Source: Alphaproteobacteria bacterium
Lineage (GTDB): Bacteria > Pseudomonadota > Alphaproteobacteria > Sphingomonadales > Rhodothalassiaceae
Reading direction: 5' to 3'
Length of the DNA: 29,088 bases
Assembly: GCA_003695555.1 (NCBI GenBank)
Contig: RFIU01000334.1
Span: 1-29,088, forward strand
Below the pieces are notes generated by a model. It made no database searches, was not told where the DNA came from, and was given only the letters and a program-made list of their open reading frames with translations. Both the position numbers and the translations under genes were made by a program. Below are positions 1 through 29,088 of the stretch, piece after piece (position 1 is the first letter of the stretch; the number at the start of each line of letters is the position of its first letter).

Positions 1-27
1 GATAAGACCGGCGAGTGCTCCCGTCAT
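1..27 (-). CDS. Probable start of the gene downstream of pstS (MTGALAGLI..., runs off the left edge); possibly the phosphate ABC permease PstC
   Basis: ATG at 27 with GGAGG 9 nt upstream, co-oriented just after pstS. Only 9 codons are visible, so identity rests on context alone. Confidence 0.3.
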
Positions 28-57
28 CCGTCGTTTCCTCCCTTCATCCGATGATCA

Positions 58-85
58 CCGGGACGGGCGCTTCCACCCGCCCCGG
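58..85 (-). other. GC-rich stem-loop after the pstS stop (mRNA-stabilising or attenuating hairpin)
   Basis: Minus strand reads CCGGGGCGGG-tggaagcg-CCCGTCCCGG: a 10-bp stem with one G.U pair and no U-tract. This position is typical between binding-protein and permease genes in ABC operons. Confidence 0.5.
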
Positions 86-114
86 CGAAAACCTCTGGCC
101 GGAAGACGATCCGA

Positions 115-1170
115 TCACTTCCAGACCGGCGCGCCCTTCGGGTCACGAATTCGTTCGGTCCAGGTCCGCTCCACCATCTTCACGATCTTGTCCGGCATCG
201 GAACATAGTGAAGATCAATGGCCATCTTCTGCCCGTGATGGAAGGCCCAGTCAAAGAATTTGAGGACCGCGCGGGTGCGCTCGGGCTTATTGGCATCGGC
301 ATATACCAGAATGAAGCTCGCCCCTGTGATCGGCCAGCTTTCGGCACCAGGTTGATCGGTCAGGATCAGATAATAGCCCTTGGCATGTGCCCAGTCGGCA
401 CCGGCAGCGGCCGCCTGAAAGCTTTCGACGGTCGGCGCCACGAAGTGCCCTTCGCGATTCTTCATCAGCGCATACTGCATGCGGTTCTGAACGGCATAGG
501 CATATTCGACATAGCCAATGCCGCCCTTGATCCGCTTGACGTAGGAGGCGACCCCCTCATTGCCCTTGCCACCGATGCCGGTCGGCCAGGAAACCGCCTT
601 GGCATTACCGACCTTGCTGCGCCACGTATCGCTCACTTTGGCAAGATAGCTGGTGAAGATGAAGGTAGTGCCCGATCCATCGGCGCGGTGGACGACCGTG
701 ATCCGCATGTCGGGCAGGTCGAGTCCCGGATTGAGCGCCGCGATCGCCGGATCGTTCCATTTGCGGATGTGGCCGAGGAAGATATCGGCGAGCGTCCTGC
801 CGTCGAGCCTGAGGCCGCCCGGCTTCAAGCCCGGCAGATTGACCACCGGCACGACACCGCCCATGATCTGCGGCCACTGGATGAGTCCGTACTTCTCCAG
901 CTCCGAAGGCTTCATGGGCGCGTCCGACGCACCGAAATCGACAGTCTTCGACTTGATCTGCTTGATACCCCCGCCCGAGCCGATCGACTGGTAGTTCAGG
1001 CGAATGCCCGTCTTGGCCTCATAGGCCTTCGCCCAGGCAGAATAGATCGGATAAGGAAAGGTCGCACCTGCGCCGTTGATCTGCTTGACTTCTCCAGCCC
1101 GGGCCGGTGCTGCGAAGAGCAGTCCGAGCACGAAGACGGCGGCAAGATAGTAGATTCGTTGAAGCATCAT
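115..1170 (-). CDS. pstS: Phosphate ABC transporter periplasmic binding protein PstS (351 aa)
   Basis: Signal peptide MMLQRIYYLAAVFVLGLLFAAPARA, then the motifs GAGATFPYP, YQSIGSGGG, DFGASD, RADGSGTT, GKGNEGV and GYVEYAYA. GGAGG RBS precedes ATG 1170; the ORF-track start at 1317 is too long. Confidence 0.97.
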   Translation of the reverse strand: MMLQRIYYLAAVFVLGLLFAAPARAGEVKQINGAGATFPYPIYSAWAKAYEAKTGIRLNYQSIGSGGGIKQIKSKTVDFGASDAPMKPSELEKYGLIQWPQIMGGVVPVVNLPGLKPGGLRLDGRTLADIFLGHIRKWNDPAIAALNPGLDLPDMRITVVHRADGSGTTFIFTSYLAKVSDTWRSKVGNAKAVSWPTGIGGKGNEGVASYVKRIKGGIGYVEYAYAVQNRMQYALMKNREGHFVAPTVESFQAAAAGADWAHAKGYYLILTDQPGAESWPITGASFILVYADANKPERTRAVLKFFDWAFHHGQKMAIDLHYVPMPDKIVKMVERTWTERIRDPKGAPVWK

Positions 1171-1264
1171 GGCCTCCCGGCGAATGAATTCTCTGTTTGC
1201 GTTCCCTGCGTTCCGAAACTTGGATGCACGGAACAACCGACGGGAACCTCCCGACGGTGAGGCG

Positions 1265-1298
1265 ACCCTAGTCGGCCTGTGTGACACTGAGATTACGC
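1265..1298 (-). promoter_or_regulatory. Pho-box-like promoter for pstS
   Basis: Minus strand GCGTAAT-ctca-GTGTCAC (1298-1281, 11-bp period), followed exactly 10 nt later by the -10-like TAGGGT (1270-1265). This is canonical PhoB promoter geometry, with a degenerate first half-site. Confidence 0.6.
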
Positions 1299-1330
1299 TT
1301 TCATCCACTTTCCGCACCTTCGGCCTAAGG

Positions 1331-1364
1331 CTGCAATGTGATTGTCACAAAGGCATTCCAAGAT
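1331..1364 (+). promoter_or_regulatory. Pho-box-like promoter for phoU-phoB
   Basis: CTGCAAT-gtga-TTGTCAC (1331-1348), followed 10 nt later by CAAGAT (1359-1364) as a -10-like element. Confidence 0.65.
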
Positions 1365-1456
1365 AGTGATCGAACGGCTAGGATGACGATGCCGCCACTG
1401 ATTTAGGCCGGCAGGTCAATCCCGATTCGAACAAGCGCACGCAAGCGAGTGACGCC

Positions 1457-2182
1457 ATGACGATGCAGCATACCCTCAAGGCCTATGATGAGGAACTCGA
1501 ACGTCTTCGCGCCCACATCAGCGAGATGGCAGGCCGTGCGGATGCCGAGCTGGCCGATGCGATCCGCGCCCTGCTCGAACGCGACAGCGCCCTCGCCGAA
1601 GACGTCATCGCACGCGACCGGCAGCTTGACGAGATGGAAGCCGAAGGCGAACGCATGGCGATCCGGATCATCGCACTGCGTTCGCCGGTGGCCGACGACC
1701 TGCGCGAGATCATGGCGATGACCAAGATCATCAATGCGCTGGAGCGGGTCGGGGATTACGCCAAAAACATTGCCAAGCGCGCGACCGTGCTGATCCATGC
1801 TTTGCCCGAGGCTCCATCCCAGCTCATCGGCCTGCTGACGAGCGAGGTGAGGCGAATGCTCTCGGACGTCATGGATGCCTTCGTCCGTCATGATGCCGAT
1901 GCGGCGATCGAGGTCTGGGAACGCGATGCACGGGTGGACGCGATCTATGACAGCCTGTTCCGCGAACTGCTGACCTACATGATGGAAAATCCGAAGCGGA
2001 TCACGCCGAGCACGCATCTCCTTTTCATCGCCAAGAATCTCGAGCGTGTCGGTGATCAGGCGACCAATATCGCCGAAGTCGTCTATTTCGCGATCCGTGG
2101 CGAACAGCTCCCCGACCACCGACCGAAGGGCGACGAGAGCGCCTATCTTCAGGATCCCGCCAGCGGCGAAAAGGCCGGGTGA
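1457..2182 (+). CDS. phoU: Phosphate signalling complex protein PhoU (241 aa)
   Basis: Two PhoU repeats with the motifs RDRQLDEME, LERVGDYAKNIA, DARVDAIY and NLERVGDQATNIAE; lies between pstS and phoB. Confidence 0.97.
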   Translation: MTMQHTLKAYDEELERLRAHISEMAGRADAELADAIRALLERDSALAEDVIARDRQLDEMEAEGERMAIRIIALRSPVADDLREIMAMTKIINALERVGDYAKNIAKRATVLIHALPEAPSQLIGLLTSEVRRMLSDVMDAFVRHDADAAIEVWERDARVDAIYDSLFRELLTYMMENPKRITPSTHLLFIAKNLERVGDQATNIAEVVYFAIRGEQLPDHRPKGDESAYLQDPASGEKAG

Positions 2183-2225
2183 AGCGCGTGCATCGGCCGG
2201 GGAGCAAGCCCAGGGCAGGAAAATC

Positions 2226-2957
2226 ATGGCAAGACAGCGTGACGATCGCCCGCTCGTCCTGTTGATAGAGGACGATCCGGCCATCGCCGAACTGGTGCGC
2301 TACAATCTGGAAAACGCCGGTTTCGCCATGGCGCTCGCCTTCGACGGCGAAGAAGGCATGCTTCAGGCATGCGAGCGTGCGCATGATCTCATCATCATCG
2401 ACTGGATGCTGCCGCACCTGTCCGGCATCGAGATCTGCCGGCGTCTGCGGCGACGCCCCGAAACCCGCAATACGCCGATCATCATGCTGACTGCGCGAGG
2501 CGAGGAAGCGGACCGGATCCGTGGTCTCGAAACCGGTGCCGACGACTATCTGACCAAGCCCTTCTCGCCGCGCGAACTGATCGCGCGCATACAGGCGGTG
2601 CTGCGCCGGGTCCGGCCTGCGCTAAGCGGCGAAGAGCTTGAATATGCCGGAATCAGACTCGACCCCGTGCGCCACCGTGTCGAACGCGATGGGCGGACGC
2701 TGAAAATGGGTCCGACAGAATACCGCCTTCTCCGCCACTTCATGGAACACCCGGGCCGCGTCTTCAGCCGCGAGCAGCTGCTCGATGCCGTCTGGGGCCA
2801 TGATGCCGATGTCGAGATCCGTACCGTCGATGTCCATATCCGCCGCTTGCGAAAGGCGCTTATCGCGCCTGGCGAAGCGGACCCGATCCGTACCGTGCGC
2901 GCCGCCGGCTATGCGCTGGATATGCCGAGCGACCCTTCTCTTCGAAAAAAAGCATGA
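2226..2957 (+). CDS. phoB: Phosphate regulon response regulator PhoB (243 aa)
   Basis: Receiver domain (LLIEDD, IIDWMLP, IMLTARGEE, DDYLTKPFS) plus OmpR-type winged helix (FSREQLLDAVWG, RTVDVHIRRLRK). AGGA RBS precedes ATG 2226. Confidence 0.96.
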   Translation: MARQRDDRPLVLLIEDDPAIAELVRYNLENAGFAMALAFDGEEGMLQACERAHDLIIIDWMLPHLSGIEICRRLRRRPETRNTPIIMLTARGEEADRIRGLETGADDYLTKPFSPRELIARIQAVLRRVRPALSGEELEYAGIRLDPVRHRVERDGRTLKMGPTEYRLLRHFMEHPGRVFSREQLLDAVWGHDADVEIRTVDVHIRRLRKALIAPGEADPIRTVRAAGYALDMPSDPSLRKKA

Positions 2958-2993
2958 ATAGCGGATCACACGGAAAACGTCGCCTTCCCGGGA

Positions 2994-3719
2994 TCACGAA
3001 AGAACGGCCAGAATCCGTTCCTGCCCATCGCAGCGCCAGCGCAGATGCCTTGCTCGCGCTTGCCGGACGACAGCCAGAGCCTGAGGCACCAGGATACCGG
3101 CCAGAGTCCTGTTCACAAGCGGAGGATCGCGCTCGCCGAAGACCTGCTGGATGAGAATTTCCCCCCGGGCATGTGCCTCGGCCCGGCGCAGACATGGATG
3201 CGTGCCTGCCCCCCAACAGCCATCGGCATCCCGCAGCAGGACGGAAAAGGCAGGTGGCGTGCGCCACCCGGCAGACCGCTTGATGATCCGCAGCGGATGG
3301 CGCCCGTCACCGGCGTTCGCCCGCCAGCGGGCGAGCATCAGCTTGTCCAGCAGGTCGTGACGTGCGCGGCAATCGGCCAAGCGCGCATCCGCCGCCGAAC
3401 CGACAGCGAGCGAGCGGTCGATATTCCGTAATCGAACGAGCAGCGGTCGGCGTGCTGCCCATCCAAGGCGCCGCACCAGCCATCGCTCGGCGCACTCGCG
3501 TATGGCGCCTTCGCACGCCGCGATCATGCGACCGGCGCACCCGTATCCCTTGGCCGGCGCATCGGAAGAGGAGCCGATCACCGACGCATGCGCTATCCAG
3601 TACGCCCGATCGCCGCCGACAACGGACCGGGCGCCGACAATGCGCGCCTCGATCCACGCCTCCTGCCCCCGGAAGGCGATCCGCGCCAGCCGCCGTTCGG
3701 GGCCGTGGAGCGGCCACAC
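2994..3719 (-). CDS. Compact, divergent YcaO-like protein (241 aa; GTG start uncertain)
   Basis: Three YcaO-like motifs in the correct order: GYGCAGRMIAACEGAIRECAER (aa 58-79), GSAADARLADCRARHDLLDKLMLARW (107-132) and GAGTHPCLRRAEAHARGE (170-187). RBS is weak and rare codons (ATA, CGA, GGA) occur. Confidence 0.62.
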   Translation of the reverse strand: MWPLHGPERRLARIAFRGQEAWIEARIVGARSVVGGDRAYWIAHASVIGSSSDAPAKGYGCAGRMIAACEGAIRECAERWLVRRLGWAARRPLLVRLRNIDRSLAVGSAADARLADCRARHDLLDKLMLARWRANAGDGRHPLRIIKRSAGWRTPPAFSVLLRDADGCWGAGTHPCLRRAEAHARGEILIQQVFGERDPPLVNRTLAGILVPQALAVVRQARARHLRWRCDGQERILAVLS

Positions 3720-3734
3720 CCTTGCGATCCGTCG

Positions 3735-4496
3735 CTATTTGAGTGCAGCCGCGAGATCCTCGCCACGCACCTCTCGCCCGCCGACTGAGCGGAATGCCAG
3801 CGCGTTGTGATGCGCCCACTGCGTCTGCCGCGTATCAATCGCCAGCCACAGCCGCGACGAATTCAGGCAGAAAGGCATCAGCGGCGAATCCGCTTCGCGA
3901 ATCTGCAGCGCCAGCGGCGTCTTCGCATCTCCACCGGCCACGCCGCGCTCCTCAAGGCGGCAGGCCAGCGCGGCAAGTTCGTCAAGATCGCGCTGATGCA
4001 GACGCAAGATGCCGGCGTCCCCCTCTTCGATCATGGCACGCCGGTTTTCCTCCATCCAAGAGGAGTCGCATGGCAGGAATGCGTCCGTCTCTCGTGCTCG
4101 CACGCCCTCCTCGCTTTCCAGAAACGCACGATAGCCTTCCGCGCGTTCGCGAAGATGGTCGTCCCGGCACAAGGGCGACCGTTCGTCGGTGCGCATCACA
4201 TCGAGCGACGCGCGCGCACGATCAAGTGCCGAGCGATAGCTTCGCAGGGCGTCCTCGATCCGGGAAACCAGCCGCGCGCACAGCACCGGCTCATCCTTCA
4301 ACGCTACCTCGCCGAGCAGCACATCCTCGATCACCTCGTTGAAGAGCAGGAAGTGCCGGTGTGCCGCGAACAGGTCTCGGCTGAAGAGCAGAAGCGCGAA
4401 ATGATGAAAGTCGTCATCGACGACAGTTGGCTCGCCGGAACGCGCAAATGCTCCGATCCGCCTGCCATTGCTTTTGTCACAATTTATGCCGCCCAT
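3735..4496 (-). CDS. Hypothetical protein (253 aa), His/Glu/Asp-rich, probably helical and soluble
   Basis: Strong RBS (AAAGGGAGAGG) before ATG 4496, high GC at third codon positions and natural amino-acid composition. I recognised no family. Confidence 0.75.
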   Translation of the reverse strand: MGGINCDKSNGRRIGAFARSGEPTVVDDDFHHFALLLFSRDLFAAHRHFLLFNEVIEDVLLGEVALKDEPVLCARLVSRIEDALRSYRSALDRARASLDVMRTDERSPLCRDDHLRERAEGYRAFLESEEGVRARETDAFLPCDSSWMEENRRAMIEEGDAGILRLHQRDLDELAALACRLEERGVAGGDAKTPLALQIREADSPLMPFCLNSSRLWLAIDTRQTQWAHHNALAFRSVGGREVRGEDLAAALK

Positions 4497-4693
4497 GATC
4501 CTCTCCCTTTGCCGGCCGCTTGCCTGCGAGGCGGGATCCCGCCCGCAAACGTGTCCGGTCGCTGGTGTTTCCACCTGATGAAAGGTGATGCCGCAGCCGG
4601 CACACCTTCACGCAATGTGCCTTCGACACCTCGCGAATGACGGGTACCGCATCTGCCTGTCCATGATCTGACGAGACGGCACCCGTTTTATGG

Positions 4694-4718
4694 AACGCCC
4701 GTTTTGGTGGATTGTTCC
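4694..4718 (-). promoter_or_regulatory. EcfG/sigmaT (general stress response ECF sigma) type promoter motif
   Basis: Minus strand GGAAC (4718-4714), a 16-nt spacer and CGTT (4697-4694) match the alphaproteobacterial GGAAC-N16-CGTT consensus exactly. It lies in an AT-rich intergenic patch and points at 4496. Confidence 0.6.
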
Positions 4719-4740
4719 AATGTTTATTCTTTCTAACATT
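4719..4740. promoter_or_regulatory. Inverted repeat AATGTT-N10-AACATT abutting the putative -35 element; possible transcription-factor site
   Basis: Perfect 6-bp inverted arms in an AT-rich patch of a roughly 65% GC genome. Confidence 0.35.
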
Positions 4741-4856
4741 AGACATCCAAGGACGATAGAAAGCCGTGGTTGCGGGCTGACGAGATAATCCGACCGGCAG
4801 GCCATATTCCCGGCTTCGCGTCAGGGGGGAACAAGCGCCGGTGTCGTGTCAGCCGG

Positions 4857-5864
4857 TCATGATGTCGGGAAAAAAACACCTTGCCATGCCAGCGCCAGGG
4901 CTGGTCCGAGGGCGGCTGCGATGAGATAGCGCGCTATTGCAGGCCACGGGAGGCTCCGCAAAGAACCGGCAGGCGGCAATGGAATCGGACTTGCGGATCT
5001 GTCCTTTCGGCTTCGCCGCTCCGTCCAGGGGATGGCGAGCGCAAAGCTCAAGCCCAGGGTGATGAGGAAGAAGATTTCCCCATAAAGACGGTGATCGATG
5101 GCGTTCGCCCGCGCCGCACCGATCGCGGCGGCGAGCGCGACGATGCCGGCAGCGCGAAGCGCATTGGCCAGGACCGGCACGATGATGAAAACGGCCGTGA
5201 CCGCCATTCGTCTGACCGGCCGCCTGGCAGCGACATGTGCGAACAGCAGGCCGACGGCAAGGGATGCGAAGAGATAGCGAATGCCCGAACAGGCCGCTTC
5301 GATCGAGAAGCGGGCAAGTCCCTGGGGTGTCATCAGCTCGATCACGAATCGGTCCCTGAGATGGGCTATTTCCATCAGATCGAGCAGCCCCACCGCAAGA
5401 TCAGCGGTTAATCGCTGCAGGGGTGCGATCAGCGACAAGCCGGCCGGCACGGCAAGCAGCAGATAGAAGAGCGGGAAACGCATTCGCCATGCCATCGGCC
5501 AGCCGACCATCGCCGGCACCGCCCCTGCGAGCAGCAGGATGGCAGCGAGGTGCATTCCGATGTCGATATCGGCAAGCCAGGCCGCAAACCACCCCCAGGA
5601 AACGACCGCCGCCGGCAGCCAGCCGAGGGGCCCGATGACCGGGGCGGCACCCGGCAGATGGCGAAGGCGGTGAAGGATCATTGCAATCGCGACCAGAAGG
5701 ACCACGGGGCCATGATGAAAGATGACATTGCCGCTCCATACCCGCCAGAGGTCGCGCCATGTCGGCAAAGTGATCAGCACGAGCGCCAGCCAGACGAGGA
5801 TGACAGCATAAAGCGGCGCCAGGTCAGGCAGCCCAGGTCGGCGGCCGTTCGGTGAAGCGATCAT
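4857..5864 (-). CDS. xrtA: Exosortase (XrtA/EpsH family) without a fused EpsI domain (335 aa)
   Basis: About 8 hydrophobic segments, with the catalytic Cys (IEAACSGIRYL), Arg (NALR) and His (AIDHRLYG) all present. ATGA overlap with the upstream GT gene. Context is exosortase-A type. Confidence 0.85.
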   Translation of the reverse strand: MIASPNGRRPGLPDLAPLYAVILVWLALVLITLPTWRDLWRVWSGNVIFHHGPVVLLVAIAMILHRLRHLPGAAPVIGPLGWLPAAVVSWGWFAAWLADIDIGMHLAAILLLAGAVPAMVGWPMAWRMRFPLFYLLLAVPAGLSLIAPLQRLTADLAVGLLDLMEIAHLRDRFVIELMTPQGLARFSIEAACSGIRYLFASLAVGLLFAHVAARRPVRRMAVTAVFIIVPVLANALRAAGIVALAAAIGAARANAIDHRLYGEIFFLITLGLSFALAIPWTERRSRKDRSASPIPLPPAGSLRSLPWPAIARYLIAAALGPALALAWQGVFFPTS

Positions 5865-7105
5865 ATCCGCCTGCCTTCCCGGTCACCGGCGAAAGCCGTC
5901 TCGATAATCTCGAGCAACCGATTCCCGGCGGCGTCCCAGCCGTAACGCTCCTTCACCCGGGCCCGGGCCCGCTCACCCATCCGTTTGCCTTTTTCTGGGG
6001 ATTCGAGAAGCCCGCGGATCGTGGCGATCCATTCGTCCGCAGACCGGGCGCAAAGGAGATCTTCGCCCGGCCGGGCATCGATGCCTTCCAGCGCCGCCGG
6101 ACTCGCCACCACGGGGCGCGCCATCGCCATCGCCTCGAGCAGCTTGTTCTGCACACCGCGAGCAATTCGCAAGGGGGCAATGGCAATGTCTGCGCGCGCC
6201 AGCCAAGGGCGGATATCTGCCACCCGGCCGGTGACGATGATCCCCGCACGACACGCCAGACGGCGCACGGTACGTGTCGGTTCCGCGCCGACGATGGCGA
6301 AACGCAGACCGGGACAGACGGCGTGCAGATCGGGCCATGGGTGATCGACGAACCAGCGCACCGCATCGATATTGGGGGGATAATCCATGCGGCCGGTGAA
6401 AACGATGAGCGGCCCGTCGCCCACCGCCACCGGACGAACCACCGCGGGGTCAAGGCAATCGGCATCGACGCCATTCTCGACCACCTTTACGCGTCCTGCC
6501 GGCAGATCCGGATTGAGCGCCCGGAAGCGTTCGGCTTCCGCCTCGCTGACGAAGAGCGCGGCTTGCGCCGCACGCGCGGCCACCCCCTCGAAGACGGCAA
6601 GACGACGTCCTTCGCATGCATGCAGTAAAGCCAGCGCAGACAGACGACGATGCGCGGCATAGTCGCGCCATTTGAGCGAATCGACATCGACGAAATCGGT
6701 GACGAAGGGCAATGCCCGGGCAGGTGCTCCGACCGACGCGAAGGTCGGATACTGCGCCATCGGACCCGAAAAGACGTAGGCCCCGTCGATCCCGCGATCC
6801 AGGGCTTCGGCAAGGAAGCGGCGCATCCCGCGATGGCGAAACCAGGCGATGCTCAAACTGCCGCCGCTTGCCAGCGCAGACGCGCCTCGCAGCAGCGCCG
6901 GCAGGCGTTTCAGCGGGATCGCGGCATGGGCGCGTGCAAGGGGGGCAATGACACTTTCCGCGGCCCTGTCCGCCGGATCATCGACGAACCAGCCGACATC
7001 GAGTTCATGGCGCGACGCGAGCGCACGAAGAAGATGCCAGGCGCGCAGCTTGTCGCCCTTGTCGGGGGGCCAGGGTGTGCGATGAAAGAGGCAGACAATC
7101 CGCAT
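5861..7105 (-). CDS. GT4 glycosyltransferase, PEP-CTERM/exosortase A system-associated (TIGR03087-like, 414 aa)
   Basis: N-terminal HRTPWPPDKGDKLR, plus DFVDVDSLKW, FTGRMDYPPN and GVQNKLLEAMA. Alternative start at 7120. Confidence 0.9.
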   Translation of the reverse strand: MRIVCLFHRTPWPPDKGDKLRAWHLLRALASRHELDVGWFVDDPADRAAESVIAPLARAHAAIPLKRLPALLRGASALASGGSLSIAWFRHRGMRRFLAEALDRGIDGAYVFSGPMAQYPTFASVGAPARALPFVTDFVDVDSLKWRDYAAHRRLSALALLHACEGRRLAVFEGVAARAAQAALFVSEAEAERFRALNPDLPAGRVKVVENGVDADCLDPAVVRPVAVGDGPLIVFTGRMDYPPNIDAVRWFVDHPWPDLHAVCPGLRFAIVGAEPTRTVRRLACRAGIIVTGRVADIRPWLARADIAIAPLRIARGVQNKLLEAMAMARPVVASPAALEGIDARPGEDLLCARSADEWIATIRGLLESPEKGKRMGERARARVKERYGWDAAGNRLLEIIETAFAGDREGRRI

Positions 7106-7193
7106 GGCCGGTCTTCGCATTCATTCACATCATCGCGCGGCCGCAGCCCTTGGGGCAAACAACGCTGACATCTGCTTGCCATGCCCGCCAGCC

Positions 7194-8255
7194 CTAGCCA
7201 AGTCCACGCACCAGCAGCGGCCCCAGTTGATTGGCGATCGCGAAGGGTAGTCGCTGCCAAACGGCGATGAACAGGCGATAGCGCGGGTTGTCGGGCGAAT
7301 GCGCCGGCAGAGCGCGACCCTTCACCAGAAGATACTCATATGTCAGCGGCGTCGGCTCGAAGCCCCAGAGAGTCTTGTAGTGAAAGGCGCCGCTGCCGAC
7401 CCGCGAGCGACCGAAATCGAAGCGCCGGAAACCGCGGCGACGGGCTTCTTCCATCAGCGCCCAGTACATGAAATCATGAGCATGCAGCGAGCGGGCCTGC
7501 GGGTGGGTACCGGCATAATAGGGCAGCACGTTATCGCCGTGATAATAGCTCATGACCGCACTGACCGGCACGCCTTCCGCCGTCGAGACGACGAGAATGT
7601 CCACATCCTCCCCGAAGGCGTCGAGAATCTCGACAAACCAGCGGCGGGGAAAGGCGGGCGTGCCGTGGTGGTGAAGATTGCGACGATAGAGCGTGAGAAA
7701 GGGCTCGATTTCGCGGGTCATCCGCCATTGAAGGCCATTGGACAGCCCTTTACGCACGCTCGCGCGGCGCTTGCGCGGGATCGCCTTCAGCAGCGCATCC
7801 GGATCAGCAGGAATGTCCCGGATGAAGATCGCATGACGATCCGGTATCACCTGCATGTCGGGGTGTTCAGGGCGCAGTCCCCGGTATTCGAGCCAGTCCA
7901 CCGCGCGCGAACGGGCCTCTTCGGCGGCACGGGCATGGAGAGCGTTTCCGGCCGCATCATCGGCGGCCAGCAGACCGCCGAGCGGTTGAAAGGGCAGACT
8001 GGCGAGCCGATTGCCAAACAATCGTGAACGGACATCTACCAGCGGCAGAACCGCGCGAATGCCCCGCTTCCCGTCCTCGGCCAGCAGATAGGGAGCGGCA
8101 TGGCCGAAACCGCGCTCCATTACCCGCCGCCACTCAGCCCGATGGAAGAAACTGCCGCTCGCGTGCTGCTTGACGAAAGCGTTCCATGCGGGAATATCCG
8201 CCGACGTCATTTCGCGCAGCCGAAGCTGACCCGGCTTTACCTCACCAGCCGTCAT
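7194..8255 (-). CDS. FemAB-related protein, PEP-CTERM system-associated (TIGR03019-like, 353 aa)
   Basis: Motifs FFHRAEW, LASLPF, RKRRASVRKG, PYYAG and FDFGRSRVGSGAFHYKTLWGFEP; GNAT/FemAB-like; fits the locus context. Confidence 0.9.
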   Translation of the reverse strand: MTAGEVKPGQLRLREMTSADIPAWNAFVKQHASGSFFHRAEWRRVMERGFGHAAPYLLAEDGKRGIRAVLPLVDVRSRLFGNRLASLPFQPLGGLLAADDAAGNALHARAAEEARSRAVDWLEYRGLRPEHPDMQVIPDRHAIFIRDIPADPDALLKAIPRKRRASVRKGLSNGLQWRMTREIEPFLTLYRRNLHHHGTPAFPRRWFVEILDAFGEDVDILVVSTAEGVPVSAVMSYYHGDNVLPYYAGTHPQARSLHAHDFMYWALMEEARRRGFRRFDFGRSRVGSGAFHYKTLWGFEPTPLTYEYLLVKGRALPAHSPDNPRYRLFIAVWQRLPFAIANQLGPLLVRGLG

Positions 8256-9228
8256 CTTCGCGCCCTTTATTGCGGATTGCGCAAGATTCCAGCCACTCGT
8301 CCATCCGCCCCCAAGGAAAATCGCCGATGAGGCGGCGCACCCGAGCCGCCATGCGCGAAAGATTGAGCCGATGACGCAATCGTGATTTCAGGTCCGCTCC
8401 TTCGATCCCGGGTTGATCGGGGTCGAACTCCCATGGGTGGCAATAGAACAGGAAGGGACGGCGTGCTGCCACCAGCCGTCGATAGCCGGCGCGGTAGAGC
8501 CGGTAGGGAGCGAGCCGGAAATAGCCGCCGCCGGCCCAGGGCAGACGATGCCCGAAGACCTCCAGGGTCGTGATAGGAAATTCCCGCAGCCGGCCATCGG
8601 CGAGAGGACGATACGGCCAGCGTGGCGCGCCGGGCATGCCATAGTGGTCGGTGCGACCGGGAAAGATGCTCGAGGAATAGGCGAACCCCTCTTCTTCAAG
8701 AACCGCGTGCGCCCATGGCGTCCGTCGGTCGAAGGAAAAGCTGGGCGCACGATAGCCCTGCACGCGCTCACCTGTCGCATCCTCGATAGCACGGCGAGCA
8801 CGGCGCAGATCGGCGCGGAATTCCTCCGCATTCATCCGGAAGACCCGGCGATGGTCCCAGCCATGACAGGCGATCTCATGGCCGCTCTCGGCCAGCCGTC
8901 GGATCAGCGGCGCATGCCGTTCGGCGACCCAGCCGAGCACGAAGAAGGTGGCGCGCACCCCCGCCTCGTCCATCAGGTCCGTCACCACGGACAGCCCCGT
9001 AGCAAGCCGCGAGGGATAGCATTCCCAAGCGTCGCGCCTCACCACCCGCTCGAAGGCGCCGACCTGAAAATATTCCTCGACATCGACCGTAAAGGCGCCC
9101 CGGATCGGCGATCCGGCAAAGGGCGCCTTGACCGGGTCATCCTGCTTTGCCGGTTCGCCTTTGCGGTTCGGTGGGATAGTCTGGCGGGTCCGAATTTCCA
9201 ACCCCTTCGTTGCACCCGGCAAAGGCAC
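8242..9228 (-). CDS. Polysaccharide deacetylase, PEP-CTERM locus type (TIGR03006-like); start uncertain (GTG 9228 or TTG 9201)
   Basis: Motifs TVDVEEYFQV, TFFVLGWVAE, HEIACHGWDH, GYRAPSFS, GGGYFRL and HPWEFDPDQP. Confidence 0.9.
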   Translation of the reverse strand: MPLPGATKGLEIRTRQTIPPNRKGEPAKQDDPVKAPFAGSPIRGAFTVDVEEYFQVGAFERVVRRDAWECYPSRLATGLSVVTDLMDEAGVRATFFVLGWVAERHAPLIRRLAESGHEIACHGWDHRRVFRMNAEEFRADLRRARRAIEDATGERVQGYRAPSFSFDRRTPWAHAVLEEEGFAYSSSIFPGRTDHYGMPGAPRWPYRPLADGRLREFPITTLEVFGHRLPWAGGGYFRLAPYRLYRAGYRRLVAARRPFLFYCHPWEFDPDQPGIEGADLKSRLRHRLNLSRMAARVRRLIGDFPWGRMDEWLESCAIRNKGREDDGW

Positions 9229-9229
9229 G

Positions 9230-10402
9230 TCAGCCCGTCGTAGGTTCCCTGGCGGCCTCGCTTCCGGACTTGCCGGTCGCCCCTTCGTCCTCACCTGCCG
9301 CTGTCTCATCAGCCGCACCTTTGCCTGCCGTCTCGTCCGCTCGGGATTCGGGTCGCTCGGCGGACATCGCAGCCGCCTCTTCTTCGCGGCCCAACGCGAT
9401 CAGAAGAGCGCGCAAGGTTTCATCATGACGGCGGACATAGTGTTCCAGCACTGTGATCCGGCGGTCAAGATCGGCAAGAATTCCCTCTTCGCCAGGCGAT
9501 GCAGCTGGCGGTGGCGCCGATCCGTTTCCGACGGGACTGCGTTCGGCAAGCGGGCGTTGGCGCTCCATGCCGCTTGAAGACTGAAACACGTTATCGGCTT
9601 CGAGGTCCGCAATCACGTCTTCGACGACGGCGGCGTCGAATTCATGCAGTTCCTCCAGAGCGCCGAAGAGCAGAATTCGCGAACACAGGGCATTGACCCG
9701 ACGCGGAATGCCGCCGGTGTAGGAATAGATCCGCTCATACGCATCTTCCGTGAAGCGGGGATCCCCGTTCCATCCGACCAGCCCCAGGCGATGTTCGATG
9801 TAACCCTTGATTTCGCTGCGGCCGATCGGCTCGAGATGATGGGTGGCGATGACCCGTTGGCGAAGCTGTTCGAGGACCGGAGCCTGAAAGAGCCGCTCGC
9901 GGAACTCCGGCTGGCCGAGCAGAAAGCATTGCAGCAGTGGATGCCCCCCGATCTGGAAATTGGAAAGCATCCGCAGCTCCTCCAGCGCGCTGACCGGCAG
10001 GTTCTGGGCCTCGTCGATGATCAGCAGGACGCGCCGTCCTTCTTCATGTGTTTTCTTTAGAAATTTCTCCAACTCTCGCAGAAGGCGCGCCTTTTCCTTG
10101 TCCTCAGTCGCGATTTCGAACTCTTCGGCGATCGCATGAAGCAATTCGGCGGCATTGAGCTGGGTCGAGACGACCTGGGCGACGATGAATTCCTGTGGAT
10201 CGAGCTGCGAAAGCAGATGACCGACGAGCGTCGTCTTGCCGGTGCCGATCTCGCCGGTAATGATGATGAAACCCTCTTCCTGACTCAGGCCATAGGTCAG
10301 ATAGGCCATCGCCTTGTGATGGGTTCGGGCGTCGAAATAGAAACGTGAATCCGGCGTCAACTGAAAGGGGCGGCCGGTCAGACCATAGAATTTCTCGAAC
10401 AC
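9230..10402 (-). CDS. ExeA-like AAA secretion ATPase, PEP-CTERM locus subfamily (TIGR03015-like, 390 aa)
   Basis: N-terminal FYGLTGRPFQLTPD, Walker A GEIGTGKTT, Walker B LLIIDEAQNL, GQPEFR and GGIPRRVN; low-complexity C-terminal tail. Confidence 0.92.
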   Translation of the reverse strand: MFEKFYGLTGRPFQLTPDSRFYFDARTHHKAMAYLTYGLSQEEGFIIITGEIGTGKTTLVGHLLSQLDPQEFIVAQVVSTQLNAAELLHAIAEEFEIATEDKEKARLLRELEKFLKKTHEEGRRVLLIIDEAQNLPVSALEELRMLSNFQIGGHPLLQCFLLGQPEFRERLFQAPVLEQLRQRVIATHHLEPIGRSEIKGYIEHRLGLVGWNGDPRFTEDAYERIYSYTGGIPRRVNALCSRILLFGALEELHEFDAAVVEDVIADLEADNVFQSSSGMERQRPLAERSPVGNGSAPPPAASPGEEGILADLDRRITVLEHYVRRHDETLRALLIALGREEEAAAMSAERPESRADETAGKGAADETAAGEDEGATGKSGSEAAREPTTG

Positions 10403-10404
10403 TT

Positions 10405-11991
10405 CTAGAACCTCGCCCTTAAACCGATATACATTGCATTCTCGTTGAATGTTGCTTCTGGTAGGTTACTGAATCTTCTCGTGTGCGTATAGCGAAATTC
10501 TCCATTCAACAACCGTCCCAGCGCGAAACCATAAGTGATGGAACCGATGAAGTCGTTGTCGCGACGGGTTGAATTCTCGAATCGATCATGGCGAAAGACG
10601 CCTTCCACCCGCAGCCGGCTCGTTGGCGTCAGTTCATGCGCCCAAGACAGGTCGCCGCCGAATCCACGGGCGACACCGCCAGTCTCGAAAGTGCGGCGTT
10701 CGAAATAGCCGCGCGCCCGATAGGAATTGCGACGCCGCGCATAGTCGAGCGTCAGGGCTATGCGCCGTTGGCGGAAGTTCTGATCCGAAAAATCGAATTC
10801 GGGCGGCGCTACGACGGTCAGGTCGGGACCCAGGGGGAGCGGCGAGGTGGCGGATCCCGCCGGCGGGGCAAGAAAGGGGGCCGTCAAGCGCAGGGAATCC
10901 TGGATCAGCAGCTGTTGCGAGGTCGCGATGACATCATCATAGGTCGCCTCAATGCGCAAGCGAGGCAACTGATAGGCGAGACGCGCCTCACCCGTCGTCT
11001 GCCCCGGTCGTCGCCCGCCACGAGCGGCAAACTCGAGCTTTCGGCCACGGAAGCGAAAGCCGGCATCCCAGCGCAGCCCGTCGAGATCCATGCCGAGAAA
11101 GCGCGTATTGTCCGCATAGCTGGAAACGCTTCCTTCGACCCGGAAGGTACGGCTCAGCGCATAGCCAAGATCAAGCCCGGCCTGCCACGACTGAAAGGCA
11201 GGCAGTACCGGTGAAACGACGCCCGGCGGCAGCGGTGGATTGCTGCGCGCGGTGCGATCGAAACGGCCGAACAGTCGCCAGCTCAAACGGCGAAGACGAT
11301 CCTTGCTGCTCTCGATATCGAGCGAGGCATCGTGTGAACGGCTGTCAGAAAAGGGGACGGTCGGTTGACCGGTCGTCGCCTGCTTTCGACCGCTATCATT
11401 GAGAGTCACGCCGAAACGGTATCGGCCCTTGATGACGACCGGAACGGCGAGACGGAGGTTCAGGTCCGGGCCGGCCGTATAGCTCTGAATGGTCTGACGG
11501 CCAGGTGCCAGATTCGCCTTGTTTCCCGAAAACTTGCCCGCACGTGTGGTGAAGGATTCGCGCACCACGCCGTTCATCTCGAAGCTCAGTATCCTCGGGA
11601 TCGCCTGATAGCGCAGAATGCCGGCGCCATCATGCTGAAGATCGGTGTTGCCGTCGCGGGCGAAATAGAAGAGCTGGGCTTCGTAGCGGATGTTCGCCTG
11701 AAGCCGCGCGCCCGTTGCGGTCAGGGAAAGACCGGCGTCCGCTTCGGGCGCAAGATCGGCGACCCGGCCGCTGCTGGTCAGAAAGAGATTGTCGGTCGCA
11801 TTGATCCGCGCACCCAGCAACGGATCGATCCGAATCGGCCCGGCCAGCGAACGGCCGCCATCAGCCACGAAGGCAGGAAGACAGACGCTCATGATAAGAG
11901 CAAGGCGCTTTGCCCTGCCCACCCCGAATACGACGGAAGATGAAACGGAAAACGAATTGGGAGAATGCAGAGGACCCCTCAATCCTTTCAT
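10405..11991 (-). CDS. Outer-membrane beta-barrel protein, PEP-CTERM system-associated (TIGR03016-like, ~528 aa)
   Basis: TDNLFL near the N-terminus, amphipathic beta-strand pattern and C-terminal YIGLRARF beta-signal. GGAGG RBS before ATG 11991; alternative start 12024. Confidence 0.8.
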   Translation of the reverse strand: MKGLRGPLHSPNSFSVSSSVVFGVGRAKRLALIMSVCLPAFVADGGRSLAGPIRIDPLLGARINATDNLFLTSSGRVADLAPEADAGLSLTATGARLQANIRYEAQLFYFARDGNTDLQHDGAGILRYQAIPRILSFEMNGVVRESFTTRAGKFSGNKANLAPGRQTIQSYTAGPDLNLRLAVPVVIKGRYRFGVTLNDSGRKQATTGQPTVPFSDSRSHDASLDIESSKDRLRRLSWRLFGRFDRTARSNPPLPPGVVSPVLPAFQSWQAGLDLGYALSRTFRVEGSVSSYADNTRFLGMDLDGLRWDAGFRFRGRKLEFAARGGRRPGQTTGEARLAYQLPRLRIEATYDDVIATSQQLLIQDSLRLTAPFLAPPAGSATSPLPLGPDLTVVAPPEFDFSDQNFRQRRIALTLDYARRRNSYRARGYFERRTFETGGVARGFGGDLSWAHELTPTSRLRVEGVFRHDRFENSTRRDNDFIGSITYGFALGRLLNGEFRYTHTRRFSNLPEATFNENAMYIGLRARF

Positions 11992-12023
11992 TCCCGCCTC
12001 CGCCTTCCCGCCCCGCCGCAGCA

Positions 12024-13145
12024 TCAACGACCGTAAGCATACCCGTAATAGGCCCCGAAACGGCGATCGGGACCGAGGAAGCGAACCTTGTTGAGGATGA
12101 AGCCGATATGCTTGCAGCTTGCGATCATGTTGAGGGCTTCGCGGATCTGCTGCTCGGTGGTGCGTTCGGCCTCGACCACGAATGCCGCCTGACCGGTGTG
12201 CATGGAAAGCGCCGATGCGATGCTGCTGGCCAGCACCGGCGCGGAATCGAACAGCACGATACGGTCTGGATAACGCCGCGAGATCTCGGTCAGCAGATTG
12301 CCCATCCGTTCGCTGGTCAACAGTTCGGGCGTCAGATTGTGCTGACGACCGGCGGGCAGGACGGTGAGATTGCGGACATTCGTCCGGATCATGCAATCGG
12401 CCAGATCGATATCGGGATCGAGCACCGCATCCATCAGCCCCTTGCTGGCGGTAATGCCGAGCGTACGCAGGGCTTCGGGCTTGGGAAAGTCGGCATCGAT
12501 GAGCAGAACCCGCACGTCCTGCTCGAGAGCGATCGAGAGCGCCAGATTGATCGTGCAGAAGGTCTTGCCGTCGCCAGGACGGCAGGAGGTGACCAGGACC
12601 AGATTGCCGTTCGGGATGCGGTGTTTGCCCTTGGCGAATGCATTGAGCAGGATCGGCCGCTTGATGATGCGGAATTCCTCGCTCGTCGTTCCGGGTGCGG
12701 CGTCCGGGGTGATGAAGCCGAGGCGACGCAGACGATCGACGTCCAGTTCCTGATAGCGACTGCGCTTGGTCGCACCCTGGCGAGCAGCTGCCCGCACAGC
12801 GGCGGGACGAATGCCGGATGCCGGCTGCTCTTCGCCGGGCTTCTCCGTGCTTGCCACTTGATCGGCAGGATCAGCAGGCGCAGCTTGCCCCTTCTTCACC
12901 GCCTCGTCGGCGCGATGTTCCTCGTCGGCGTCCGATGCCTGTTGAAGACGAAGCTGTTCAGCAGCACGCTCGAGCAGGCGGCGACGACGTGCCCGACGCT
13001 CCTCCTCCCCGGCAGAAGCGTCATCGGCCGTACCGGCAGACTTGTCTTCATCGCGAGACGGCGCATCCTGGGCCTGTTTCTGCTTGAGCTGCATGGCGGC
13101 GCGCTCCAGCAGACTCCCGGGCCGGCGATCCTCGGCTTCTGCCAT
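12024..13145 (-). CDS. Exopolysaccharide tyrosine autokinase (Wzc C-terminal/CapB type, TIGR03018-like, 373 aa)
   Basis: SEEFRIIKRP, Walker A VTSCRPGDGKT, LLIDADF, VLFDSAP and a C-terminal Tyr cluster FGAYYGYAYGR. Confidence 0.93.
   Translation of the reverse strand: MAEAEDRRPGSLLERAAMQLKQKQAQDAPSRDEDKSAGTADDASAGEEERRARRRRLLERAAEQLRLQQASDADEEHRADEAVKKGQAAPADPADQVASTEKPGEEQPASGIRPAAVRAAARQGATKRSRYQELDVDRLRRLGFITPDAAPGTTSEEFRIIKRPILLNAFAKGKHRIPNGNLVLVTSCRPGDGKTFCTINLALSIALEQDVRVLLIDADFPKPEALRTLGITASKGLMDAVLDPDIDLADCMIRTNVRNLTVLPAGRQHNLTPELLTSERMGNLLTEISRRYPDRIVLFDSAPVLASSIASALSMHTGQAAFVVEAERTTEQQIREALNMIASCKHIGFILNKVRFLGPDRRFGAYYGYAYGR
12927..13112 (-). repeat. Two diverged copies of a ~17-aa motif in the kinase N-terminus
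   Basis: LLERAAMQLKQKQAQDA (aa 12-28) and LLERAAEQLRLQQASDA (aa 57-73). Confidence 0.7.
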
Positions 13146-13154
13146 CCCCCTCCC

Positions 13155-14747
13155 CTACAGCAGATTGCCGTTGACGACGGCAATTCCCATCAGACCGGCA
13201 TAGAAAATAAGCAGCAGCGCAAACATGCCGACAAAACCGAGAAACTCTAGCTTGCGCTGGCGCCGGTCGCGTTCGAGCACCACCATCGTGACGATGCCGA
13301 GCACCGGCAGACCGAACACCTCCACAAGACGATCAGAATTCATGAAGACGGGGCGAAGCTGACTGAGCAGGAAGGCCATTCCGATACCGCCGAAAAGACC
13401 GGCCGCGAGCACCAGGCTCAACAGTTTCGGGCGATTTGGACGCGACGGGCGAGTGGGCAGGGTCGGCGGATCGACCACCTCGAAGCCGATGTTCTTCGCG
13501 CTGGCCTCCAGATCCTGCGAGAGCGCCGCCCGCTCCCGCCGCTTGACCAGATCATTGTAGTTTTCGCGAAGGATCTCATAATCGCGATCGAGCCGCTTCA
13601 ACTGCGCCTCGAGCAGGGGAATCCTGCCGGCCTGCGCCTCGAGATCGTCAAGCTCCTTCTTCAGGGCATCGCGCTGTGAAGTCAGGGTGGCGACTTGCGT
13701 GTCCTTTTCCACGACCCGTATCTTGAGCTGCTGCCAGACCGGATTGGGGGTGAAGTTTCCTTCGGACGGCGGGGCATCCGGATTTTCCTTCATGGCCTCT
13801 TCGGCGCGCTTCTTCTCCGCCTCCATCTGTTCCTTCAGGGTTTCAAGCTGTCTTGCCACGAAGATCACGTCGGGATGCTGATCGGTGAAGCCGCGGATCT
13901 TCAACTCGTCGATGCGCTGCTCCAACTGTTCGATGCGAGACTGAAGGCGTGGATTGACCGAACCGCCCCCCTCGCCGGAAGCGGACAGCGGCAGATAGGC
14001 CGGCACATCCTTCAGCTGTCGCTTCAATTCGTCACGCGCCAGCTCCGCCTCGCGCAGCTCGCGCTCCTTCATCTTCAGCTCGTCCCGAAGCTTTTCCACC
14101 CGCGCCAGATAGGTTCCCTGCGAAGACAGCAGCCCCATGTTCTGCCGCCGGAACTCGGCGCGGCGACGCTCGGCCTCCTCGAGCTTCTTTTCGAGATCCT
14201 TGACCTTGGAACCGATGAAGGCCTGGGCGGCCTCGATATCCTCGCGCTTGAGACCGAGATGTGCTTCCTTGAAGATGTTGAGCACCTGCTCGACGACGTC
14301 GCGGGCGAGCGCCGCATTCTGGGCATCGGAAAGCTGCTTGAAGGATGCCTCATAGGAAAGCTGAAAGATGTTGTCGCCCTGGGTGACGATGCGGATCTTG
14401 CTGCGCAGGTCGGCGATCAGCGGTGAGAGATTGTCGCCGGCGCCGAGCATGATATCCATGTCGGTGCGACGGATGACCTTCTCGAGGTTGGGGGTACTGA
14501 CGATCGTGCGCCGCAAAAGCTCGAGCTGACGATAGATGTCCACATCCACCGTCATGCCCCGCATCAGCGGTCGCAGCAGAGAATCCGTATCGACATAGAT
14601 GCGGGCCTGGGAACGATAGGAATTCGGGATCATCGCGACGACGATCCAGCCGATCAGACACACCACATAAGCGGTGGCCAGCCCGTACCAGCGGCGACGC
14701 CAGAGGGCATAGAGGGTGATCAGAAGATTCTGATACAGCTCATGCAT
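13155..14747 (-). CDS. Polysaccharide chain-length determinant / co-polymerase (TIGR03007-like, 530 aa)
   Basis: N-terminal TM after WRRRW, YRSQARIYVDT and LRPLM, long coiled-coil periplasmic region, VVDPPTLP..PSRPNR and C-terminal TM segments. Confidence 0.93.
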   Translation of the reverse strand: MHELYQNLLITLYALWRRRWYGLATAYVVCLIGWIVVAMIPNSYRSQARIYVDTDSLLRPLMRGMTVDVDIYRQLELLRRTIVSTPNLEKVIRRTDMDIMLGAGDNLSPLIADLRSKIRIVTQGDNIFQLSYEASFKQLSDAQNAALARDVVEQVLNIFKEAHLGLKREDIEAAQAFIGSKVKDLEKKLEEAERRRAEFRRQNMGLLSSQGTYLARVEKLRDELKMKERELREAELARDELKRQLKDVPAYLPLSASGEGGGSVNPRLQSRIEQLEQRIDELKIRGFTDQHPDVIFVARQLETLKEQMEAEKKRAEEAMKENPDAPPSEGNFTPNPVWQQLKIRVVEKDTQVATLTSQRDALKKELDDLEAQAGRIPLLEAQLKRLDRDYEILRENYNDLVKRRERAALSQDLEASAKNIGFEVVDPPTLPTRPSRPNRPKLLSLVLAAGLFGGIGMAFLLSQLRPVFMNSDRLVEVFGLPVLGIVTMVVLERDRRQRKLEFLGFVGMFALLLIFYAGLMGIAVVNGNLL

Positions 14748-14892
14748 GATCCGAAGTCCGTTCCGCCGGTGCCGATCGATTCATCATCGCCAGTTCGTTC
14801 GTAATCTGCTGCCTTCAGCGCTCCACTCATCTGCTGGCCTTCCGGCAACTCATCGATTCATGCTTCCGTCGTTGGCCCAAAGGAAATCGCGG

Positions 14893-15522
14893 TCAGAATA
14901 TGCTCTCGGGAATGATGATAACATCTCCCGGCATGATTGCCACATTGGCCCGGATGTCGCCATCCTTGATGAGGGAAGCGATGCGAAGGCGGTACTCCTT
15001 CTGCCTGCCGTCAACGATCCGCACCAGCCGCGCCGAATTGCCGGCCGCAAAATCGGTCAGCCCGCCGACCGCGATCATCACGTCAAGCAGTGTCATGTTC
15101 GCGCGATAGGGGATCGCCTGCGGGTTGGTCGCCTGTCCGACGACGCGCACCTGCTGGGCGAACGGCCCCTGAAAACCCTCCATGATCGCGGTCACGATCG
15201 GTTGCTGGATATAGACGGAAAGCGCCTCCTCGATATCGCGGGCAAGCTGCGAGGGGGTCTTTCCGGTGGCGGGAATGTCCTCGATCAGGGGAACCGAAAT
15301 GCGCCCGTCGGGGCGTACCGTTACCGTCGTCGTCAGCTCGGGATTGCGCCAGACGAAGACCGTGATCGTGTCGAGCGGCCCGATGAGGTAGTTCGGCCCC
15401 GGACCCTCGTCAGCGGTGACGAAGGCAGCCGAAGGAAGACGCTCCAAGCGGGAGGTGCAGCCGCTCAGACCGACAAGACCGGCCAGAGTCAAAAATATGG
15501 AAAGAATTACTCTGAACTTCAT
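14893..15522 (-). CDS. Polysaccharide export lipoprotein, Wza/Poly_export family (TIGR03027-like, 209 aa)
   Basis: Lipobox LSGC, YLIGPLD, VRPDGRISVPLI, SLBB-like VRVVGQA and GDVIIIPESIF. True start is ATG 15522; the ORF-track 15858 is too long. Confidence 0.93.
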   Translation of the reverse strand: MKFRVILSIFLTLAGLVGLSGCTSRLERLPSAAFVTADEGPGPNYLIGPLDTITVFVWRNPELTTTVTVRPDGRISVPLIEDIPATGKTPSQLARDIEEALSVYIQQPIVTAIMEGFQGPFAQQVRVVGQATNPQAIPYRANMTLLDVMIAVGGLTDFAAGNSARLVRIVDGRQKEYRLRIASLIKDGDIRANVAIMPGDVIIIPESIF

Positions 15523-15658
15523 GCCTTCTTCATCCGAACAATACTGAATCCCCCAAATGCTCGATCGGGTAGAGCATAACCGCCGGCACCGGAGCGGTGC
15601 AAGTGGCTCGGACGTGCTCGGGCGCTCATCCACCCCCGGCCGAACAACCACCTCGCCA

Positions 15659-15681
15659 TTTTGATGAAGCATGCATGAAAA
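15659..15681. promoter_or_regulatory. Imperfect AT-rich palindrome upstream of the export operon; candidate operator
   Basis: TTTTgATG-N7-CATgAAAA in the 260-nt intergenic region between the decarboxylase gene and wza. Confidence 0.3.
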
Positions 15682-15784
15682 TTTGGTTTTCGCCCTTTTA
15701 ATGATGCCTCGCCGATCTGGCAAGCGCTTCTCTTTCCCCCTCCCGATGTCGAAGTGGCCGAAGATCCCGCAAGACGCCACCGGC

Positions 15785-17065
15785 TCATCCCACCAGCATT
15801 TCGACCGGCGGCGGGTGCGAGAGGAAACGGTTCGGACTCGCGCTCGCCCCATAGGCACCCGATTGACAAACCGCGATCAGATCGCCGGGCATGATCCGCG
15901 GCAGGATGATGCGACGCGCAAAGACGTCCAGCGGCGTGCACAAGCGTCCGGCGATCCAGACGCGCTCCTCGCCCCTCTCCGGTTCACCGCGGGAACGCGC
16001 GATGCCTTCAGGCAGGTGCTCAGGCAGGCAGATCGGCCAGGAGCGATGCAGCACCTGACCGAAATTCCCGGTCGCCGCGAGATGCTGATGCAAGCCGCCG
16101 TCGGTAACCAGAAACGTCTCGCCGTTGATCCGCTTTCGGCGAAGGACACGCATCACATAAAGACCCGCTTCTCCCACCAGATAGCGACCCAGTTCGATGA
16201 GAATTTCGGCATCCGGCCAGTGTCCGCGCAGACGATCACATGCGCGCGCAAGACCGGCCATGACAGCGGAAAGGTCGAGCGGTCGATCCCCCTCGGCATA
16301 AGGAATGCCATAGCCGCCACCGAGATTAAGCCAGCGCGGATGCAGACCATGAGTTTCGGCGACGGTGATCATCAGCTCTGCCGTGCGCTCGTGAAGTTCG
16401 CCGAGGGCTGACCCGTCGAGCGACTGGGAAGCGGCAAAGACATGCAGCCCGTCGATATCGATGCCGGCATCCCGGGCCCTTGCGACGACTGCGCCGATTT
16501 CATCGACGGCAATGCCGAAGGCGGTGGCCTCTCCGCCCATCCGCATGCCCGCCTGCTTGAGGGCGAAGGGCGGATGGATGCGCAGCGCAAGCCTGGGCGG
16601 ACGTGCGAGCGGCAGTTCGCGCGACAATCGGGCGATATCGTCGATCTCGCCGATATCTTCGACCACCACACGAACACCGGCGGCAAGCGCGGCGGCAATC
16701 TCGCGCGCATCCTTTCCGGGGCCGGCGAAGCTGACCGCGGATGACGCCATGCCGGTGGCCAGCGCCGCCGCCATCTCGCCGCATGAGGCGACATCGAAAC
16801 CATCGACCAGATGGCGCATCAATCGAAGCAGCGGCGTAAAGGGGTTGGCCTTGAGAGCATAGGAAAGCCGCACGTCCGCCGGCATCGCCTGGCGCAGGGC
16901 GGCGAGCCGCTCGCGTACCAGTCCGGCATCATAGAGATAGAATCCACCCGGACCGGCTCGCTGCGCGAGGGATCGAATGTCGCAGCCGCCCGGGTGCAGA
17001 ACGCCATCGCGGATCGCGAAGGCAAAGACGGGATGAGCGGGATTGTTCGGCGTTTCCAATACCAT
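15785..17065 (-). CDS. PLP-dependent decarboxylase, exosortase A system-associated (DAP-decarboxylase/BtrK-like fold, TIGR03099-like, 426 aa)
   Basis: PLP-Lys motif YALKANP, SFAGPGK, NLGGGYGIPY, ELGRYLVGEAG, GRLCTPLD and SGAYG. TGATG overlap with the ligase stop. Confidence 0.92.
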   Translation of the reverse strand: MVLETPNNPAHPVFAFAIRDGVLHPGGCDIRSLAQRAGPGGFYLYDAGLVRERLAALRQAMPADVRLSYALKANPFTPLLRLMRHLVDGFDVASCGEMAAALATGMASSAVSFAGPGKDAREIAAALAAGVRVVVEDIGEIDDIARLSRELPLARPPRLALRIHPPFALKQAGMRMGGEATAFGIAVDEIGAVVARARDAGIDIDGLHVFAASQSLDGSALGELHERTAELMITVAETHGLHPRWLNLGGGYGIPYAEGDRPLDLSAVMAGLARACDRLRGHWPDAEILIELGRYLVGEAGLYVMRVLRRKRINGETFLVTDGGLHQHLAATGNFGQVLHRSWPICLPEHLPEGIARSRGEPERGEERVWIAGRLCTPLDVFARRIILPRIMPGDLIAVCQSGAYGASASPNRFLSHPPPVEMLVG

Positions 17066-18642
17066 CACGACGTCCCCCGCGCGCCAGCCTCTGGCGTAGG
17101 GCCCAGCCATGCCTCGCGCGCCGAGCGTCGATCGATCTTTCCGTTCGGGGTGCGCGGCAGCGCCTCGTTCAGGATCACGATTTCCCGCGGAACCATGTAG
17201 GCGGGAAGCTCGCGGGCAAGATGGACCGTGAGCGCCTCATGCAGCGCCGCAAGGTCAACCCCGTCGTCCGTTTCGACCAGCAAAACGACCCGCTCGCCGA
17301 GTTCCTCGTCGCTGACCCCGAAGGCGGCCGCTGCCGAGACGCCGGCGACCTCATAGGCGGGCTCTTCGACCTCTTCCGGGCTGATCCGGTAGCCACCCGA
17401 CTTGATCATCGCATCGGCCCGGCCGAGGAAAGTGAGAAACCCCTGATGGTCGGCCACCACCCGATCACCGGAAAAGACGGCGATATCGCGCCGCCCGGCA
17501 GCCCCTTCCCCGTCAAGCGGCCAGGGGCGGAAGCGCTCGGCGGTGCGCACGGGATCACGCCAGTACCCGAGCGCCACGAGCGGGCCGCGATGCACGAGTT
17601 CGCCGGGCACGCCGGGGGGCACCGGCCGCCCATTATCGTCCACCACCGCGATCTCTACATTGGGAATCGCCCGACCGATCGATTCCGGCCGGCGGTCCAG
17701 TTCTTCGGGCGGAAGCTGCGTCGAGCGGAAGGCCTCGGTCAGGCCGTACATCAGGTGAATGCGGGTTCCCGGCAGCAGACTACGCAGCCTCTCCAGCACG
17801 GCACGCGGCATCCGCCCGCCCGAATTGGTGATATAGCGCAGCCCGCGCGCCTCTTCCGGCCAGTCGCATCCCGCCAGGCGTGCCCACAGCGCCGGAACTC
17901 CGGCAAGGCCGGTAATCCGCTCGCGCGCGACCGTCGCCAGCAGGTCATGGGGCATCAGAAAATCCTTCAGCACCACTTCGGCGCCGACCAGAAAGGCGGT
18001 GGTCAGCTGCGAGAATCCATAATCGAATCCGAGCGGCAGAACCGCCAGGATGCGATCTTCTGCGGTATTGGCGAGATACTCGGCGACCGAGCCCGCCCCG
18101 GCGACGAGATTGCGGTGGGAAACGACCACCCCTTTCGGCGGCCCGGAGGAGCCGGAAGTATAGAAGATCATCGCCGGCGCCGTCTCGACCGGACGCGGCA
18201 GTTGAGCTGCCGGCGTCGGAATGGGCGCGTGCCATTCCTCACCCTCTATGACCAGCAATCGCGCCCCGGCCGGCGCTTCTCTCTCGCCCAGGCCGAGCGC
18301 CGCAAGGCGGGCCCGCCCGGTCACCAGCACCGACGGTTCGCAGTCGGAGAGGATATGCGCTACCTGCCGGGCCTTCAGTCCGGGGTGCATCGGCACGGCG
18401 ATGGCCCCGCACATGCTTGCCGCGAAGATGGCGATCACCGCCTCCACCCGCTTTTCCAGCCAGACCGCCACCCGCTCGCCCGGACCCACGCCGAAGTCGG
18501 AGAAGCGGTGGGCCATGCGCGCGATCTCATCCGTCAGCGTCGCATAATCGAGCACGCGTTCACCGCCTTTGAGCGCCCGCGCCCGCGGGGTGCGTTCGGC
18601 CGTGCCAGTCGGCAAATCATGCAAGAGAACCGCGGCCTGCAT
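17065..18642 (-). CDS. AMP-forming acyl-CoA ligase / adenylation enzyme, exosortase A-associated (TIGR03098-like, 525 aa)
   Basis: ANL motifs YTSGSSGPPKG, LPLGFDYG, YGLTEAFRS, SGD, GRADAMIKSGGYRISPEEVE and PRTPNGKIDR. Confidence 0.93.
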   Translation of the reverse strand: MQAAVLLHDLPTGTAERTPRARALKGGERVLDYATLTDEIARMAHRFSDFGVGPGERVAVWLEKRVEAVIAIFAASMCGAIAVPMHPGLKARQVAHILSDCEPSVLVTGRARLAALGLGEREAPAGARLLVIEGEEWHAPIPTPAAQLPRPVETAPAMIFYTSGSSGPPKGVVVSHRNLVAGAGSVAEYLANTAEDRILAVLPLGFDYGFSQLTTAFLVGAEVVLKDFLMPHDLLATVARERITGLAGVPALWARLAGCDWPEEARGLRYITNSGGRMPRAVLERLRSLLPGTRIHLMYGLTEAFRSTQLPPEELDRRPESIGRAIPNVEIAVVDDNGRPVPPGVPGELVHRGPLVALGYWRDPVRTAERFRPWPLDGEGAAGRRDIAVFSGDRVVADHQGFLTFLGRADAMIKSGGYRISPEEVEEPAYEVAGVSAAAAFGVSDEELGERVVLLVETDDGVDLAALHEALTVHLARELPAYMVPREIVILNEALPRTPNGKIDRRSAREAWLGPTPEAGARGTS

Positions 18643-18674
18643 CTTTGCTCCCGATTTTCACGCCTCGGCGGCGC

Positions 18675-18704
18675 TTGACAGCCATTCCTGCGCCCGTCCA
18701 TAGA
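18675..18704 (+). promoter_or_regulatory. Candidate sigma70 promoter for the ACP-hydrolase operon
   Basis: Perfect TTGACA (18675-18680) with CATAGA 18 nt downstream (weak -10). A GC hairpin follows at 18708-18737. Confidence 0.45.
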
Positions 18705-18766
18705 GCCTTTCCGCCCGCCGGAGCAAGGCGGCGGGAAGCCAGTCATCTGCGACGACGGAAAAGGGC

Positions 18767-19039
18767 ATGAGCGGAAACGAAGATCTGAGCAGCCATCTGC
18801 GCGATGTTCTGCGCGATGTTCTTCAACTCGGTGAGCGGGCCGAGGCACTTGCCGACGATACGCCGCTGCTCGGCGCTCTTCCCGAGCTCGATTCGATGGC
18901 CGTGGTGACGCTGCTTTCGACATTGGAGGAACGTTTCGCTATCGTCATCCACGATGACGAAATCACCGCTGAAATCTTCGACACCTTCGCAAGCCTGCGC
19001 GCCTATGTCGCCGCCAAGCGTGCCGAAACCGCCGCTTGA
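18767..19039 (+). CDS. Acyl carrier protein, exosortase A cassette type (90 aa)
   Basis: Phosphopantetheine site in PELDSMAVV, LLGALPE and LEERFAI; acidic and the right size; divergent from the ligase gene. Confidence 0.93.
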   Translation: MSGNEDLSSHLRDVLRDVLQLGERAEALADDTPLLGALPELDSMAVVTLLSTLEERFAIVIHDDEITAEIFDTFASLRAYVAAKRAETAA

Positions 19040-19097
19040 GCGAGCTGCCTCACCGACATCTCTGCCCGAGGATTCCTTGCGCGGTGGACGCCTCAAG

Positions 19098-19844
19098 GTG
19101 CTCACTCTCGCTTGCCCCGATGGCCGGGGACAGGCTATGGCGCATCTTCGCCTGCCGACGGTCGGCACCGCCACCCGTGCGGGGCTGGTGATCCTTCCCC
19201 CTTTCGGTGAAGAGGGGAACCGCGCCCGCCGCTTCCTTGCGCATCTCGCCCGTCTTCTCGCCGCGCGCGGCATCGCCTCGCTGCTGCTCGATCTCTCCGG
19301 TAACGGAGAAAGCCCGCAGACCCGCGCCCCGTTGCGGATTGCGGAATGGTTCGCCGAGATCGACTCCGCCGTGAAACGGCTCGCAGCCAGCGCCGAGCAA
19401 TCGGTGCCGACAGCGATCTTCGGCATGCGCCATGGCGGCATGGTCGCCGCCGAGCGCCATCGATGCGCGCCGGCCGGCGGACCGGACCAAGGCCTGATTC
19501 TGTTTGACGTTCCGCCCGAACCGGTTGGCGGACGACTGGCGCGAGTCCGACGGCGCCTGTTTTCCGATCCCGCCGGTCTGCCGCCGTTGGATGACGGCGC
19601 CCACACCTGCCTGCATGACCCCGAACTCATCCATTACGTGAGCCGGATCCCGGTCATTCCGGTACCATCCGATGAATCGGATGTGCCTGACCCGGCAAAT
19701 CCGTCTGCTGTCCATCGTCTTGCCGGCAGTACCTGCGCCCCTCCGGTCTGGGCCCAGCGCGAAGCGCTGGTGCCGGCCGAGCTGCTGCTCGCCCTCGCCC
19801 ACCGGCTGGAATCCATCCTAGTGCAAGAGGGGTCGGCGCAATGA
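19098..19844 (+). CDS. Alpha/beta hydrolase 2, exosortase A system-associated (TIGR03101-like, ~248 aa; alternative start ATG 19137)
   Basis: LPPFGEEGNRARR, LDLSGNGES and GMRHGG (GxRxG elbow typical of this family); divergent C-terminal half. Confidence 0.8.
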   Translation: MLTLACPDGRGQAMAHLRLPTVGTATRAGLVILPPFGEEGNRARRFLAHLARLLAARGIASLLLDLSGNGESPQTRAPLRIAEWFAEIDSAVKRLAASAEQSVPTAIFGMRHGGMVAAERHRCAPAGGPDQGLILFDVPPEPVGGRLARVRRRLFSDPAGLPPLDDGAHTCLHDPELIHYVSRIPVIPVPSDESDVPDPANPSAVHRLAGSTCAPPVWAQREALVPAELLLALAHRLESILVQEGSAQ

Positions 19845-20635
19845 CCCCGATCACCTTTCCTTGCGGCCCCGACCGGCTCGTCGGCTCCTTGCACCGGCCG
19901 CCCGTCGGAAATGCCGAGCATGTCGGCATCGTCTTTCTGGTCGGCGGCCCGCAGACCCGTGCCGGTGCATCGCGTGGCCTGTTGCATCTCGCCGAAGGAC
20001 TGTGTGCCAGCGGCATTCATGTCCTGCGCTTCGACTGGCGCGGCGAGGGCGACAGCGAGGGCGCGAGGCGGCCCTTCGATGGCCGCGATGAAGAGATCCA
20101 TGCGGCGATTCAGGCGATGCGCGAAACCTCTCCTGACGTCCGCTCCATCTTTCTGCTCGGTCTGTGCGACGGGGCGAGCGCCGCGCTCCTTCATGCCGGT
20201 CGGCGGACACCGCTGGCCGATGACGGCGTATCGCCGTCGGGCCTGATCCTCATCAATCCATGGATGCGCGACGACGATCTTCGCCCGCCACTGGGATCAC
20301 CCGGACGCCTGCCGGTCGCTCTTCTCACGCCCTTTCACCGGATGCGCAGGTCAAGTGTGACGGTCCTGGAATCCCGACTGCTGGAGGCCGCCCGGCGTGC
20401 GCGTCCGCCCGTCTTGTGGCTGACCGCCCGAAATGACCCGACCGGACGCGATGCGCTGATCCGTCTGCGCGCCTCGCGCTGGCAGGAGCTAAGGGAAAAG
20501 CCGTCCCGGCTGCTGTCCTGGGCAGGAGACGACCATGTCCTGGCCCTGCCCGACACCCGGATCCGGATCGTGGCATGGATACGTCGCTGGCTTACAGATT
20601 TGCGCGTCATCCAAGGAAAAGATCGCGCAGGCTGA
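19841..20635 (+). CDS. Alpha/beta hydrolase 1, exosortase A system-associated (TIGR03100-like, 264 aa)
   Basis: VGGPQTRAG, RFDWRGEGDSEG, GLCDGAS (Cys nucleophile elbow), INPW and GDDH. ATGA overlap with hydrolase 2. Confidence 0.88.
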   Translation: MTPITFPCGPDRLVGSLHRPPVGNAEHVGIVFLVGGPQTRAGASRGLLHLAEGLCASGIHVLRFDWRGEGDSEGARRPFDGRDEEIHAAIQAMRETSPDVRSIFLLGLCDGASAALLHAGRRTPLADDGVSPSGLILINPWMRDDDLRPPLGSPGRLPVALLTPFHRMRRSSVTVLESRLLEAARRARPPVLWLTARNDPTGRDALIRLRASRWQELREKPSRLLSWAGDDHVLALPDTRIRIVAWIRRWLTDLRVIQGKDRAG

Positions 20636-20672
20636 AGAAAAGCCGCACCATTCCTTCCCCTCGAGCGAATGT

Positions 20673-20921
20673 TCAGTCCCACTCAAGCGCACCGCCGGGC
20701 GCTGGCGCGCGCATCAGTCCTTCGACGAAGCGTCGCTCTTCCTCGATCTTCGCCTGCTTGGCGGTGATGCGTCTGGCGCGAAGAGCCGCGCGCCGATTGC
20801 GCTGTTCCTCGGCGAGAGCCCGGCGACGCCGGCTCTCTTCGCGCCTTCCCTGCACCGCGAACCACATCACGAGCGCGAAAGCGACCAGATTCCAGAAGGC
20901 GAAATAAAGACTCTCAAGCAT
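20673..20921 (-). CDS. Small hypothetical single-pass membrane protein (82 aa)
   Basis: GGAGG RBS, start overlaps the O-ligase stop by 8 nt, N-terminal TM (YFAFWNLVAFALVMWFAV) followed by an Arg/Glu-rich helical tail. Confidence 0.7.
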   Translation of the reverse strand: MLESLYFAFWNLVAFALVMWFAVQGRREESRRRRALAEEQRNRRAALRARRITAKQAKIEEERRFVEGLMRAPAPGGALEWD

Positions 20922-22407
20922 CTTTGCGCCTCCCCGATGAAGATCGGACAAGGCCGCCAGCCCGCCGCGAGGACCCCCCCCCTTCTGCGTGCGCCAGCCG
21001 AGGCGAGAAGGCCGGAACCGGAGATTCGTTCCCGGGCTCTTCCTGTGGCTCTTCACGTGGCTCTTCCGGTGGTTCTTTCCCACCCTCTTCGCCATTTTCT
21101 TCCCTCCCGTCCCGCTCGGTAAAGGGGGAGCTCATTCCTGCATTCTTGCGCTCGAGACGCTCCAGGGAAACGACACGCGCGACCATTGAGGCCAGGACGG
21201 CTGTGATGGCGATAAGCTGGAAATAGAGATCGAACATCGGAAAATGCAGGACGAGACCGACGGCGGCAAACCCGATCAGGCTGGCCTGCAGAGCCAGCGC
21301 AAGATCGGCCGCCCATCTCAGCCCCTCGTATCCTGCCGCTGCACGATGAACCGACCGGCAGGTGAGAATCGCAAGAAAGAGCAGGCAGACGAACAGGAAA
21401 AGACCAGGAAAACCGTTCTCGGCAAGATTGCCGAAATAGATCGAGTGCCATTCGCGCGGCTGCTCGCCGAAGGGAACGTATTTCGCCTGGAAATCGGGAT
21501 TGGCCCAACCGTCGATGCCGACCCCCAGGATCGGATGATCGGCCGCTGCCCGGGCGGCCGCCTTCCACATCGTCACCCGCCCCATGAACGAAGCATCCTC
21601 GGAATATTCCGAGATCGTCGAGAAGCGCGCCCGCCAGTTGGCCGGCATCGTCTCCCAGACGACGGGAGCGGCGAGCAGAAGAACGATGAAGCCGATCATC
21701 ACCCGGCGCTGGCGCAGGCCGATGAAGCCCAGCATGGCCAAGAGCGCCACCAGCGCCCCGCGCGACTGGGTGCCGAGAATGGCGATGACGCTCAACGGGA
21801 TCGCCGCGCGGAACATCCACCGCAGCATCCACCATTCGGCATGTCTGGCCAGCCAGACGAAGAGCGGCAGCGCCATCAGCAGGACCGTAGCATATTCATT
21901 GGTGCCGGACATGAAGCTTCCCGGCGCGCCAAGGGCACGAAAACTGCCGCCGGTCATCAGGGTGAAGAGGCCGCCCTTGACCCCATAATAGGCGAACGAA
22001 ATGCCGATCATCGTAATCAGCAGATAGAGGCGCCGCCGACTGGTAAGCGTCGCGGCGGTGGCGAAGGCCAGTGCCGTCACTTTCAGCATGTCCACCCAGC
22101 CGGTGAAGGCAAGATCGGGCTCCAGCGCAAAGATCGTCGTCAGACCGGACCAGGCGACATAGAAACCGGTCAGTACAACGAGCGGATGGCGGGGAACATG
22201 CTTGATCTCGTTGCGCAGTATGAGGCTCGCCAGCGTCACCAGCGCGATCGCATAGACGATCGGCGCATCATAAAGGAAACCATAGGTCAGCCGGTGCGGA
22301 GTCATCGACGAGATCCAGGTCCACAGCAGCACCCCGACGAAGGGGGTGAAGACGATGAAGACCATCGGGGTGGCGATGAGGATCAGCAGAAAGAGGCTGC
22401 GCAGCAT
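20914..22407 (-). CDS. Putative O-glycosylation ligase, exosortase A-associated (O-antigen ligase/Wzy_C superfamily, TIGR03097-like, 497 aa)
   Basis: WISSMTPHRLTYGF, YGVKGGLFTL, TQSRGALVAL, GRVTMW..A..HPILGVG and WHSIYFGNLAENG; many TM segments. Confidence 0.88.
   Translation of the reverse strand: MLRSLFLLILIATPMVFIVFTPFVGVLLWTWISSMTPHRLTYGFLYDAPIVYAIALVTLASLILRNEIKHVPRHPLVVLTGFYVAWSGLTTIFALEPDLAFTGWVDMLKVTALAFATAATLTSRRRLYLLITMIGISFAYYGVKGGLFTLMTGGSFRALGAPGSFMSGTNEYATVLLMALPLFVWLARHAEWWMLRWMFRAAIPLSVIAILGTQSRGALVALLAMLGFIGLRQRRVMIGFIVLLLAAPVVWETMPANWRARFSTISEYSEDASFMGRVTMWKAAARAAADHPILGVGIDGWANPDFQAKYVPFGEQPREWHSIYFGNLAENGFPGLFLFVCLLFLAILTCRSVHRAAAGYEGLRWAADLALALQASLIGFAAVGLVLHFPMFDLYFQLIAITAVLASMVARVVSLERLERKNAGMSSPFTERDGREENGEEGGKEPPEEPREEPQEEPGNESPVPAFSPRLAHAEGGGSSRRAGGLVRSSSGRRKDA
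21035..21080. repeat. 12-bp tandem repeat (~3.8 copies) in the O-ligase 3' region
   Basis: ggctcttcctgt ggctcttcacgt ggctcttccggt ggttctttcc, encoding KEPPEEPREEPQEEP on the minus strand. Confidence 0.8.
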
Positions 22408-22453
22408 GTCGTTTCCGGTTTCCTGAGCCGATCCCGCCCGGACGGGCGCCGAT

Positions 22454-25105
22454 CTATTGTGCGCCTTCTTTCGGCTCTGCGTCCAGTTTCGCGAGCAGTT
22501 CGCGGCGATGGCGACGCTGCTCATCATCGAGCCCGTCCGGCGCAAGCGCTTCAAGCAGTCGGCGGGCATGCTGCGGATCGACGCGGATTTCGGCTTCGGC
22601 GAGCAGCAGCGCGACATCCGGCGAATCCGGCGCCATCCGCCAGGCGCGGCGCGCCATCTCCAGGGCGCGCGGATCCTGCCGGTCGAGCAGCACACGGGCG
22701 AAACGGTAGGTCAGCAGCACGTCGCCCGGCAAGCGTCGAATGAGGCGTTCATAATGCGTCATCGCTTCCTGCTTGCGCCCCAGATCATCCAGCAAAAAAG
22801 CGAATGTCCGCTCGACGTCGCTGTCCTCGGGGGCATGAAGATGGGCGGCGCGAGCCAGTTCCAGCGCCTCATCCTTGCGTCCGTCCGCCGCCAGCAGGCG
22901 GGCCAGCCGGCCTTCCACGCCGGCCGATTCGGGAAACAGGCGCAGCAGTTCTCGCCCATAACCGATCGCCGCATTGCGGTTGCCGGCGCTCTGTTCGACC
23001 TGCATCAGAATTTCAAGGATGTGGCGACGAACGGGATGGCCCGGCTCTTTGACCAGCTTGTCAGCCTTGAGCAAAGTCTGACGGGCGGTATCGAGCCGCC
23101 CCAGCCGCCATTGGGCGCGCGCCAGTCCGACATAATAGCGCGGCTCGTCCGGAAAGCTCGCCACCAGCCGCCGCCAGGCGCGTTCCGCGCGTTCGATATC
23201 GCCGGTCTCGAATGCCAGCTCTGCCAGCCGTTCGACGATCTCGCGCACGCCGGGGTTGAGCGTATCGGCACGCCGCGCCATGGCGAACGCCCGCTTCCTG
23301 TCGCCTGCCCGGCGGGTTTCGTCGATCAGCAGAATCTGCAGGCGCGGCTTTTTCGGCGCCAGCGCCACCGCCCGTTCGAGCAGGCGCGAGGCGGCCGCGT
23401 GATTTCCCTCACGCGCCCGGATCTCGGCCAGTGATACCAGCGAAATGCCGTCCTTCGGATCACGTTCGATCAGTTCTTCGAACAGAGGTGCCGCCTCTTC
23501 ATCTTGCCCGAGCCGGACGAGGGTGAGCGCAAGATTGCGCCGCGCCGGCAGGAAGTCGGGATCGCGTTGAAGGGCCTGCTCGAAGAACTCCCGCGCCTTT
23601 TCCGGCTCGCCGCCGCTCAGCGCGATCAGCCCTTTAAGATTGGGGGCGAAGGGGGCGCCGGGCGACAACTCGTCCACCCGCTCGGCCGCCCGCATCGCGG
23701 CATCCAGTCGGCCGGCGCGACGATTGATCAGCGCCAGCATGGCAGCGGCCCGAAAAGCATCCGTGCCATTGGCTGCTACCTCGCCGAGACGGGCGATCGC
23801 CTCGTCCACGGCGCCCAACGCAAAGCGACCCAATGCATACTGCGTCTTCAGTTCATCGAGCTGAGGGTAGCGCTTCATCGCCTGTTCATAGAGCCGCACC
23901 GCCGGCTCATAGCGACCGAGACGCAGATAGATCGAGGCCATCAGGATCCGGCCGCGGACATCCAGCCTGCCCGCCCGTTCGAGCGGCGCGAGCACCTCAT
24001 ACGCCGCCTTGACGCTTGCGCGCCGGAGCAAAGCGGCCGCCAGCAGCTCGCGGGCAACAAGATCATCGGGCGCCCGATCGACGACGCGGCGAGCCAGCAC
24101 GATCGCCTCTTCGGTCTTGCCTTCGAGAAATGACAACCAGGCGCGCAAGCGGATCAAGGGCACATAATCGCCGAGCATGCGCGCCGCCGCATCGGCGTGC
24201 TTGCGGGCCTGATCGAGCTTGCCGAGGCGCACGAGATAGAGTGCCTCCAGATAGTCGCTCATCGGCGAGTCCGGAAGTCGGGAGCGGATCATCTCGACCT
24301 CGCGCCCGCCTTCATCCAGACGACCGAGCGCAAGCAGCAGCCCGGCGCGCTCGATTCGGGCGGCAAGATCGTTGGGATTGGCGGCCAGTGCCTCGTCAAA
24401 CTTTTTCAGCGCCCCTTCGAGGTCGCCGCGACGCTTGGCGAGCTCGCCTTCCAGCGCCAGCACCCGCGAATCGCGTGGTGCCAGCCTGCGGGCACCGGCA
24501 AGGCTTTCCTCGGCGGAGGGAATGTCGCCGCGTGCCAGCGCCAGCCTTGCGAGCGCCAGTTTCGGTTCCGGCGCGTTCGGAGCGGCCGCTTCGGCCCGGC
24601 CATAGGCCGCCATCGCCTTCAGATAGTTCTGCTTCAGCAGCCAGGCATCGCCTTCGGTAAGGGCTGCCGCCAAGGTCAGCTCGTCCGGAAAACGCTGCTC
24701 CTTCAGAACCGTCAGCGCCGCATCCGCACGACGAAGGCCAAGCAGCGCACGGGCCTTCAGAACCGCCGCCACCGGCCGGACGCCCGCCCCCTTGTCGGCA
24801 AGCTCGTCGGCAAGTGAAAGGGCCTCATCAAAATAGCCGAGATTCAGATAGGCTTCCGCCAGTCGGGCCGTCAGCCCGGGATCGCCTGGGCGTTCCTCGA
24901 GCAGCATCCGAAGCACGCGGGCCGCCGCCTGATAGTCCTGCCGTTCAAAGGCGGCCTCGACCTCGGGCGGAAGCTCGACCTTGACCGGTACCAGACGAGG
25001 CGGAGCAGCATCAACGGCTCGCAGCCCCATTGCGAACAGGAATGCGACCATGGCCGAGACCATCGCCGGTCGCCATCGCAGCCATTTCCCCCCCTGTCGG
25101 ATCAT
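22454..25105 (-). CDS. prsT: PEP-CTERM system TPR-repeat protein PrsT-like (883 aa)
   Basis: N-terminal signal-like segment followed by a long array of TPR-like helical repeats. Size and position in a XrtA locus fit. TGATG overlap with the upstream sugar transferase. Confidence 0.8.
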   Translation of the reverse strand: MIRQGGKWLRWRPAMVSAMVAFLFAMGLRAVDAAPPRLVPVKVELPPEVEAAFERQDYQAAARVLRMLLEERPGDPGLTARLAEAYLNLGYFDEALSLADELADKGAGVRPVAAVLKARALLGLRRADAALTVLKEQRFPDELTLAAALTEGDAWLLKQNYLKAMAAYGRAEAAAPNAPEPKLALARLALARGDIPSAEESLAGARRLAPRDSRVLALEGELAKRRGDLEGALKKFDEALAANPNDLAARIERAGLLLALGRLDEGGREVEMIRSRLPDSPMSDYLEALYLVRLGKLDQARKHADAAARMLGDYVPLIRLRAWLSFLEGKTEEAIVLARRVVDRAPDDLVARELLAAALLRRASVKAAYEVLAPLERAGRLDVRGRILMASIYLRLGRYEPAVRLYEQAMKRYPQLDELKTQYALGRFALGAVDEAIARLGEVAANGTDAFRAAAMLALINRRAGRLDAAMRAAERVDELSPGAPFAPNLKGLIALSGGEPEKAREFFEQALQRDPDFLPARRNLALTLVRLGQDEEAAPLFEELIERDPKDGISLVSLAEIRAREGNHAAASRLLERAVALAPKKPRLQILLIDETRRAGDRKRAFAMARRADTLNPGVREIVERLAELAFETGDIERAERAWRRLVASFPDEPRYYVGLARAQWRLGRLDTARQTLLKADKLVKEPGHPVRRHILEILMQVEQSAGNRNAAIGYGRELLRLFPESAGVEGRLARLLAADGRKDEALELARAAHLHAPEDSDVERTFAFLLDDLGRKQEAMTHYERLIRRLPGDVLLTYRFARVLLDRQDPRALEMARRAWRMAPDSPDVALLLAEAEIRVDPQHARRLLEALAPDGLDDEQRRHRRELLAKLDAEPKEGAQ

Positions 25106-26475
25106 CAGCGCGCTCCGTCGGCAAACAGGATCACCCGCAACGTCTGCAGGATGATCACGATATCGAGAAACAGCGTATAGTTCTTGATGTAATAGAGATC
25201 GTATTCGAGCTTGCGTCGCGAATCCGCGATCGATGCGCCATAGGGATAGTTGATCTGCGCCCAGCCGGTGATTCCCGGCTTCATCGCGTGGCGTTCGCGA
25301 TAGAAGGGAATGTCCCGGGCAAGCCTGGCGACGAAGAATGGCCGTTCCGGCCGCGGCCCGACGAAGCTCATCTCGCTTTTCAGGACATTGATCACCTGCG
25401 GCAGTTCGTCGATGCGCGTCATCCGCAAGAAACGCCCGACCGGCGTAATGCGGGGATCGTCCGCGCTGGCCCAGCGGGGATGGCCTTCCGGCTCGGCATC
25501 GACGACCATCGAGCGGAACTTCAACAGATGAAAGATGCGCCCCCCGCGTCCGACCCGCTCCTGGCGATAGAAGACCGGGCCGGGACTCGTCAAACGAATG
25601 GCCAGCGCCGCCAGCAGCATCACCGGCAGGCTGACGATCAGTACCGAACCTGCAAGCAGGACATCGAATCCCCGCTTGGCCAGCCGTTCGTAGAAGCGAC
25701 CGCCGACGAAACCGTCGGAAAAGACCAGATAGGCCGGGTCCAGCGTATCGAGATCGACGCGTCCCGTCTCGCGCTCGATGAAGGCGGCGATGTCCTGAAC
25801 CGCTATGCCCTTCAGACGACAATCGAGCAGTTGGGCGATCGGCACCTCCTGCTCCCGTTCACAGGCAACGACGATCTCGCTGGCGCCGCTCTCGATCACC
25901 TGTTCGATAAGGCAGGATCCCTGATCCTCTCCGCGCGCCTGCCGGCAGTCGCAGCCGCCGACGATCCGAAAGCGCGCATCCGGTCTTTCGGCAAGTTCCC
26001 GCGCACGTGCCGCGCGCGCGCCTTCACCGAGCAGAAAGATGCGGCGACGCAACAGATCAAGATCGACGATGCGCGCAAAGGTCCAGCGGATCAGAGGGAT
26101 GACGATCAGCACCTCCGCCGTCACGACCAGCAGGACCGACCGCCAGACCAGCGTTTCGCCGGTCACGAAGCCGATCACGGCCAACAGAATCACGGCAAGG
26201 AACAGCGCGACGAAGAGCTTGAGCAGGGTTTCACGCAGATCAAGGGTGGTGCGGCTCTGATAGAGTCCGACGGAAACCATCGCCACCCAGGTGACGATGG
26301 CATAGACGACGGCATCGAAACGGGCGCTCGCCAGCGGATCCGGCTGCAGTCCGGCAATCCGCAGACGCAGGAACTCGCCAAGCAAATAGGCGCCGAAGAG
26401 AGTCGCGATCTCGATCAGGGAAAGAACGATCAGCGCGACCGGCACATAATGTCGAAAGATGCGGATCATCGCCAT
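25105..26475 (-). CDS. Priming (polyprenyl-phosphate) sugar transferase, XrtA/PEP-CTERM type (TIGR03013-like, 456 aa)
   Basis: [10 protein letters not shown] start, 4 N-terminal TMs, [45 protein letters not shown] and YDLYY. Strong RBS GAGGAGAGGG. Confidence 0.95.
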
Positions 26476-26703
26476 CCCTCTCCTCGCGACGAAGGGGACG
26501 TCCCTCGTGCAGGCCGGACATCAGCCATGGATACTATTGTCCCGTTCCTTTCGATACCGAAAACGCGTCCACTCGGCAGCCCTTTTCCCTTGCTCAGGCT
26601 GTGACATCCCCTCGCGGAATTCAAGAATAAGAAGAAGTCATCTCGCAATACGTTTTCACGAGAATAAAACTTCAGGAACAGGAAGGGGGATCATCTCGTC
26701 GGG

Positions 26704-27315
26704 CTATCGAGGATGGCCGAGAACTTCCGCTATCCTTCGGCGCAATGCCGGTACGACTTCGGCCTCGAACCAGGGGTGACGGCGGAACCAGCCGATATTG
26801 CGCGGGCTCGGATGCGGCAGCGGAAAGAGCGCGGGAGCGAATTCGCGCCAGCGCCTGACGACTCCGCTGACGCCCTCGCGCATTGCCTCGCGCCCGAGAT
26901 GCCAGCGCATCGCATACTGCCCGATCACCAGCGTCAGATCCTGCGGACCTAGTGTGGAAAGCAGCCGCTTGCGCCAGTGGGCGGCACATTCCGGCCTTGG
27001 CGGCCGGTCGCCGCCTTTCGGATCGGTGCCGGGATAGCAGAAACCCATCGGCACGATATTGAGACGGGCGGGATCATAGAAGGTTTCTCGACCGATGCCC
27101 ATCCAGTCGCGCAGGCGCTCGCCGGAGGGATCATTGAAGGGCAGGCCGGTTTCATGGACCCGACGTCCCGGCGCCTGCCCGACCACCAGAATGCGCGCCC
27201 GCGGGCCTGCCTGCAGGACCGGACGCGGCTCGTGCGGCAACAGATCCGCGCACAGGCAGCAGGCGCGGATCTCGCTCAGCAGCGTGTCGAGATCGCGTTC
27301 GTCGCCGCCGTTCAC
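26704..27315 (-). CDS. Uracil-DNA glycosylase family protein (UDG-F4-like, probable Fe-S cluster, 203 aa)
   Basis: VVGQAPG, PFNDPSGERLRDW, MGFCYPG, PPRPEC and LPHPSPRN; N-terminal CxxC. Confidence 0.9.
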   Translation of the reverse strand: MNGGDERDLDTLLSEIRACCLCADLLPHEPRPVLQAGPRARILVVGQAPGRRVHETGLPFNDPSGERLRDWMGIGRETFYDPARLNIVPMGFCYPGTDPKGGDRPPRPECAAHWRKRLLSTLGPQDLTLVIGQYAMRWHLGREAMREGVSGVVRRWREFAPALFPLPHPSPRNIGWFRRHPWFEAEVVPALRRRIAEVLGHPR

Positions 27316-27346
27316 GGCCCCGTCCTTCCCGCTTCCATTCCCTGCT

Positions 27347-28504
27347 TCAGGCGGCAGCGCCGAGCGACTGAAAGCGAAGGCGGTGAAAATCGGCGTCCCC
27401 GAAGAGCGGTTTCAAGGCATGAAAATGCTTGAAGTAGGTGCCGATGTCGAGTTCTTCGGATACGCCCATGCCACCATGAAGCTGAACACCCTGCGCCGTG
27501 ACGAATTCGCCTGCTTCGACCGCGCGCATCTTGGCAGCGCTGACCATCCGGCGGGTCTCCGGCGAAGACGAATCGATGGCAAAGGTCATCGTCGCCGCCT
27601 CGACCAGCGAGCGGGTCTCCTCGATCGAGACCAGCATGTCGGCGAGTCGATGCTGAAGCACCTGAAAGGCGGCGAGCGGCCGCCCGAACTGCCGGCGGGT
27701 GGAAAGATGGGCGCGGGTCTTGGCAAGCACCGCTTCCATCATCCCGACGATTTCAGCCGATGCCGCGAGTGCGGCGCCATCCAGCACCTCATCGAGCGCT
27801 GCCGCCACCGCTTCTCCCTCACTGCCGAGAGCGGCCTTTTCTGCCACCTGCACTTCCTTGAGGATGACCTCGCCGGCACGAGCACCGTCGATCGTGCGAT
27901 AGCCGCGAATCTCGAGTCCGGGCGTCTGCTTCTCGACAGCGAAGATTCGCAGACCCGCCGGTGACCCGCGATCGCCCCGCCCCTCTTCGCGCGCGAGCAC
28001 CAGAAGCAGATCCGCAGCGGGTGCGCCGAGCACCACCGCCTTGTGTCCAGTGATCGACCAGCCATCACCTTCAAGAGGACGGGCCGTCGTGGAGGTGTCG
28101 CGAATGTCGAAGGGCGCATCCGGTTCACTGAAGGCCAGGGACGCAAGGCGCTCGCCGGCAAGGATCGGGCCCAGCCACTCGTCGGCGTGCCCCGGATCGG
28201 CAAGGCGTTCGATCATCCGACCGGCAAGCAGGACGGTTGAAAGATAGGGTTCGAGCACCAGCCCCGCTCCGAAGGCCTTCATCAGCAGCATCACCTCGAC
28301 CGCGCTGCCACCCAGACCGCCGTGATCTTCGGCAAAGGGGAGCGCCAACCAGCCGAGCTCGGCGAATTCCGACCAGTACTCGCGCGAGAAGCCTTCCGGG
28401 CTTGCCGAAATTCGCCGCCGGGTTTCGAAGTCATAGCGGTCGGCAATGAAGCGCTCGGCTCCATTCAGGATCAACTGCTGTTCTTCGGAAAGCGCGAAAT
28501 CCAT
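27347..28504 (-). CDS. Acyl-CoA dehydrogenase family protein, PimD-like small subunit (385 aa)
   Basis: MDFALSEEQ, YDFETRR, GLVLEPYLSTV, AFSEP, RRQFGRPLAAFQVLQHRLADM and QLHGGMG. RBS GAGGAGAAGG before ATG 28504. Confidence 0.9.
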   Translation of the reverse strand: MDFALSEEQQLILNGAERFIADRYDFETRRRISASPEGFSREYWSEFAELGWLALPFAEDHGGLGGSAVEVMLLMKAFGAGLVLEPYLSTVLLAGRMIERLADPGHADEWLGPILAGERLASLAFSEPDAPFDIRDTSTTARPLEGDGWSITGHKAVVLGAPAADLLLVLAREEGRGDRGSPAGLRIFAVEKQTPGLEIRGYRTIDGARAGEVILKEVQVAEKAALGSEGEAVAAALDEVLDGAALAASAEIVGMMEAVLAKTRAHLSTRRQFGRPLAAFQVLQHRLADMLVSIEETRSLVEAATMTFAIDSSSPETRRMVSAAKMRAVEAGEFVTAQGVQLHGGMGVSEELDIGTYFKHFHALKPLFGDADFHRLRFQSLGAAA

Positions 28505-28597
28505 GGCCTTCTCCTCGCCGCTCCATCCCTTAGCGCCTTCCATGGCATGACCGGCCGGGCGCAGACAAGCTGACGGAATCTTCAGTTCGCAAGATGT

Positions 28598-28623
28598 CGC
28601 CCGTAAAGCTTGCGCTTCGGGCG
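28598..28623 (-). other. Stem-loop with GNRA tetraloop after the msrA stop
   Basis: CGCCCG-AAGC-GCAA-GCTT-ta-CGGGCG. No U-tract follows, so terminator function is unproven. Confidence 0.4.
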
Positions 28624-28642
28624 GATCCGGGTGTGCGGCGGA

Positions 28643-29088
28643 TCAGTCTTCCGCCGGACGGCGGCGCGCCAGGCGTTCCCGCCAGCGGGCACGGGCCTTG
28701 GCGACCTTGGGTGCGACGACCGCCGCGCAATAGGGCTGATCGGGATTGCGGGCGAAATAGTCGCGGTGATAGGCCTCGGCCGGCCAAAAGCGGCCGGCAT
28801 GCGCGATCTCAGTGACGATCGGCTCGTCCCACATTGCCTGTGCCCGTTGCTTGGCTTCTTCGGCGATGCGGCGCTGCTCCTCGTCAAGGACGAAGATTGC
28901 CGAACGGTACTGCGGGCCGAGGTCGGGCCCCTGCCCGTCGCGCTGCGTCGGGTCATGGGTGGTAAAAAAGACCTCCAGCAGGTCTGCAAAGCTGATCTTC
29001 GCCGGATCGAAAATGATCTCGATCGCCTCTGCATGCCCTGTGGTACCGGTGCAGACCTCTTCGTAGCTCGGGTTTTCCGTTTGGCCAC
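28643..29088 (-). CDS. msrA: Peptide methionine sulfoxide reductase MsrA (5' part outside the window)
   Basis: The open frame from 29086 reads GQTENPSYEEVCTGTTGHAE...HDPTQRDGQGPDLGPQYRSAIF...FWPAEAYHRDYF..NPDQPYC. The ORF track shows only the last 63 aa. Confidence 0.96.
   Translation of the reverse strand, partial: GQTENPSYEEVCTGTTGHAEAIEIIFDPAKISFADLLEVFFTTHDPTQRDGQGPDLGPQYRSAIFVLDEEQRRIAEEAKQRAQAMWDEPIVTEIAHAGRFWPAEAYHRDYFARNPDQPYCAAVVAPKVAKARARWRERLARRRPAED

Follow-up and report, generated by a model that had tools for sequence, protein, structure and literature searches.

A probable minimal YcaO-fold enzyme encoded with a conserved partner protein in a mobile two-gene cassette

YcaO enzymes use ATP to modify the protein backbone. 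They generate the thiazolines, oxazolines, amidines and thioamides found in antibiotics as well as in methyl-coenzyme M reductase and the ribosome. In bottromycin-type pathways a stand-alone YcaO is found together with a precursor whose core peptide is N-terminal and is followed by a C-terminal follower of ~35 residues. For most members of the superfamily the substrate is, to our knowledge, still unknown. Folded-protein substrates of YcaOs are already known in McrA and uL16 (PMC13063428). We describe a predicted YcaO-fold protein of only 241 residues, encoded next to a conserved partner of no known family, and compare it with these systems.

The gene lies on the minus strand at 2994..3719 of the window, by which we mean the whole 29,088-nucleotide stretch of alphaproteobacterial DNA that was analysed. 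Among the best structural matches of its modelled product are the archaeal McrA-thioamidating YcaOs (Methanocaldococcus jannaschii MJ1094, PDB 6pe3/6peu, Z 11.3; M. kandleri YcaO, PDB 6ci7, Z 11.3) and the E. coli YcaO that acts on uL16 (Z 10.3). These enzymes work without an E1-like partner and modify folded proteins, not short peptides (PMC13063428). They are 365-590 aa long and recognised by Pfam, whereas the present protein is far shorter and Pfam misses it. They form thioamides on essential proteins encoded elsewhere; the candidate substrate here, in contrast, is encoded next door and offers Cys and Ser. The adjacent TfuA gene of the thioamide-forming YcaO-TfuA pair is absent here.

The cyclodehydratases of the TOMM/LAP and cyanobactin pathways (McbD in McbBCD, SagD, BalhD, LynD) share the predicted fold (McbD Z 10.8, LynD Z 10.0). 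As in those systems, the candidate target residues are Cys and Ser, and a SagB-family dehydrogenase and exporters accompany a Geobacillus relative of our cassette. Unlike them, the window locus has no E1-like/RRE protein, no Pro-rich (PxPxP) tail, no short leader-core precursor and no SagB-type FMN dehydrogenase; the domain is about a third smaller, and the partner belongs to no known family. To bottromycin-type YcaOs the resemblance is one of layout only: the YcaO has no E1-like partner, the proposed target comes after the initiator Met, with Gly first and Cys a few residues in, and recognition from the C-terminal side of the core would match. In place of a follower peptide there is a conserved 240-residue domain; no homology between the two systems was detected, and the bottromycin tailoring enzymes are absent. 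The nearest language-model neighbours are clusters of short (~277-300 aa) YcaOs from Bdellovibrionota and Verrucomicrobiota (score 0.91, 172 shared features), also reduced in size and likened to our protein by model features. Literature searches on YcaO with exosortase, YcaO with defence, or short YcaO found nothing relevant.

The reading frame at 2994..3719, which has a GTG start and encodes a protein of pI 11.3, is a real gene. Homologues are found at E 8e-12 (P0009) and 2e-8 (P0010), the start agrees with their N-terminus M-x-P-L, the GC minimum falls at codon position 2, and no plus-strand ORF crosses the interval. Against the near-identical locus L010 the dN/dS is 0.36, so that the gene diverges faster than the adjacent ones (0.12-0.26). 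A chance or shadow ORF in GC-rich DNA would fit a protein rich in Arg, Ala and Trp, a weak codon log-likelihood (0.06 per codon, from a model given little weight, frame and antisense being barely separable in a GC-rich genome) and the absence of close homologues from word-based searches. The chance that this explains the ORF is minute: it is already effectively refuted by the homologues, the dN/dS below 1, the confident fold model and its structural matches, and conserved synteny and the lack of a competing ORF weigh against it as well. The first-pass annotation had also considered a decaying copy, a suggestion left unsupported by an intact frame, invariant motifs and the dN/dS.

That annotation had described three YcaO-like motif blocks, and every residue it named is found at its number. 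The first block, corresponding to the first Mg/ATP helix (residues 58-79, 3483..3548, minus strand), contains G58-Y-G60, A68, A72, E75, E78 and R79 and aligns with the canonical ExxER block. The second helix (residues 103-126, 3342..3413, minus strand), of the form S-x-G-x-x-S followed by the helix residues, contains G107-S108, A115, A119, D122, D125 and K126 and aligns with the canonical ExxER(D). As had been noted, it carries two Glu to Asp changes and one Arg to Lys, all conservative; the Asp of the 'ERD' triplet is missing. The third helix (residues 167-191, 3147..3221, minus strand) lies beyond P156 and contains G170-A-G, H174, A180, H183-A184, E187 and Q191, aligning with the GxGxH...ExxQ of MJ1094 and canonical YcaOs.

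In a nine-member family alignment G58, A72, E75, R79, A119, G170 and E187 are invariant; E75, A115 and E187 stay so once canonical YcaOs join, and D122, D125 and K126 are invariant in five short members. By alignment to conserved columns, with residue roles taken from E. coli YcaO (PMC6395948), all five acidic Mg/ATP-helix positions are kept (E75, E78, D122, D125 and E187). Aligned by the family profile, the three blocks and the ATP-binding helices of MJ1094, also three, are in register, and this, together with the invariance, argues that the motif matches are not due to chance. Short-subfamily members with the invariant acidic positions are just 27-31% identical to the 241-aa protein, and at least six loci share the short length (222-241 aa). 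The absence of a PxP tail was also borne out: the protein ends ...RILAVLS, and the C-termini of other short members read ...R(F/Y)L(V/A)(M/I/V)L.

The 241-aa protein is predicted to have the YcaO fold, in which three alpha/beta sub-domains surround a central cavity. AlphaFold gave a model with pLDDT 80.8 and pTM 0.80 from a 12-sequence homologue alignment that included Pfam-positive YcaOs and could bias the model toward the YcaO fold; the single-sequence run gave pLDDT 43. When the model was searched against 48,161 PDB chains, ranks 1-5 were all YcaOs (Z 10.0-11.3, ~195 of the 241 residues aligned) and the next match scored 6.8; Foldseek gave probabilities of 0.98-1.00 against the MJ1094 and M. 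kandleri YcaO chains. In the ESM Atlas, an independent model from the single sequence (pTM 0.76) matches a YcaO cluster at TM 0.66, and YcaO clusters make up 99 of the 100 feature neighbours of the protein there.

The profile search against Pfam YcaO had been proposed as a check in the first-pass annotation, with a missing hit to count against the assignment, and formally it did: PF02624 matched neither the 241-aa protein (P0001) nor P0009 or P0010 even at E<=1. All NCBIfam YcaO models likewise left the 241-aa protein unmatched at that threshold, and a six-frame search of the genome with PF02624 (E<=10) returned as its sole match a canonical copy on another contig, C19. The link is seen between profiles. 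With hhalign the short family matches partner-linked long YcaOs of 345-358 aa at a probability of 81% (E 1.2e-5); the long sisters, 345-366 aa in all, exceed the Pfam YcaO cut-off at 27.6-39.9 bits, and a mixed profile matches canonical YcaOs at E 2.2e-5. The short family alone against canonical YcaOs was not significant by hhalign, and phmmer of the 241-aa protein against PDB gave noise only. In a word-indexed search of 5.8 billion proteins it matched only itself, and the family profiles added very few further members. The structural and profile-profile evidence outweighs the missing Pfam match. The proposal of a minimal YcaO thus stands on a fold matching five solved YcaOs, a profile link to Pfam-positive members and conserved acidic motif residues, and we consider it highly probable that the conserved two-gene cassette encodes a genuine minimal YcaO.

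The second gene of the cassette (3735..4496, minus strand) encodes an acidic protein of 253 aa (pI 5.4) that belongs to no family: it has no match in Pfam, NCBIfam, PADLOC or PDB, no ThiF, E1, RRE, SagC or TfuA signal in Pfam/NCBIfam even at E<=1, and its profile gave insignificant coiled-coil matches only against PDB. Its homologues (E 1e-44 to 7e-4) are 241-266 aa long, and with a dN/dS of 0.12 it is more conserved than the enzyme. The first-pass annotation had pointed to this neighbour as a possible substrate, and the two do form a conserved gene pair. Of the 13 loci whose sequence continues beyond the partner, 12 have a YcaO gene, short or long, directly after the partner-family gene (L004, L005, L006, L007, L008, L010, L013, L014, L015, L024, L029 and the window). 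The similarity scores of partner and enzyme correlate over 10 loci (rho 0.91, permutation p 2e-4), by which the two appear to co-diverge, and on these comparisons the pair seems to be obligate in the loci examined.

In the window the two genes are separated by a 15-nt spacer (3720..3734, minus strand) between the partner's TAG stop (3735-3737) and the GTG of the YcaO gene; elsewhere they overlap or lie 4-12 nt apart, with 77 nt in one lineage. The frame shared by the two ORFs here is a coincidence, since they occupy different frames in L005. A single 500-codon gene with an amber interruption was considered and rejected: partner homologues are stand-alone proteins with the same end point, and overlapping genes or different frames elsewhere also rule it out.

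The most constrained part of the partner is its N-terminus. Codons 1-12 (4461..4496, minus strand) encode MGG(I/V)NCDxS(N/D)GR, a candidate modification site with Cys6 and Ser9; M1, G2, G3, N5, C6, D7 and S9 do not vary among the 12 partners compared, which elsewhere are 20-44% identical. MGG(I/V)NCDxS is always at the true N-terminus, behind a strong ribosome-binding site, here the Shine-Dalgarno sequence GGGAGAGG before the ATG (4500..4508, minus strand), which is the same in L010. An ECF-sigma-type promoter-like GGAAC-N16-CGTT, by pattern match only, lies 222 nt upstream of the partner gene (4694..4718, minus strand); L010 keeps its GGAAC and CGTT but not the palindromic second half. No convincing terminator or sigma-70 promoter was found at the locus. 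Up to 1.5 kb from the cassettes, no small ORF that could encode a precursor recurs in independent loci.

Of the earlier statement that RiPP neighbours are missing, the part concerning the window locus holds: it has no E1-like protein, TfuA, SagB or exporter, nor a protease. The 89%-complete genome contains no TfuA (PF07812), and its SagB-type dehydrogenase lies on contig C19, unlinked to the cassette. The statement does not extend to Geobacillus icigianus (strain G1w1, a named isolate), where the pair sits with a SagB dehydrogenase (TIGR03605, 118.5 bits; cut-off 78.4), an MFS exporter and an ABC-F protein. The YcaO of that cluster scores 87.6 bits on PF02624, and its best NCBIfam model is the SagD family, below its cut-off. 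Its contig includes only 91 nt ahead of the partner gene, and a precursor could therefore be encoded just outside it. The SagB, MFS and ABC-F genes point to azol(in)e chemistry in this clade.

The cassette is rare, horizontally mobile and self-contained. In the window it forms, with its upstream region, an inserted segment (2958..4856) that is present here and in L010 and absent from same-genus genomes: the insertion is 1.9 kb long, with phoB on one side and the end of the xrtA exopolysaccharide operon on the other. Two genomes of the genus (G002 and G003) have the phoB-like gene and xrtA facing each other directly in convergent orientation, with no space between them that could take the cassette. 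GC over 3000-4000 is 68-69% (62-65% in the flanks), and no direct repeats flank the insertion. No further copy came up in six-frame searches covering 40 relatives and 400 genomes from the same phylum. Elsewhere cassettes occur in integrase/TraH islands (L005 and L006), on a ParA/RepA replicon (L014) and beside a transposase (L025), and P0011 adjoins a type I restriction-modification system; several copies have an ordinary chromosomal setting (L007 and L024). In L005 an adjacent gene has a weak match to Abi_alpha. The enzyme-partner pair looks like a new mobile protein-modification cassette.

How such a cassette might work can be sketched by analogy. The enzyme would keep the three-subdomain core and the three Mg/ATP helices while lacking roughly 100-130 residues of loops and C-terminal region, and would be translated together with the acidic 253-aa protein encoded 15 nt upstream, possibly from the cassette's own ECF-type promoter. 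As in other YcaOs, E75, E78, D122, D125 and E187 would bind ATP and Mg, and a backbone amide oxygen would be phosphorylated after nucleophilic attack. The most likely target would be the partner's own invariant N-terminus, G2-G-(I/V)-N-C6-D-x-S9, with Cys6, and perhaps Ser9, cyclodehydrated to an azoline; alternatively, the free N-terminal amine could take part in forming an amidine. On this view the partner would act as a large folded domain with a core at its N-terminus. To this full statement, a minimal amide-activating YcaO working on its partner's N-terminus as substrate, we give slightly less than an even chance; what we infer is that the enzyme is catalytically active, what chemistry it performs and what its substrate is. 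More tentatively still, the cassette may represent a new kind of YcaO system in which an acidic 250-residue protein, not a leader-core peptide, presents GG(I/V)NCDxS to a minimal, partner-specific YcaO. We know of no characterised precedent for a 250-residue carrier with an N-terminal core.

The partner could instead be a new accessory subunit, in an E1-like/RRE 'C' or TfuA-like role, that recruits or activates the YcaO for a substrate encoded elsewhere, be it a peptide, a protein or a small molecule. Its gene is placed like those of C proteins, directly ahead of the YcaO gene with translational coupling between the two; its size is roughly what this role would require, and its stronger conservation relative to the enzyme could be that of a structural subunit. 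In its other genes the Geobacillus cluster resembles a B/C/D-type azole synthetase with exporters, and a precursor gene could sit just beyond the contig edge. The missing ThiF/E1, RRE and TfuA signals speak against this, as do the partner's Atlas neighbours, which are mostly all-helical and not of the alpha/beta E1 fold (at TM <0.5, for a poor partner model of pTM 0.49). No conserved small ORF lies within 1.5 kb at any independent locus, and a helper role would leave a Cys/Ser peptide fixed at the extreme N-terminus unexplained. We regard an accessory role as rather unlikely. The cassette is compact, has two genes and is spread patchily by horizontal transfer; it is found in island, replicon, restriction-modification and transposase contexts (L005, L006, L014, P0011 and L025) and once beside the weak Abi_alpha match. 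On these grounds it might also be a conflict module for anti-phage or anti-plasmid defence or of a toxin-antitoxin-like kind, its YcaO covalently altering a protein of the cell or of an invader and its partner sensing or regulating. This is improbable, given that both proteins and eight relatives have no match in PADLOC-DB 2.0 at E<=1, that no viral contig searched carries the partner, that the copies in L007 and L024 have their ordinary surroundings, that the literature search turned up no link between YcaO and defence, and that the Geobacillus version looks biosynthetic.

A further reading accepts the YcaO fold and takes the protein to be catalytically dead, a binding-only remnant or a gene being lost. 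About a third of the canonical domain is absent, motif 2 has diverged with loss of the ERD Asp, there is no Pro-rich tail, Pfam does not recognise the protein, and the dN/dS is above that of all neighbours. Yet the five ligand positions are all still acidic and invariant across the short subfamily, the reduced length is itself conserved in its several loci, and the intact frame is under purifying selection, which makes a dead enzyme very improbable.

At 222-241 aa, these are the smallest YcaO-fold proteins for which we found evidence, against ~330-400 aa for the canonical domain; their size reveals which parts of the domain are dispensable and offers a compact scaffold for engineering. Standard profiles miss the short YcaOs, so genome-mining pipelines would overlook the whole family. 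With the probable substrate or partner co-encoded, two-gene co-expression would test the function directly. If a minimal YcaO does act on its partner's N-terminus, the product would be a protein capped at its N-terminus by an azoline or amidine, or a released small azole peptide in clusters that also encode a protease and exporter, and 222-241 aa would be as small as a functional YcaO domain can get. The version in G. icigianus G1w1, with its dehydrogenase, exporter and ABC-F protein, may make an exported azole peptide.

The window has a GC content of 63.5% and numerous overlapping ORFs, so the reality of the minimal YcaO-like ORF (2994-3719, minus strand, GTG start, 241 codons) was checked first. 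Its codon-position GC pattern is compatible with this frame or its antisense, and plus-strand ORFs across the region are all short (≤128 aa). Its codon log-likelihood, under a genome-trained model that discriminates strands poorly, is positive and weak. Comparison with L010, a near-identical locus from another metagenome, gave a dN/dS of 0.36 over 147 codons (0.12-0.26 for six neighbouring genes), so the gene is under purifying selection. Homologues in conserved synteny, a confident fold prediction and this selection together identify the ORF as a genuine gene. Every motif residue listed in the first-pass annotation was found at its given position.

Curated profiles miss the protein: Pfam YcaO (PF02624), the check proposed in that annotation, gave no match at E≤1, nor did the NCBIfam YcaO models, and a six-frame PF02624 scan of the whole genome found only a canonical YcaO on another contig (C19). 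A word-indexed search of 5.8 billion proteins returned the 241-aa protein itself and nothing else. Among 1.84 billion cluster representatives, exhaustive phmmer identified P0009 (8e-12) and P0010 (2e-8), both of 222 aa, and neighbourhood look-ups contributed further homologues. With hhalign, a profile of five short members (222-241 aa) aligned to a profile of longer, partner-linked proteins (345-358 aa) over 170 columns (probability 81%, E 1.2e-5). These longer proteins exceed the Pfam YcaO gathering score (27.6-39.9 bits), and a Geobacillus member reaches 87.6 bits. A mixed profile of short and long members matched canonical YcaOs at E 2.2e-5, while the short-family profile alone gave no significant link to them. 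Against PDB sequences, the family profile placed the three motif blocks in register with M. jannaschii YcaO MJ1094 at an insignificant E of 0.11.

Structure models also point to a YcaO. An entry identical to the 241-aa sequence exists in the ESM Atlas, modelled from the single sequence at pTM 0.76; YcaO clusters make up 99 of the 100 nearest feature neighbours, most of them short (280-300 aa), and the model superposes on a YcaO cluster structure at TM 0.66. AlphaFold2 gave no confident model from the 241-aa sequence alone (pLDDT 43); with a 12-sequence alignment it reached pLDDT 80.8 and pTM 0.80. Structural alignment independent of Foldseek against 48,161 PDB chains ranked five YcaO structures first to fifth: MJ1094 (Z 11.3), M. 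kandleri YcaO (11.3), McbD (10.8), E. coli YcaO (10.3) and LynD (10.0), each covering ~195 residues spanning model positions 4-241. Below them came single dsRBD-like alpha/beta units (Z ≤6.8). Foldseek searches of the PDB, AlphaFold DB and Atlas agreed with the YcaO fold. The AlphaFold2 alignment includes Pfam-positive YcaOs and may have biased the model, a concern reduced by the independent ESM model. By four lines, then (ESM Atlas, homologues, profile-profile comparison and AlphaFold2), and against the curated profiles, the protein is a YcaO.

McbD builds its nucleotide site from three long helices bearing Mg-coordinating Glu residues (PMC6395948). In a joint alignment with canonical YcaOs, E75, A115 and E187 of the 241-aa protein do not vary, and R79, G105, A180 and A184 hardly vary. 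Motif 2 carries the substitutions originally described, D122 and D125 in place of the canonical Glu residues and Lys for the next Arg; the Asp of ‘ERD’ is absent as well. All five short members, at only 27-31% identity to the 241-aa protein, show these differences without exception, which makes them a subfamily trait and not the decay that had been offered as an alternative. The small size and short gap between motifs 1 and 2 are likewise borne out. Compared with their 345-366 aa sisters, the short proteins lack the loops between motifs 1-2 and 2-3 and ~80-100 C-terminal residues, and the Pro-rich PxP tail is absent from the 241-aa protein.

Directly upstream lies a partner gene (3735-4496, minus strand, ATG at 4496, 253 aa), in the same frame and separated from the YcaO ORF by one TAG; the two ORFs were joined into one query for the homologue search. 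A single gene interrupted by the TAG was considered and rejected: partner homologues are free-standing proteins of 241-266 aa with a matching end point, and at other loci the two genes overlap or differ in frame. When homologue neighbourhoods were compared, as had been recommended, the next same-strand gene after the partner was YcaO-like in 12 of the 13 loci having downstream sequence. It encodes 222 aa in L004, L005, L006 and L007, 236 aa in L014, 241 aa in the window, 345 aa in L013 and L024, 358 aa in L008 and 366 aa in L029; it is cut by the contig end in L015 and in L010, where it is of the 241-aa type. At the exception, L025 (430-2167), a DDE transposase stands where the YcaO is expected, which points to disruption of the cassette or loss of the enzyme; its partner, P0017, is the most divergent homologue and keeps the MGGINCD N-terminus. 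Another homologue, P0011, falls outside the count, its two contigs with DNA stopping just beyond the partner gene; the gene table of its longest contig has a 140-aa gene 460 nt downstream. Partner and enzyme are thus an obligate pair. Partner-partner and enzyme-enzyme similarity scores correlate across 10 loci (Spearman 0.91, permutation p 2e-4), which, given the non-independence of related loci, indicates co-inheritance and nothing more. In each of the three closest pairs the partner is better conserved than the enzyme (identities of 94% versus 81%, 94% versus 67% and 70% versus 56%).

The partner has no match in Pfam, NCBIfam, PADLOC or the PDB. It is acidic in all 10 partners checked (pI 4.3-5.7). 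The Atlas model is of poor quality (pTM 0.49), and its structural neighbours, mostly helical, fall below TM 0.5. The N-terminus stands out: all 12 aligned proteins keep M1, G2, G3, N5, C6, D7 and S9 although identity elsewhere is only 20-44%. Ile or Val occupies position 4, and N-G-R follows in most members. A strong Shine-Dalgarno sequence lies just 5′ of the motif Met in all 16 loci checked, including one where the gene caller had picked an earlier start, so the protein starts at the motif in every case. Examination of 1.5 kb around the cassettes revealed no small ORF conserved among independent loci.

The cassette lies immediately downstream of xrtA, convergent with phoU-phoB. The exosortase-A (XrtA) exopolysaccharide operon (4857-14747, minus strand) is typical and complete, encoding in transcription order a Wzz-like protein, a tyrosine-kinase-like ATPase, a beta-barrel porin, an AAA ATPase, a polysaccharide deacetylase with DUF3473, a FemAB-like acyltransferase, a glycosyltransferase and XrtA. 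XrtA has 335 aa here, versus open frames of 381-536 aa in same-genus genomes. The longest ORF of the PhoB-like response regulator (2046-2957, plus strand) shares 137 nt with phoU; judged from the alignment with relatives, translation probably starts at ~2223, near residue 60. In two same-genus genomes the phoB-like gene directly abuts xrtA, and the ~1.9 kb at 2958-4856, with slightly raised GC, is therefore an insertion. It is common only to L010 (DNA 92% identical over the partner gene), and the window locus is present in sequencing runs labelled hot-spring and microbial-mat metagenomes. The cassette was not found in 40 relatives and 400 genomes of the phylum, nor in viral contigs. Other loci place it in integrase/TraH/HU islands or ordinary chromosomal settings, on a ParA/RepA contig of a Roseobacter, and next to either a type I restriction-modification system or a transposase. 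Two integrase-bearing islands (L005:1285-2266 and L006:6978-8000) have in common an HU-like gene and an unknown gene of ~212 aa directly upstream of the cassette; the 222-aa YcaO-like gene of L006 (8764-9432, GTG start) is missing from the source annotation. An ECF-sigma-type motif, GGAAC-N16-CGTT (4694-4718, minus strand), lies 222 nt upstream of the partner gene; both elements are conserved in L010, and no such motif was found upstream of the cassette at other loci. The palindrome first noted there is probably incidental, since its second half, GTTCCA, reads GTTTTA in L010.

Relatives offer clues to the chemistry. In the thermophilic isolate Geobacillus icigianus G1w1 (L029:92-6296; NZ_JPYA02000005.1) the partner gene is followed by the 366-aa YcaO, a SagB-family peptide dehydrogenase on the opposite strand (118.5 bits, cut-off 78.4), an MFS exporter and an ABC-F protein. 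Because SagB enzymes oxidize azolines to azoles, cyclodehydration of Cys, Ser or Thr is expected at least in the Geobacillus branch. From its gene content the cluster looks like an undescribed azole-peptide cluster, and the ABC-F protein could give self-protection against a ribosome-targeting product. At Hyphomicrobiales-type loci (L013:4136-5665, L024:5319-6852) genes for a SnoaL-like protein and a DUF2268 predicted Zn-protease precede the partner, with a response regulator further upstream; these loci may represent a longer form of the system, equipped with a protease for processing. The window's cassette has no SagB, MFS, ABC-F, DUF2268 or SnoaL-like genes, in keeping with the first-pass report of no dehydrogenase or exporter nearby. 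The same genome carries at C19:409-3037 (minus strand) the canonical YcaO (PF02624, E 3e-104) adjoining a SagB-family dehydrogenase (159 bits), a separate conventional azole-type locus unlinked to the cassette. Same-genus genomes have this locus too, with a YcaO open frame of 820-834 aa. TfuA was not found in the genome, which is 89% complete.

The mechanism common to YcaO enzymes begins with nucleophilic attack on a backbone amide carbonyl; ATP then phosphorylates the oxyanion, and loss of phosphate gives an azoline, amidine or thioamide. Folded proteins are substrates of some members (PMC13063428). We propose the N-terminus of the partner as the target of the minimal enzyme, drawing on the obligate pairing, the invariant Cys/Ser motif, a relative's link to SagB and the lack of any other candidate substrate. 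By the YcaO mechanism, Cys6 would attack the Asn5 carbonyl, Ser9 perhaps serving as a second nucleophile, and the 240-residue body of the partner would supply recognition; the fixed free N-terminus would also permit an amidine with the Gly2 amine. The main rival takes the same pairing to mean that the partner is a new helper subunit in place of an E1-like protein, with the invariant residues at the extreme N-terminus standing on the side of a substrate. Less likely are a role in defence or as a toxin-antitoxin system, to be set beside contexts that range from mobile islands to ordinary chromosome, and a catalytically dead remnant, to be set beside both the altered motif 2 and the retained acidic residues.

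The YcaO superfamily, its chemistry and its protein-modifying members are already known; a literature search of incomplete coverage found no description of short YcaOs or of the YcaO-partner pairing. Three features are new: a reduced domain of 222-241 aa that curated profiles miss, an undescribed partner family with an invariant N-terminal motif, and a mobile two-gene organisation.
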